Below are positions 1-64,000 of a stretch of 64,000 bases of DNA, in pieces. The stretch comes from Longimicrobiales bacterium (lineage in GTDB: Bacteria; Gemmatimonadota; Gemmatimonadetes; Longimicrobiales; Gaopeijiaceae): contig OZ241892.1 in the NCBI GenBank assembly GCA_965203485.1, positions 2,080,001 through 2,144,000 on the forward strand, in the 5' to 3' direction. Within the stretch, counting starts at the first letter, position 1; every line of letters begins with the position of its first letter. The notes under the pieces are model-generated. The model was not told the DNA's origin. It did not search any database and worked only from the letters and a program-made list of their open reading frames with translations. Made by a program: the position numbers and the translations under genes.

Positions 1-573
1 CGCCGCCGTCCGGCCGATGTCGGGGTCGTTGGGAGCCAGCTTGGCCAGCAGCGGACGCCCGGCAAGCGGCCGCACTTCGCCCAGCACCTCCTTCATCGCC
101 TCGGCGTCCAGGCTGACCGGCCGACCCCCCGTCCGGTCGTCGTTGGGGCAGGAGAGGTTGAGTTCGTAGCCCAGGAAGCCCTCCTCGCCCTCCAGGCCCC
201 GAACGACGGCCGCGTACTCGGCGGCCGACCGGCCCGCAACCGACACGAACACCGGCAACCCTCCGAGAGCCCGCCGCATCCACGGAAGCTTCTCGCGCCG
301 AACCGCGTCCAGGCCCGGGTTGGCCAGTCCCACCGAGTTGAGCATCCCGCCGCCGAACTCCGCGACGCGGGGCCCGGGAGCGCCGCCCCGGGGGCGAACG
401 GTCACCGACTTGGTGACCAACGCCCCCACTTCGGACGGCGACATGGTCGCCGCGACCGGTTCGCCGAAGCCGCAGGTGCCGGCGGCGAGCCAGACGCGGC
501 TGGAGAACTTCGCTCCAAACGCGGCGACTCCGGCGCCGCCCGGTTCGGCGGCCGTCTCCACGGCGAGGCTCAA
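1..573 (-). CDS. pyrD: dihydroorotate dehydrogenase (partial, runs off window start)
   Basis: Manual translation gives LAAGTCGFG, LVTKSVT, MLNSVGLANPG, YELNLSCPN and KLAPN. The TTG start overlaps the smpB stop; GTG 561 is an alternative. Confidence 0.9.
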   Translation of the reverse strand, partial: MSLAVETAAEPGGAGVAAFGAKFSSRVWLAAGTCGFGEPVAATMSPSEVGALVTKSVTVRPRGGAPGPRVAEFGGGMLNSVGLANPGLDAVRREKLPWMRRALGGLPVFVSVAGRSAAEYAAVVRGLEGEEGFLGYELNLSCPNDDRTGGRPVSLDAEAMKEVLGEVRPLAGRPLLAKLAPNDPDIGRTAA

Positions 574-1040
574 TCCCGTCCCTTCATGGCTCGCTCGGCC
601 TCCCGCTCCATCGTCTTGCGCTTCAGCTCCTCGCGCCGGTCCCGGCGCTTCTTGCCCCGGCACATCGCCAGCGTGACCTTGGCGACGCCACGCCGAAAAT
701 AGATGTCGAGCGGCACCAGCGTGAGTCCCTTCTCTTCCGTCTTGGCGGCGATGCGGCGGATCTGGTCGCGGTGCAGCAGCAGCTTGCGGGGGCGGTTCTC
801 GTCGTGGTTCCAGCGGTTGGCGCCTTCGTAGGGCGCGACGTGCAGGTTGTGAAGCCACAGCTCGCCCGCCGCGGCGCGCGCGTGGGCGTCCCGGAACGCG
901 ACTTTCCCGGTGCGCAACGACTTCACCTCGGTTCCGTGCAGGACCAAGCCGGCCTCCCAGGTGTCCAGGACTTCGTAGTCGTGGCGAGCCTTCCTGTTGC
1001 GGGCCACGACTCGCCGCGAGTGCGACGGCCGGCCGCTCAA
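570..1040 (-). CDS. smpB: SsrA-binding protein SmpB
   Basis: VARNRKARHDYE...EAGLVLHGTEVKSLR...RPRKLLLH...KGLTLVPL; TTG start overlaps the upstream TGA. Confidence 0.97.
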   Translation of the reverse strand: MSGRPSHSRRVVARNRKARHDYEVLDTWEAGLVLHGTEVKSLRTGKVAFRDAHARAAAGELWLHNLHVAPYEGANRWNHDENRPRKLLLHRDQIRRIAAKTEEKGLTLVPLDIYFRRGVAKVTLAMCRGKKRRDRREELKRKTMEREAERAMKGRD

Positions 1041-1825
1041 AAGATGAGGACGGGCGTCCCGACCTCGACCATGTGGTAGAGCTCTCGAGCCGCTTCGTTC
1101 GTCAGACGGATGCAACCGTGCGACACGCGGCGCCCGTCGGCGTCGGGAACCAGGATCAGGTCGGGCCGCTCGGTGCCGTGGATGGCGATTCCGTCGCCCA
1201 GATAGATGGCGGTGTTGCCCATCGCGCCCGGGATCCGCCGCGACCCGTGATCGGGGCTCGGAACGGGCACGCCGCGCTCGACGAAGTGCCAGTCCGGGGC
1301 AATCCAAACGGGATCCTTCTCCTTGCGGCGCACGCGAAAGAAGCCGCGCGGCGTGGAGAACGTCCAGCGCTGCCCGGCCCCGGCCAGGCGAAAGCCGGTG
1401 CCCGTGCCGGCCGGCGCCGACCACAGCAGGTCGCTGCCGTCCACCCAGTAGACCCGGCTCGTCTCCAGGTGCACGAGCACATGGGGGACGCCGAGCCCGG
1501 CCAGCGGCGACGCCAACGCCGTCAGCCCGTCGCCCGCGGGATCGCCGAAGAAGGCGATCTCCTCCTGCGCTGCCGCGACCGCCGGGACCCCGCAGAGGAC
1601 CAGAGGCGCCAGGACGGCGCCCCCGCGCTTGGCCAGGGGCACGGAACCCCCTCGCCCGGCGGACAGGGCGCTCGCCGGCGAGAGTCGGCCGTTCGGCGCC
1701 GTCGGCCAACGGCGCCGTCGGACTGCCCGGCGCATCCCAGCGCCAGAGCCGGCGCGTCTTGCGGCGAGCACGATCGTCCGGCCCAGGCGCAAGACATGCC
1801 CGCCGCGCGCCCGCCGCGCGCTCAT
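1037..1825 (-). CDS. L,D-transpeptidase (YkuD family)
   Basis: IAIHGT...VSHGCIRL...VEVGTPVLI catalytic motifs. The start is uncertain. Confidence 0.85.
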
Positions 1826-2472
1826 CCTCCCCGCGCTTCCCAGTCGGCCAAGAAGCTACGGATGCCCCGGTCGGTGAGCGGGTGCTTCATCGCCTGCTGC
1901 AGCACCTTCAACGGGCACGTGGCGACGTGCGCGCCGGCCAAGGCCGACTCGATCACGTGGCGGGGGTGGCGGATGGAGGCGGCCAGGATGCGCGTCTCGA
2001 TCCGCGGATTCTGCTCGAAGACCGCCGCGATCTCGCGGATGAGGTCCATGCCGTCTTGCGATGCGTCGTCGAGCCTTCCCACAAACGGCGACACCACGAA
2101 CGCGCCCGCCAAGGCGGCGAAGAGCGCTTGGTTGGCATTGAAGACCAGCGTCACGTTGCAACGGATGCCGCGCTCGCGCAGGCGCGACACGGCCTCCAGT
2201 CCCGCGGGCGTGCTCGGCACCTTGACGATCACGTTCGGATGCCACGCGGCGTATTCGACGCCCTCGTCGACCATCCCGTCGGCATCCTCCGACACGGTCT
2301 CGGCGCTGATCGGGCCGTCCACGAGGGTCGCGATCTCCTTGATCGTCTCCTCGAAGCCCGCCCCCTCTTCACGGGCCAGAAGGGACGGGTTCGTAGTGAC
2401 GCCGCTCAGAATCCCCCAGCGAGCGGCGGTCCGGATCTCGTCCAGGTTCGCCGTATCAAGAAAGATTTCCAC
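1822..2472 (-). CDS. fsa: transaldolase / fructose-6-phosphate aldolase
   Basis: [45 protein letters not shown]. Confidence 0.95.
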
Positions 2473-2508
2473 GACGCTTCCTTCCGGACGCGCGGGTGCG
2501 CCTTCGGG

Positions 2509-2916
2509 TCAGGCGCCCGGTTCGGGTTCGGCGGAATCCTCCGGTCGGCGGCCGTCCTCGCGGTCGCCGGCCCGCGCGTCGGCGGCCCCGGCCCGGTAGG
2601 CGGCCTTCGACCGCTCCAGCTTGTCCTCCAAGTCCGCCCGCGCGTCGGCGGCCAGCCTCTTGCCCTGCTCCACGACGCCCTTCGCCGACTCCACGCGCAG
2701 GCCCAGGTCCTCTCGCAGGCCCTTCATGCGGTCCTCCGTCAGGCTCCGCAGGCGCTTGGCCTGTTCCTTGAGGCGGCGCTGCGTGTCTTCGCCGGAGCCG
2801 GGAGCCAGCAGGAGAGCGACGGCCGCACCCACCAGAGCGCCCAGGAGGAAGGCACCGATCTCGGAGCGTCCGTCCTTCTCCACGACGACCGTTCGCTGGC
2901 CTTCTTCGGCGCTCAC
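2509..2916 (-). CDS. YtxH domain-containing protein
   Basis: GAFLLGALVGAAVALLLAPGSGEDTQRRL followed by a helical tail; GTG start at 2916. Confidence 0.85.
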   Translation of the reverse strand: MSAEEGQRTVVVEKDGRSEIGAFLLGALVGAAVALLLAPGSGEDTQRRLKEQAKRLRSLTEDRMKGLREDLGLRVESAKGVVEQGKRLAADARADLEDKLERSKAAYRAGAADARAGDREDGRRPEDSAEPEPGA

Positions 2917-3011
2917 GTATCGACGGCCTCGGCCTTGGTGACCTCGCGCCCTGCGGCCCTCTCCAGGATGTCCTTCCACGAGGCCAGAAGCCGCCGGTTC
3001 ACGCCCCTCAC
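2913..3011 (-). CDS. putative 32-aa small protein
   Basis: Translates as MRGVNRRLLASWKDILERAAGREVTKAEAVDT, with GTGA overlaps to both neighbours and a purine-rich AGGGGGG upstream. Confidence 0.4.
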   Translation of the reverse strand: MRGVNRRLLASWKDILERAAGREVTKAEAVDT

Positions 3012-3094
3012 GAGTCCCCCCTGTCTTGAGTCAGTCGGTACACCACGACCGCGAACACGATGCACATCACCGAGGCCATCAGTCCAGGCAACAT
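3008..3094 (-). CDS. putative 28-aa single-TM small protein
   Basis: MLPGLMASVMCIVFAVVVYRLTQDRGDS, preceded by a GGAGG RBS; hydrophobic core. Confidence 0.5.
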   Translation of the reverse strand: MLPGLMASVMCIVFAVVVYRLTQDRGDS

Positions 3095-3474
3095 TACGAT
3101 ACCCTCCGTATCACCGTCCCGCATCCCACGGGTCCCGGGCCGACGGCGCCGACGCTTGGAATCTAACCGCGCCCATCCGCGACCAACAGGAAGGGCTCCG
3201 CGCGCGCCCGCCTTATTCCAAGTTCGGTCTCCATCGCCAAATAAGAGGTATCCATATTCAAGGTTGGGCCGCCAGGATGCAATACGCGGCAGGACGGCGC
3301 GGTGCACAGGGACGTCGCCGACGCTCGCCGACTCCGGCAGTCGAACCGCCAAGATGCTTCGGCCCCGGGTGCGGTCGCAGGGGCGAGGCGGCCTCGCGAG
3401 TCGGCGCGCAACGCGTCCGCGCTTCCAGCCGCGCCCGCGGCGGTTGGCGGCCAGCCCCAAAAGGGCCGCCGCGC

Positions 3475-5019
3475 TCAGACCTGCCAGCGGGGATCCGGCG
3501 GCGCGACGCGCAACGCCTCGTCCTCGGACGCGCCCAGCAACTCGCGGGCGATCCTCTTGCCCAGTTCCACGCCGGGCTGGTTCAGCGGATCGACGCCGTA
3601 GAGCGAACCGGCGTAGGCGACGGCGATCTGGAACAGCATCAAGAGTCCGCCCAGCGAGCGGGCGTTCAGCGCGTCCACCGCCACGGTCATGTTCAGGCGC
3701 CCCGACCGGCGGAGCGCGTCGGCGGTCGCCCTTCGCCCGCCGTCCAGCAGCTGGAAGAGGTTGCGGTCCTGCAGGTACGACGTAGCCGCTTCGCGCGGAA
3801 ACGCGGCGGGCACGGCCACCACGTCTTCGTCCGGCGACCGGCAGGCCACGAACACAACGACCTTGTCGCGCGGCCCCTCCATGAGGAGCTGGACGACCGA
3901 ATGCTGGTCCGTCGCGCCTACCGCGGGAAGGGGCGTCGGCCCCGTCTCGACCACAGCGCCGCTCCTGTCGAGCGCCTTGCCCAGCGATTCGGCCCAGAGT
4001 TGCTGAAACCACGCCGCGAACCAGCGCAGGCGGTCCGCGTACGGCATCAGGACGTGGACGCTCGCGCCCCCTTCGGCGTGGGCCGCGTGCAGCAAGGTGG
4101 CGATCATGCCCGCCGGGTTGTCGCGGAGAACCGGCGTGGCGCACCGGAGCGCCATCTCCCCCGCCCCATCAAGCAACTCGCGCACGTCCACGCCGACGGC
4201 GGCCGCCGGCATCAGGCCCGCGGACGACAGCGCGGAGAACCGGCCGCCCACGTTGTCGGGCGCGGGCAACCATGTGGCGCCCAAGTCGCGCGCGAGCCTG
4301 CGGAGCGGACCGGCGCGCCCCGTAGTGACCACGAGCCGCCTGCCCGCGTCTTCGCCCGCCGCCCGCCGCAACCGCTCCCAGGCGACCATGAAGTTGGCCA
4401 TCGTCTCGGCGGTCGCGCCCGACTTGCTGACGACGTTGATCGCCGTGCTGTGCAAGTCGAGCCGGGCGAGCAAGCCGGAGACCGTCGCAGGATCCGGGTT
4501 GTCGAGGACATAGAGCCGGGGGCGAGGGAAGACGGGATGCCGGCCGCGCGGCGCGGCCCCCGCTGGTGCGCTCGCCGCCGCGCGCGCGGCCGCATCCATT
4601 TCGTTCCAGAACGGCGGCAGAAGGGCGCCCCCGAGGGCCTTCGCGCCCACGGCCGAACCGCCGATTCCGATCACGACCAGCGCGTCGAAGCGGCGCACGG
4701 CCCGGGCCGCGGCGAGCGCGGCCGCGACCGCCGCTCGGTCGGACGGAACGTCGAAGAACGCCATCTCGCCGGTGGCGCGCCGGCCCTCCACGTCGTCGAA
4801 CGCGCCCCGAAAGCGGCCGGCCAAGTCGCCCCTGCCCGCCAGCCGCTGCGAGTCGAAACCGCCGGGACCCTCCAGGACGCCCGCCAGCATGTTTCCGTAG
4901 TCCACCGAGACGGCGCGCTGGTCGGCGGCGGCCGGCGCGGAGGCGGCGCTCGATCCCCCCGCGCCCGGATCCGGCCCGGACCCGGACGTCGTCGCGGCGT
5001 CCACGCGTCCGGCCGTCAC
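3475..5019 (-). CDS. pgi: glucose-6-phosphate isomerase
   Basis: IGIGGS, SKSGATAET, VGGRFSALS, QLWAESLGK, GATDQHS, DPLNQPGVELGK. GTG overlaps the upstream stop; the exact start is uncertain. Confidence 0.93.
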   Translation of the reverse strand: MTAGRVDAATTSGSGPDPGAGGSSAASAPAAADQRAVSVDYGNMLAGVLEGPGGFDSQRLAGRGDLAGRFRGAFDDVEGRRATGEMAFFDVPSDRAAVAAALAAARAVRRFDALVVIGIGGSAVGAKALGGALLPPFWNEMDAAARAAASAPAGAAPRGRHPVFPRPRLYVLDNPDPATVSGLLARLDLHSTAINVVSKSGATAETMANFMVAWERLRRAAGEDAGRRLVVTTGRAGPLRRLARDLGATWLPAPDNVGGRFSALSSAGLMPAAAVGVDVRELLDGAGEMALRCATPVLRDNPAGMIATLLHAAHAEGGASVHVLMPYADRLRWFAAWFQQLWAESLGKALDRSGAVVETGPTPLPAVGATDQHSVVQLLMEGPRDKVVVFVACRSPDEDVVAVPAAFPREAATSYLQDRNLFQLLDGGRRATADALRRSGRLNMTVAVDALNARSLGGLLMLFQIAVAYAGSLYGVDPLNQPGVELGKRIARELLGASEDEALRVAPPDPRWQV

Positions 5020-5795
5020 GCCACGTCCACGGCGAGCCCGTCGAAGGCCGGTTCGATGCCCGCGGGCAACGCCGCGGCGAGTTCGGCGTACCCTAGCCGG
5101 TGCGTCAGGTGCGTCAGGAAGGTTCGCCGCGCACCCACCGCACGGGCCGCGGCGACGGCCTCTTCCACGTTGAAGTGGGTCGGATGCGGATTGCCCCACC
5201 AGAGGGCGTTCAGCACCAGCACGTCCACTCCGCTCAGGATGTCGAGAGCGTCGGGAGGCAGTCCCTTGGCGTCGGTCACGTAGCCGAGGCCGGCCGCGCG
5301 GAGGCCGAAGGCGTGCCCCGGCCCGTGCGGAACGCGAAACGGCACCACGCGGGTGCCCAGCACGGTCTCGGGCCGACCGTGCGCGTAGGTCTTCAGCGCG
5401 ATGCGGGGCTTGGTCGTGCCGTCCGGGACTCGCACGCGGTCGTCGAAGATGTAGGGGAACCGCCCCGCGATCTCGGCCTCCGCGCCGTCGGGAAGGTAGG
5501 CCGGGACCGGGCCGCGCCCCTGCGTCGAGAAGACGCGAACGTCGTCGATGCCGTGGACGTGGTCCGCGTGCAGGTGCGTGTACCAGACCGCGCCCACGCT
5601 GGCGACGCCGGCCGCGAGGAGTTGCAGGCGAAGCTCGGGCGGCGTGTCGATCAGCAGGTTGCCGCCGCCGAGCTCCACCAGCGCGCCGTGGCGCGTGCGC
5701 TTGTCTCGGGGATCGTCCGACAGGCAGTTGGCGCAGTCGCACCCGATCACCGGAACGCCGAACGACGTCCCCGTCCCGAGGAACGTCAGACGCAC
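5016..5795 (-). CDS. MBL-fold metallo-hydrolase (PhnP/YcfH-like)
   Basis: LGTGTSFGVPVIGCDC, THLHADHVHGIDD, THLTH. Confidence 0.9.
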   Translation of the reverse strand: MRLTFLGTGTSFGVPVIGCDCANCLSDDPRDKRTRHGALVELGGGNLLIDTPPELRLQLLAAGVASVGAVWYTHLHADHVHGIDDVRVFSTQGRGPVPAYLPDGAEAEIAGRFPYIFDDRVRVPDGTTKPRIALKTYAHGRPETVLGTRVVPFRVPHGPGHAFGLRAAGLGYVTDAKGLPPDALDILSGVDVLVLNALWWGNPHPTHFNVEEAVAAARAVGARRTFLTHLTHRLGYAELAAALPAGIEPAFDGLAVDVA

Positions 5796-5832
5796 GCGCT
5801 TGCCGTCCTCCCGACCCGTCCGCTTCGGCTGG

Positions 5833-7251
5833 TCAGAGCTGCTCCACCCGCATCGTGTTGGTCGAGCCCGGCCGGTGGAACGGGAGGCCCGAAGTCACGA
5901 CTACGGGGTCGCCCCGCCGGCCCGCGCCCGCGTCCACCACCACGCGCTTGCCGAAGTCCGTCAGGTTCTGGTACGTCACCTCCCCCTCTTCGGCCAGCAC
6001 CGCGCGCACGCCCCACACGCCGTTCAGCTGCCGGCAGACCTTGCCGTCGGTGCAGACCGAGAAGATCGGCGTCGCGGGCCGGTAGGACGAGACAAGCTTG
6101 GCCGAGAAGCCGCTGCGCGTGATGACGACGATCGCGGGTGCGCCCAGGTCGGCCGCGGAGCGCACCGACGAGGCCGCCACGGCGTGCTCCGTGAGCGAAG
6201 CGCCGCGCCGCTGAACGGGTCCCGCCGCCGACAGGTAATGCGGTCCCTTCTCGAGCACTCCGCTGCCTTCGATCTCTGCGGCGATGCGCACCATCGTCTC
6301 CACCGCCGCCACGGGATGCTTGCCGACGGCCGTCTCGCCGGACAGCATCAGCGCGTCCGTGCCGTCCAGGATCGCGTTGGCCACGTCGGACGTCTCGGCC
6401 CGGGTCGGGCTCGGGAACTCGGTCATCGACTCGAGCATCTGCGTGGCGGTGACGACCGGGCATGCGTATCCGTTGGCCGCCTGGATGACGCGCTTCTGCG
6501 ACAGCGGCACCGACGCGAACGGCAACTCCACGCCCAAGTCTCCGCGCGCCACCATGACCGCGTCGCTGTACGCCAGGATGCCGTCCAGCTCGTCGAGCGC
6601 GCCCGCCTTCTCGATCTTCGCGACGAGCCAAGCCCGCCCCGCCAAGCGCCTGCGCAGGTCCTCCACGTCGCGATGCGTGCGGACGAACGAGAGGCACACG
6701 TACTCCGCGTCCACCTCGAACGCCAACTCCAGGTCGGCCGCGTCCTTCTCCGTCACCGACGGCGTGCTCAGGTCCACGTTGGGCAGGTTGATCCCCTTGC
6801 GGCTCCGCAGCACGCCTCCGCGCACCACCTCGAAGCTGGCCCGCGCGCCGTCCGTGGCCGTGCATTGGAGCTCCATGAGTCCGTCGTCGAGGAGCAGCTG
6901 CGCCCCGGGGGCCACCTCCTCCGCAAGCGCCGCGTAGCTCGTCGGGATGTCGCCCGGCCCGCAGGCGTCCTCCGGCGCGATCGTCACCTCGGCGCCGACC
7001 GGCAGCTCCAGCGGCCCGGCGAGGTCGCCGATGCGAAGCTTGGGGCCCTGCAGGTCGATCATCAGAGCCACGGGGCGGTTCTCGGTGCGCGCCGCCTCGC
7101 GAACCAAGCCAACGGCGCGCCGGTGGCCCTCGTGGCCGCCGTGCGACATGTTGATGCGGGCCACGTTCATCCCTGCGCGCACCATGGCGGCCAGCACGTC
7201 CGGCTTCGCGCTCGCCGGGCCGATCGTGGCGATGATCTTGGTCCTGATCAT
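5833..7251 (-). CDS. pyk: pyruvate kinase
   Basis: RTKIIATIGP, DLQGPKLR, MVARGDLGVE, ATQMLESM, MLSGETA. Confidence 0.97.
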   Translation of the reverse strand: MIRTKIIATIGPASAKPDVLAAMVRAGMNVARINMSHGGHEGHRRAVGLVREAARTENRPVALMIDLQGPKLRIGDLAGPLELPVGAEVTIAPEDACGPGDIPTSYAALAEEVAPGAQLLLDDGLMELQCTATDGARASFEVVRGGVLRSRKGINLPNVDLSTPSVTEKDAADLELAFEVDAEYVCLSFVRTHRDVEDLRRRLAGRAWLVAKIEKAGALDELDGILAYSDAVMVARGDLGVELPFASVPLSQKRVIQAANGYACPVVTATQMLESMTEFPSPTRAETSDVANAILDGTDALMLSGETAVGKHPVAAVETMVRIAAEIEGSGVLEKGPHYLSAAGPVQRRGASLTEHAVAASSVRSAADLGAPAIVVITRSGFSAKLVSSYRPATPIFSVCTDGKVCRQLNGVWGVRAVLAEEGEVTYQNLTDFGKRVVVDAGAGRRGDPVVVTSGLPFHRPGSTNTMRVEQL

Positions 7252-7602
7252 GAAGGAGCCGCCTAGCGGCGCGGGGGCTGCAAGCGTGGCGCGGGTCCTG
7301 CGAAGTGCGCGTCCGGATGGCCGCCGCCTTCCGGGGCTACGAAAGTAAGTTACGATTCGGCTTTCCGCCCGGCGCGCGCTGCGGCCGGCGCTGTTGCAGG
7401 CCTTGCCGCCGCCGGAGGCCGCGCCAAGGGGCGCCGTCGCGACGCGCATCGACCGAACGCCTGCACGGCGCCGGACCCGCCCCTGGGGGCCAGCGTCCAG
7501 GAGGGGGACGGGTGTCGCCGCCGCCTGCGGAACGCACGCCGTGCCAGCACCGCGCGGACCGTCCCGCTACCCTTCCATGGCTTCGCGCCGATACGATCCG
7601 TC

Positions 7603-8748
7603 ATGCATCCCGTCACTCTCGTGGATTCCCCCGCCGGGGCGGAAGACGTGCGGCGGCGGCTGGCCGACGCCGACGCCGTGGCCGTGGACTGCGAGGCTGC
7701 CGGCTTCCACCGCTATTCCGACCGGCTGTGCCTGGTTCAGGTCTCCGTCGCCGCCCGGACGTTCGTGCTCGATCCGCTCGCCGCGCCCTTGGAGGACTGT
7801 CTCAGGGCCAGCTTGGAGGACCCGGAGACGGCCGTCGTCATGCACGGCGCCTCGTTCGACGTGCGGCTGCTCCGGCGGGACTTGGGAGTTGCCGTGGCGG
7901 GCCTCGTGGACACGCAGGTCCTCGCCTCCTTCGCCGGCGAGCCCGCGGTGGGCCTGCAATCCCTCCTGGAGGCGCGGCTCGGCGTGCGCGTCTCGAAGAA
8001 GTTCCAGCGTGCGGACTGGGCGGCGAGACCGCTCAGCCGCGAGATGATCGACTACGCCGCCGGCGACACCTGCCATCTGCACCGCTTGGCCGAGGCGCTG
8101 GGCGAGTCCGTGCGCAAGAAGGGCCGCGAACTTTGGGCGGACGAGGAGTGCCGCCGCATCGAGCGGGCCGCCGCGCAACCGGAGGAAGAGAAGGACGTCG
8201 ATCCCGTGACGCGCGTGAAGGGCGCAAGCAAGCTGGACGACCGGTCGCTCACGGCGCTTAGGGCGGCGCTTCGCTGGCGGGACGGAATCGCCAGGTCGTG
8301 GGACCGCGCGCCGTTTCGCGTCGCGAGCGACCAAGCGCTGCTGGCCGCCGTGGAGACCCGCCCAGCCGGCAGCGAATCGCTGGCGGGCGTGCCCGGCTTT
8401 CCGCGGAGACTGGCCCGCGGCCCGCGGGGCGCCGAGCTGCTGAGGACGCTGCGGAAGATCGAGAGGGCGCCCGAGGAGACGCTCGTCCCCTATCCGCAGC
8501 CGCCTCGCCGGCCAAATGGAAGACGGGAGCGGCCGGACGAAGCCGTGATGGACCGCCTCAAGGCCGCCCGGAACCGAGCCGCGGACAAGCTGGGCCTGGA
8601 GCGCGGGCGCCTCGTGGCCAACGACGTTCTGCGGGCGGTCGCCGTGGCGCGTCCCTGCGACTTGGGGGCGCTGGAGCGAGTGCCCGGGGTGCGGCGGTGG
8701 CAGGTGGAAGCGCTCGGCGAGCAGATGCTGGCGGCGTTGGGCGAGTAG
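7603..8748 (+). CDS. rnd: ribonuclease D (DEDD exonuclease + HRDC)
   Basis: AVDCEAAGFHRY, LCLVQ, DTQV, QRADWAARPL, YAAGD, C-terminal HRDC-like domains. Confidence 0.88.
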   Translation: MHPVTLVDSPAGAEDVRRRLADADAVAVDCEAAGFHRYSDRLCLVQVSVAARTFVLDPLAAPLEDCLRASLEDPETAVVMHGASFDVRLLRRDLGVAVAGLVDTQVLASFAGEPAVGLQSLLEARLGVRVSKKFQRADWAARPLSREMIDYAAGDTCHLHRLAEALGESVRKKGRELWADEECRRIERAAAQPEEEKDVDPVTRVKGASKLDDRSLTALRAALRWRDGIARSWDRAPFRVASDQALLAAVETRPAGSESLAGVPGFPRRLARGPRGAELLRTLRKIERAPEETLVPYPQPPRRPNGRRERPDEAVMDRLKAARNRAADKLGLERGRLVANDVLRAVAVARPCDLGALERVPGVRRWQVEALGEQMLAALGE

Positions 8749-8778
8749 CGCGAAACCGAGTTCTCGCTCGCTCCCGGG

Positions 8779-9225
8779 TCAGCCGCCGGACGCCTCCAGT
8801 TCGCGCTTGTACTCGATGCAGTAGCGCGCGTGCGGGAGCGCGTCGAGCCTCCGAAAGCTGATGGGCTTCCCGGTCGCGTGGCAACGGCCGAAGTTGTTCG
8901 GATCGTCGCGCAGACGCCGCAACGCTTCTTCGATCCGGTAGAGGTAGCGGCCTTCCTTGGTGGCGAAGAGCGCGGCCTTCTCGCGCTCCATGGCTTCGGT
9001 CCCCTGGTCGGCCATGTGGTCCGTGTAGGTCGCCAAGTCGGTGTCGCCGCCCGCGCCGGCCCGCGCCTCCTTCGCGAACCGGCCCAAGCCTCGGAGCGCC
9101 TTCTCCCGCTCTTCCCGAAGCCGCGTCTCCAGGTGCGCAAGCTGCTCCTTGGTCAAGAGGGCGCCCTCGTCCTTGCTGGACGCACGGGTCTCCTCGTTTC
9201 GCTTGGCAGTTCTTGCGGCCGCCAT
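8779..9225 (-). CDS. TraR/DksA family transcription factor
   Basis: DHMADQGT coiled-coil tip; FGRCHATGKPISFRRLDALPHARYCIEYK. Confidence 0.88.
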   Translation of the reverse strand: MAAARTAKRNEETRASSKDEGALLTKEQLAHLETRLREEREKALRGLGRFAKEARAGAGGDTDLATYTDHMADQGTEAMEREKAALFATKEGRYLYRIEEALRRLRDDPNNFGRCHATGKPISFRRLDALPHARYCIEYKRELEASGG

Positions 9226-9554
9226 GGGCGCCTCCCGTTGTTCTCGCGCCGTCTGCCCCGGCCCGGCCCGCGAGGGCGCGGACGCCGACCGCGACGCGAA
9301 GCGCCTTGAATCTAGCCGGAGCGGCGCAACGAGGCCAACGCGGGGCGCGAGCGCCGCGCGGCCGGCCCGCCGTCGGCTCGACGACCGCGCGACCGGACTT
9401 CCCGAACAGACCAGGGCGGACCTAGACTGTCGGGGTCGGCGCCGCCGGCGAAGGGCTGGCCAAGCATTCCGCCCACCGGCTGGGCTCCTCTCGCGGGCCC
9501 GCCGCCGCCGTTCTCGACGGCAGCCGCCCCGCGCCGCCTTCGCCAGGAGCAACC

Positions 9555-9857
9555 GTGAACACCGTCGCTTGCCGCCGCCACCCCGAGACCCCGGGGCCCG
9601 CCATGGCCGCGCCCCCGTTTCGGTCCGGTCTCGGCGAACGCATCCAGCGCGAAATCTGCGACCGGTGCTGGAAGGACTGGCTACAGCACCAGACGTTGCT
9701 GATCAACCACTTCGGACTCGATCCCAGGAAGCGCGAGGCCCGCGAATTCCTCTACGGCCAAGTCAAGGCGGTCCTGTTCGGCGAAGGCGACGCCGCGACG
9801 ATCGACTCGTCGATGCAGGGCACGATCGGGCCGCCCCCGACAGGCTCTGGGTCATGA
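9555..9857 (+). CDS. oxidative damage protection / Fe(II)-trafficking protein (YggX family)
   Basis: LGERIQREICDRCWKDWLQHQTLLINHFGLD; AGGAG RBS. Confidence 0.88.
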   Translation: MNTVACRRHPETPGPAMAAPPFRSGLGERIQREICDRCWKDWLQHQTLLINHFGLDPRKREAREFLYGQVKAVLFGEGDAATIDSSMQGTIGPPPTGSGS

Positions 9858-9998
9858 CATGACGACCTGCGCGTCCCCAGCGCGGCCGATCGCCTTTGTT
9901 GATCCGCTTCGAGACCCCGGCTAGACTTCGCCCTGCTGGTTTCGCCCGGTTCGGCAGTCGCTTCACGTGAACGTTCCTCCCGAGAAGGAGCATGGCGG

Positions 9999-12761
9999 AT
10001 GAGACCAGGCCGATGGGCGTGGATCGCGTGCGTTGCGGTGGGATTGCCGGGAGCGAGCGACCAAGCCGCCGCCCAAGGCGCCCTGGCCGGCACCGTAAGG
10101 GCGGCCGGCACCGGAGACGTGCTGCCGGACGCGCGCGTGGCGATCGCCGGCCTCGGACTGGCCCGCGCCACGGACGCGGGCGGCGCGTACGAGATCACCG
10201 GCATTCCGGCCGGCGTCCAGACGGTCGAGTTCCAGTTGCTGGGCTTCCGAACGGAGACGCGCCAAGTCGCGATCGTCGCGGGCGAGACGGCGAGGGTGGA
10301 CGTGATCCTGGAAGAGAGCGCGATCGCGCTGGAAGGGCTCGTCGCGGTGGGCAGCCGGGCGCGGCCCCGGACCGTCACCGAGTCGCCGGTCCCGGTGGAC
10401 GCCATTCCGTCGGCGGAGATCGCCAACCAGGGCGACACGGACTTGAGCAGCCTGCTGCGCAACGTGGCGCCGTCGTACAACGTCAACACGCAACCGATCG
10501 CGGACGCCGCGACGATCTCGCGGCCGGCCAACCTGCGCAACTTGGCGCCCGATCACACGCTGGTGCTGATCAACGGGAAGCGGCGGCACCGGGCAGCGGC
10601 GATCACGTGGTTCGGCAACGGCGTGGCCGACGGCGCCCAAGGGCCCGACATCGCAGTGGTGCCTTCGATCGCGTTGCGCCAAGTCGAGATTCTCCGGGAC
10701 GGCGCATCGGCGCAGTACGGATCAGACGCCATTGCCGGAGTGATGAACTTCGAGCTCAAGAACAGCCGGTCGGGCGGGTCGGCGGAGTTCCGCACCGGCG
10801 CCTATCCTCTGAGCGGGGGCGACGGCGAGATGTACTCGTTCGCCGCAAACGCGGGCTTTCCGCTGGGCGAGCTGGGATTCGCGAACTTCAGCGCCGAGTA
10901 CGGGAACACGAATCCCACAAGCCGCAGCGTGCAACGCAACGACGCGCTCTCTCTCATCGCGGCGGGCAACTTGGACGTCGCGACGCCCGCCCAAGTCTGG
11001 GGTTCTCCAAGGGTCGAGGACGACCTCAAGCTGTGGGGCAACGTCGGCGCGTTCCTGAACGACCGCGTTCAGTTCTACGCGCACGGCAACTTTGCCTCGA
11101 AGCGCGTCACGGGCGGCTTCTACTTCCGCAATCCGAACTCGCGCCAAGCCATCTTCAGCAACGACGAAGGCGAGACGCTGCTCGTCGCCGACATGCTGGA
11201 CGCCAGCGACGGCGTGCTCGACGGCTCGGCCAACTGCCCGGTGGTTCGGATCACCGCGGGCCGACCCGATCCGGCGGCCCTGCAACAGGTGTTCGACGAC
11301 CCCAACTGCTTTTCGTTTCGCGAGGTCTTCCCCGGCGGCTACACGCCTCAATTCGGGGCGGACTATCTGGACGCCTCCGTCGTGGCCGGCGCGAAGGGCG
11401 AGAGCGGCGGGTTCGCGTGGGACGCCAGCACGACGTTCGGAACAAACAGGCTGGACTTCTTCATTCACGAGACGACCAACGCGTCGTTGGGGCCGAACAC
11501 GCCCACGAGCTTCGAACTGGGCGTCTACCAGCAGCAGGACCTCAACTTGAACGCGGACTTCTCCTATGCGGCCGGCGACATGGTGAACTTGGCCGGCGGC
11601 GGCGAGTGGCGGAGCGAAGGATTCGAGATCGGGATGGGCCAGCGGGAGTCGTGGGAAATCGGCCCGCTCGCGGCACAGGGATTCAGGGCGGCGGCGGACG
11701 GGTTCCCGGGGTTCGGGCCAATCGCCGCGGGCAGCTGGAGCCGGGCCAATTACGCCTTCTACGGCGACGCCGAGCTCCGCGAGCCGGACGAAGGGCGGTG
11801 GAACCTGGGCGCCGCGATCCGCTTCGAGGACTTCGAGAGCTTTGGCACCACGCTGAACGGCAAGCTCGCGGGACGCTACGGACTCACGGACGCCTTGGCG
11901 TTGCGCGGGAGCGTCAGCACGGGCTTCCGCGCCCCGACGCCCGGCCAGCAGAACGCCTTCAACGTGACGACGGAGTTCGACAGGGAACTGAACGCGCCGG
12001 TCAACAAGGCGACGATCGCGTCGTCCTCCGAAGTCGCCAAGCTGCGTGACGGTCGAGCGCTGGACCCGGAGACTTCGCTCAACGTCGCCCTCGGGGCGGT
12101 GATGGGGTGGACGCAACTCAACTTGACGGTCGACTACTTTCGCATCGCGGTGGCGAGCCGCATCTCGCTGACGCAGGACTTCAGGCTGACGCAAGCCGAG
12201 GTGGACCAGCTTCTGGCCGAGGGCATCTCCAGCGCAGGCGACGTGCGCGACTTCCGCTTCTTCACCAACGACTTCGACACGCGCACGCACGGCGTGGACG
12301 TCGTGGCCACGTATCAGCCCGAGGCGCTGGAGGACAACACCACGTTCACCTTCCTGTTCAATCACACGGACACCAAGGTGACGAGCTACAGCCCCGACGT
12401 GCTGGACGAACGGCGCATCCTCGAGCTCCGGAGGGCCCTTCCGCGCAGCCGCTGGAACCTGTCGGCCACGCACGCGCCGGCGCCCTGGCGCTTCCTCGTC
12501 CGCATGAACTACTTCGGCGGCTGGTACGATTCGGAGGACGTGCGCTTCAACGACGCAGGCGTCACGGTCGACATGGAGGCCGCGTACTCCGTCACGGAGG
12601 CGGCCAGCTTCACCGTCGGCGCGCAGAACGCGCTCAACAAGTTCCCCGGCCTCAATCCCAACGCGCCGCAGGTCGGCAACCCGTACAGCCAGTTCTCGCC
12701 CTACGGCTTCAACGGCGCCTTCTTCTACGCCCGGCTCAGCTACCAGTGGAGCTGGAACTAG
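9999..12761 (+). CDS. TonB-dependent receptor
   Basis: Signal peptide, carboxypeptidase-regulatory-like N-domain, plug motifs (TLVLINGKRRH; VEILRDGASAQYGSDAIAGVMN), STGFRAP, aromatic C-terminal strand. Confidence 0.93.
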   Translation: MRPGRWAWIACVAVGLPGASDQAAAQGALAGTVRAAGTGDVLPDARVAIAGLGLARATDAGGAYEITGIPAGVQTVEFQLLGFRTETRQVAIVAGETARVDVILEESAIALEGLVAVGSRARPRTVTESPVPVDAIPSAEIANQGDTDLSSLLRNVAPSYNVNTQPIADAATISRPANLRNLAPDHTLVLINGKRRHRAAAITWFGNGVADGAQGPDIAVVPSIALRQVEILRDGASAQYGSDAIAGVMNFELKNSRSGGSAEFRTGAYPLSGGDGEMYSFAANAGFPLGELGFANFSAEYGNTNPTSRSVQRNDALSLIAAGNLDVATPAQVWGSPRVEDDLKLWGNVGAFLNDRVQFYAHGNFASKRVTGGFYFRNPNSRQAIFSNDEGETLLVADMLDASDGVLDGSANCPVVRITAGRPDPAALQQVFDDPNCFSFREVFPGGYTPQFGADYLDASVVAGAKGESGGFAWDASTTFGTNRLDFFIHETTNASLGPNTPTSFELGVYQQQDLNLNADFSYAAGDMVNLAGGGEWRSEGFEIGMGQRESWEIGPLAAQGFRAAADGFPGFGPIAAGSWSRANYAFYGDAELREPDEGRWNLGAAIRFEDFESFGTTLNGKLAGRYGLTDALALRGSVSTGFRAPTPGQQNAFNVTTEFDRELNAPVNKATIASSSEVAKLRDGRALDPETSLNVALGAVMGWTQLNLTVDYFRIAVASRISLTQDFRLTQAEVDQLLAEGISSAGDVRDFRFFTNDFDTRTHGVDVVATYQPEALEDNTTFTFLFNHTDTKVTSYSPDVLDERRILELRRALPRSRWNLSATHAPAPWRFLVRMNYFGGWYDSEDVRFNDAGVTVDMEAAYSVTEAASFTVGAQNALNKFPGLNPNAPQVGNPYSQFSPYGFNGAFFYARLSYQWSWN

Positions 12762-12875
12762 GGTCGCGCGTCGGCGCGGCCCGGCCGACACGGGCCGCTC
12801 GTCCGCGCTCGTCTTGAGCCGCCACGAAGGCGGCCGTCGTCGCGCCGGCCCCGAAGGGGCGGCGCCCTGCCTCGC

Positions 12876-13133
12876 TCAGCTCGTCTTGAGCCGCCTGGGT
12901 TCGCCCTCCTCGGAGGAGTCCTGGCTTCTGGAAGCCAAGGGCTCGCGAGGCGTGGACTTGACGTCGGCGTCGGTACGGACCGAAGACTGAATCTCGCGCA
13001 CGGACGACTTGAACTCTCTGATTCCCTTCCCCAGGGACGAGCCGATCTCGGGCAACCGCTTCGCTCCGAAGAGAAGCAGAACCACCACGAAGACGAAGAT
13101 CATCTCGCCGGGGCCGAACGAGCCGAACGGCAT
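12876..13133 (-). CDS. tatA: twin-arginine translocase subunit TatA
   Basis: LLLFGAKRLPEIGSSLGKGIREFK; AGGAGG RBS. Confidence 0.93.
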   Translation of the reverse strand: MPFGSFGPGEMIFVFVVVLLLFGAKRLPEIGSSLGKGIREFKSSVREIQSSVRTDADVKSTPREPLASRSQDSSEEGEPRRLKTS

Positions 13134-13305
13134 TTTCACCTCCTGGGCCCTAGGGGCTCCCCGGCGGCCGCGTGCCGACAGGGCTGAACCGTGAAATGTA
13201 AGCCCGCGACGGACGGGGCGCCTGCGCGCAACTCGCCGCGCCAATCCGGCGTGTCCCTGCAACGCCGACCTGCACCGGGCCACGAGCCTTGCCCGGGACC
13301 ACGAA

Positions 13306-13584
13306 CTACATCCAGGACCTCACGACCACCGCCACGACGCCGATCGACAGCAGCACCAGCGCGTTGAGCGTGAATCCGACCGGTCCCACGGATATGGTCA
13401 TCGTGACCAAATCGAGGGAAAACGGCCCCACCGAGCCCGAGACGCCCGCCGTGAAGAAGGTGCGGGCCGTGCTCTCGGGGAGGCCCTCTGCCAGCTTCGT
13501 CAGCAAGCCGCCCAGGACGAAGCCCACGACGGCGGTCAGCGCCGCCCGGTTGACGCGGCCCTTGCGGATCGGATCCATGCGCAA
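13306..13584 (-). CDS. small membrane protein (DUF4321-like)
   Basis: Two hydrophobic segments; GPFSLDLVTMTISVG. Confidence 0.6.
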   Translation of the reverse strand: MRMDPIRKGRVNRAALTAVVGFVLGGLLTKLAEGLPESTARTFFTAGVSGSVGPFSLDLVTMTISVGPVGFTLNALVLLSIGVVAVVVRSWM

Positions 13585-13603
13585 TTGGTCTCCAGTCGGT
13601 CTG

Positions 13604-14608
13604 TCAGCGTGAGCGCTCGACGGCGTAGACGACCGATTCGCGCAACGCGTCCAGGGCGTCGCACGGCGCCAGGCCGTCCAGCGCGGCTTCAGCGGCGGTC
13701 GCGTAGTCGCGGGCCTTCGAGCGGGCGTATTCCAATCCTCCGTGCTCGATCACCAAGCCGACCACTTCGTGGACCTGCGCCTCGCTCGGCCGGTCGGAAC
13801 CGAACATGTCGCGCACGCGCTTGACGCCCCCGGGGGGCATCCGGCGCAAGGCGCCGACGAGAGGCAGCGTGACTTTGCGCTCGCGCAGGTCCTGGCCGGG
13901 AGGCTTGCCGGTCTCTCCCTGGCTTCCCGCGTAGTCGAGCACGTCGTCCGCGATCTGGAACGCAGTGCCCAGAGATCGCCCGAAGCAACGGAGCGGGCGG
14001 CGATACTCGCCGTGGCCGGCGAGCGCTCCCATCTCGCAGGCCGCGGCCATGAGCGACGCGGTCTTGGCGTCCACCAAGCGAAAGTACTCTTCTTCGGAGT
14101 ACTCGATGTCGTCGTAGGAAAGGAGTTGCCGCATCTCGCCCACGCTCATCTCGTTGGCGGCCGACGCCAGGACGCGCAGGGCCTCCAGATTGCCCAGGAC
14201 GGACAGCTCGGTCACGGAGCGGCTGTACAAGTAGTCGCCCATGATGATGGCGATCTGGTGCGTCCACAGCGAGTTGACCGTGGGCATGCCGCGGCGCAGA
14301 GGCGAGTGGTCCACGGCGTCGTCGTGGAGCAGCGTCGCCATGTGCACCAGTTCAACGGCGACGGCCATCCGCGTCGCCTCCGCGCGCGCCTCTCCGCCGA
14401 GTTCGCTGGACAGCAGAAGGAGCGTGGGCCTGAACAGCTTTCCCGGCACTGCCAGCAGATAGGCGTTGACCTCCTCGATCATCGAAAGGTCGGACGACGC
14501 GATGCGACGCAAGCCATGCGCGACTTCGGCCAGGCGACCCTCGACCGGGGCCTGAATGTGCGGCAGCTGCGCCGCGGCGCGGTCCAGCGTCGGTGCGAGG
14601 TTCTTCAT
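13604..14608 (-). CDS. polyprenyl diphosphate synthase (IspB/HepT-like)
   Basis: GKLFRP, ATLLHDDAVDHSPLRRG, KTASL, FQIADDVLDY. Confidence 0.93.
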   Translation of the reverse strand: MKNLAPTLDRAAAQLPHIQAPVEGRLAEVAHGLRRIASSDLSMIEEVNAYLLAVPGKLFRPTLLLLSSELGGEARAEATRMAVAVELVHMATLLHDDAVDHSPLRRGMPTVNSLWTHQIAIIMGDYLYSRSVTELSVLGNLEALRVLASAANEMSVGEMRQLLSYDDIEYSEEEYFRLVDAKTASLMAAACEMGALAGHGEYRRPLRCFGRSLGTAFQIADDVLDYAGSQGETGKPPGQDLRERKVTLPLVGALRRMPPGGVKRVRDMFGSDRPSEAQVHEVVGLVIEHGGLEYARSKARDYATAAEAALDGLAPCDALDALRESVVYAVERSR

Positions 14609-14639
14609 GCGCGAGAGCGGGAGGGAAGCAAGGCCAAAG

Positions 14640-15671
14640 CTAGCATTGTTTGCCCCCGGCGTCCGTCGGCGCCAAGTGCCGGGCGGCTCTGCGGGCCAGC
14701 ACGCGGTCGGGCGACCAGTCGCGAACACGAAGCGCCTCGGCCGCGGACTGCTCGGCGAGCGCGTCCGGCAGCAGGCCGATCACCTCGGAACTCTCGGCCT
14801 TGCCTCCGTGCCGGCGCGCCCCGCGCTCGACCGCGGCAAACACCGCCGCCGGTGGCGCCGCCGCAAGGTCGCCGACGGTCATCGATACCTGCAGCCGGCC
14901 CTGCCTGGGCAGGCTCAGCGCGAGGGCCCGGACGCTCGGCAGGCCGCCGCCCGATTCGCGAACTTCGGCCGCGATCTCCTTGGCCGCCGCCATCGGCACG
15001 CCGGCCAAGTCGACGTTCCAGGCCAACAGGACGTCGCGCGCACCCACGCAGACGGCGCCCGCGGTCGGGTGCGCATAGAAGCGAGCCGGGCGTCCGGCGG
15101 CGTCCAGGCCGGGCAGATCCGCCGGACGCGGATCGTCGCGCGCGGAGCCGTCCGGACGCGACGGCTCCGCCGGACCGCCGCCCACGGCCGCCTCCCGCCG
15201 CGCCAGACGTTCGAAGCCGCCACGGCGGATCGTCGCGAGCCCGCGCCCCGGAGGAACCGACGATCGCCCGTACAAATAGATGGGCACGCCCATCCCCGCC
15301 AGCCGCTTGGCGGCGCTCGCGGCCGCCGACTCCGCCTCGGCCGTGTCTCTCCCGGCCACGGGGAAGAAGGGCAACACGTCCATCGCCCCCACGCGCGGAT
15401 GCACGCCTCGGTGCCGACGCATGTCCACTCGCTCCAGCGCCGCCGCCAGGGCCGCCGCCGATCCGTCCACCAGCGCCGCCGCGCTCCCCAGGACCGTCAG
15501 CACGCACCGGTGGTGGTCCGGGTCGGCGGTCGCGTGGGCCACGTCGCATCCGGCGTCGGAGTAGGCCGCCGCCACCGCTTCCCCGAACGCCGGGTCGCGG
15601 CCCTCGCTGAAGTTCGGCGCCGCGGCCAGGACCCCGCCTCCGCTCGCCGGCCCCGACGCTGCTCCCGCCAT
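14640..15671 (-). CDS. glutamate formimidoyltransferase (FTCD N-terminal part only)
   Basis: PNFSEGRD, DPDHHRCVLT, DMRRHRGVHPRVGAMDVLPF, HPTAGA. Confidence 0.85.
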   Translation of the reverse strand: MAGAASGPASGGGVLAAAPNFSEGRDPAFGEAVAAAYSDAGCDVAHATADPDHHRCVLTVLGSAAALVDGSAAALAAALERVDMRRHRGVHPRVGAMDVLPFFPVAGRDTAEAESAAASAAKRLAGMGVPIYLYGRSSVPPGRGLATIRRGGFERLARREAAVGGGPAEPSRPDGSARDDPRPADLPGLDAAGRPARFYAHPTAGAVCVGARDVLLAWNVDLAGVPMAAAKEIAAEVRESGGGLPSVRALALSLPRQGRLQVSMTVGDLAAAPPAAVFAAVERGARRHGGKAESSEVIGLLPDALAEQSAAEALRVRDWSPDRVLARRAARHLAPTDAGGKQC

Positions 15672-15738
15672 TGCTCCGCCCGGCCCGACGACGGCCGGCC
15701 GCTCGCCCGTCTTCTCGCCGTCCCCCGAGCCGCGGCCG

Positions 15739-16869
15739 CTACGTCGGCCCGGTTCCACGACGCCGGTCCAGGCTTCGGTTGTTCGCCTGCGTCTGGTACG
15801 CCCAGTCGAAGACGACGAACTCGCGGCCGTTCTGGTCGATGCCCGTGCTCTCGACCCGCACAGCGCCGAAGCGGACCTGCCGGTCGTCGCCGAGAACGCG
15901 GAACATCGCCGTGAATCCGGCCGCCGCCCGAATCGGGCTGGCGCCGTAGCCCCTGGCGGGCGCCTCGTCCCACGACACGCAGTCGGCGTCCGAGGCCGGC
16001 CCGCAGGCCAGCGCCGTCGTCGCCCGCGTCGAGCGGTGCGCGCCGACGCCCTCCGCCGGCTCGATCCAGAGGCCGTCCTCGCGGGCGTCGACCCGAAAGT
16101 GGCGAGACGGATCGGCCCCGCCCGTAACCGCCTGGTCGGCGTCCGAGGTGGTGAAGCGAAAGCCCGAAGAATCGGGAGCGTCCCGGTGCGCGAGCACGAC
16201 TTCGCCCGCGTAGTCGGGACGCGGCGTTGCGCGCGCCGCCGGGCTGCCGCGGCTTTCGTGTCCGTGCAGGTCGCTCGACGTCACGAAGTAGGCGTAGGTC
16301 GTCCCGTTCTCGGCCAAGAAGTCGACGAAGCCGGGCGAATCGGTGTCGCCGAGCCGCACGCTCTCGTCCGATTCGTCCAGGTAGACCGCGTACAGCGAAA
16401 AGTCCTCCTCGTCCGCGGGCGCGTTGTCCCAACTGATGTACACGGCTCCGTCGAGCGCAACGGCGTCGACGAACGTGGGAGCCGGCGGGGGTTCGGGCCG
16501 CGGCACGCTCACCGACACCTCGCGGCTCGGGCTCTCCGGCCCGCCGCGGGGCGAGACCGCCGAGACGTAGTAGAAGTAAGTGACGCCCGGCGCCACGTTG
16601 AGGTCCCGGTACGCGCACCACCCCGCCGAACAACTCGTCACTTCGGCGACGAAGGCGTAGGCCGCGTCCGTCTCCCGCTTGGCGTAGACGCGGAACGACT
16701 CGCCGTCCCACTGCGCGCCCAGGCGCCATTCCAAGTCCACGCCCCCGGCGTAGTACGATGCCCGCACGTCTTCGGGCGCGGCGGGCGCGGCGCCCACCAC
16801 CAGAACGCTTTCCTCGTCGCAACCGGCCAGCGCCAAGACGGCCAGGCACGTCGTTCCCATTCTCTTCAT
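15739..16869 (-). CDS. lipoprotein with fibronectin type III-like repeats
   Basis: Lipobox LALAGC; two Fn3-like units (YFYYVSAV...ES; YAYFVTS...GHES). Confidence 0.7.
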   Translation of the reverse strand: MKRMGTTCLAVLALAGCDEESVLVVGAAPAAPEDVRASYYAGGVDLEWRLGAQWDGESFRVYAKRETDAAYAFVAEVTSCSAGWCAYRDLNVAPGVTYFYYVSAVSPRGGPESPSREVSVSVPRPEPPPAPTFVDAVALDGAVYISWDNAPADEEDFSLYAVYLDESDESVRLGDTDSPGFVDFLAENGTTYAYFVTSSDLHGHESRGSPAARATPRPDYAGEVVLAHRDAPDSSGFRFTTSDADQAVTGGADPSRHFRVDAREDGLWIEPAEGVGAHRSTRATTALACGPASDADCVSWDEAPARGYGASPIRAAAGFTAMFRVLGDDRQVRFGAVRVESTGIDQNGREFVVFDWAYQTQANNRSLDRRRGTGPT

Positions 16870-17138
16870 TTGCTTCCCCCTCGGTCGGCGTGAAGGCGCC
16901 GGTCCGCAAGCGGGCGGCCGACGCGATGCTGTTTTTCCCAGCCGACTCCCTTGCATGGTCCGTGCCGGAAACGCCAACCATGGCAGGCCTGCAAATTGCG
17001 CGAACGAGAGGCGCCGGGATGTAGCGCGGAGGAGACACGTCGGACACACGCGCGCGAGCCGCCGCGAGAGGCAACCGGGAACGCGGGCGGCCGACCGGCA
17101 CACGGCGACGGCGTGGGCGCAGGCCCGCAACGGCCATG

Positions 17139-20129
17139 TCACCGGGCGAGGCGCGACCGTTGCTCGTAGTCCACGTGGAGGTCGCGGTTGTCGCGCAGGG
17201 CCACCTCGAACATGAAGCTCCAATTGCCGGTCGCGGTCTGGCGAAACGAGAAGTCCGCGTTCCAACGGTGCAGGTCGCGCTGCAGGCTCACGACGTGATC
17301 GTTGAACGCGCGCGCCTCCACGTCGTAGGACGTCCGCCAGTTCACCGACCACTTCTCCGTAGGCTGGAACCTCAGGGCCGATTGCAACATCTGGCTGGGC
17401 GCGGTGGCCGCGTCGCGCGACCGGGCCAACGAGTACGACAACGACGCGTTCCATCGCCCGACGCCCCCGGCGCGCGGTCCCCGGCTCGGGAACTGCTCGC
17501 GCTGGTCGCCGAAGCCGGGCACGACCGCCGGGTCGCCCCGGTCCAGGTCGCCGAGGCCCACCGGATCGTCCAGGGGATCCTCCTCCTCCTCCAGTTCCTC
17601 CGGCGCCTCGGGCTCCGAATCCGCGGCATCCCCGGCGTCGCCGCGCCCCCGCAACCAGCGGAACAGCGCCGATTGGCTGTTGAGCGAAAACGACAGGTTG
17701 ACGCTGGACAGGAAGGGCGAGAAGGTCCGCTGGCCGCCGTCCGGGCCCGCGCCCGAATCGTCGAAGACGTCGAGTTCGGTCGAGAGCGAAAGTCCGCGCA
17801 GGTAGTCCGAGCTGAACTGGTTGGCCACGCGCAAGTTGGCGGCGAAGCCGCGCGTGAAGTGCCCCAGCCTGCTGGCTTGTTCGAAGTCGTAGGCGACCGC
17901 GCTCGTGCGCCATGCCAGCAACGTCACCTTCTCGGACATGGCGGCGCGCCGGGGTCCGTCGGCCGGACCTGACCGGGCGCTGTTCGCCGAGTCCGCCTCG
18001 TCGCCCCCGCGCCGCGCCTCGAACGTCTGGTTCAGGCCGACGACGATTTGGTTCCTGGGATGGACCGCGCGCGAGCCGAAGACGGCCTCTTGGAGCGGCG
18101 TGGGCCGGGTCTCGGGCGAATACGAGTAGTCGAAGCTGGTGGAGATCTTGTGTCGGACGCGGCCGCCGGCGTAGAAGCCGTAGACGTCCGACTTGAGCTG
18201 GGCGCCGAACGATATGCGCGTCGGGGCCGCGGTGAAGCCGCTCGACGCGGACGACGTGTCGGACCTGATCGAGCGGCCCGAGATGGAAAGCTGCGGGGTC
18301 AGCGTAGTCGAGCCGACGAGGTTCTGCTGGTAGTTGACGCGGGTCGCCCACGTGAGCTCGTCCGCCGAGAAGTCGGTCGTCCCGGCGGCGGCGACGGCGG
18401 CGGGCGCGAAGATCGGACGGGCCAGGTCGGCCACGCTCCCGACGCCGGCCTGCGACGCCGGATCGGCAGGGTCGAAGAAGCCGCTGGGCACGTCCAGCGA
18501 GGTGTTGCGCCGGAGGCTCGCGTTCTGCGCCACCGACAGTGCGCCGACGGACAGCGTCGTGGAGAGCGCTCCCTGCAGCGTTTCGTTGTCCGCGGCGGCG
18601 AGGGTAAAGGCGGCTTCCGGGTCTGGAGCGGGCAGGTCGCGGATCGAGCGCGAGAAGTTGCCGGACGCCGAGAGCGTCATGTTGTGGTAGAACCGCGCCC
18701 GAGACGGGGACGGTTCGCGGAAGAGCGTGATGGTGGACAGGGACAGGTTGGCCGTCGGAAGCGTCATCTCCACGCGGTCGTCCGAAAGGAACTGGCGCCG
18801 GTTGAAGCTGAGCGACAGGTTGCCCCAGTCGAAGCGGCGGTTGAGCCCGCCGTCGGAGTCGATCGACTGGGTGACCTGTCGCGGGTCGAACGAGTTGCGC
18901 CGCACGAAGTCGGCGCTCGAAGCGTAGCGGAAGGCCGCCCGCATCTGGGTCCGCTCCGACAGCTCCCACTCGTGGCTGGTGTCGATCGCCAGCTCGGAGC
19001 CGCCTTCGTTGCGCCAGAACTGCTGGAAGTTGGCCCTCCCGTCCAGGAAGCGGCGGAGCCACCGGTACCTGAAGCCGCCCTTCACCGCCAAGTAGTTTCC
19101 GCTCCACCAGTCCACGGCCGCCCCCGCGTCCGTGTAGTCGCTCATGGCCCAGTAGAAGCCCAGGTTGGAGACGCGGCGCGAGTAGCTTCCGGACGTGCGG
19201 ACGATGTCGTTCACCGAGAAGCGGATCGGGAGCAGGCCGGAGCGGCGTCCCCGCTCGGTGCTCTGAGCCACGAACGGCAACCAGAAGACGGGCACGTCGG
19301 CGAAGTAGAGCAGCACGTTGCGAGCGACCAGAGTTCCTCCCGGCTCCATCTTGAGCGCGCGAGCGACGAAGTGATAGTGCGGTTCGTCTTCTTCGCAGCT
19401 GGTGAACATGATGTCGTGTCCGTACGAGACGTCGCGGCTTACCCAGTCGAAGTCGCCCTCCACGATCCACTCGCCGGTGACCGCGCTCGTCTTCGTTCGC
19501 GCGCCGAGCGCCGTTCCTCTCTCCTGGTTCAGGTCGAACACCAGCCTGCGCACCTGGACTTCGTCGCCCTGCTGGGGCCGGTAGGTCGCCTCTCGTCCAA
19601 CGGTGACCAGACGGCCCGTCTCTTCGTTGAAGACCAGCGCCGAGTCGCCCGCCAGCTCCATGCCGTCGCGGATCAGGCGCGCCTCCGACTCCGACGAGCC
19701 GGCGAGCGTCAGGACGCGCGACCGAGCATCGAAGCTGACTCCCGTGCCTTCGTACTGCACAACGTCGTAGCCGGGCAACGCGAGCAGCGCCTGCAACGTG
19801 GAGTCGGCGGCCGACTGCCCGCGCTCGCCTGCGCTCCGACGATCCGACGAGTCGGCGGCCGAGAGGCCCGACGAGTCGCCGAGTTGCCGCGCGAGCCGCT
19901 CGAGGCGCAGACGCATCTCCGCCACCAGCGAGTCGGCGGCCTCCTGGCTCGCCGCGGGCGCCGCCGAGCAGGCCAGCGCGGGCAGCAGGAGCGCGAGCCG
20001 GTGCAACCTGCGGGCGGGGCGGCCCAGTCGAGCCGGGCGGAGCCGCCCGGCGAACCGACGGAGCCGGTGCCGCCTGCCCGGCGCCGAGCGCCGAACGGGC
20101 CGGTGCATCCGCGTCCGGAGCGGCCTCAT
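17139..20129 (-). CDS. lptD: LPS-assembly protein LptD-like
   Basis: FTSCEEDEPHYHF, LYFADVPVFWLPF, RRSGLL, NLGFYWAMSDY, C-terminal LQRDLHRW. The start is uncertain. Confidence 0.82.
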   Translation of the reverse strand: MRPLRTRMHRPVRRSAPGRRHRLRRFAGRLRPARLGRPARRLHRLALLLPALACSAAPAASQEAADSLVAEMRLRLERLARQLGDSSGLSAADSSDRRSAGERGQSAADSTLQALLALPGYDVVQYEGTGVSFDARSRVLTLAGSSESEARLIRDGMELAGDSALVFNEETGRLVTVGREATYRPQQGDEVQVRRLVFDLNQERGTALGARTKTSAVTGEWIVEGDFDWVSRDVSYGHDIMFTSCEEDEPHYHFVARALKMEPGGTLVARNVLLYFADVPVFWLPFVAQSTERGRRSGLLPIRFSVNDIVRTSGSYSRRVSNLGFYWAMSDYTDAGAAVDWWSGNYLAVKGGFRYRWLRRFLDGRANFQQFWRNEGGSELAIDTSHEWELSERTQMRAAFRYASSADFVRRNSFDPRQVTQSIDSDGGLNRRFDWGNLSLSFNRRQFLSDDRVEMTLPTANLSLSTITLFREPSPSRARFYHNMTLSASGNFSRSIRDLPAPDPEAAFTLAAADNETLQGALSTTLSVGALSVAQNASLRRNTSLDVPSGFFDPADPASQAGVGSVADLARPIFAPAAVAAAGTTDFSADELTWATRVNYQQNLVGSTTLTPQLSISGRSIRSDTSSASSGFTAAPTRISFGAQLKSDVYGFYAGGRVRHKISTSFDYSYSPETRPTPLQEAVFGSRAVHPRNQIVVGLNQTFEARRGGDEADSANSARSGPADGPRRAAMSEKVTLLAWRTSAVAYDFEQASRLGHFTRGFAANLRVANQFSSDYLRGLSLSTELDVFDDSGAGPDGGQRTFSPFLSSVNLSFSLNSQSALFRWLRGRGDAGDAADSEPEAPEELEEEEDPLDDPVGLGDLDRGDPAVVPGFGDQREQFPSRGPRAGGVGRWNASLSYSLARSRDAATAPSQMLQSALRFQPTEKWSVNWRTSYDVEARAFNDHVVSLQRDLHRWNADFSFRQTATGNWSFMFEVALRDNRDLHVDYEQRSRLAR

Positions 20130-21154
20130 GATGGTCGGCCTGCGCCGCCGTCGGCGGCGGAACGCGCCGGGTCGCCGTGCGTGTACGGATTCGCGTCGTT
20201 CGAGGGCGTTTCGGGGACCGAACCGACGGGAGACGGCGGATCGTCGCCCGAACTCGCCGGCGGCGGCGACGGATCGCCGCCTGGACCGGGATCGTCGCGG
20301 TCCGGCGGATCGTCGTCGGGGTTCGGATCGGGATCGACGGCAACGGAACCGGCCGCCGGGTCGCCGCCGATCGCGCGCTGGCGCCGTTCGCGGTTCCGCC
20401 ACGCCAGCGCCGAGAGCCAGATGCTGAACTCGTACAGGAGCACGAGCGGGACCATCATCAGGGCCGTCACCTGCACCATGTCGCCCGGCGAAAGCATGGC
20501 GGCGATCACAGTGACCATGACGATGGCATGACGCCGCTTCGCCCGCAGAAACGTCGGCGTCACGACTCCGAGCACGCTCAGGACGAGGACGACGACCGGC
20601 AGTTCGAAGAGTATCCCGAACCCGAGCAGGAGCTTGACGACGAAGCCGATGTAGCCCGGGGCCGTCCAGCTGGGCTCCATCATGTCGGCCATGAAGCCGA
20701 TCAGAAAGCGCAGCGTCAGCGGCAACGCGACGAAGTAGGCCAGCGCCACGCCCGTCAGGAACAGGAACAGGCCCATGAACAGCGCCGGCAGGATGGTGCG
20801 CTTCTCCGCCTTCTCCAGGGCCGGCGCGAGAAACGCCCATATCTGGTAGATGATGATCGGCGACGCCAGGACCAAGCCGACGGTCAGCGAAATCTTGAGA
20901 AAGATGAAGAACGAATCGGCGGGCGCCAGATAGATCAGTCGCCACTCGGGGCCCAGCACTTCTTGTCCGGGCTCGATGAGAAACCTCGTCACGTCCAAGT
21001 AGTGCACCGCGGCCAACCCGGCGCCGAAGCACGCGGCCACTGCCAGCAGGCTCCAGAGCATCCGGCGACGAAGCTCCTCCAAGTGTTCCAGGAACGGCAT
21101 CTCGGCCCGAGGGTTGAGCTTGCGGGAGAGCAGGCCGTCGCGCAGGCGGTTCAT
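20126..21154 (-). CDS. tatC: twin-arginine translocase subunit TatC
   Basis: MPFLEHLEELRRR, YQIWAFLAPAL, FELP, LYEFSI. Confidence 0.95.
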   Translation of the reverse strand: MNRLRDGLLSRKLNPRAEMPFLEHLEELRRRMLWSLLAVAACFGAGLAAVHYLDVTRFLIEPGQEVLGPEWRLIYLAPADSFFIFLKISLTVGLVLASPIIIYQIWAFLAPALEKAEKRTILPALFMGLFLFLTGVALAYFVALPLTLRFLIGFMADMMEPSWTAPGYIGFVVKLLLGFGILFELPVVVLVLSVLGVVTPTFLRAKRRHAIVMVTVIAAMLSPGDMVQVTALMMVPLVLLYEFSIWLSALAWRNRERRQRAIGGDPAAGSVAVDPDPNPDDDPPDRDDPGPGGDPSPPPASSGDDPPSPVGSVPETPSNDANPYTHGDPARSAADGGAGRPS

Positions 21155-21166
21155 CGTCCCCTCCAG

Positions 21167-21682
21167 CTACTCCACCGTCTCGCGGGGCAGGGCCAGCTCG
21201 GTCTGCCCGATCGCCTGCTGGGCCATGCGTTCGCGAACATGGATTTCGTCCACCGCGCGCCGAAACTCGTCGATGTCCTGGAAGTTCTTGTACACCGACG
21301 CATAGCGGACGTACGCGATCCGGTCCAGCGGCTTCAGGTGCAGCATGACCAGCTCGCCGATGCCGGCCGACTCGATCTGCAGGCCGACCGAACTCGACAA
21401 CGCGTCCTCGACGCAGTCCACGAGGGCCTCGATCTCCTCGGGCGGGACCGGGCGCTTGGCGCACGCCTTCGCCACGCCCGCCCGCAACTTGTCGCGCCGA
21501 AACTCTTCCGCGCGCCCGCTCCGCTTCAGCACTTGCAGGCGCCGCTCCTCGACATACTCGTAGGTGGTGAATCGCGCGGCGCAAGCCAGGCATTCTCGGC
21601 GGCGACGAACGGCCCGGCCCCCGCGAGCCGTGCGCGAGTCCACCACCTTGCTCGATTCGGACTTGCATGCGGGACACTGCAT
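21167..21682 (-). CDS. nrdR: transcriptional repressor NrdR
   Basis: MQCPAC...VVDSR...RRRRECLAC..RFTTYE, ATP cone, AYVRYASVY. Confidence 0.96.
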   Translation of the reverse strand: MQCPACKSESSKVVDSRTARGGRAVRRRRECLACAARFTTYEYVEERRLQVLKRSGRAEEFRRDKLRAGVAKACAKRPVPPEEIEALVDCVEDALSSSVGLQIESAGIGELVMLHLKPLDRIAYVRYASVYKNFQDIDEFRRAVDEIHVRERMAQQAIGQTELALPRETVE

Positions 21683-21740
21683 TCGGACTCGAACTCGCGA
21701 TTCCGGCAGGGCGTTGGCGGCGGGCCTGCCGAGTCTGGCC

Positions 21741-22547
21741 TCACGGGATGTCCCGCAGGCGCTCCTCCGCCATCGAGGCAAACCGGTGATCGCCGTACGA
21801 ATTCACGATCCGCTCCAAGAGTTCGCGGGCCCGATCGAAGTCTTCCATCTGTACATGGACCATGGCGGCCCGGTAGAGAGCAGAGGGCACTTCCTCCGCC
21901 GCGGGGAACAGCTCCGGCACGCGCAGGTAGGTCTCGGCGGCCTCGGTCAACCGGTCCTCGGCGCTGGCCAGCTCGCCCAAGTGCAGATACGCTCCGGGCG
22001 CATGCGGATGGTTGGGGTGCTCCGCGAGGAACCGCGTGAAGCCCATCCTCGCGACCGCGAAGCTACCGAGATTGACTTGGCGCACGGCGGCATCGTACAT
22101 GTCCGCGGCCGGATCGGCGACGCCCGGCTCGTCGTCGCCCATGCCTTGGGAAGCGGAGTCCGACGGCTCCGGGGCGACTTCCCGGGGCCTGGCGGGCCGC
22201 CACCGCTGGGCATCCAGCTCGTCACGGAGAGCCGCTTGGCTGCGCTGGATCTGGCCCGCGAGCTCGTTGAGCCGCTGCAGTTGCTCGAGGATGCCGGCCA
22301 GCTGGCTGTTCACGCCGCCGCGAAAGTCGAAGAACAAGTCCGCGACGGCCCGAATCGAGTCCTGGGTGCCCCTGTTCAGGTCGCGCATTTCCTGCTCGAC
22401 AGCCTGCAGAGCCGCGTCCCGGTTCTGGCTGGCGGCCCGCACGTCGGCCCGCACGTCGCGCATGTCTCGCTTCGTGGCGCACCCACCGGCCACGGCTGCG
22501 ACGACGGCCACCAATCCGGCCCGGGCGACCGACCACCTTGGCCGCAT
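21741..22547 (-). CDS. cpoB: Tol-Pal system TPR protein YbgF/CpoB
   Basis: Lipoprotein-like signal, coiled coil and TPR repeats; immediately downstream of pal. Confidence 0.8.
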   Translation of the reverse strand: MRPRWSVARAGLVAVVAAVAGGCATKRDMRDVRADVRAASQNRDAALQAVEQEMRDLNRGTQDSIRAVADLFFDFRGGVNSQLAGILEQLQRLNELAGQIQRSQAALRDELDAQRWRPARPREVAPEPSDSASQGMGDDEPGVADPAADMYDAAVRQVNLGSFAVARMGFTRFLAEHPNHPHAPGAYLHLGELASAEDRLTEAAETYLRVPELFPAAEEVPSALYRAAMVHVQMEDFDRARELLERIVNSYGDHRFASMAEERLRDIP

Positions 22548-22623
22548 CACTCCCCTTCGTCCATTCGCCCCGCTCCTCCCCCCCCTCCCCACCGCGCTCA
22601 CGGACCGGCCGGCCCGCTGTCGC

Positions 22624-23208
22624 CTAAGGAACGATGTCGGCGCCACCCGCCGTGACGACGAACTCCACCCGCCGGTTCAACGCCCACGCCCGCTCGTCGG
22701 AGCCGGTCTCCACGGGCCGGGCTTCGCCGTAGGAGACCGCGCTGAAGCGGCTCTCGTCGAGACCGAAGCCCCTTATGAAGCGAATCACGGCCTGCGCCCG
22801 CTCGTTGCCGAGAGCGATGTTGTACTCGGACGTGCCGCGCTCGTCGGCGTGTCCCTCCATGCGCAACTCGACGCCTGGATTGCGCCTCAGGATGTCGATC
22901 TTCTCGCGGAGCTTGGCCTCGGCGTCCGCGCGGATGGCCGCCTCGTCGTAGTCGAAGTAGACCGTTTCCGTCAGCGACTGGCGCGCCATTTCGGCCCGTC
23001 GCGCCGCCTCGCGCGCCTCCCGTTCCCGCTCGGCGGCCTCCGCCGCGGCTTGTTCGGCCTCGGCCTGCGCAATCGAGTCCAAGCGCATCTGCTCCAACTC
23101 TTCGGGACTCGGCCCCGGCGGCGAAGCCTCGGCCGGAGGTTCGTTCCCTCCGCACGCTGCGGCGGCGACCACGGCAAGGGCGGCGAGAATCAAGCGAGAA
23201 TCAGACAT
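22624..23208 (-). CDS. pal: peptidoglycan-associated lipoprotein Pal
   Basis: Lipobox AAAC; VYFDYD, EGHADERGTSEYNIALGNERA, VSYGE, NRRVEF. Confidence 0.95.
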   Translation of the reverse strand: MSDSRLILAALAVVAAAACGGNEPPAEASPPGPSPEELEQMRLDSIAQAEAEQAAAEAAEREREAREAARRAEMARQSLTETVYFDYDEAAIRADAEAKLREKIDILRRNPGVELRMEGHADERGTSEYNIALGNERAQAVIRFIRGFGLDESRFSAVSYGEARPVETGSDERAWALNRRVEFVVTAGGADIVP

Positions 23209-23361
23209 CCAGGCTCCCATGGGCAGTAAGAGTGGGCGTGTGCGGCGACGGCCGCGCGGGTCCGACGACGGTCGTCGCCCACGGCCGCGCCGCTTGGCGC
23301 GACGTTACGGGCAAGCTAGACAAGTAAAGCCCGTCGCGCAAGGCAGCGCCGGATCCCGGTT

Positions 23362-23710
23362 TGTCGTACCGCAGTAGAAATGTCCGGTCTTGCCGCAATA
23401 GAAATGTCCTCTTTCGGGCGGCGTTCGGCAGGAGTGCGAGCGCAATCCGGGAGAGAAGCGAATGGAGTCGAGCCTGAAGGAGCGGGACCGCGTGGCGGCG
23501 ATGCGGCAGGCGAGCGAGGGCGTGCCGACGCGCTCGGGGGGCGGCTGGACGTGACGCGGCGCCGCATGAGCCGTCTGATGCGGCTGTTGCGAGCACGAGG
23601 GCGACGGCGCAGCGGTCCACGGGTTGCGGGCCGCCGGTCGAACCGGACTCATGCGCCGGAGGTGCGCGGGCGTGTCTGGCGATGGCGGCGGAGCCGCTGT
23701 GCGCGGGATT
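23362..23710 (+). mobile_element. ISNCY/IS1202-like element remnant (left end plus degraded transposase N-terminus)
   Basis: End begins TGT with two CCGCARTAGAAATGTCC repeats (23369-23385, 23393-23409). Frameshifted SLKERDRVAAMRQ...RLMRLLRA/GDGAAVHGLR/GRRSNR follows. Confidence 0.7.
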
Positions 23711-23928
23711 TCGTCGCGCGCGGCACGAACGGCGGAGAACCGGCGCGCGATCGGCCACGGGGGTCAAGCCGGAGTCCGCGCCATGGAGCAAGAGGCGTCG
23801 TCCGCTCGCCGGGCGGACACGGTCGTGGAGCCGGACCCGGAGGTCGTGGCGAAGCCCGCAGGGCGGCCGGTTCGCGGCGGCGTACAGGATGCGCGTCGTC
23901 GAGGAGGCGGAGCGGTGCGCGGGAGACC

Positions 23929-25572
23929 CTAGGAGTCTGTAGGCCGTAGGGAAGGGGCCGGGGCGTAGCAGACGGGGCGGCGGGCAGGCGTTAGGCGGAC
24001 GGGTCGGGCGATGGGCGGCATGGGGCGTCGGCGGGCGTGCAACGGACGACGCGAGGCCGATTTTGGGCGGGAAAGGGCGCGCGGGGCGTGCGGAGCGTCG
24101 CGTTTGGGCGCACGACGCCTGGGGGGCGTACGGTTCGCGAAGAGCTTGAGCAGGTTGTGGCAGGCGCAGACCAGCGCCCACTCGGCCTCGACCGCCTCGA
24201 GTCTTCGGAACGAGAAGCGCCGAAAGCCGCGCGCCTGCTTGATCTGGCCATTGACCGGCTCGACGACGGCCTTGCGGCGCGCGTACAACGCTCGTCCGTC
24301 CTCGCTGGCGACCCGGGCCCGCATCCGCTCCCGTGGCGACGCGTCCTGCCGCGCGGCGGCGTCCGTTTTCGGAGATGTCCCTTGGGGCTTGCGCGCCGTC
24401 GCGACCCAGGCCTCCGTCCCCAGGGCGCGCGCTTGCGCCTCGACGCCCGGACGCCAGTATCCGGCGTCGGCCGTCGCGTTCGCCGGCGCCTCGCCCAGGT
24501 TCGCCCTGGCCCGCTCGAGCACCGGCTCCAGATTGCGGCAGTCGGCCGGCTGGTTCGTCACGCCGTGCGCCACGACGACCTGCGCGGCGTCGTCGACCGC
24601 CAGTTGCGCGTTGTACGCCTGCACGAATCCGTGCGCCCCCATCATGATGTGGCTCTCCGGGTCCGTGAAGTTGCATTGCGCCCCGCCGACCGGTCGCCCG
24701 CCCGGCGTCGCCGGCGTCTCCTTGCGCGGCAACTGTCCCGGCTCGCTCGCGGACGCGCCGCCTTGCGGGTCCAGCGCGTCCGCACGCGCCCGCCGCCGCG
24801 CCGCCTTCGTGCGCAATCCCTTCGCCACGACCGAACTCCCACAGCGCGCCGCCGTCCGCTCCATGCCCTGCGCTTGTGCCCGCAACTTGCGCGCCCGCGC
24901 CCGCCGCGCCTCGTCCTCCAATCGCGCCTTCGCTTCCCGGATCCGCGCCAGCCGGCCCTCGCGCCGGCTCAGCGCCTCCGGCAATCCCTCCGCGCTTCCC
25001 TCCCCCTGCGACTCGGCCCGGTCCGCCGCTTCCGCCTCCGCCAGCATCCGCGCCACCTCCTCGGCCAACCGCTTCTCTTCGGCCACCATGCGCGCATAGC
25101 TCATCGCCTTGTGCTTGCTCGCGTTCGCCTCGACCTTCGTCCCGTCCACCGCCACGTGCTTCAGCTTCACCAGCCCCGCCGCCCCGCACAGCTTCAGCAC
25201 CTCCACGAACAAGCGCTCGAAGCGCTTGCGGTGCACACGGCGAAACTCGTTGATCGTCGTGAAGTGCGGCTCCGCGTTGCCCGTCAGCACACGAAACGCC
25301 ACATGCTCCCGGCACGCCCGAGCCATGCGCCGCGACGAGTACACGCCCGAGCTGTACGCGTACACCAGCAACGCCACCATCATCCTCGGATCGTACGGCC
25401 GCTGGCCCCGCGCGTCCTTCGCCTGAACCGCCGCCTCGATCCCCGAAATGTCCAGCTCCGACACCACGTCCAATACGAACCACACCAAGTGGTCCTCCGG
25501 CAACCAGTCCCGCATCGACGGCGGCATCAGGTACAGCTGGTCCAGCCTCCACGCCTGGTACTGCTTCTTCAC
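23929..25572 (-). CDS. IS1182-family DDE transposase
   Basis: DWLPEDHL, YDPRMM, YSSRR, VDGTKVEANASK, TDPES, YNAQ, ADAGY, VEPVNGQIK. The stop codon lies in the CTAG target. Confidence 0.93.
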   Translation of the reverse strand: MKKQYQAWRLDQLYLMPPSMRDWLPEDHLVWFVLDVVSELDISGIEAAVQAKDARGQRPYDPRMMVALLVYAYSSGVYSSRRMARACREHVAFRVLTGNAEPHFTTINEFRRVHRKRFERLFVEVLKLCGAAGLVKLKHVAVDGTKVEANASKHKAMSYARMVAEEKRLAEEVARMLAEAEAADRAESQGEGSAEGLPEALSRREGRLARIREAKARLEDEARRARARKLRAQAQGMERTAARCGSSVVAKGLRTKAARRRARADALDPQGGASASEPGQLPRKETPATPGGRPVGGAQCNFTDPESHIMMGAHGFVQAYNAQLAVDDAAQVVVAHGVTNQPADCRNLEPVLERARANLGEAPANATADAGYWRPGVEAQARALGTEAWVATARKPQGTSPKTDAAARQDASPRERMRARVASEDGRALYARRKAVVEPVNGQIKQARGFRRFSFRRLEAVEAEWALVCACHNLLKLFANRTPPRRRAPKRDAPHAPRALSRPKSASRRPLHARRRPMPPIARPVRLTPARRPVCYAPAPSLRPTDS

Positions 25573-25676
25573 TCGACCCCCCCGTTGAAGAATCGCTCGC
25601 CTCCCCCGCACACCCCCAATATTGCCCCCCCGCCACATCCCGCCACAAGAAGAAACGAGCTATGCGCTACAGGCTC
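23933..25676 (-). mobile_element. IS1182-family insertion sequence
   Basis: Terminal inverted repeats GAGTCTGTAG / CTACAGGCTC (9 of 10 match), flanked by a CTAG duplication at 23929-23932 and 25677-25680. Confidence 0.9.
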
Positions 25677-26062
25677 CTAGCGCGGTCGGCCGGTTGCCGA
25701 GGTGCGCGCGGTCGCACTCGTCGCACCGGCGGCGTGGCGGCAAGCGGCGCGATGGACGGCCGACGGCACTGTCGCAGAGGCTGTCGACTCGCTCGCCGAG
25801 ACGGTGGCGTCGTTGCAGCCGCAACCAAGTGTGGTCGTGGACATCACGCGGCTGCGGGGAGCCGGTCGAGTGGACGTACTTCCACCTCTACGTGATCCTG
25901 GACCTCTTCAGCCGCTGCGCCATCGGCTGGGTGGTGGCCGAGCGCGAGACCACCGCGTGAGGTTGCCGCCTGATCGAGGAAGCGTGCGCAAAGCAGAGCG
26001 TGCGTCCCCACGTCGGCACGTTGCACTCCGGCCGCCGGCCGGCGCATCGCCTGCTTGCGCGC

Positions 26063-26929
26063 AAGTCGCACCCGGACTTCGCTTCGAACCGGCTCCTCTA
26101 CATCAGCTATTCCAAGCCCTTGGCCGAAGAGGACGGCGCGACCACGGCCGTTGTGCGCGGCACGTTCGAGGACGACCGCTTCACGCTTGCGGACGAGATC
26201 TTCGAGGCCGTCTCGCGAGGCGCCGGCCACTACGGCTGCAAGCTGGCCTTCGACGAGCAGGGCCGCCTCTTCCTCACCGTGGGCGACCGCCAAGTCCCGC
26301 CCAGAGGCGACTTGGCCGCCCACCCGGCCCAGGACCCGTCCAACCACCACGGAGTCGTGGTCCGCCTGAACGACGACGGGCGGGTTCCGTCCGACAACCC
26401 GTTCGCGGGACGCGACGACGCCCGCCACGACATCTGGAGCTACGGCCACCGCAATCCGCAGGGCCTCGCCATCCACCCCGAGACCGGCGCCGTCTGGCTC
26501 ACCGAGCACGGCCCCCAAGGCGGCGACGAAGTCAACGTCGCCGCGCCCGGCGCCAACTACGGCTGGCCCGTCATCGGCTACGGCGTCAACTACCGCAGCG
26601 GCGCCGCCATCCACGCCTCCACCCACGCCGAGGGCATGGAGCAGCCCGTCCACATATGGGTGCCCTCCATAGGCGCCTCCGGCCTCCTCTTCTACACCGG
26701 CGACCAGTTCCCCGAATGGCGCGGCGACCTGCTCGCGGGCGGCCTCTCCGGCCAGCGCATCGACCGCCTGACCGTCGAAGGCGACCGCGTCGTCGCTTCG
26801 GAGACCATCCTCCAAGGCCTGGGCCGCGTCCGCGACGTCCGCCAGGGACCGGACGGCCTCATCTACGTGGCAATCGACTCCCGCCAAGGCGAGCAGACGC
26901 CGGTCGTGAGGCTGGAGCCGGCGGGGTAG
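26063..26929 (+). pseudogene. N-terminally truncated PQQ-dependent sugar dehydrogenase (GSDH/YliI family)
   Basis: HPDFASNRLLYISY, WSYGHRNPQGL, EHGPQGGDEVN, GRVRDVRQGPDG. The 5' part is replaced by IS3 debris. Confidence 0.8.
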
Positions 26930-27072
26930 CCGAGGTCAACGAAACCACCCGGACAAGCACAGATGGACGACGTCGTCCTGCTCGTTCCCGGCGGCATCCG
27001 TGATGGGAATCGTCCAGTAGAAACGATAACGGCTTGTTGTTGATCCATGTCGAGGATCATCGCTCATACTCA

Positions 27073-27591
27073 TCAGTATATGGCCCCAGGCTCCGGTTCG
27101 GCGGGCACTGATTGCAAGCACAGATGAACCGTGCCACCCTGTTCACCTTCCACTGGCCCTGCGACGAATAATGTCTTGTAGCCAGAAACGCAATCGACAA
27201 ACCAAAACGGATAATCCTCTTCTGAGGACCGGAGGTCGATCCCGAGAAACCAGTTGTGGGCCGGGTCCAACATCCAGGAGATCGATCCGTCGGCGACACG
27301 GCGCCCATCGTTGATTATCCGAACGAACACTTGCTGATTGCCGTGTTTTGGCACGCTTGTCGATACTGCCCAGCGCGTGTCGTTGGCGATCATCGCGAAA
27401 TCTTCGGGTCGAAACGTATGCCCGTCGATTTCGACTTCCAATCCAGCAAGATCCGCATTCTCTTCGCTCACAGGAGGTGTTGCATGAACCTCCAATCGAC
27501 AGCACTTGTCTTCACAGGCATTAACTGCGAGCAGAATGATTGCCGTTGCGATTCGCGCACACCAACGACATTTGATGATTGTTGTATTCAT
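27073..27591 (-). CDS. hypothetical lipoprotein
   Basis: ORF with lipobox-like LLAVNAC and lower GC; 24 bp downstream of the peptidase gene. Confidence 0.65.
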   Translation of the reverse strand: MNTTIIKCRWCARIATAIILLAVNACEDKCCRLEVHATPPVSEENADLAGLEVEIDGHTFRPEDFAMIANDTRWAVSTSVPKHGNQQVFVRIINDGRRVADGSISWMLDPAHNWFLGIDLRSSEEDYPFWFVDCVSGYKTLFVAGPVEGEQGGTVHLCLQSVPAEPEPGAIY

Positions 27592-27615
27592 TTCATTGCT
27601 CTCCGGGTTTCGTGT

Positions 27616-29391
27616 TCATCGCCCAACATTCTTGAGCCATGTCGAGCGAATATGGTCGGCATTCCAGTTCGAAGGTTCTCTTGCCTTCTCGGAAACGGTA
27701 TGAGGACTCGCTACCGAGAAATGAGCTCTGTGTACAGAAGAATTGACTCTGTTTTCCAAGCACCAGATGAAGTCCGTGACGTTTTCGCGAGCGCGCCATA
27801 TATAATTTCCTCTAAACGTGCGATAGCGAACGCGACATGTCCTGAAGACCTCGATGACGTACGTCGAAGAATACGTCGTGCGGTCTCCCGTCTCGTTTGT
27901 GGCATCAATCAAATCGTGAAACAACGCCGCTACGCTACCTTCGACCTCCGCTGGTCTTGAACGAGATGAATGACGGGGACGAAAATGTTCGTAATTTTCA
28001 TAAGCAGGAGCGCCAACGCTGGCCGCGTAGTCTGCCAGTCCTTCTTGTAGCGCACATGTATACGACGACGCCTCGTCAATGTAATGGGGATCGCAGTTTC
28101 TAGCTGACCACAACCCTCCCAGAGACGCATGGTGCAACGCATGGGCATACTCGTGTGCTACAACCCATTTGTTCTTGTACGACTTTCCAAACACGATCTC
28201 GTCATCACGGGAACGAAAATACGACTTGTTAGCAGTCGGACTGACTCGCCATTTTACCGGCGACCTGCCGTAGCCGAAGTGGCTGCGGATTCGAGGAATC
28301 ACTTCGTTGAGGTAACCCCAAGTCACATAGATGTACTTCGGGACGACGAACTGAATCGTATCGCCGCACTGGTATGCCCCCACCTCCCAACCGTACAAGA
28401 AAGGCTTGGCGCGCGCGTCTGTCGTGCCAGGCACGCTGCCGTGGCCGTGCCAATACTCGAAAGGTCCAGCGCAGGGGTACTGCACAATTCCGTTGCGCGG
28501 GACTCGGCGCCAGACGGTGGTCCGGCTAGTATCGGATTGGCCGTACAGCCGGGCGTCGACGTCGGCCCCCTCGGCTGGCAGATAGCGACCGTCGTCGTAG
28601 TACACGACTTCCAGCCATGTCGAGCTTGCAGATGAGGCGGCAGCCGAGGCCGCACCTCGCGCTTTCGTCCGGCCACCGTGACGAGCACGGAACGGACCGG
28701 GTTGCGGAACAATTCGGTCGGGAAAGAGAGAAGCCACGAACCCGCGAGTCAAGACGCCGCCAGCCTCGACGACGTACATCCACGCTTGCTCGTGCGTGTC
28801 GTCGAGCAGATACGGGCCGCGACCCGACGGATCCGGCCCTCTCGTGCGGATGTCCACGGCCACGTGGTAGTATCCCTTTCCCGGCAGGCGAAGCGGCACG
28901 TTCCGCTTCCAGGTCTCGCCCTTGGCAATTCCGGAGAGGGTCCACGAGCCGATTGTCGGCATCTTGGACGACGGCGGGAAGCGTGGCTGCTTGTCGGGGC
29001 CAACATACGCCATCCCCGCCATCGTCGGCAACACGAGTTGGACCGATCCGCTCGATATGGCCTCGGTGGCCGTCGCTTCCAGCTCGAGGACCACGGCCGA
29101 ATGCGGCGCCAGGGGTCCCACGACCTTTATGGCCAAGTCGAGCCTTGGCACGAAGTTGTCGACAATGTCCTCTGTTTGCGACACGGCCAGGAAGGTTCCG
29201 CCGGCCATTGAGGCCGAGTCGGCCGCCGTTTCCGGCTTGGCGAGATCGAGCGGATGGTCCGAGCAACCAGCCAGCATCACGGCCATGGCCAGCAGACTCA
29301 AGGCCAAGGTCCGTCGATGGGCGGGCGCATGCCCCGTGGTCCCTCTCGGGACGGGCCGCGCTCTTGCGCGAGTCACGATTGCGATTCTCAT
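27616..29391 (-). CDS. putative lipoprotein zinc metallopeptidase (gluzincin-like)
   Basis: Lipobox MLAGC; AHEYAHALH followed by ALQEGLADY; GAGGAG RBS. Confidence 0.7.
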   Translation of the reverse strand: MRIAIVTRARARPVPRGTTGHAPAHRRTLALSLLAMAVMLAGCSDHPLDLAKPETAADSASMAGGTFLAVSQTEDIVDNFVPRLDLAIKVVGPLAPHSAVVLELEATATEAISSGSVQLVLPTMAGMAYVGPDKQPRFPPSSKMPTIGSWTLSGIAKGETWKRNVPLRLPGKGYYHVAVDIRTRGPDPSGRGPYLLDDTHEQAWMYVVEAGGVLTRGFVASLFPDRIVPQPGPFRARHGGRTKARGAASAAASSASSTWLEVVYYDDGRYLPAEGADVDARLYGQSDTSRTTVWRRVPRNGIVQYPCAGPFEYWHGHGSVPGTTDARAKPFLYGWEVGAYQCGDTIQFVVPKYIYVTWGYLNEVIPRIRSHFGYGRSPVKWRVSPTANKSYFRSRDDEIVFGKSYKNKWVVAHEYAHALHHASLGGLWSARNCDPHYIDEASSYTCALQEGLADYAASVGAPAYENYEHFRPRHSSRSRPAEVEGSVAALFHDLIDATNETGDRTTYSSTYVIEVFRTCRVRYRTFRGNYIWRARENVTDFIWCLENRVNSSVHRAHFSVASPHTVSEKAREPSNWNADHIRSTWLKNVGR

Positions 29392-29488
29392 TTTGAAGTA
29401 CTCCTCTTGCTATCGGCGTGAAGCGTTGCGGTCTGGACATCTGGATAGCGGCCGCCCAAGCTGCGAGGCGACATGCCTCTAGCCTCGC

Positions 29489-29504
29489 GCATGAACCGTG
29501 CCAA
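29489..29504 (-). promoter_or_regulatory. putative sigma-54 (-24/-12) promoter
   Basis: Minus strand reads TTGGCACGGTTCATGC, with GG-N10-GC spacing, ~100 bp upstream of the peptidase start. Confidence 0.55.
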
Positions 29505-29541
29505 ACCGTTTGGTCTTGATTTTCAAGGCATTTTGAGGAGG

Positions 29542-29583
29542 AGTGTCCCGTGAGCGCGACACCCAGTGTCCGATGAGCACGAC
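29542..29583. repeat. imperfect 19-bp direct repeat pair, possible IS end
   Basis: AGTGTCCCGTGAGCGCGAC and AGTGTCCGATGAGCACGAC, 23-bp period. Confidence 0.45.
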
Positions 29584-29746
29584 GCCCTGGGCGCCGCAAC
29601 GGGACGGCCTCCCGCGAGCTGGTCGCCGGCGGCAAGGGGGGAACGGCGGCGCACGACCGGCGTCCCCTGCTTCGACGCGCGCGCTCGGACTTGGTTGGCG
29701 TCCGCCGGCGGATCTGGCGTGGGTCAGCACGCATGCCGTTGCGGCG

Positions 29747-30136
29747 TCAGCGCACCACCCTGACGGTCACGCCCCGGATCTTCAGCTCCGCCCATGCGCG
29801 GTCGGCGGTCACGGCGGGAACGCGCAACCGGCGGGCCGTCGCGAGACACGCGAGGGCGCCGAGAGAAGGGTCCAGGCGCTTCGTCTTGGGCAGGTAGGCG
29901 TCGGCGCGCAGGGCCGTCTCGGCGTCGAAGGGAACGATCTCGATGTCGAGTTCCGTGAACACGTCGGCGACCTCGCCCGCGGTCCAGCCGTCCGCGCGGA
30001 GACGGCCGGCGACTTCGGCCACGTTGACCGAGGACATGGCCGCGCCGTGGCCGAGCGCCTCTTCGACGAGTTCCGCGCCCGGCTCGCCGAAGACGGCCGC
30101 CAAGAGGGCCGAAGCGTCCAAGAGAACCCGGCGCAT
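29747..30136 (-). CDS. vapC: type II TA VapC-family PIN toxin
   Basis: VLLDASALLA...SSVNVAEV...SLGALACLATA...VTADRAW. Confidence 0.88.
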   Translation of the reverse strand: MRRVLLDASALLAAVFGEPGAELVEEALGHGAAMSSVNVAEVAGRLRADGWTAGEVADVFTELDIEIVPFDAETALRADAYLPKTKRLDPSLGALACLATARRLRVPAVTADRAWAELKIRGVTVRVVR

Positions 30137-30142
30137 GACCCG

Positions 30143-30439
30143 TCAGCCGGCCCGGCGCTCGGCAATGAAGGCGTCCACGACGTCGCCGCCGTCTCGCCGT
30201 CGGCGTCGCGCGATGGCGCGGAGGCGCTCGAGCGCGGCCTCCACCGTCCTCAGCCGAACGGCGTCTCCTTCCAAGCTGGCGACCAGCTCCGTCCGCCCCC
30301 GTATGCCCAACGCCTTGCGGAAGCGCGCCGGCAAGACCACGCGGCCCGCCTCGTCGATGGCGACGTGCTCCGTGTCCGCCAAGCGGCCCGGGCGGCGGTT
30401 GGACGGCGGCGAAACGGCATTTTCGCGCGTTTCTGCCAT
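30143..30439 (-). CDS. AbrB/MazE/SpoVT-family antitoxin
   Basis: IDEAGRVVLPARFRKALGI...DAFIAERR, directly upstream of the PIN gene. Confidence 0.88.
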   Translation of the reverse strand: MAETRENAVSPPSNRRPGRLADTEHVAIDEAGRVVLPARFRKALGIRGRTELVASLEGDAVRLRTVEAALERLRAIARRRRRDGGDVVDAFIAERRAG

Positions 30440-30543
30440 GATCGCGGCTTTCTGGTAGATGCGGCCGTTTCTGGTAGGTGCGGCCGCTTATGGCAGGAAC
30501 TGGCGCTTATGGCATGACCATGGACTTCTGCCATGAACGGCCC
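30430..30543. repeat. six tandem 19-bp degenerate repeats over the TA promoter and start codon (putative operator array)
   Basis: Units at 30430, 30449, 30468, 30487, 30506 and 30525 share YTTMTGSYAK. Confidence 0.75.
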
Positions 30544-30689
30544 GGCGTACCATATGGCCGCGTCGTGGCCGGCGGCAAGGGGACGGCCCCTTCGCGCTCC
30601 AAAGCCGGCGTAGACGCAGAATCGCGCGGGCGACGGCGCGGCCGGCCAATGCCTCGGGCGCAAGAGACGGATCGACTGCGGTGACGACG

Positions 30690-30915
30690 GCGCGATTGCC
30701 TCAACTGGATTCGGGGAGCTCGTCCGCCACTCGTCGCGCGAGCTTGTCCGCCAATGGTCTCGTCGCCTTCCCAGCTCGCCCGCCATTCCCGCAGCGTGGC
30801 CCAAGGTTGCGCAACCCTTGAAGCGAAAACAAGTCGGCGCCCAACGGCACCACGATGAAGTCGCTCGCGATCAGCGCCGATCTATTGATGGCGCCCAGGT
30901 TCGGACCGAGGATCG
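30690..30915 (-). pseudogene. ParA-family ATPase fragment
   Basis: LGPNLGAINRSALIASDFIVVPLGADLFSLQGLRNLG, then a frameshift. Confidence 0.7.
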
Positions 30916-31758
30916 ATTCTATACAGCGTTACGTGACTCAACAAGCGCGCCAGCGGATGGCTCGGGAAGAGAAACAGCGCCGAACGCGACGGAGGCAACA
31001 TCCTGGCCGGGCCGTCAGCCAAACCGGTAGCGATTCGCAATTCGTCGGCAGGCCGATGCACCAGGCTGGCATTGTGCTTGAGCTTTTCTTCAATCCGCGG
31101 AGCGTCTTGCAAGTCGATGGTCAAACCGTATCGCGCGACCTCCGGCGGAGGCTCGAACGCGGGCAACGTCCAATCCATGGCGAATTTCAGTCGCCGGTTG
31201 TGCGGAGCGTAGCGCTTGGCCGAGCGAATGTTCTCCGCGCCGCCATGCGCGCGCAACGCGTCTTCGACATCGACCCGGATTACGCGCGTCCGAAGAAATC
31301 CAGAGCATCGAAGTGATTGCTCTTTCCGGAACGCCGGGCCTCGACCGCTTGGCGGTTGCGGCTCGGCACCACGGCGCTGCGTCTCTCCATGTCCAAGTCC
31401 GAGGCCGCCGCCACGTACTCGCGGGCGAGCGCACCGAAGAGACGCTCGGCCGCCGCCCCGCTGGCGCTGGCGGCCGGTGCGGAAGACGGCTACCTGCACG
31501 AGAATACCTGGGCCACGCCTTCGCCGTACCTGCACCATCTCGGCCCGCACCGGCTTCGGCATCGTCGGATCGTTTGCGTTTGTCCGTCCCAAACGCTATT
31601 GTTGCGGCATCCTTCACCGTTCCGTCCCGGCGGGCCACGCGCCAGACCTCCGCACCCGAACCTTGTGAGCGTAGCGACGTCGTCCCCGGGCGGGGCGGTG
31701 ACGGTCTTCCTTCCGGCAGGCTTGCCTGCGCCGCGGTTCCTTGGACGGGCTCCGGCCG

Positions 31759-33138
31759 TCAGCGTCCCCGCCAGCCCAGGTGCGGCGACCAGTCCGGGTC
31801 TTCCGCCCGCGCGCCCCGCACGCCGACAAGCAGCCGAATCCGGCCCGAGCCCGAGTCCACCACGTAGACTCCGCGCTCGGCGGTGAAGACGATGTGACGG
31901 CCGTCGGGCGCCCAGCTCGGGTCCTGGTTGTCGCCTTGGCGGGTGAGCTGGACTAGGCGCGAGTCGCCGGTCTCCGTGTCGGCCACGAGGATCTGGTGGA
32001 GGGTTCGCCGGCCCCGAATCCTGCCCGCGAAGGCAACTTTGCTCGACGTGGGCGACCAATCGGGATCGGCGAAGTAGCCTCCCTGTCCGTATCGGTAGGG
32101 CGACAGCAGGCGGGCGTCCCCGCCGCTCGCCGGCATCACGTATATCTGGGGCGTGGCGACGCCCAAGCGGTTCGACGTGAAGGCGATCTCGTCGCCGCTC
32201 GGCGAATAGGTCGGCTGGTAGTTGCGGTGCCGGCCGGCGCCGAGGCTGGCCAAGCAGCAGTCGTCGCGGACGGCGTACTCGAAGAGGCCGTCGCCGACCG
32301 CTCCGAGCAACGCGAACGCCAGCCTGTCTCCGTCCGGATGGTACGCGGGGGTGATCTGCTGGCCCGGCCGGCCAGGTTCGAGCCGGCGCTCGGCGCCGTC
32401 GGCCAGGGCCCGTTCGTAGATGCGGGGCTCGCCGGACTTCCACGACGTGTAGCTGATGCGGTCGCCGGCGGGCGACCAGACGGGCGAAGCCGTGTTGCTT
32501 TCGTCGCGCGTGAGCCGACGCAGGTCTTCGCCGTCGGCGTCGACGACGTATATCTCCGTGGCCACGGCGTCCGGGTCGGGGCGCATGGAGAAGGCGATGC
32601 GCGTGGCGGCAGCCCCAGGATCTCCCGTCGCCCACAGCACCACGGCGTCCGCGGCTTGGTGGACCGCCATGCGGAAGTCTTCGTGCCTAGGCGGCGGGAT
32701 CGGGAAGCGGCCCTGCTCCAGCACCCGCGCGTAGACGACGTCGTGCAGTTCGACCAGCAACTCGGTGCCCGGGCCCCGGCGCTCGACGACGCCGGTGACC
32801 ACCAGATCGACGCCGAAGCCGTCCCAAAGACCGTAGTCGACCCCGCCGCCCGCCAAGCCGGCGGGCAAGGAGTCCACGACGCGAAACCGGTCGCTGTAGC
32901 GCAGGTCGCGGCCCATGATCAACTCGGCTTCCACCGCGACGGCGTGCGCCGCCCCCTCGCCGTAGAACGGCATCAAGGCCAGCGGGCGCAGATAGTCGGC
33001 TTCGTACACGAGGCCCAGCGACACGCCCGGAATGACGTTGTCCTCCTGCGCGCCCGCCCGTTGCGCGGCGCCACCCGCCGCAAGGAGGAGCACGGCCCCC
33101 GCGACCCCCCCGCGCGCGCCGCCCCAGGCGCCGTTCAT
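31759..33138 (-). CDS. tolB: Tol-Pal beta-propeller protein TolB
   Basis: TolB N-domain (DLRYSDRF) and PD40 repeats (SPVWSPAG, PTYSPSG, PDWSP, PSWAPDG). Confidence 0.9.
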   Translation of the reverse strand: MNGAWGGARGGVAGAVLLLAAGGAAQRAGAQEDNVIPGVSLGLVYEADYLRPLALMPFYGEGAAHAVAVEAELIMGRDLRYSDRFRVVDSLPAGLAGGGVDYGLWDGFGVDLVVTGVVERRGPGTELLVELHDVVYARVLEQGRFPIPPPRHEDFRMAVHQAADAVVLWATGDPGAAATRIAFSMRPDPDAVATEIYVVDADGEDLRRLTRDESNTASPVWSPAGDRISYTSWKSGEPRIYERALADGAERRLEPGRPGQQITPAYHPDGDRLAFALLGAVGDGLFEYAVRDDCCLASLGAGRHRNYQPTYSPSGDEIAFTSNRLGVATPQIYVMPASGGDARLLSPYRYGQGGYFADPDWSPTSSKVAFAGRIRGRRTLHQILVADTETGDSRLVQLTRQGDNQDPSWAPDGRHIVFTAERGVYVVDSGSGRIRLLVGVRGARAEDPDWSPHLGWRGR

Positions 33139-33926
33139 CCTCCGCCTCTCCGGCCCGGCGGAGAAAGCTCTATCTCGACGGGGACCGTGTCCCAGGGAAA
33201 ATCGTCCGGAAGCGGACCCAGGCGTCCCGCCTTGCCGATGCACTCGGCGGCGCCCATCGCGTCCAAGTCGAAGGCGAAGCTGCCCGACGACTCGGCGATC
33301 CCGATGCCGGACGTGCTGCCGTCGCGACGAACGACGAACCGGACCTTGGCGGCGCGGTCCTGCTGAGTAGGCCGAAAGCATCGCTTCATCTGCCGTATGA
33401 GGTTGTCCCAGTACTCCGGATGGTCCCGCTGCATGCCTTCTTGGCGGACGTTGATGTTCTCGCCGCCCTCTTCGGCGTCCGGCTCCTCCGAAGCGTCCGC
33501 GGGCGCAGGCTCGGGCTCGGGGGGCGGCGTCTCCGCGGAGTCGGGAGGGGGCGCGGTCTCGGACGGTTCGAGCGGCGGAGGCTCCGGCTCCGCGGGCTCC
33601 GGCTCCGGTTGCGGTTCCGGCTCGGGCAACGCCTCCTCGGCCACCGCTTCGGCAGGCTGCTCCGGCGGCGCGGCGCTGGGCGTCTCCACGACCAGCTCGT
33701 CCTCGGGCGGCGGGGGCGGCGCGCGCTCCTCGACGGGGGCGGACGCCGGGGGCGGCGAAACGACGCGGATCCGGATCACCTCGTACAGCACCGGCTTCTC
33801 CCGGGCCAGCGGACCCCAGAACACCAGCGCGAGAACGGCGGCGTGGCAACCGACGGACACGCCGAACGCCCCGGATCCCAACGGTCTCATGCCCGCACGC
33901 ACCGGCGGCCGGCGGTCGCCGCTCAC
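33135..33926 (-). CDS. TolA/TonB-family energy transducer
   Basis: N-terminal TM with S-xxx-H, Pro/Glu-rich linker and C-terminal TonB domain (RDG...ESSGSFAFD). Confidence 0.85.
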   Translation of the reverse strand: MSGDRRPPVRAGMRPLGSGAFGVSVGCHAAVLALVFWGPLAREKPVLYEVIRIRVVSPPPASAPVEERAPPPPPEDELVVETPSAAPPEQPAEAVAEEALPEPEPQPEPEPAEPEPPPLEPSETAPPPDSAETPPPEPEPAPADASEEPDAEEGGENINVRQEGMQRDHPEYWDNLIRQMKRCFRPTQQDRAAKVRFVVRRDGSTSGIGIAESSGSFAFDLDAMGAAECIGKAGRLGPLPDDFPWDTVPVEIELSPPGRRGGG

Positions 33927-34336
33927 CTGGAAAGCTCTCGCGCGATGAGGGACAAGACTGCTCCTTCCTGTCTCACGACGGTGGAGATCACGTCGAACAC
34001 GCTGCCGTACAGCGCCGCCGTGTCGCCCTTGACGAACACGGCCTTGGTGTCGCTCTCGCGCAACAGGCGGGCCAGGAATCCTGCCACGTCCTCGCTGGGC
34101 ACGTGCGTGGCGCCGAAGAACACGGAATCCGTCGCCGTGACGCTGACGATGATCTGATCGTCGGTGGCTTCGATGACGCCCACTTCGCCCTCGGGCAGGT
34201 TGACCTCGACGCCGCCCTGCAGCACGGGCGCGGTGATGATGAAGATCACCAGCAGCGTGAACGCGACGTCGACGAGGCTGGTCACGTTGATCTCCGCCCT
34301 CACGGGAAGGCGGCCGGCGCGCTCGCGCCCAGTCAT
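33923..34336 (-). CDS. tolR: TolR/ExbD
   Basis: EINVTSLVDVAFTLLVIFIITAP...VNLP...VKGD. Confidence 0.88.
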   Translation of the reverse strand: MTGRERAGRLPVRAEINVTSLVDVAFTLLVIFIITAPVLQGGVEVNLPEGEVGVIEATDDQIIVSVTATDSVFFGATHVPSEDVAGFLARLLRESDTKAVFVKGDTAALYGSVFDVISTVVRQEGAVLSLIARELSR

Positions 34337-34406
34337 GCCCGCCGTCCCGTCGCCAGCGGCCGCGCCTGCCGCGGCGCAGCTCGATGAACGCCGACCCGGC
34401 TCCGAG

Positions 34407-35126
34407 TCATATTCGCCGCTCCTTCGCCAGCGCCCCGATGAACTCGCTCGCGAACCCCTCCAGTTCTCCGTGCACCAAGTTGAGCCGCGACACGAAGTGG
34501 TTGTACGCCATCACCGCGGGGATCGCCACGGCCAAGCCCGCGACGGTCGTGATCAGCGCTTCCGCAATGCCCGGCGCCACTGCGGAGATGTTGGTGGAAC
34601 CGACTCGCGTGATGCCGAGGAACGTGTTCATGATGCCGATGACGGTCCCCATGAGACCCAGCAACGGCGACACCGATCCGATCACCGCCAGCCACGTGAG
34701 CCCGTGGGCCAAGTCGTCCGCCTCTTCCGCGCGGACCTTGTCCATGACCATGCGCAGCGCCTCGAGCTGGGTAAGCGACAGGCCGGGGACGCCGTCGCGC
34801 TGAGCGGGCTCGCCGAATCCGCCCGGACGAAGCTCCTCCACGAAGCTGCTCCCCTCCCTGAAGACCCGCGCGTACGGCGAGTCGGGAAGCGCGCGCACGA
34901 TCACCTGAGCTTCGCTTAGGCTCATTCCGTCTTCGAGGCGGTCCAGAAACTCGTCGCCGTCCCTGCGCACGCCGCGAAAGTGCCTGAGCTTCGCCAGGAT
35001 CACCCAGAGGGCGATGACCGAAAAGAGGAACAGAACGCCCAGAACGACGTGCGTGGGCCAGCTGGCCGCCAGCACCATGTCGACCGGCCCCAAGGGCACG
35101 CGCATCTGGAAGTAGGCCGAACTCAT
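34407..35126 (-). CDS. tolQ: TolQ/ExbB/MotA-family proton channel
   Basis: SPLLGLMGTVIGI...VAPGIAEALITTVAGLAVAIPAV. Confidence 0.9.
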   Translation of the reverse strand: MSSAYFQMRVPLGPVDMVLAASWPTHVVLGVLFLFSVIALWVILAKLRHFRGVRRDGDEFLDRLEDGMSLSEAQVIVRALPDSPYARVFREGSSFVEELRPGGFGEPAQRDGVPGLSLTQLEALRMVMDKVRAEEADDLAHGLTWLAVIGSVSPLLGLMGTVIGIMNTFLGITRVGSTNISAVAPGIAEALITTVAGLAVAIPAVMAYNHFVSRLNLVHGELEGFASEFIGALAKERRI

Positions 35127-35193
35127 GCGGAGCGAGCACGCACGCGGTCGGTTGGCGGAACGGGGCTTCCGCCCGACGTCTCGCAGCAGGGGT

Positions 35194-36186
35194 TCACGTG
35201 GGCCGAGCGGGGGCGAGCGTTGCGGCCACGTAGTCGAGGGCTTCGCCGAGGCCGTCGGCCAGGCGCGTCCGCGGCGACCAGCCGGCGACGGCCTGGAGCT
35301 TCGTCGGCGAGAGAGCGCTGTGACGAACTTCGCCGGCGCGCGCGTCCACGTGCCGGCGACCGGGATCCGTCCCGGACGCTTCGGCCAGGAGGTCGGCGAT
35401 CTCGTTGACGGAGGTCTGGGTCCCGCTGCTGACGTTGAAGGCCCGCCCGTCCACGCTTCCGTCGGCCGGGAGCGCCAGGTCGGCGAGAACCATGTTGGCC
35501 TCCACGACGTCGCCGACGAAGACGAAGTCCCGCGCCTGGCGGCCGTCGCCCATGATCGTCAGCGGATCGCCTCGCACGAGTCGGCCGCAGAAGGCCGAGA
35601 TCACTCCCGTGGTGCGGTGAGGGCTCTGGCGCGGCCCGTAGACGTTGCTGTATCGCAGCGTCACCGACTCGATGCCGCGCGTCTCCCGGTAGAACGCCAA
35701 GTAGCGCTCGCACGCCAGCTTGGCGATGGCGTAGGGCGAGACGGGCTCCTTGGGGGCTTCTTCGCCAAGAGGAGGCGTTCCGTGCCCGGCGTCCGCGTAG
35801 ACGGCCGCGCTGGACGGGAAAAGGACCCTGCTCGCACCCGGCCGGCAGGCGCTCTCCAGGACGTTGATCAGTCCCAGGACGTTGATCCGCGCGTCCGTCG
35901 CCGGGTCGTCCACGGACGCCCCGACGTCGATCTGCGCCGCATGATGGCTCACCAAGTCGAAGTGCGCGTTGCCGACGACGTCGCCGAATTGCGGGTCCGC
36001 GACATCGACCTCGTGGAAGACGGCCTCGGGCGGCACGTTCTCGCGGCTCCCGTGCGAGAGGTCGTCCACGACCCACACTTGGTCGCCTCGGGCGACGTGC
36101 GCTTCCGCGACTTGGCTCCCGATGAAGCCGGCGCCGCCGGTCACGAGCACCCGCCGGGCCTTGGAGACGATTCGTTCGGAGACCAT
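35194..36186 (-). CDS. NAD-dependent epimerase/dehydratase (GalE-like)
   Basis: VLVTGGAGFIGS, YAIAK, LRYSNVYGPRQ, RDFVFVGD. Confidence 0.92.
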   Translation of the reverse strand: MVSERIVSKARRVLVTGGAGFIGSQVAEAHVARGDQVWVVDDLSHGSRENVPPEAVFHEVDVADPQFGDVVGNAHFDLVSHHAAQIDVGASVDDPATDARINVLGLINVLESACRPGASRVLFPSSAAVYADAGHGTPPLGEEAPKEPVSPYAIAKLACERYLAFYRETRGIESVTLRYSNVYGPRQSPHRTTGVISAFCGRLVRGDPLTIMGDGRQARDFVFVGDVVEANMVLADLALPADGSVDGRAFNVSSGTQTSVNEIADLLAEASGTDPGRRHVDARAGEVRHSALSPTKLQAVAGWSPRTRLADGLGEALDYVAATLAPARPT

Positions 36187-36290
36187 CGTTTCGCGCAGCG
36201 GCCAAGCCTCGGCATCTCGGTCGTGTCGCAGCTGGGGCGCGTGCAAGGGCCCCGCCCCGGGCAAGTCAAAATGTAGTGGAGAGCGGGGAC

Positions 36291-37151
36291 TCAGCCGGGG
36301 CGCCATTCCCTCACGTAGTCGGGCTCCCAGTCCGCGATCGAGACGGGCGTCCAGTGGCAGCAGAGCAAGAGTGCGTCCGCCACCGGGAATCCCGCCGGAG
36401 GCGGCGCGACCGCATGGCCCGCGGCGCGCAACAGGCGCTCGTGCGCGACGGCGCCCGCGCCCGCGAACACGGTGCCCGACGGCGGGCGGCTGTTGACGAG
36501 GTCGACGATGGTCCCGCCGTGGGGAGCGACCGCCTCCGCCAACCCCGAATCGCCCGCATGGTAGCAGGCCCCGTAGACGCGGCCGCCGCGCGCGTCGAAG
36601 AGCACGTAGCGGATGTCGGGCCCCTGCCGACGACTGGTGTCGCGCGCCGGACCGCGCTTTCCGGCGCCGGTTCGTTCGCGCGGAAACTCCGACGGGCGCG
36701 GCGGGCGCGGCGAGGGCGGCGGGCGTGCGCATGGAAACTCCGGCGGCAAGTCGGGCTCCGGTCCGAGCGCTTCAGGAGCCGCCGCGGCCGCGGCCAAGCT
36801 CGAAGCGGCGTGGAGGGGCACGGACAGGGCGGCCGCCAGCGCCTTGGCGACCGCGGCGCCGGTCCGGACGCCGGTGAACGATCCCGGGCCGGCTCCCGCG
36901 ACAACGGCGTCCAGGTCGCCGAGCGCGGCCCCGGCCTCGTCCAGGACCTCGGAGACGGCGGGCACGAGCCGGGCGCCGTGCTCGCGTTGCCGCGGCAGGA
37001 ACCGGCGGGCCGCAACCACGCCTTCGATCGCGAGCGCGACGGAGCCCACGCGCCAGGAAGTCTCGATCGCCAGAACGCAGCTCGGTCGCCGGTCCGGTCC
37101 CGAGGCCGCCGACCGGCCGACGGCGGCGGCGCGATCCCGCGGCTCGGTCAC
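36291..37151 (-). CDS. tsaB: tRNA threonylcarbamoyladenosine biosynthesis protein TsaB
   Basis: VLAIETS, GPGSFTGVRTG, DARGGRVY, EPDYVR. Confidence 0.9.
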   Translation of the reverse strand: MTEPRDRAAAVGRSAASGPDRRPSCVLAIETSWRVGSVALAIEGVVAARRFLPRQREHGARLVPAVSEVLDEAGAALGDLDAVVAGAGPGSFTGVRTGAAVAKALAAALSVPLHAASSLAAAAAAPEALGPEPDLPPEFPCARPPPSPRPPRPSEFPRERTGAGKRGPARDTSRRQGPDIRYVLFDARGGRVYGACYHAGDSGLAEAVAPHGGTIVDLVNSRPPSGTVFAGAGAVAHERLLRAAGHAVAPPPAGFPVADALLLCCHWTPVSIADWEPDYVREWRPG

Positions 37152-37612
37152 CTGCCCTCGGCCACGAGCCTCGGCAACGGGGCCGGCTCTCCGATCCGGC
37201 GAACTTCCAGCTCGCGCAGCTCCGGTTCGCCGGGCACCATGCGCAACGCGATCTCCCAACGGTCCGCCGGGCGCGCCGATCCGGCCCGTTCCGGCCACTC
37301 GACCAGGACCAAGGCCGGATCCGCCAACATGTCCTCCCAGCCGATCGCCGCCAGCTCGTCCTCCGAGCGGACGCGGTACAGATCCGCGTGCACCACGGCG
37401 CGGGCGGGCTGGTCCGGCAACTCGTAGCGAAACACCAGGTTGAAGGTGGGAGAAGGCATGAATTCCTCGACGCCCGCCCCGGCGGCGACAGCGCGCGCAA
37501 CGACCGACTTGCCCGCCCCCACCGGCCCCGCGAGGCCCAGGAACACGGGCGGCCGAGAGGCCGTTCCGATCCGCCTGCCCCATGCGGCCAGCTGCGCCTC
37601 CGTCAGCCGCAC
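37148..37612 (-). CDS. tsaE: tRNA threonylcarbamoyladenosine biosynthesis ATPase TsaE
   Basis: GPVGAGKS, SPTFNL, HADLYR, VEWPE. Confidence 0.93.
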   Translation of the reverse strand: MRLTEAQLAAWGRRIGTASRPPVFLGLAGPVGAGKSVVARAVAAGAGVEEFMPSPTFNLVFRYELPDQPARAVVHADLYRVRSEDELAAIGWEDMLADPALVLVEWPERAGSARPADRWEIALRMVPGEPELRELEVRRIGEPAPLPRLVAEGR

Positions 37613-37733
37613 CGCTGGTCCTCGCCGGCCGCGCCGCCGTTCCCGTCCGGCGAGACTCCCGGCGGCACGGGTCCCGCCGGCCGCACCGTCGCGCCTCGGC
37701 GGCCCGCCTCCCAGCGCCAGCTCCCGCGACGCC

Positions 37734-39716
<1,983 letters not shown>

Positions 39717-39731
39717 CTCGGGTACTCCTCG

Positions 39732-42062
39732 TCACGCCGCGTCGTCGTCCGCCGGCTTCCGCAGAGCCGCGGGGCCGCCGCCATCGCCGATCCCTGCGCC
39801 TGCCGCCGCGAGTCCGCCGCCGTCGGTGCCCGCTGCCCCGGGGCCGCCATCGCCGTCGGGCGTCCCGCCCGGCAGGTCCGCGTGCCGGAAGCTCTCCCGG
39901 CGCTCGACCGACACCACGCCCTTCACCCGCTTCACCGCTTCCATCACCTTGCGCAAGTGGCTGAGATTCTGCACTTCCACGACGAACGCGGCCTTCATGC
40001 CCCCGTCGGTGGCGCGCATGTCCGCGTGCTGGATGTCGGTGGCGGTTTCGGTGATCGTCTTGGCAACGTCGCTCAGCAACCCGCGCCGGTCCGTTCCCTC
40101 CATGTGAAGGTGGACGAAGAAGCGGTCGTCGCGCTCCGCCTTCCATTCGATCTCGATCCGCCTGCCGGGATCCCTGTCCAAGGCGTGCGCGTTCGGGCAA
40201 TCGTTGCGGTGAATCGAGATGCCTCTTCCGCGCGTGACGTAGCCGATCACGTCGTCGCCGGGCACCGGCTGGCAACACTGCGAATAGCGGACCATCAAGT
40301 CGCCCATCCCCTGAATCGTCACGCTGTCGTTCGACTTGCGGATCTTCTCGGCGATGCGCTCCAAGGCGGACGGCGACCGCTTGACGACGACCGCGGGATC
40401 CTCGCCGGGGAAGAAGGCCCGGATGACGGCCGAAGGCCCGATGCTTCCCCGCGCCAGCGCGGCTAGGGTCTCGTCGAAGTCGGAGAATCCCAGGTCCTTC
40501 GCGACGCGCGCCCGCTCGCCTTCGCCGGGCTTGGGCCGGCGGGCGCGCCGAAGCTCCCGCTGAAACAGCTCGCGTCCCAAGCGCAGCGCCTGGTCGAATT
40601 CCTCCCGCCGGATCCACTGGCGAATCCGCTGGCGCGCGCGCGCGGTCTTGACGATCGCCATCCAGTCCCGCGTCGGCTTCTGCCGCGGACTGGTGATGAT
40701 CTCCACCGAGTCTCCGTTCTTCAGTTCACGCGACAGCGGCGCGATCCGCCCGTTGACCTTGGCGCCGGCGCAGTGCAATCCGACTTCGGTGTGCACCGAG
40801 AACGCGAAGTCCAGCGGCGACGCCCCCACGGGCAGCTGCTTCACCTCTCCCTTCGGCGTGAACACGAATATCTCGCCGTGGAACAGGTCCATGTGAAGGA
40901 ACTCCATGAACTCCTCGGGCTCGCTGGCGTCCTTCTGCCACTCCAGGACTTGGCGCAGCCACGTGAGCGCCTCGTCCACACCGGTGCCTTTGCCGTCCTC
41001 CTTGTAGAGCCAGTGGGCCGCGATGCCGTGCTCGGCGGTGCGATGCATTTCGCTCGTGCGAATCTGGATTTCGTAGCGGCGCCCGCCCGGCCCGTACACG
41101 GTCGTGTGGATGGACTGGTACATGTTGGACTTGGGCGTGGCCACATAGTCGTGGAAGCGGTCCTGCACCGGCGTCCAGCGGCCGTGGATGACGCCCAGAG
41201 CCGCATAGCACATGCGGATCGACTTGGTGATCACGCGCAACGCCATGAGGTCGTATATCTCGTCGTAGCTTCGGTCCTGCGTGACCATCTTGCGGTGAAT
41301 CGACCACAGGTGCTTGGGCCGTCCCGTCACTTCGGCGGCGACGCCGGCCTCCTCCAGCGCCTCTTCGAGCGGCCGCTGCATCTCGAGGATGTTGCGCTCG
41401 CGCGCGCGCCGCCGTTGCCGCACCAGCTTTCGCAGGTCGCCGTACGCCCTTGCGTCCAGGTGCTTGAAGGCCAAGTCCTCGAGCTCCCACTTGATCGACG
41501 CGATCCCCAGCCTGTGCGCCAGGGGCGCGTATATCTCGCGCGTCTCGCGAGCCACCGCCTCCTGCTTTCCCGGCGGCATGTGGTCGAGCGTGCGCATGTT
41601 GTGCAGCCTGTCGGCCAGCTTGACCAGGATGACGCGAACGTCGCGAGCCATGGAGAGGAGAAGCTTGCGGTAGTTCTCGACCTGCTGCTCGGTGTGCGAG
41701 CGGAACCGAACTCGCCCGATCTTGGTGACGCCGTCGACGATGGCGCCGACTTCCTCGCCGAAGAGCTCGCGAATGCCCTGAAGCGACACCGTCGTGTCTT
41801 CGACGACGTCGTGGACGAGCGCCGAGACCACGGACGCCGTGTCCAGGCGCAGTCCGGCAACGATCGCGGCCACCTCCACGGCATGGCTGACGAAGGGCTC
41901 GCCGGACGCCCGCCGCTGCTCCGAATGGGCCTCCGCGGCGAGTTCGTACGCGGCCAGCACCTCGTCCACGTCGAAGCGGCCCTCCGAGTCCGCCACCGCC
42001 CGGGCGAGCGGCTGCGGGAGCTTGCGGATCGTCCTCGCGCGTTCGGTCGTCGTCGTCGCCAT
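39732..42062 (-). CDS. bifunctional (p)ppGpp synthetase/hydrolase RelA/SpoT
   Basis: HDVVED, KLADRLHNMRTL, GRPKH, EIQIRT, TGS and ACT domains. Confidence 0.96.
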   Translation of the reverse strand: MATTTTERARTIRKLPQPLARAVADSEGRFDVDEVLAAYELAAEAHSEQRRASGEPFVSHAVEVAAIVAGLRLDTASVVSALVHDVVEDTTVSLQGIRELFGEEVGAIVDGVTKIGRVRFRSHTEQQVENYRKLLLSMARDVRVILVKLADRLHNMRTLDHMPPGKQEAVARETREIYAPLAHRLGIASIKWELEDLAFKHLDARAYGDLRKLVRQRRRARERNILEMQRPLEEALEEAGVAAEVTGRPKHLWSIHRKMVTQDRSYDEIYDLMALRVITKSIRMCYAALGVIHGRWTPVQDRFHDYVATPKSNMYQSIHTTVYGPGGRRYEIQIRTSEMHRTAEHGIAAHWLYKEDGKGTGVDEALTWLRQVLEWQKDASEPEEFMEFLHMDLFHGEIFVFTPKGEVKQLPVGASPLDFAFSVHTEVGLHCAGAKVNGRIAPLSRELKNGDSVEIITSPRQKPTRDWMAIVKTARARQRIRQWIRREEFDQALRLGRELFQRELRRARRPKPGEGERARVAKDLGFSDFDETLAALARGSIGPSAVIRAFFPGEDPAVVVKRSPSALERIAEKIRKSNDSVTIQGMGDLMVRYSQCCQPVPGDDVIGYVTRGRGISIHRNDCPNAHALDRDPGRRIEIEWKAERDDRFFVHLHMEGTDRRGLLSDVAKTITETATDIQHADMRATDGGMKAAFVVEVQNLSHLRKVMEAVKRVKGVVSVERRESFRHADLPGGTPDGDGGPGAAGTDGGGLAAAGAGIGDGGGPAALRKPADDDAA

Positions 42063-42176
42063 CGCTGTCCCCGGCCTCCGTCAACCCTCGTTCAACGGTA
42101 AGCGCTCGGCGGGCGAGAGGCATCCCGCGAGGGCGCGGCCTCCAGCGCGGCCAAGGCGCTCGGCACCCGCGTCCAA

Positions 42177-43328
42177 CTAGGCCAGCGCTTCGTGGAGCGC
42201 CGCCGCGATCTCGTCGATCTGCTCCTCCGCGACCACCAGCGGAGGCAGCAGGCGAACGACCGTGGCGCCGGCCGAGAGCGCCAGCACGCCCCGTTCCGCC
42301 AGCGCGGCCACGCACGGACCCGCGCGCTCCTTGAGTTCGACGCCGATCATCAGCCCGATCTGGCGCACCTCGCGCACGCGCCTGGACGGCCGGCGGCCGA
42401 AGCGGTCGAGGAACCGGGCGCCCATCGCCTCGGCGCGTTCGGCCAAGCGCTCCCGCTCCATGCAGGAGATGGCGGCCAGGGCGGCCGCGCAGGCCAGCGG
42501 ATTGCCTCCGAAGGTCGTGCCGTGCTTGCCCGGAGCGCACCGCACGCCTTCTCGGCAGAGCAGCGCGCCCATGGGCACTCCGCCCGCGATCCCCTTGGCC
42601 AGGCAAAGCATGTCCGGGACGACGCCCCAGCGCTCGCACGCGAACATCCTTCCCGTGCGGCAGAAGCCCGTCTGCACCTCGTCGAACGCCAGCAGCGCGC
42701 CGACCTCGTCGCAGGCCGCGCGGGCCGCGCGCAGGAACTCGGGGTGCGCGGGCCGCACGCCGCCCTCGCCCTGCACCGGCTCCAGCACGACGGCCGCCAC
42801 CTCGCCGGTCACGGCCGCCCGCAACGCCTCGGCGTCGTTGAACGGCACGAACGAGAAGCCCGGAACGAGCGGGCCGAACCCGTCGCGGTACGCCTTCCTG
42901 TGGGTCGCGCTCAAGGCCCCCATGGTGCGGCCGTGGAAGCCGCGCATGGCCGCGACGACCCGCGCGCGTCCGGTGTGCAGGCGGGCCAGCTTGAGGGCGG
43001 CTTCCACGGCCTCGGCGCCCGAGTTGCAGAGGAAGGCGCGGGCCAGCCCCCGCGGCGCGATCTCGACCAGCTTGCGCAGCAATGCGGCCCTGCGGTCGTT
43101 GCAGAAGATGCCCGCGCAGGCCACCAGCGCGCGCGCCTGGGCGGCCACCGCCTCGGCCACCGCCTCGTTGGCGTGCCCCACGCTGGCCACGCCGACGCCG
43201 GCGACGCAGTCCAAGTACCGGTTTCCCTCTTCGTCCCAGACTTCGGCCCCGGAGCCCCGGACGAGCGCAAGCCCGCGCTTCGCGAAGACATCGAGCCCAA
43301 AGGCCCGCTCCGTCGCGACGGCGTTCAC
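42177..43328 (-). CDS. lysJ: [LysW]-semialdehyde aminotransferase (class III, LysJ/ArgD)
   Basis: [45 protein letters not shown]; located in the LysW operon. Confidence 0.85.
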
Positions 43329-43425
43329 GGGCCGCCGCAGGGAGCCGGGGGGCTCGCGAAGCCGCCGCGCCCCCGCGCTGCGCCCGTCTGACCGCAGGCG
43401 GCCCGGCACCTGCGAATCTCGGCGC

Positions 43426-44238
43426 TCACGAGATCACCGTGCCCCCGCCGGCAAGCACGTCCCGAACCGGGCGCGCGGCCCGGCCGTCGCCCAGGACGAT
43501 GCGCGCCCCGGTCGATTCCGCCAAGACGCGCAACGCGCGCATCTTGCGCTTCATCCGCCCCTTGGCCTGCTCCTCCCGGCCCGCCAGCTCGGCGCGCGTC
43601 ATTCGCTGGACCACGGACGCCGGATCGCTCGGGTCGTCCAGGAAGCCCGGCGCCTCGATCAGCTGGACCACGCAGTCCACCTCGAGCGCCTTGCCCAGCA
43701 GCGCGACGACATCGTCGTTCTCGGAGTTGACCGCGTAGCCATTCTCGTCGGCGATCGGAACCGTCAGCACCGGCGCGAACCCGCCTTCCAGCAACAGATC
43801 CAACAAGCGTCTGTTGATCGCCGCGGGCTTGCCGGAGAGGTCGCGCTTGATCAGCGTCTTGCCGCCTTCGCGCACGCGGATTCCCTTGTTGCGCCTCCCC
43901 CGCACGACGGCGCCGTCCAGGCCCGTGAGCCCCACGGCGGCGACGCCCCTCACCTGCAGGAGCTCGACCAGCCGCTTGTTGCGAAGACCCGCGTACGTCA
44001 TCAGCATGAGGTCGATCGTCTCGGCGTCCGTGTATACGCTCTCGTAGCCGGAGACCGACGTCAGCGCTTGCTTCTCGATGCCCAGGCGCCGTCCCAGCGA
44101 GTCGCGCAACGCGTTGGCGCCGTGCACGACGACGAAGCGTTCCTGCAGCTCGGACAGGTCCGACGCGATCCCCTCGAGGTTGATCGACTCGCCCCCGCCG
44201 ACCTTCACTAGAATCACCGGCGGGCCCGTGCCGGTCAC
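43426..44238 (-). CDS. lysZ: [LysW]-aminoadipate/glutamate kinase
   Basis: [38 protein letters not shown] overlaps the upstream stop. Confidence 0.88.
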
Positions 44239-44876
44239 AGCGCGATCACGGCGCCGTCGGGAACCCGCGTCCATTCCTCGGCGCTCCCCGGATAGCGTTG
44301 CGAGCAGATCACTTGCGCGGCTCCGAGTCGGGCGCGCCTCATTTGGAAGTAGTCCGGCGACTCGCTGAACCGGCTGGCCGCGTAGACACCGCCGGACGCG
44401 TCGGCGACGATCATGTTCATGGCGCGGACGTGCCGGGTGCGCCTCTCGATGGCCGCGACGCCGCGCCGAAGAGCCGCCGAGAAGTCGTCCCGCCCGAAGC
44501 GCTTGACGAAGTTGAACACCTTCTCGGCGCCGATCCGTCCGCGCTCCCGGATGCGCACGCCGCGCAATTCGCCGTTGAAGACGAACACGCGCTCGCCGTC
44601 GAAGAAGGGCATGTTGTTCTCCAGCCGGATCCCTTCGTTGCGAAACGCGCTGCGGGCGTGGGCGACGAGCAGGGTCGCGCGCCCGGGGGGACGGTACGGG
44701 TCCTCCCACACGGGCGCGAGGCAACGGTAGACGCACCAGCGGCCCTCGTTCAGCCAAGCGCAGCCCCAACCGTGGCCTTGATACTCGCGGCTCTCCTTGG
44801 CGATGCGGGCGAAGGCGGCGAGATGCCCCTCCATGTCGAAGCCCTCCGCTTCGCGAACGCACAGCATGCGGCACAT
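44235..44876 (-). CDS. class II glutamine amidotransferase-like Ntn hydrolase (EgtC/YafJ/DUG3-like)
   Basis: N-terminal M-C-R-M-L nucleophile motif; HGWG, VAHARSA, NNMPF, FVFNGEL. Confidence 0.85.
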   Translation of the reverse strand: MCRMLCVREAEGFDMEGHLAAFARIAKESREYQGHGWGCAWLNEGRWCVYRCLAPVWEDPYRPPGRATLLVAHARSAFRNEGIRLENNMPFFDGERVFVFNGELRGVRIRERGRIGAEKVFNFVKRFGRDDFSAALRRGVAAIERRTRHVRAMNMIVADASGGVYAASRFSESPDYFQMRRARLGAAQVICSQRYPGSAEEWTRVPDGAVIAL

Positions 44877-44886
44877 GCCCGGGACG

Positions 44887-45912
44887 TCAGACGGGGTGGA
44901 GGCCCGCGAACTCCAGGCCCGTGGTCTCGGGGAACCCGTGCATGACGTTGAACGCCTGCACGGCTTGCCCGGCGGCGCCCTTCATCAGATTGTCCAGCGC
45001 GCTGACCACGACGACCCGGTTGGTGCGGGGGTCGCGTTCGAAGCCCACGTCGCAGAAGTTGGCGCCGGCGAGAAGCTTCGGCTCCGGGTAGCGGTGGACG
45101 CCGCCGCGCTCCTTGACGATGCGGACGAACGGCTCGGTCCCGTAGGCGTCGCGGTAGAGCCGCCAGAGCGCTCGGTCGTCCATGTCCCGGTTCACGAAGA
45201 CGTGGCAGGTCGCGAGCACGCCGCGGACCATCTCGACGGCGGTGGCGGAGACGTGGACGTCGTCGAGCCCCAAGGACTGCGCGATCTCGCCGGTGTGGCG
45301 GTGCCCGGTGGGCTTGTAGGACCGCAGGGCCCCGCTGCGCTCGGGGTGGTGGCTGGCGTCGGTGGCCACGCGTCCCGCTTCGCTCGAACCGACCTTGACG
45401 TCGATCACGGCGCGGTCGGCCAGCCCCTCGCGGCACAGCGGCAGAAGCGCGAGCACGGCGGCGGTGGCGTTGCATCCGGCGCACGCCACGAGTTCCGCTT
45501 CCGGCAGGGCGTCCCTGTGCAGCTCGGCGACGCCTCCCGTGAACTGGTCCAGGAGTTCAGGCCGGGGGTGTCGCTCCCCGTACCAACGCTCGTAGGCGCC
45601 GGGAGAGGCCAAGCGAAAGTCGGCGCCCAGATCGACGACGCGGCCGGCGACCCGGCGGACTTCGTCGATCCGGCGCGAACTCTCGCCGTGCGGCAAGCAC
45701 AGAAACAGCACGTCGCACGGGTCGATCTCGTCGGCGGCGGAGAACTTGAGCCCGGAGGCGCCCCGAAGGTTCGGGTGGGCGCCGTGCGCGAACCGGCCGG
45801 CGAGGCGGTTGGACGTGACCTGCTGCACGCGCGCTTCCGGATGGCCCAGCAACAGCCGCAGCAGCTCTCCGCCCACGTAGCCCGAGGCCCCGGCGATGGA
45901 AACGCCGATCAT
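44887..45912 (-). CDS. lysY: [LysW]-phosphate reductase (LysY/ArgC)
   Basis: GASGYVGGELLRLL, DLGADFRL, AGCNATA, SHHPERSG, DNLMKGAAGQAVQ. Confidence 0.9.
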   Translation of the reverse strand: MIGVSIAGASGYVGGELLRLLLGHPEARVQQVTSNRLAGRFAHGAHPNLRGASGLKFSAADEIDPCDVLFLCLPHGESSRRIDEVRRVAGRVVDLGADFRLASPGAYERWYGERHPRPELLDQFTGGVAELHRDALPEAELVACAGCNATAAVLALLPLCREGLADRAVIDVKVGSSEAGRVATDASHHPERSGALRSYKPTGHRHTGEIAQSLGLDDVHVSATAVEMVRGVLATCHVFVNRDMDDRALWRLYRDAYGTEPFVRIVKERGGVHRYPEPKLLAGANFCDVGFERDPRTNRVVVVSALDNLMKGAAGQAVQAFNVMHGFPETTGLEFAGLHPV

Positions 45913-45943
45913 CCCGCTCGCGCCAAGTCGGACGCCCCGCCGC

Positions 45944-46780
45944 TCACGGCGCCTGCGCCAGCGCGTAGGACGCGATCTCGGCGGGGATGTTCACGCCGGT
46001 GACGTCGACGCTGTTCCTGAATTCCATCGTGTAGTTGACTTCGTTGGCGAGCAGTTCGCCGTCCCTCTCCAGCAGATCGACCGCCAGCACGCCGCCGCCC
46101 ACGGCCGCCGCGGCCTGAATGGAGACGGCTCCGATCTCGGCGGTCACCGGACAGTTGGAGGTCCGCCCGCCCCGCGCCGTATTGGTGATCCAGTGGTCGG
46201 ACGCGCGGTAGACCGCCGCGACGCACTCGTCGCCCACCACGAAGCTGCGGATGTCGCGCCCCCGCTTCCTCACGTACTCCTGCACGAAGAAGATCGAGTG
46301 ATGGTAGGTCCCCAAGACCGCCTTGTGCTCGAGCACCGTCTCCGCCGCATCGCGGTCGTTGATCTTGGAAAGCAGCCGCCCCCAGGAGCCGACCGCCGGC
46401 TTCAGCACTACCGGATACCCGAGCTCTTCGATCGCCCGGAGCGCCGACTCCGGCGTGAACGCCACCCGCCACCTCGGCTGCGGGACGCCGGCCTCCGCCA
46501 GGGCCGTGGCCGTCAGGATCTTGTCGCCGCATCGTCGCGCCACGTCGTAGCGGTTGACGCAACGCGCACCCACGCTCTCGAACAGGCGCAGCGCATGCAT
46601 CGCCCGCGAGTGGTTGATGCAGCGCTCGAGCACCAGATCGAAGTCCGGCGGCGAGCCCAGTCCGAAGACCAGCCGCCGGTCGTCCAAGCGCACCAGCTCG
46701 ACGCCCGGGCGGCCCTTCAGCTCGGCAAGGATGAGCTTCTCGTCCTTGCGGATCAGCGAATGCAGGAAGCCGACCCTCAC
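45944..46780 (-). CDS. lysX: ATP-grasp LysW ligase LysX
   Basis: [49 protein letters not shown]. Confidence 0.92.
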
Positions 46781-46874
46781 GCGGCCGCCTCCGGGCCGAC
46801 GGCCGCCCGCCCCAGTCCTCCCCGGCAAGGAGCGCCGCCGCGCCGCCGGGCGAAGCACGCGCCAGTCCCGGCGG

Positions 46875-47039
46875 TCACTCGCCCCAGTCCTCTTCCGCGT
46901 CGGGGGCTTCGGCCAGCGCCGGCGGGTCGAGCGAAAGAACCTCCAGCTCGCATCCGCACTCCGGGCATTCGAGGAGCTCGCCCTCCACCGCGTCTTGCTC
47001 CAGTTGGACCTGCGCTCCGCACACCGGACATTCCGCCAT
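46875..47039 (-). CDS. lysW: amino-group carrier protein LysW (54 aa, absent from the ORF track)
   Basis: MAECPVCG...[11 protein letters not shown]...AEEDWGE: two CxxC motifs and the C-terminal EDWGE. Confidence 0.95.
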
Positions 47040-47223
47040 GCCTGCTCGCCTCTCCTAGTTGGGTCTCGACGTCTGGGGGGCGGAAAATCTAGGACAAGCG
47101 ACGGCAACGGCGGGCGCAACCGCACCGCCGACCTGGAGCGAGGAAAGCGACCCTTGTTGAGAGAGTTCCGCGCCCGTACCTTGAGCGTCGCCGACATGCG
47201 GGAACGGTCGGCATACCCCGGCC

Positions 47224-48390
47224 ATGGCCACGGTACGGCCGAACATGAAGAACGATTTTCATCCCTGCACCTTCGCGTCGCCCTTCCTGTGGATGCGCCT
47301 CGTCTGGGAAAACGGCGGCATTCCGCGCCGGTACTGGCGGAAATTCGCGGGCATCCTTGCTTGGTCCGCGCCGTTGGCCCCGTTGCGGCTGGCCGAGTGG
47401 TTGGCGTTCTCGCGGAAGATCGCCAGGACGCCCGTCGACGAGCCGCCGCTCTTCGTCCTGGGCTTCCCGCGCACCGGCTCGACGCACTTGCAGAACTTGC
47501 TCGCCCAGGATCCGCGCTGGGGCTGCTTCACGACCTTTCAGTGCGTGACGGCGCCGTTCTCGTTCGTGGCGCGCGGCCGCCTCAGGCGGCTGATGGAGAA
47601 GGCTATGGCGGCCGCCGGCGAGCAGACCCGGCCGATGGACAACGTCAAGATCACGCTGGACTCGCCGCAGGAGGAGGACGTCGCCGTCGCCGCCATGTCG
47701 CGGCTGTCGGCCGTGCACCAGCTGGCGTTCCCCAAGCGGGGTCGGGAGCTGCTGGCCAAGTACGTGATGATGGGCGCAGGGCCGGACGGGTCTCCCAACG
47801 GCAGCCTGTCGGCGCGAGAGCTACGCCAGTGGGAGCGCGTCTACGTCCGCGAGGTGCGAAAGGTGGTCCTCCACTCCGGCGGCAAGCCCCCGATGCTGCG
47901 CAACACGCTCAACATCGCCCGCTCCGACCACCTGTCGCGCCTCTTCCCGGGCGCCAAGTTCCTCCACATCGTCCGCAATCCGTACGCCGTCTACCCCTCG
48001 GTGCTGCACCTCGCGCGCACGCTGCTGCCGCTGTACCAGCTCGACGACTACGACTGGGACGAAGTGGAGCAGCACTGGATCGACGGGTACAAGCTCCTGA
48101 TGTCCAAGTACATGCGAGACCGCGAGCAGATTCCGGACGGCCACTTCGCCGAGGTGCGCTACGAGGACTTGGACCGCGATCCGCTGGGCGAGCTCGGGCG
48201 GGTGTACGAGGAGCTGGAGCTGCCCGGCTGGCGCGTCGCCCGCGAACGCATCGAGGCGTACCTGGAGACGCTGTCGGGCTACCGCAAGAACCGCTTCACG
48301 CTGCCGCAAGCGACGATCGACCGCATAAGCGACGAATGGGGGTTCGCGGTGGACGCCTGGGCCTACGAGCCGCCGGCGGCGGACGGATGA
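47224..48390 (+). CDS. sulfotransferase family protein
   Basis: [19 protein letters not shown] (PAPS-binding loop), [25 protein letters not shown]. The start could be 47245. Confidence 0.88.
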
Positions 48391-48418
48391 GGCTCTTCGG
48401 CGGACACGGACAGCCGGC

Positions 48419-50401
48419 GTGCTGAGGTTCGCCGAGGAGTTGCTGCTCCTCCTCATCGACGAGGACTCCGGCAACTTGGCGCTCGTGCCCGAGCGCGACT
48501 TGAACCACGCGCTGGCCGGCGCCGCGCTCATGGACCTGGCGCACGAGAACCGGATCGACACGGACCTGCAGCAGCTGACGGTGGTCGATCCCGCGCCGCT
48601 GGGCGACGACGTGCTGGACCCGGTGCTGGCCCGCTTGGCGAAGAGCGCCGAGCCGCGCGCGCCCGAGTACTGGGTGCGGCGCTTCGCGCAGGACGGCGAG
48701 CGCATCCGGGCGTCGTCCCTGCAGCGGCTGGTCGAGGCCGGGATCCTGCGTTCCGCCGACGAGGGCGCGATCGAGACGACGACCAAGGTGGCACGAGCAA
48801 GACGCTACCCGACAGCGGACGGCAAGGCGGAGCAGGAGGTGCGCCTGCGCATCATGGGCGTGCTCTTCAGCGACGACGTGCCCGGGCCCCGCGACGTGGT
48901 GATCATCTGCTTGGCCGACGCCTGCGGCGTCTTCGAGGGCATGCTCGCCAAGGAGGAGCTCGCCGAGGCGCGGGAGCGCATCGATCTGGTGCGCCGTCTC
49001 GACCTGATCGGCCAAGCCGTGACCCGGGCCGTGCGCGATTCCGAGGCGGAGGCCAAGGAGACCCGTCGCCCCCCCCGGTCGAAGAAGCCGCCGATGGCCA
49101 AGGGCCTGCCGTTTGTCGGCAACGTCCGCGAAGCGTCGATCGACTTGGTGCGCTTCCTGGCCGCGCAGCACTTGGAGCTCGGCCCCGTGTTCGAGGTTCG
49201 CATTCTTCGCAGGACGCTTCTCGTGCTGGCGGGCGAGGAAGCGAACCGCTTCGTGAACCGCCAGGGACGGCGCTGCTTCAGCTCGCGAGGGCCGTTTCAG
49301 GGCCTTGCCGAGGGCCTCAATGCGCACAGGATCGTGCTGAACATGGAGGGGCAGGAGCACTTCGCGATCCGCAAGGCGTTCGCCCCTGCGCTGGGCCGCG
49401 CCCGGTTCAACCAGTGCTTCGACTTGGCCAGCGAAGTCGCCCACCGGCAAGTCGTCGCCCTGCCGGTGGGCACGCCCCTGCATCCCTTGCCGTTCCTGCA
49501 GCAGGTCGTCGCCGAGCAGATGGGAAGGATTCTGGCGAACCGGTCGGCCTCCGAACAGGTCGAGGACATGGCGACGATGCTCGACATCCTGTTGAAGACC
49601 AAGGTGACCAAGCAGCTGCCGATGCTGCCCTTCGCGCGCAAGTTCAAGAAGGCGAGCGAGCGCGTGGAGACCGTTGCCCAAGAAATCCTCGATGCCCACG
49701 GGCCGGACGGGCCGCTGCACGACTGCGGCGACTTCATCAGCGACTTGATCGACCTGAACCGCCGGGACCCGCAACTCATACCCGAGACCGACATGAGGGC
49801 CTGGGCGATCGCTCCCTATCTCGCGGGACTGGAGACCGTGGCCAACACTTGCGCCTTCAACCTATACGCCGTGCTGAAGCACCCGGAGCTGAAGGAACGA
49901 GTCGTCGCGGAAGCCGACGCGTTCTTCTCCGGCGAGCCCGCGGCCGAGGGATTGGCGCAACTGGACGTCACGCGTCGCCTGATCATGGAATCGATGCGCA
50001 TGTGGCCGGCGGCCCCGGTGCTCTTCCGGGTCGCGGCCAACTCCTTCGACTTCGCTGGCTACCACGTGCGTGCGGGCACGCCCATGTTCCTTCCGCAGGC
50101 GGCGACCCACCACTTGCCCGAGAACTTCCCCGATCCCGGGCGCTTCGACATCGACCGGTACCTGCCGGACCGCTCCGAGCACCGGCAACCGAATGCCTAC
50201 GTCCCCTACGGCGTAGGCACGCACCGTTGCCTGGGCGCCAGCTTCGCCGATCTCCAGACAATGCTCATCCTGGCCGTCATGATGCGCGCGGCGGACATGG
50301 AGCTCTACCCGCGCGGCTACGATCTCAAGGTGAGCAACGTGCCGACGCCGAGGCCCGCGAAGAACTTCAAGGTCAGGGTGACGAGGCGGCGGGAGGCGTA
50401 A
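48419..50401 (+). CDS. GPP34/GOLPH3-domain-cytochrome P450 fusion protein
   Basis: N-terminus FAEELLLLLID...ALAGAALMDLAHENRID...LQRLVEAGIL. C-terminus GLPFVG, AGLETVAN, ESMR, FDIDRY and heme motif YGVGTHRCLG. Confidence 0.85.
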   Translation: MLRFAEELLLLLIDEDSGNLALVPERDLNHALAGAALMDLAHENRIDTDLQQLTVVDPAPLGDDVLDPVLARLAKSAEPRAPEYWVRRFAQDGERIRASSLQRLVEAGILRSADEGAIETTTKVARARRYPTADGKAEQEVRLRIMGVLFSDDVPGPRDVVIICLADACGVFEGMLAKEELAEARERIDLVRRLDLIGQAVTRAVRDSEAEAKETRRPPRSKKPPMAKGLPFVGNVREASIDLVRFLAAQHLELGPVFEVRILRRTLLVLAGEEANRFVNRQGRRCFSSRGPFQGLAEGLNAHRIVLNMEGQEHFAIRKAFAPALGRARFNQCFDLASEVAHRQVVALPVGTPLHPLPFLQQVVAEQMGRILANRSASEQVEDMATMLDILLKTKVTKQLPMLPFARKFKKASERVETVAQEILDAHGPDGPLHDCGDFISDLIDLNRRDPQLIPETDMRAWAIAPYLAGLETVANTCAFNLYAVLKHPELKERVVAEADAFFSGEPAAEGLAQLDVTRRLIMESMRMWPAAPVLFRVAANSFDFAGYHVRAGTPMFLPQAATHHLPENFPDPGRFDIDRYLPDRSEHRQPNAYVPYGVGTHRCLGASFADLQTMLILAVMMRAADMELYPRGYDLKVSNVPTPRPAKNFKVRVTRRREA

Positions 50402-50452
50402 CGCGCAAGTTGCGACTCGCCGGGTCGGCAAGTACGACGCGCCGGTAGCGCC

Positions 50453-51235
50453 TTGACCGCTCTCGCCAGCCTGACGCCCAGTTCCGCCCTGCGGCGCGCC
50501 GGGTTCCGATTCGGGGATCGCGGAACCCAGTCGAGCCGCAACACGATGCTGGGCGAGTTGCGCGTGCTGTTCGACGCGCTTTCGCCCGACGCAAGCCGCA
50601 CGGACTATGCCGATGCGATGGTTGGCGAAAACGTGTTGGGCAAGCCGACCCTGGCCGCCCGGCGGAGCGTCCGCCAGCGTCTGACCGAGCTGTACGGCCT
50701 GGACCCGAGCCTGCCGTTGTTCCGCGTGTTGCGGCGGCTGTGGGACGCGGACCCGCCGGGACGGCCGCTCCTGGCCATGCTCTGCGCGCTGGCCCGGGAC
50801 CCGTTGTTGCGCTTGACCGCGCCGCCGGTGCTCGGACTGGCCCAAGGGAAGCCGTTGGAGCGATCGGCATTTCTGGCGCACGTCCGGGAAGTGGCCGGTT
50901 CGCGATTCAACGACGCGGTGCTGGCCAAGGTGGCGGCGAACGCGATCCGCTCCTGGCAACTGGCCGGACATTTGAGCGGACGCGCGGGACATCGCACGAG
51001 GCAGATGATCCAGCCCACGCCCGGCGCCGCTGCGTTCGCCTTGTGGATGGGTCAGGCGGAGGGGCTGGCGGGGCTTCCGCTGCTGGACTGCCGGTGGGCG
51101 CCGGTGTTGGACGTTCGGGGCAAGGCTATGCTTGTATGGGCGGTGGAGGCGGGCAGACGGGGGCTGATTCACGTTCGAGCGGCGGGAGACGTCGTGGAAA
51201 TCGACACCACGAAGCTGGACGCGTACGCGCCGTGA
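50453..51235 (+). CDS. brxA: BREX protein BrxA-like
   Basis: ENVLGKPT...RLTELYGLD...ARDPLLR...SWQLAGHLSG; directly upstream of brxB and brxC. Confidence 0.7.
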   Translation: MTALASLTPSSALRRAGFRFGDRGTQSSRNTMLGELRVLFDALSPDASRTDYADAMVGENVLGKPTLAARRSVRQRLTELYGLDPSLPLFRVLRRLWDADPPGRPLLAMLCALARDPLLRLTAPPVLGLAQGKPLERSAFLAHVREVAGSRFNDAVLAKVAANAIRSWQLAGHLSGRAGHRTRQMIQPTPGAAAFALWMGQAEGLAGLPLLDCRWAPVLDVRGKAMLVWAVEAGRRGLIHVRAAGDVVEIDTTKLDAYAP

Positions 51236-51783
51236 GCCAGGTCCGCGACTTGGCCGCGGTCTACAAGCGGCACGTGAGCGCGCCGTGGCCGCGCACGCTC
51301 GCAGGCGCGCAACGCGTAATGATGATCGTGTATCCCAAGGACCGCGAGCGGGCGTTGCGGGCGGCCGTCGGCGAATTCGAGCAAGCCACGGAGGGCGCGG
51401 GCCACGGATGGCGGCTTGTCGATTGCACCGATTGGTTCGCCGAGTGGATGGCTGGGCACGAGTACCGAGAACCGTACTTCGAGGAACCGGAGCTGCTGGA
51501 CGACGCATTGCTGGACCAGGAGTTCCGCAAGGTCGCGTCGGCCCGCTTGGAGAGCGCCTTGAAGGGCGCCGGCGAGAAGACGGTCGTCGGGCTCGTCGGC
51601 GTGGCATCGCTGTACGGCTTCGTGCGCGTGTCGAAGCTGATCCACGACGTCGAGCGGTCCATCGAGGGACGCTTGGCCGTCTTCTTTCCCGGCAGCAAGG
51701 ACGGGAACAACTATCGCCTGCTGGACGCCCGGGACGGCTGGAACTACTTGGCCCAGCCGATCACGCTGGAGGGATGGCCATGA
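51232..51783 (+). CDS. brxB: BREX protein BrxB (DUF1788)
   Basis: GVASLYGF...GRLAVFFPGSKDGNNYRLLDARDGWNYLA; overlaps the stop and start of its neighbours. Confidence 0.85.
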   Translation: MSQVRDLAAVYKRHVSAPWPRTLAGAQRVMMIVYPKDRERALRAAVGEFEQATEGAGHGWRLVDCTDWFAEWMAGHEYREPYFEEPELLDDALLDQEFRKVASARLESALKGAGEKTVVGLVGVASLYGFVRVSKLIHDVERSIEGRLAVFFPGSKDGNNYRLLDARDGWNYLAQPITLEGWP

Positions 51784-54700
51784 GCTCCCCGAAGATCTTC
51801 GAGCTGATGGAACGCGATCCGCGCTCCGAGCAGCTGGCCAACAACGGCCAAGCGCGAATCGCCGGCGACAGCGACGACGAACGCGTGGAACTTCGAGCCG
51901 AGCTGGAGTCCTTCGTGTGCTGCGGCAAGTTCGCCGACGCGTTCGAGACGGTCCTGGACAGGTACTTGGCGAACCTGGGCGCCGCGTCCCGGCAGGACTC
52001 GGTCTGGGTGAGCGGCTTCTTCGGCAGCGGCAAGTCCCACTTGCTGAAGATGCTCGCTCACCTCTGGGCGAACACGCGCTTCGACGACGGCGCGGCGGCC
52101 CGGTCGCTGGTGCCGGGCGGATTGCCTTCGCGCATCCAGGAACAGCTTCGCGAGCTGGAGGTGCAGGCAAAGCGAACTGGCGGCCCGACCGTCGCCGCGG
52201 CCGGCACCATGCTCAGCGGCGCCGCCGACCGGGTTCGGCTGGCGGTTCTGGCCGTCATCCTGCGAGCCCGCGAATGGCCCGAGGACTACGCCCAAGCTCG
52301 GTTCTGCTTCTGGTTGCGCGACGAGGGGCTGCTGGACGATGTCCGGAGCGCAGTGGAGGACGCCGGCAAGGACTGGGGCCGCGAACTCGCCAATCTATAC
52401 GTGAGTCCGGTCGTCGCGGACGCCTTGATCAGGGCGCGCCCCGACTTCGCTGCGGACGCGAGGGCGGCCAAGCAACTGCTGCGCGCGCAATTCGCCCGCC
52501 CGGCAACCGACATCGGAACGGCCGACTTCGTGGCCATGGCCAAGCAGGCGCTCGGGGACCCCGGCGGCCCGCTCCCCCTCGCGATTCTCGTGCTGGACGA
52601 AGTGCAGCAGTACATCGGCGACTCCAGCGACCACGCCGTGGCGGTCACCGAGGTCGCGGAGGCCGTCCAGACCCAGTTCAACGGCCGGTTGCTGCTCGTG
52701 GCGGCGGGCCAGTCCGCGCTCGAAGGGCACCCCTCGCTCCAGTGGCTGAGAGATCGCTTCCGAATCACCGTTCAGCTCTCGGACGCCGAAGTCGAAGAGG
52801 TCACCCGCGAAGTGTTGTTGCGAAAGAAGCCCAGCGCCGCCGCGCCGATCGAGCGCATGTTCGAGGAGCACGCCGGCGAGGTGTCGCGCCAGCTGCAGGG
52901 CACCAAGCTCGGCGTTTCGAGCGAGGACCAGGGCGCCGACGTCGCCGACTATCCCCTCCTTCGAACCCGCCGCCGGTTTTGGGAGGCCTGCTTCCGAGCC
53001 GTGGCCGGCACGCACAGCGAGCTCCGTTCGCAACTGCGCATCCTGCACGACTCGCTGCAACGGATCGCCGACCGAGGCTTGGGGGCGGTCATTCCCGCCA
53101 GCGACCTGTTCGGCGCCCTGACGACCGACTTGGTGAACTCGGGCGTGCTGCTCAACGAAATCGCCACCCGCATCGCCACGCTCGACGACGACACCGACGA
53201 CGGCCGACTTCGACACAACCTTGCCGGGGTCGCCTTCCTCGTCGGCAAGCTGCCCCGCGAGCGCGCCGTGGACCTCGGAGTCCGCGCCGACGCGCGCACG
53301 CTGGCGGACCTGCTCGTCGACGACGTCGCGGCGGACTCCGGCGTCTTCCGCAAGCGCGTGCAGGACGCCTTGGACGCGATGGCGCAGCAAGGCGTCCTGT
53401 TGAAGGTCGCCGACGAGTACCGCATCCAGACCACCGCGGGCGCCGAGTGGGAACGGGCGCTTCGAGAGAGGCGCACTGCCCTCGAACGGGACGAAGGGCA
53501 CATTTCGCTGACGCGCCAAAGTCTGCTGTCCGGAGCCGTCGGCGCCTTGGTCGCGCAGATTCGCTTGCCGCACGGCGAGTCCAAGACCAATCGCAAGCTG
53601 GTCCTCCAAGTCGACACGCTGGGCGAAGACGCGCCCGGCGACACCATTCCCGTGTTGCTCCGCGACGAGTGGTCGTGCAGCGAGCAGGAAGCGAAGAACG
53701 ATGCCCGAAGGCGTGGCATGGAGGATCCGGTCCTGCACGTCTTCCTGCCCAAGCGCAACGCCGACGACCTGCGCCGCCGCATCGTCGAAACCGAAGCGGC
53801 CCGGCAAGTGCTGGACGAGAAGGGCCGCCAGTCCTCGGCGGAAGGCCGCGAAGCGCGCGACGCCATGAAGAGCCGCCGTGCCGGCGCGGAGGCCCGCCGC
53901 GACCACCTCGTCCAGATCACGCTCGCGTCCGCCCGCGTGCTCCAAGGCGGAGGAACCGAGGTCTTTGCCGGAGGCGACCTGAAGGCCAAGATCGAGCACG
54001 GCGCGAAGGCGTCGCTGGCTCGCTTGTTCCCCCGCTTCCCAGAGGCCGACCACCGAGCCTGGGGCGTTGCCCTGAAGCGAGCGCAGGAGGGGTCCGACAC
54101 GCCGTTTCAGGCCGTGGACTGGGACGGTCCGCTAGCCCGCCATCCGGTGGCCAAGGAAGCGCTCGCCGCAGTTGCGACGGGCAGGCGAGGCAACGAGGTC
54201 CGCAAGGCGTTGGCGCGGCCTCCGTTCGGTTGGCCCCGAGACGCCGTGGACGCGGCCTTGGTCGCGCTTCACGGTCTCGGCCAGCTGGCGGCCACCCGCA
54301 ACGGCGCACCTGTGCGGCGCCTGGACCAGACGGGAATCGCGACGACCGTGTTCCGCCCCGAAACGGTCGTCCTCGACGCCAGCCAGCGGATTGCGTTGCG
54401 GGGGCTCTTCCAAAAGGCGGGCGTGGCCTCCCGATCCGGCGAGGAGACGGTAGGAGCCCGGCAGTTCCTCGACGCCTTGCGGACGCTGGCCGCAAAGGCC
54501 GGGGGCGACGCGCCGTTGCCCGCCCCGCCCGACACGGCGTTGCTCGACGAGATTGGTCGGCTGGACGGCAACGAGCAACTGGCCGAGCTCTTCGAGGCGC
54601 GAGAGGGGCTGATCGCGGACATCGAGCAGTGGGAGGGACTCGCCCGGCGTGCTCGGACGCGGACGCCCGCTTGGGACATGGCCGTCGCGCTTCGCCGACA

Positions 54701-55241
54701 CGCTACCGGACTGCCGATCGCGGAGGACGTCGGCGCCGAACTCGACGCCATCGCCGAACGGCGGTCGCTGTTGGACGAGATGGACCCCGTGTCGCCGTGC
54801 GTCGCAAAGCTGGCCAAGGCGCTTCGCGAGGCGCTGGGCAAGGCGCGGGACGGATTGGCCGAGGCCGTCGCCGACGCCACCGCCCGGCTCGACGCCGACC
54901 GTGCCTGGTCCGAGTTGGACGACGCAGATCGCGCGGCCATATTGTCGGATGTCGCCTTGGCCACCCCCGTACCGCTCGCCGTAGAGACCGACCCGGCGTT
55001 GCGGCGGGAACTGGACAGGCGCAACTTCGCCGCTTGGCGCGCGGAGACCGACGCCGTCTCGTCCCGAGAAGCCGAGGCGCTGGAAGCGGCAACGGCCCGT
55101 CACGGAGAAGGCAACGTACCCGTCGCGGTCGCTGTCCGCCGAGCCACTCTCGCGAACGAGACCGACGTGCGCCGCTGGCTCGACGAGCACGAGACGAAGC
55201 TGATGGAGGCGGTCAAGAAAGGAACGGTGGTGGTGAAATGA
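51780..55241 (+). CDS. brxC: BREX P-loop ATPase BrxC
   Basis: VWVSGFFGSGKSHLLKML (Walker A), LVLDEVQQYIG (Walker B), LRDRF, PPFGWP; 1153 aa. Confidence 0.9.
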   Translation: MSSPKIFELMERDPRSEQLANNGQARIAGDSDDERVELRAELESFVCCGKFADAFETVLDRYLANLGAASRQDSVWVSGFFGSGKSHLLKMLAHLWANTRFDDGAAARSLVPGGLPSRIQEQLRELEVQAKRTGGPTVAAAGTMLSGAADRVRLAVLAVILRAREWPEDYAQARFCFWLRDEGLLDDVRSAVEDAGKDWGRELANLYVSPVVADALIRARPDFAADARAAKQLLRAQFARPATDIGTADFVAMAKQALGDPGGPLPLAILVLDEVQQYIGDSSDHAVAVTEVAEAVQTQFNGRLLLVAAGQSALEGHPSLQWLRDRFRITVQLSDAEVEEVTREVLLRKKPSAAAPIERMFEEHAGEVSRQLQGTKLGVSSEDQGADVADYPLLRTRRRFWEACFRAVAGTHSELRSQLRILHDSLQRIADRGLGAVIPASDLFGALTTDLVNSGVLLNEIATRIATLDDDTDDGRLRHNLAGVAFLVGKLPRERAVDLGVRADARTLADLLVDDVAADSGVFRKRVQDALDAMAQQGVLLKVADEYRIQTTAGAEWERALRERRTALERDEGHISLTRQSLLSGAVGALVAQIRLPHGESKTNRKLVLQVDTLGEDAPGDTIPVLLRDEWSCSEQEAKNDARRRGMEDPVLHVFLPKRNADDLRRRIVETEAARQVLDEKGRQSSAEGREARDAMKSRRAGAEARRDHLVQITLASARVLQGGGTEVFAGGDLKAKIEHGAKASLARLFPRFPEADHRAWGVALKRAQEGSDTPFQAVDWDGPLARHPVAKEALAAVATGRRGNEVRKALARPPFGWPRDAVDAALVALHGLGQLAATRNGAPVRRLDQTGIATTVFRPETVVLDASQRIALRGLFQKAGVASRSGEETVGARQFLDALRTLAAKAGGDAPLPAPPDTALLDEIGRLDGNEQLAELFEAREGLIADIEQWEGLARRARTRTPAWDMAVALRRHATGLPIAEDVGAELDAIAERRSLLDEMDPVSPCVAKLAKALREALGKARDGLAEAVADATARLDADRAWSELDDADRAAILSDVALATPVPLAVETDPALRRELDRRNFAAWRAETDAVSSREAEALEAATARHGEGNVPVAVAVRRATLANETDVRRWLDEHETKLMEAVKKGTVVVK

Positions 55242-56020
55242 GCAATCGGACACTTCAGTTCCGGCTAGAGGCTGCCAAACCGGGCCGGGCAGTCGATGCG
55301 CGCGACTTCCGCGACCTCGTGTCTGCGGCACTCGAGTGCCTGACACACTTGGAGAAGGAACTCGGATCTGCAGTCTCGGTAGCGTATCCGCTTGTCGGTC
55401 TGGAGTTCGGAAGCGCGAGCTTGACGATACAGCCGGAGTCCAAGGGAGATCAAAACTCCACCGCTGGTACGATCTCGGCCCACTTCGAACGAGGATTCGC
55501 CGCACTTACCAAGAACCAGCTGAGTGCAACGGATTTTGCTAAGCAGACTCAGGAATCCTTCTGGCGTCTCCAGAAACCGCTAAAGAACAAAATGGGTGTT
55601 GTCATATTCACCGGGACCAATACGTACCGCATGGACTCCGCACTTGTTGTTCGAATCCAGCGCACCAAGAAGAAGGTCGGCAAAGCAACGAATAGCGTAT
55701 CCGGGCGCATTGAGGCCTTGAACATTCACAATCAAAGGACTTTCTTAGTCTATCCTGTCATCGGCCCACGTGTGAAGTGTGAGTTCCCGGAAACCCTACT
55801 TGACCGCGTCTTCCATGCCCTTGGGCGCCACGTCACAGTCCACGGCACGTCCGATGCCGATGCTTCCGCATTGTTTCCAAAAACGATTGCTGTCAGCAAG
55901 ATCGACGTTCATCCCAAATCTGATCAACCCAAGTTGCGGGATTTCCTTGGATCGATTCCAGATCTCACCGGCGGTGTGGACAGTGTTGCCCTCGTAAGGG
56001 CACTAAGAGATGCTGACTAA
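55238..56020 (+). CDS. hypothetical protein, putative partner/antitoxin of the downstream PIN protein
   Basis: ATGA-coupled to brxC; lower GC; possible OB-fold-like C-terminus (SVSGRIEALN...VKCEF...VTVHG). Confidence 0.65.
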   Translation: MSNRTLQFRLEAAKPGRAVDARDFRDLVSAALECLTHLEKELGSAVSVAYPLVGLEFGSASLTIQPESKGDQNSTAGTISAHFERGFAALTKNQLSATDFAKQTQESFWRLQKPLKNKMGVVIFTGTNTYRMDSALVVRIQRTKKKVGKATNSVSGRIEALNIHNQRTFLVYPVIGPRVKCEFPETLLDRVFHALGRHVTVHGTSDADASALFPKTIAVSKIDVHPKSDQPKLRDFLGSIPDLTGGVDSVALVRALRDAD

Positions 56021-56474
56021 GTTCTGCTGGGATTCTTGCTTGTTTATTGACATGTTGTCCGCCGAACCTCAATCAGCTGACCGACGTTTACAATTGGAAG
56101 GCGTCCTCAAGGCCGTCGATCAAGAATCGGCCATCTTGGTGACCAGCACGTTAGTGGCAACAGAAGTACTGGACATCATTGGCGATGCGAGCAAGCGAGA
56201 GATTTTTGATCGGGTTATGGCTCGGCCGAGCGTCTTGTGTCAGCCCGTAACGATGCCGATTGCCGAGCTAGCAGGTAGAATTCGGCATTCTCTCCGACCT
56301 CAGCACAAACTGAAGAGCATGGATGCATTGTTTATAGCAACTGCGATCATCCAAGAAAGCGATATGCTACATACCTACGATGATAAGTTGTTGCGACTAT
56401 CAGGACGACAAGAAATAAATGATTTGAAGATCTCGCCCCCTAGTGTCTTGCAGCCCAGCCTTGACCTCGACTGA
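56010..56474 (+). CDS. PIN-domain (VapC-like) ribonuclease
   Basis: CWDSCLFI...TEVL...MDALFIATA...HTYDDKLL acidic PIN residues. Confidence 0.8.
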   Translation: MLTKFCWDSCLFIDMLSAEPQSADRRLQLEGVLKAVDQESAILVTSTLVATEVLDIIGDASKREIFDRVMARPSVLCQPVTMPIAELAGRIRHSLRPQHKLKSMDALFIATAIIQESDMLHTYDDKLLRLSGRQEINDLKISPPSVLQPSLDLD

Positions 56475-56483
56475 TCATCCCGA

Positions 56484-56640
56484 GCGGAGACGGACGCCGT
56501 CTCGTCCCGAAAAGCCGAGGCGTTGGAAGCAGCAACGGCCCGTCACGGAGAAGGCAACACACCCGTCCCGGTGGTTGTCCGCCAAGCCACTCTCGCGGAC
56601 GAAGTCAATGTGCGACACTGGCTCGACGAGCACGAGACGA
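56484..56640 (+). repeat. second copy of part of the brxC 3' end
   Basis: 157 bp colinear with 55041-55197, with substitutions. Confidence 0.9.
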
Positions 56641-57307
56641 GCAACTGGCCGAGCTCTTCGAGGCACGCGAGGGGCTGATCGCGGACATCGAGCAGTGGGA
56701 GGGGCTCGCCCGGCGTGCTCGGACGCGGACGCCCGCTTGGGACATGGCCGTCGCGCTTCGCCGACACGCTGCCGGACTGCCGATCGCGGAGGACGTCGGC
56801 ACCGAACTCGACGCCATCGCCGAACGGCGGTCGTTGTTGGACGAGATGGACCCCGTGTCGCCGTGCGTCGCGAAGCTCGCCAAGGCGCTTCGCGAGGCGC
56901 TGGGCGCGGCGCGGGATGGATTGGCCGAGGCCGTCGCCGACGCCACCGTCCGTCTCGACGCCGATCGGGCATGGGGCGATTTGGATCAACGCGATCGCGC
57001 GGCCATATTGTCCGAGGTGGATCTCCTCGCGCCCGCGCCTCTCGCCGTGGACACCGACCAGGCCCTGCGACGGGAGCTGGAGAAGCACCACCTGTCCGCT
57101 TGGCATGCGGAGACGGACGCCGTGCCGTCCCGCGAGGCCGAGGCACTGGAAACGGCGGTCGCCCGCCACCAAGAGGGCACCGCCTCCGTCGCCGTAGCTC
57201 TCCGGCGAGCGACCCTCGCGGACGAGCGCGACGTGCCCCAGTGGCTCGCCGAACACGAAAAGAAGCTTATGGACGCAGTCAAGAAAGGAACGGCCGTAGT
57301 AAAGTGA
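56637..57307 (+). pseudogene. third copy of the brxC 3' end (orphan alternative C-terminus)
   Basis: 671 bp colinear with 54571-55241. Near-identical over the first ~310 bp, then diverged; the frame stays open to the equivalent stop. Confidence 0.9.
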
Positions 57308-57341
57308 GTGCCCGGTTCATCCTACCCTGGACGCTACGCTC

Positions 57342-58760
57342 GTGATCTTCGAATTCGAGAACATCGGCCCCGTGGAGCACGCGACGTTGGACTTGGCGGA
57401 TTTCACGATCATCGCAGGGCGCAACAATACCGGCAAGACCTACTTGGTCTATGCCCTGTATGGATTCTTGAAACAATGGCCGGGGTGGCCTAGAGCACAA
57501 CAGTTCTTCTTTCGTCCCCCCGCCAATCACGTCATGAGGCCGTTGCAACTCCGCCGTATCGCCCAGGACATTGTCCAATCCGGCCATGCCCATGTCAACG
57601 TCGATGCCGACACGTTGTACGCCGCCAGCAAGGCAATCATCGATTCGCTTGCCCATGATTTCTCTGTCACGGCGTTGCCCACGGTCTTCAGTTCTTCTTC
57701 GGAAGAGTTCAAGACCGCTCGCGTATCGATCGACATCGCGGGAGACCGTAGTGGCCACTTGCACGAGTCGGCGATAGAACTGGCATTCCCGCCCATCGGC
57801 CGCCTTGCTCTCGAGTATGATGGCACGATACTATCTATCACCAGCAGATTGGATAATCCATCTCGTCCATTTCATCGGGAACAAGTGGATATTCTGTTGC
57901 CTCACGCCTTGATGTCTTTCTTGTGCCATTTTCCGACGCCGTTTATTCTTTCTGCAGAACGCTTTGGCATCTCTCTTTTCTACAAAGAACTAGATTTTGC
58001 AAAAAGTCATCTCGTCGATCTTCTTCAGAAGATGAGTAATGACGACAAGAAGGATTCTGATTATCCGTTTTTTCTTATTGACAAGAACGCAAGCCGATAT
58101 GCACAACCGATAAAGGACAACATTGATTTTACGCGAAACATACCTGCCCTTACACGCCATCGAGGACCTTTGGAAGATCACAAGTTATTTGACGACATCA
58201 AGCATATTATGGGTGGTTACTATCAAGCTTCAAAAGATGTCATTCGATTTCGTTCGAAAGCTCGCGGCAAGCGTAAATTCAATATTCCATTGCATCTTGC
58301 CTCTTCTTCTGCCCGGGGTCTGGCTGATTTATATTTTTATCTGCGGCATCAGGCTAGACAAGGCGATCTCCTGATTGTTGATGAACCCGAAAGCCATCTA
58401 GACACGCAGAACCAGATTTTCCTCGCCCGCACGCTTGCGCGATTTGTGAACGCAGGAATTAAAGTACTGGTCACGACTCATAGTGATTACTTGGTTAAAG
58501 AGATAAATAATTTGATCATGCTTGGTGAAATAGCTGATAAAAGAAACGACGCATTAGAACAGTGGGGATACTCGGCATCGGATGTATTGAAGCGTTCATC
58601 GGTACGAGCATACGTCGCCGATCGGCACCAGTTGTGCCCCGCCATCATTGACCGTTTTGGTGTCTCTATGGCGGTTTTCGATGACACGATAGACGGCATC
58701 AACCGCGTATCCAATGCTCTCGTAGCGACAGTAGCGAAACAGAATGACCTTGGCACATAA
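57342..58760 (+). CDS. ABC/AAA_15/21-family ATPase (defence-associated)
   Basis: ENIGP, GRNNTGKT, ASSSARG, LIVDEPESHLD, TTHSDY. Confidence 0.85.
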   Translation: MIFEFENIGPVEHATLDLADFTIIAGRNNTGKTYLVYALYGFLKQWPGWPRAQQFFFRPPANHVMRPLQLRRIAQDIVQSGHAHVNVDADTLYAASKAIIDSLAHDFSVTALPTVFSSSSEEFKTARVSIDIAGDRSGHLHESAIELAFPPIGRLALEYDGTILSITSRLDNPSRPFHREQVDILLPHALMSFLCHFPTPFILSAERFGISLFYKELDFAKSHLVDLLQKMSNDDKKDSDYPFFLIDKNASRYAQPIKDNIDFTRNIPALTRHRGPLEDHKLFDDIKHIMGGYYQASKDVIRFRSKARGKRKFNIPLHLASSSARGLADLYFYLRHQARQGDLLIVDEPESHLDTQNQIFLARTLARFVNAGIKVLVTTHSDYLVKEINNLIMLGEIADKRNDALEQWGYSASDVLKRSSVRAYVADRHQLCPAIIDRFGVSMAVFDDTIDGINRVSNALVATVAKQNDLGT

Positions 58761-59316
58761 CGCAAAGAAGGCTACGCATTTTTCTGATGGCCTCAAGCGT
58801 GTTCTTCACAGCTCGAGCATCAACCTGACAACCGAAGACGGCACGACGGTCTTACATGACAAAGAGACATGCTTTGTCATCACTGACATGCCGTCGTCGT
58901 CAATCGTGGTTAAGCTGGAAACGATCGGACACCTAAATACGCTGGACGGGAGAAACTGGAAAAAGAAATGCGATTATTTGATTGCAATTGCGTATGATGA
59001 TCATGTTCAAGTCATATTGCTTGAGACGAAGAAAACTCTTCGTAGCGATTCGAAGCCGAGAGAGCAGGTAAGGCGATCCATTCCTATCCTGAAGTATCTC
59101 GTGTCTCTGTGTGAAATTGAATACGAGCGTTCGTGGAATATTGTCGAATGTTTCTCGGTGATAGCCGAGAAAGAAGCAGAACGATTCGACAAACAACCTA
59201 CCCATGTAGGTCCCGATCCATTATCACGCTCGGAGAGATACAAGGAAATTGACATTAATTTCATCATTGGCACGAATCTGTCGTTCAGTTCACTTACGTC
59301 GTCCGCTAGACGGTAG
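58744..59316 (+). CDS. hypothetical protein, possible PD-(D/E)xK nuclease fold
   Basis: KKCDYLI...ILLETKK...EQ motif; overlaps the ATPase stop. Confidence 0.6.
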   Translation: MTLAHNAKKATHFSDGLKRVLHSSSINLTTEDGTTVLHDKETCFVITDMPSSSIVVKLETIGHLNTLDGRNWKKKCDYLIAIAYDDHVQVILLETKKTLRSDSKPREQVRRSIPILKYLVSLCEIEYERSWNIVECFSVIAEKEAERFDKQPTHVGPDPLSRSERYKEIDINFIIGTNLSFSSLTSSARR

Positions 59317-59335
59317 CGATTGGCTCTGCAGACAT

Positions 59336-59781
59336 GGGCTCTTCCCCTGTTTCGATGGGCGTCGTAGGATGGACGGGGGTACGGCGTGACTGGAGCGAGG
59401 AGAGCGGATGGAGGGCAGAAGGCCCTTGTCCCCACGTCCCCCGGCCTCGGGAGGTACGGCGTGACTGGAGCGAGAAGAGCGGATGGAGGTGCGGGAGTTG
59501 GAGCGGCTGATGGGAGTTTGGGCCCGGAGTGGCGGATCGAGCGCATGGATGAGGCGTCGGAGACCGTTGGGATACCGCAACCGGGGGCTGGGCGCGATCA
59601 GCCTGGGTGCGCTGGCTGCGATGGGCGTCGGCCTCGAGGCCGGTCGAGAAGACCGCGGCGATGGTCCGGACTCACCTGTGGGCATCGTCAACGCCGTCGT
59701 GCTCGATGCCACCAACGGTCCCGGTCGAGGGCGTCAACACCCGCGTCCAAGCGATCAAGACGGGGTGTCGCGGAAGAGCCC
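59336..59781 (+). mobile_element. internally deleted ISL3-family element (MITE-like)
   Basis: 10-bp inverted ends GGGCTCTTCC / GGAAGAGCCC; internal frameshifted HLW/GIVNAVVLDATNGP/VEGVNTRVQAIK transposase C-terminal remnant. Confidence 0.75.
59378..59489. repeat. 37-bp direct repeat (2 copies, 75-bp period) inside the ISL3 remnant
   Basis: GGTACGGCGTGACTGGAGCGAGRAGAGCGGATGGAGG at 59378 and 59453. Confidence 0.8.
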
Positions 59782-59825
59782 AGTTTTGTTGAGATTCTTG
59801 CCAAGCTGATGGAGGTGGTTCAGTC

Positions 59826-61061
59826 ATGACAGCGCACAACGTCGACCGACGGTTTCTTACTCGCGTGGTACTGCGCAACTACAAGAGCATCGCAACGGCC
59901 GACGTTCCCCTGTCCCAGGTCTCCTTCTTGGTCGGCCCCAACGGCTCCGGGAAAAGCAACTTCCTTGACGCCCTGCGCTTCGTGGCGGAATCGTTGCGAT
60001 CGACGATGGACCATGCGATCCACGAGCGCGGAGGAGTCAACGAAATCCGAAGACGATCCAGAGGGCATCCCAATTACTTTGGCATTCGCCTCGAGTTTCG
60101 GTCCGAGCAGTTTCGGGGTTACTATGCGTTCACGGTAGGAGCCAAGGCAGGCGGGGCCTACGAGATTCGCAAAGAAGAATGCGAAATATGCTGGCTCGAC
60201 AGCGACCCGTCTCGTAACTACTACCGCGTGCAGAACGGCGAGGTCCATCAAAGCACGCTTCACGTGCCGCCCCGCACCGATCCTCGCCGCCTCTACTTGG
60301 TCGCAGTATCTGGGATAGAATCTTTTGGGCAGGTGTACGACGCTTTCGTGGAAATGGGATTCTACAACCTGGTCCCCGAGGTCATTCGAAACCTCCAGCC
60401 ACCGGGGCCAGGCACCCTCTTGGCCAGGGACGGCGGCAACGCCGCCAGCGTCTTGGCGAACTTGGCGGCGCGTTCCCCGATGTTCAAGGAGAGGATTGAA
60501 GACTACCTCGGCCGAATCGCGCCCGGCGTGGTCCGCGTCGATCGAAAGGTCTTGAGCAACAGGGAAACGCTTGAGTTTCACCAGAAAGTAAAGGGAGCAA
60601 GGGATCCCTGGCGGTTCGGCGCTACCAACATGTCTGATGGCACGCTTCGGGCCCTCGGAGTCCTGCTGGCCCTCTTTCAGAACGGTCGACGCGGACCCCG
60701 GATCGGTCAGCCCCTGGTGGGGATCGAGGAACCGGAGCTGGCATTGCACCCTGCCGCTACCGGCGTGCTCTTGGACGCGCTTCGAGAGGCATCCCAGCAC
60801 TCCCAGGTGTTGGTTGCCAGCCACAGCGCCGACCTTCTCGACAACGTAGATGCGTCCACGGAGTCGGTGCTTGCGGTGCTGGCCGAGCACGGAGTCACCC
60901 ACATCGGTCCGCTGGACGACGCCGGACGTTCGGCACTCAAGGAGGGGCTCTTCACGGCTGGTGAACTTCTCCGCGTGAACCAGCTTATGCCGGACCCGCA
61001 CAGCACCAGTCTGTTGTCGCATACGCTCTCGTTGTTTGGAGCCGGAGGCGTGGCTGGATGA
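59826..61061 (+). CDS. ABC/AAA_21-family ATPase
   Basis: LRNYKSI, GPNGSGKSN, MSDGTLR, IEEPELALHP, ASHS. Confidence 0.88.
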   Translation: MTAHNVDRRFLTRVVLRNYKSIATADVPLSQVSFLVGPNGSGKSNFLDALRFVAESLRSTMDHAIHERGGVNEIRRRSRGHPNYFGIRLEFRSEQFRGYYAFTVGAKAGGAYEIRKEECEICWLDSDPSRNYYRVQNGEVHQSTLHVPPRTDPRRLYLVAVSGIESFGQVYDAFVEMGFYNLVPEVIRNLQPPGPGTLLARDGGNAASVLANLAARSPMFKERIEDYLGRIAPGVVRVDRKVLSNRETLEFHQKVKGARDPWRFGATNMSDGTLRALGVLLALFQNGRRGPRIGQPLVGIEEPELALHPAATGVLLDALREASQHSQVLVASHSADLLDNVDASTESVLAVLAEHGVTHIGPLDDAGRSALKEGLFTAGELLRVNQLMPDPHSTSLLSHTLSLFGAGGVAG

Positions 61062-61645
61062 CCACGATCGCCGCGATAGTTGAGGGGCACGGCGAGGTAG
61101 AGGCAGTGCCCGTGCTCCTTCGGCGAATCGCCGAACAGGTGTCGGCCAAGCACGCTGTCAACGCCCCGCGACCCTTTCGGGTTCGGCGCCAGAACTTCCT
61201 CAAGCCCGACGAGATGGAGCGCCACGTCGAGTTCGTCGCTACCCGATCTGGACCCGAGGGAAGGATCCTGATACTGCTAGATGCAAACAGCGACTGCCCC
61301 AAGACGCTTGCAACCCACATTAGGGAACGTGCGCGGCAAGCCAGACGCGATCGGATCATACGAGTCGTATTGGCCAAGATGGAATATGAGGCGTGGTTTC
61401 TCGCCGCGGCCGAGTCCGTTGCCGGACGCAGGGGCATCAAGCACGACGTCGTTTCCCCTCCCGATCCCGAGGCCGTTCGAAATGCCAAAGGATGGATCAG
61501 CGCCCGCATGGAGCCAGGACGCTCGTACAGCCCATCGACCGATCAACCGGCATTGACGGCCGTGTTCGACCTGGCCGCCGCCCGCAAGGGATCGCCCTCG
61601 TTCGACAAGCTGTGGCAGGCCGTGGAATCCCTGCTAGTAGATTGA
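61058..61645 (+). CDS. DUF4276-family (TOPRIM-like) protein
   Basis: IVEGHGEVEAVPVLLRR...ILLDANSDCP...EYEAWFLA...NAKGW...DQPALT...SPSFDKL; ATGA-coupled to the ATPase. Confidence 0.78.
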   Translation: MTTIAAIVEGHGEVEAVPVLLRRIAEQVSAKHAVNAPRPFRVRRQNFLKPDEMERHVEFVATRSGPEGRILILLDANSDCPKTLATHIRERARQARRDRIIRVVLAKMEYEAWFLAAAESVAGRRGIKHDVVSPPDPEAVRNAKGWISARMEPGRSYSPSTDQPALTAVFDLAAARKGSPSFDKLWQAVESLLVD

Positions 61646-61770
61646 AGGATGGGCGTGTCGTCCATAGTCCATATCACGAGAGCTCCCAGGACAAGCCAAG
61701 TGCAACTTAACGCTAGCCGTGACAGGCGATGTGCGGAGCCACAACTACCACCTCGAGACAGGAACACTTC

Positions 61771-62481
61771 ATGAAGACATGGATTGCCCTCGGCGATGCA
61801 GCCCAAAGTCTATTCTACATGCTTGGTGCTGTCGCGGCCATTGGCCTGGCGACATACAGTGTCTGTAATGGATATACTTTTCGATTCGTTCGTTTTTTCG
61901 GTCCCACTACCGATCGCTGGCATAAACGCGGTTTCTCGTTCCGCCATAAAATCACGCACGAGCATCACGGCGTAGACCGACTAGAAAACAACAAAAGTCG
62001 AGAAACCATCCACGACCTGTCTCATTACTTGACGGTCTATGGCGTCTTCTGGAACACCAACCATCTTGTCGACGAAGATCGTATCCGCATTGGCAAACGC
62101 GAATATCTCATCCATGGCAAACATGCACAGTCCACATCCACGCGTTTATGGCACCTCAACTACGACAAGAATACCATCACTGATTCCTTAAGAAGCATTG
62201 GCATAGATGAACTTAAGCATGTTCTCAGTCGTATTGAGTATGCCGTTGATTTCACAAACTTTCGAATCCTTCTACATGACGCTCAGCGACACGTAGCCAA
62301 GCAAGCTAAACAGCCATCTCGACCCCAATACCCTCCCCGCGCCGTCATTCTCATAAACGGACGGAAAGATGCGCTTTCCGCATGGTTCGATTCCAACAAA
62401 GACGACCTCACAAGTGCTATCACCACCATTATCAACCAACATAGCAGGCGTATCTCGCAACCAATCGAGACACCGGATTAG
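61771..62481 (+). CDS. hypothetical protein with N-terminal membrane anchor
   Basis: Low-GC ORF; hydrophobic segment LFYMLGAVAAIGLATYSV. Confidence 0.6.
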   Translation: MKTWIALGDAAQSLFYMLGAVAAIGLATYSVCNGYTFRFVRFFGPTTDRWHKRGFSFRHKITHEHHGVDRLENNKSRETIHDLSHYLTVYGVFWNTNHLVDEDRIRIGKREYLIHGKHAQSTSTRLWHLNYDKNTITDSLRSIGIDELKHVLSRIEYAVDFTNFRILLHDAQRHVAKQAKQPSRPQYPPRAVILINGRKDALSAWFDSNKDDLTSAITTIINQHSRRISQPIETPD

Positions 62482-62655
62482 ACACCACCGTAAGGTCCTT
62501 CACATTGGGAAGGCCGACATGGTCGGAACGAAGCCATCGGGTGGCCGACGATTGGTCGGTGAAGCGTACGGCAAACTCGAGGCCAACAACCATACAGGCT
62601 GCCAGAACGGCCCCCTACTGCGGCGGCCTCCTCGCCAACCCGTACCATTGATCCC

Positions 62656-64000
62656 GTGACCAGTTCCCACCCTCACCTTTCCCCCGACCTCCGCAACCAG
62701 CTGGCCAAGGTCGTCCTCGCCGCCCGGAGCGTTGCCGAAGCGGCGGCCCGCCACGCGCTGGAGGCGCTGGCCGTAGACCGGAGCGCGCCCCACCAGGCGA
62801 TGCCCCTTTCGGAGCAAGGGCTTCGGAATCGGCTACGGGCACGGGGACGGCAGCTTGGCGACCATCTTGACCGCCGGACCCGCATCCAGGAGATCGGCCG
62901 GCTGGGCCACGAGGTGGCGTACGAGCAGTGGCACCGGATGCTGTTTGCCCGGTTCCTCGCGGAGAATGGCCTGCTCTTGGACCCGGAGCACGGGGTGCCC
63001 GTCTCCACGGAAGAGTGCGGCGAGTTGGCACGAGCAGAAGGCACGGACCGGTGGGCCGTGGCGGGCGGGTTCGCGGCGCAGATGCTGCCGGGGGTCTTTC
63101 GGCAACACGATCCCGTGCTCGAGGTCGTCTTGGCGCCGGAGGCGCGGCTCGAGCTCGAGGAGCTCTTGGAGTCGCTTCCCCGGGCCGTCTTTCTCGCCGG
63201 AGACGCTCTTGGTTGGACGTACCAGTTCTGGCAGGCGAGCCGCAAGGACGAGATCAACCAAAGCGGGGTCAAGATCGGCGCCGACGAGCTGCCCGCCGTC
63301 ACGCAGCTGTTCACCGAGCGGTACATGGTGCTCTTCCTGTTCCACAACACGATCGGCGCTTGGCGGGCGGCGAAGAAGCTGACCGGAAACGGCGGCGGCC
63401 GCGAGTACGAGTCCGAAGAGGACCTCCGGCGGGCGGTGCAGATCGATGCCGACGGAGGCTACGACTTCACGCATCTGCGGTTCGTGCGCGACGAGGACCA
63501 AACTTGGCGTCCGGCCGCCGGCGGCTTCGAGGGTTGGCCGCGGACGGCGGCGGAACTTCGGATTCTCGACCCCTGTTGCGGAAGCGGTCATTTCTTGGTC
63601 GAGGGTCTCGAGCTTCTGGTGCGCCTCCGCATGGACGAGGAGGGTCTCTCAACGGAGGACGCCGTTCGCCGCGTCCTGGCCGAGAACTTGCACGGTCTCG
63701 AGATCGACCCGCGTTGCACGCAGATCGCCGCGTTCAACGTGGCCTTCACGGCTTGGCGCTTGGTCGGCCGCCCCATCGAGCTTGGCCGGATCAAGGTCGC
63801 CTGCTGCGGCTTGGCGCCCAACGCCACGGAGGGCGAATGGATGGTGCTCGCGGACAAGGGCGAGAGGGCCATCGGCTTGGAAGGGAGTCGAAGTCTATTC
63901 GGTTCCGAGCCCTCGCTGGCTTCAGGTCCGCTTCGGGAGGGCGTGGGGGCTCTGCACCGCCTGTTTCGAGATGCGCCGGAACTCGGATCGCTGATTGATC
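62656..64000 (+). CDS. pglX: BREX N6-adenine DNA methyltransferase PglX (partial, runs off window end)
   Basis: Manual translation gives AYEQWHRMLFARFLAENGLL, LGWTYQFW, LPAVTQLFTERYMV and SAM motif ILDPCCGSGHFL, all in one frame from GTG 62656. Confidence 0.88.
   Translation, partial: MTSSHPHLSPDLRNQLAKVVLAARSVAEAAARHALEALAVDRSAPHQAMPLSEQGLRNRLRARGRQLGDHLDRRTRIQEIGRLGHEVAYEQWHRMLFARFLAENGLLLDPEHGVPVSTEECGELARAEGTDRWAVAGGFAAQMLPGVFRQHDPVLEVVLAPEARLELEELLESLPRAVFLAGDALGWTYQFWQASRKDEINQSGVKIGADELPAVTQLFTERYMVLFLFHNTIGAWRAAKKLTGNGGGREYESEEDLRRAVQIDADGGYDFTHLRFVRDEDQTWRPAAGGFEGWPRTAAELRILDPCCGSGHFLVEGLELLVRLRMDEEGLSTEDAVRRVLAENLHGLEIDPRCTQIAAFNVAFTAWRLVGRPIELGRIKVACCGLAPNATEGEWMVLADKGERAIGLEGSRSLFGSEPSLASGPLREGVGALHRLFRDAPELGSLID

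Follow-up and report, generated by a model that had tools for sequence, protein, structure and literature searches.

The window, a stretch of 64,000 nucleotides from a Longimicrobiales bacterium (Gemmatimonadota; contig OZ241892.1), contains a cluster of six genes, all on the minus strand (Table 1). The matches to lysW, lysX, lysY and lysZ each exceed the NCBIfam cut-off, while lysJ scores 459.7 bits with its best model, NF042418, which is below the cut-off of 700. The start of lysX was read from the junction sequence. The gene order proposed in the initial annotation, lysW–lysX–lysY–[213 aa]–lysZ–lysJ, is thus borne out by the profile matches and coordinates, with lysJ as the final gene of the cluster and no lysK after it.

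Table 1. Genes of the lysW cluster (scores in bits versus the model cut-off).
Gene	Position	Strand	Product	Evidence
lysW	46875..47039	-	amino-group carrier protein, 54 aa	TIGR01206, 68.6 vs 53.2; PF21344
lysX	45944..46780	-	ATP-grasp ligase loading the amino acid onto LysW	TIGR02144, 325 vs 275.6
lysY	44887..45912	-	reductase	TIGR01850, 372.5 vs 233.6
	44235..44876	-	proposed LysK replacement, class II (Ntn) cysteine amidohydrolase, 213 aa	begins MCRML
lysZ	43426..44238	-	[LysW]-aminoadipate kinase	NF010659, 231.1 vs 223
lysJ	42177..43328	-	class III aminotransferase	NF042418 (LysJ_Th_th) best model; TIGR00707 over cut-off

The ATG of the 213-aa open reading frame lies 10 bp past the lysY stop; this distance and the first five residues were already given in the initial annotation and are confirmed from the sequence. 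The annotation also had the frame overlapping the lysZ start. The overlap exists, as the TGA shares nucleotides with a GTG in the lysZ frame (44238), but this GTG may not be the true lysZ start, since an alternative GTG at 44217 fits the start of the homologues better. The public gene call of the 213-aa protein begins at Met15, so that the catalytic cysteine is lost, which may partly account for the protein staying unnamed.

The AlphaFold2 model of this protein (pLDDT 91) has the four-layer Ntn fold. The ten top Foldseek matches in the PDB are all EgtC, with TM of 0.78–0.82, and the matches also include GlmS, PurF and GFAT. EgtC (PDB 4zfj, 4zfk, 4zfl) shares with it the stand-alone class II Ntn fold, the N-terminal cysteine, the GWG motif, W57, R75 and the NG pair, and cleaves a gamma-glutamyl amide in the ergothioneine pathway. 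The earlier description of the protein as EgtC-like points to a real yet distant likeness: the identity is about 19%, and the score of the EgtC model TIGR03442 is 35.4 bits against the cut-off of 218.65, hence membership in EgtC was rejected. Moreover, EgtC is found in the context of egt genes, whereas the 213-aa gene belongs to a LysW operon and its proposed substrate is a protein-bound glutamate. No M20 match was found in the protein with Pfam or NCBIfam.

The catalytic residues Cys2, Arg75 and Asn101-Gly102 are retained, and the arginine and the Asn-Gly pair align to those of GlmS and PurF; the roles of these residues in class II amidotransferases have been described (PMC7000685). The M1-C2-R3 start is invariant in all 55 close members of the family, and an MC start is seen in 85 of the 103 diverged members of full length, many of the others looking like alternative start calls. 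Cys2, Arg3, Arg75, Asn101, Gly113 and Gly116 are invariant in 85/85 diverged full-length members, although for Cys2 this count partly reflects how the members were selected. Near-invariant positions are G102 (83/85) and H73 (84/85), the latter forming HxR with R75. Both the modelled fold and the catalytic residues are compatible with a gamma-glutamyl amidase whose nucleophile is cysteine.

GlmS/GFAT, PurF and the YafJ-like (GATase_4) proteins (3mdn, 1te5) share the fold, the catalytic cysteine, the arginine and the Asn-Gly pair with the 213-aa protein, which lacks the synthase domain of GlmS/GFAT and PurF. Another difference concerns the T/S-D-[ST]-E motif, whose aspartate grips the substrate's free alpha-amino group; our literature search gave no paper confirming this role. 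The 213-aa family has I/T-G-A-[EQ]-K in its place, the glycine being invariant, Gly116 being aligned to the aspartate of GlmS, PurF, the YafJ-like protein and 3mdn. This replacement points to an altered substrate and fits a peptide-bound glutamate. The protein is basic (net charge +9), with Lys or Arg at position 119 in 85/85 members, and the LysW of the window, ending in EDWGE, is acidic (net charge -16).

The linkage to lysW clusters, which the initial annotation had singled out as a check, is conserved: among the best 80 of 148 relatives, lysY is upstream and lysZ downstream of the homologue in 80/80 genome loci, and lysX is present in 78/80. In the Acidobacteriota regions and metagenome loci, lysX is seen in every complete operon. 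In one subfamily (three Acidobacteriota genomes and two metagenome loci) the Ntn gene directly follows lysJ, that is, it occupies the position of lysK in most LysK operons seen.

The other enzyme considered here, LysK ([LysW]-lysine/ornithine hydrolase; TIGR01902, NF003367), is an M20-family metallopeptidase of about 370 aa, a homologue of ArgE and DapE. It is unrelated to the 213-aa Ntn protein with its cysteine nucleophile, while the proposed reaction and proposed substrate are the same, as is the operon, and the post-lysJ slot is shared in the subfamily mentioned above. The statement that no M20 peptidase is encoded in the operon or the window holds, as all ten PF01546 matches of the genome lie outside the window. 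One of them is ArgE/DapE-like (193.6 vs 217.6 cut-off), and these other M20-family hydrolases could act promiscuously. In the genome itself, a single contig at 95% completeness, the best TIGR01902 score is 64.5 bits, far from the cut-off of 163.1. The same is true for the carriers of the gene: LysK over the cut-off was found in 0/50 searched genomes from the 80-locus set, the best score being 83.5 vs 163.1. Hence the search for lysK suggested by the initial annotation yielded none over the cut-off, in the own genome or in the 50 carriers.

The predicted anti-correlation with lysK was also observed, in the form of mutual exclusion in each of three samples, two of them from phyla and one from metagenomes. 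Of 301 genomes from the same phylum, 30 encode a LysZ-type kinase scoring at least 200 bits; 28 of these have the Ntn gene and no LysK, and two have LysK and no Ntn gene. Among 281 Acidobacteriota genomes, 18 contain the Ntn family, 17 contain LysK over the cut-off and none contains both. A LysW-anchored scan of metagenomes (120 loci) produced ten loci with the Ntn gene, 19 with LysK and none with both. At that, all genomes are metagenome assemblies, and absence in these counts means "not found". Overall, the Ntn family accounts for 56 of 94 genomes or loci with a candidate release enzyme (28+18+10 vs 2+17+19), and it never occurs together with LysK in any examined genome or locus. On the LysX tree the Ntn/LysK label requires only three changes and may have a single origin; given this kinship of the operons, the exclusion pattern reflects few independent events.

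We conclude, with a probability of about 85%, that the EgtC-fold protein with its conserved N-terminal cysteine takes over from LysK and hydrolyses the gamma-glutamyl bond between the last glutamate of LysW and the product, probably lysine. The initial annotation had proposed exactly such a non-orthologous replacement, and the genomic data (linkage, absence of LysK, mutual exclusion) as well as the fold and residues support it; none of the genomic findings that the annotation listed as refuting was made. An alternative is a small-molecule gamma-glutamyl amidase or glutaminase (EgtC/DUG3/YafJ-like) residing in the operon for some other reason, for instance nitrogen supply. The closest folds and profiles (EgtC, 3mdn, 1te5) would agree with that. 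However, the EgtC score is far under the cut-off (35 vs 219 bits), no ergothioneine gene was found among the 34 annotated representatives of conserved neighbours, an invariant glycine stands where the free-amino-acid motif has its aspartate, and the exclusion with LysK is left unexplained; we regard this as the least probable of the explanations considered.

For the replacement of LysK, the following mechanism may be suggested. Removal of Met1 would expose Cys2, which would attack the gamma-amide of the LysW conjugate, with Asn101/Gly102 forming the oxyanion hole and Arg75 holding the terminal alpha-carboxylate of LysW. The glycine in place of the aspartate would make space for the chain of LysW. 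Lysine would then depart, and water would free LysW-Glu, which LysX could reload. Judging by the fold model, the enzyme would be metal-independent; its activity, binding to LysW and product are predicted from the genomic context and the residues.

The same chemistry could turn a terminal glutamine of LysW into glutamate. Carriers ending in glutamine are encoded in 14/97 operons with the Ntn gene (4/76, 2/10 and 8/11 by sample) and in 0/36 LysK operons (0/2, 0/19 and 0/15). Conversion by the Ntn enzyme would explain the tolerance of Gln-encoded carriers in these operons. We slightly favour the extended view that it is a second, metal-free ending of the LysW pathway in several phyla, with one Ntn cysteine enzyme serving both release and glutamine maturation.

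It might also be that the enzyme acts in maturation or repair only, deamidating LysW-Gln to LysW-Glu, with a general M20 peptidase elsewhere releasing the product. LysW-Gln in that case is either encoded or arises from mis-loaded ammonia. The confinement of Gln-ending carriers to Ntn-gene operons is in line with this, as are the presence of other M20 hydrolases in the genome and the ancestral activity of this fold, which is to hydrolyse glutamine (PMC7000685). However, 83/97 carriers, including that of the window, already end in glutamate and the gene is still retained, and a repair function explains neither why LysK is missing from all carrier genomes nor why the gene occupies the lysK slot. 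Thus we consider a role in repair alone very unlikely.

Direct transfer is another option: the LysW gamma-thioester would go to new aminoadipate or glutamate rather than to water, making release and reloading one ATP-free step. ArgJ catalyses a comparable cyclic transfer of acetyl groups. Ntn enzymes form a covalent acyl-enzyme, so transfer is chemically open, and it would offer Gln-ending carriers a direct way in. On the other hand, the retention of lysX in nearly all loci described above argues against a transamidase, and no second domain that might bind an acceptor is apparent in the model; we rate this reading slightly below repair. As a step added to hydrolysis, passing LysW directly to new aminoadipate in an ATP-saving cyclic pathway seems improbable, if marginally less so than either of these two.

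The lysW, X, Y, Z and J genes of the LysW/ArgW pathways of Thermus, Sulfolobus, Thermococcus and haloarchaea are recognisable here too; the difference is that the last enzyme is replaced, and that some relatives encode a carrier with a terminal glutamine. As for the product, aligned to 3vpd the LysX specificity motif (PMC12998189) of the window reads F-V-T-NS, the aminoadipate type (F-I-T-NS in Thermus), and F-[IV]-T-NS is seen in 77/77 scored loci. The motif is an imperfect predictor: the specificity in Natrinema was not predicted correctly from it (PMC10433800). Of 16 Acidobacteriota regions, 11 have a homocitrate-synthase-like gene within the operon, as do five of ten metagenome loci. In the window's genome, no homocitrate synthase is over the cut-off (best score 188 vs 413.55), and homocitrate synthase, homoaconitase and homoisocitrate dehydrogenase have below-cut-off candidates only. 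A fused aconitase-like gene that resembled a homoaconitase was dropped as support for aminoadipate supply: it is present in 152/301 genomes of the phylum compared with 30 having the LysW kinase, and so shows no tie to LysW.

The pathway product is probably lysine, and the possibility of ornithine alone is weakened. The latter was considered in view of lysA, dapF, argF and argG, all over the cut-off in the genome, with an argH-like gene adjoining argG; lysY and lysZ are the only argC/argB-like genes. Against it are the aminoadipate-type LysX motif, the synthase genes within the operons of relatives, and the fact that neither dapB nor dapA over the cut-off was found in the genome. The presence of dapB in 33/49 carrier genomes, like the missing homocitrate synthase, counts against lysine.

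In our literature search, Ntn-type release in the LysW pathway was not found described, and the release step was found only for LysK; the published LysW/ArgW routes found end with the M20 enzyme LysK/ArgE. If the protein is the release enzyme, it closes a gap in the pathway of many uncultured bacteria (Gemmatimonadota, Acidobacteriota and Pseudomonadota) that one would otherwise score as auxotrophs. A class II Ntn hydrolase for a protein-bound gamma-glutamyl isopeptide would likewise be added, and the "invariant" terminal glutamate of the carrier could be encoded as glutamine and corrected later.

Finally, the names of distant family members point to Gottesmanbacteria, Dojkabacteria and Woesearchaeota, which was counted against the replacement of LysK. 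A search of longer proteins for fusions gave five matches: three with LysZ, one with LysY and one unrelated chimera. The four fusions with lys genes are single-member clusters with out-of-frame stretches or a shifted junction; they were read as frameshift artefacts and reflect adjacency only.

The LysW operon of the window comprises six genes on the minus strand (see the table), and their order, with a 213-aa ORF (the Ntn gene) between lysY and lysZ, is that given in the initial annotation. The Ntn gene indeed starts 10 bp past the lysY stop, with MCRML. Its proposed overlap with the lysZ start holds for one of two candidate starts: the stop codon shares bases with a GTG in frame with lysZ, and the GTG at 44217 would serve as the start of lysZ equally well. 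The public gene call (protein P0002) begins at Met15, and so is without the catalytic Cys2. The region upstream of lysW (47224-55241) presumably contains one ORF that resembles a sulfotransferase, a fusion ORF with likeness to cytochrome P450, and an apparent BREX-type defence gene cluster.

Coordinates of the window's LysW operon (window positions) and of copies of the divergent gene found in other loci
Feature	Location	Strand	Remark
lysW	46875-47039	minus	
lysX	45944-46780	minus	
lysY	44887-45912	minus	
Ntn gene, 213-aa ORF	44235-44876	minus	N-terminus MCRML
lysZ	43426-44238	minus	
lysJ	42177-43328	minus	
divergent gene, about 215 aa	L183:6315-6965		
divergent gene, about 215 aa	L185:3857-4495		
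divergent gene, about 215 aa	L186:5753-6391		
divergent gene, about 215 aa	L375:3464-4120		
divergent gene, about 215 aa	L377:8055-8711		

The nearest relatives are Longimicrobiales (Gemmatimonadota) assemblies. The Pfam scan of the Ntn protein yielded no matches, and its sole NCBIfam match, to EgtC, is weak (35.4 bits against the cut-off of 218.65). The protein belongs to neither the LysK nor the EgtC family. The suggested EgtC-like Ntn fold is borne out by the AlphaFold2 model (pLDDT 91, alignment of 55 sequences): EgtC accounts for the top 10 PDB matches (TM 0.78-0.82, identity 18-20%), followed by 1te5, GlmS, 3mdn, PurF and GFAT. The family has 115 cluster representatives at E <= 1e-30 among 1.84 billion. 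Out of 151 sequences examined, 103 are full length, and the 85 with the MC start form the conservation set. Cys2 (partly through selection of MC starts), Arg3, Trp57, Arg75, Asn101, Gly113 and Gly116 are invariant in this set, and Gly102 is present in 83 members. In GFAT-1, according to PMC7000685, Cys2, Asn123 and Gly124 are catalytic and Arg95 lies in the Glu pocket. Via the GlmS alignment, these four residues correspond to Cys2, Asn101, Gly102 and Arg75 of the Ntn protein. In GlmS, PurF, a YafJ-like protein and 3mdn, the residue aligned with Gly116 is the Asp of the motif T/S-D-[ST]-E, the underlying profile matches being weak for GlmS (21% probability) and PurF (50%) and at 99% for the YafJ-like protein. 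This Asp holds the free alpha-amino group of Gln, and its loss fits a substrate Glu whose amino group is peptide-bonded, as at the LysW end. With a net charge of +9, the Ntn protein is basic (the median across the family is +3); LysW, at -16, is acidic. The protein likely performs a LysK-like role by EgtC-like chemistry. Distant family members (P0159, P0193, P0287, P0293, P0329, P0362, P0368) belong by name to Woesearchaeota, Dojkabacteria, Gottesmanbacteria and Microgenomates, where amino-acid synthesis is usually poor.

Linkage to the LysW operon is conserved throughout the best 80 of the 148 relatives that the genome collection contains: lysY is directly upstream and lysZ directly downstream in all 80, and lysJ is seen in 79, lysX in 78 and lysW in 76. 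These loci come from Gemmatimonadota, Acidobacteriota, Pseudomonadota and one deltaproteobacterial assembly. The wider neighbourhood differs from group to group, and the six-gene block therefore moves as a unit. In locus L089, lysJ is absent beside the cluster, and in genome G336 (L186:9453-11468) lysZ and lysJ share a single 672-aa frame, either a true fusion or an error of assembly. In marine Pseudomonadota (L080, L082, L086-L089, L091, L092) the operon occurs though dapB is present in most genomes searched; there it may have a role in aminoadipate salvage.

The noted lack of an M20 peptidase in the window was confirmed, as none of the 10 M20-family matches in the genome falls inside the window. 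The best LysK-family score in this genome (one contig, 95% complete) is 64.5 against the cut-off of 163.1, which four control genomes exceed. The expected anti-correlation with lysK was also observed: no genome or locus has both genes in any of four samples. Among 50 genomes drawn from the best 80 relatives, none has LysK over the cut-off (best score 83.5). In the 301 genomes of the phylum, the family gives a strong match in 28 and a weak one in 3 more, and LysK occurs in 2, including G087 with its canonical lysW-X-Y-Z-J-K operon. A LysZ-type kinase reaches 200 bits, a threshold we chose in the gap between 205 and 180, in 30 genomes, and these are exactly the 28 and the 2; the unpublished G105, G145, G205 and G230 count only in the phylum totals for this kinase and the aconitase-like gene described below. 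Of 281 Acidobacteriota genomes, the Ntn family is present in 18 (17 excluding the unpublished G496, with the same result) and LysK over the cut-off in 17, with zero overlap. The gene lies between lysY and lysZ in 12 of the 18, after lysZ-lysJ in 3, at contig ends in 2 and beside a recombinase in 1 (a 5'-truncated match). The metagenome sample consists of 120 stretches, out of about 4100, from a scan that used the LysW C-terminus as its anchor: 10 with the Ntn gene, 19 with LysK, none with both and 91 with neither, mostly owing to their short length. Because the Ntn/LysK label requires 3 changes on the 48-row LysX tree, all four samples call for caution, their counts being many descendants of few swaps; on this tree a single origin of the swap might still be accommodated.

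The best reading, to which we assign a probability of about 0.85, is a predicted release of the amino acid from LysW-Glu54-Lys: Cys2 would attack the gamma-amide, the amino acid would leave, and water would then free the LysW carrier. The same active site would deamidate a terminal Gln of LysW. Gln-ending LysW is encoded beside the Ntn gene in 4/76 genome, 2/10 metagenome and 8/11 Acidobacteriota loci, as against 0/2, 0/19 and 0/15 LysK loci, respectively. For 7 further such LysW on short contigs, the nearest lysX is of the Ntn class in 6, with one unplaced (the classifier was correct for 28 of 29 in leave-one-out), and Gln rows occupy 5 separate positions on the LysX tree. Maturation of LysW by this deamidation as the only function is nevertheless improbable: LysW already ends in Glu in 83 of 97 Ntn operons, including that of the window, and therefore maturation is not the gene's sole job. 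An ArgJ-like transfer is less probable still, and an unrelated small-molecule amidase is the least probable. The Ntn protein is a well-supported, predicted non-orthologous substitute for the enzyme that ends a known pathway. We found no published description of an Ntn-type LysK replacement in the LysW pathway, mentions in subscription journals or supplements being possible; the available text of the GapMind 2026 preprint (10.1101/2024.10.14.618325) names neither LysK nor an amidotransferase.

The release chemistry is identical for lysine and ornithine. The LysX motif is F-I-T-NS in 60 and F-V-T-NS in 17 of the 77 loci scored. PMC12998189 gives F-I-T-NS for Thermus LysX and I-Y-V-GF for ArgX, and PMC10433800 reports that in Natrinema the motif did not govern specificity. 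A homocitrate-synthase-like gene, under all family cut-offs, is found in the operon in L090, G164, 5/10 metagenome loci and 11/16 Acidobacteriota regions. Seven Acidobacteriota carriers have no dapB and six of them a second argC, which points to lysine. On the other hand, dapB in 33/49 carrier genomes and lysY as the only argC-like gene in 26/28 Gemmatimonadota carriers count against it. On the whole, lysine is the likelier product for the family. The window's own genome has argF, argG (adjoined by an argH-like gene), lysA and dapF over the cut-off, and no dapB, no dapA over the cut-off and no clear homocitrate synthase; the operon may have a dual Lys/Orn role there. Its lysA and dapF without dapB or over-cut-off dapA (contig C1, 1633066-1634415, 1996506-1997348, 2911175-2915026) are paralleled in G298 and G007, as far as searched. 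The genome's only LeuA/homocitrate-synthase-family gene (L179:2794-4038, C1:2056793-2058037; 415 aa) is under all cut-offs; in G106 such a gene is two genes from one of the isocitrate/isopropylmalate-dehydrogenase family. A 703-aa aconitase-family protein (L190:3213-5324, C1:3264212-3266323), with a small-subunit-like domain fused ahead of the large one, is under all NCBIfam cut-offs and present in 152 of the 301 phylum genomes.

In many Ntn-type operons, a gene for a protein of about 215 aa lies just upstream of lysW and is transcribed divergently from it. A search of the window's own genome for it found none. It occurs in 8/16 Acidobacteriota Ntn regions versus 0/18 LysK regions, and two of three scanned copies match DUF7523 weakly. 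This gene is a candidate amino-acid-sensing regulator.
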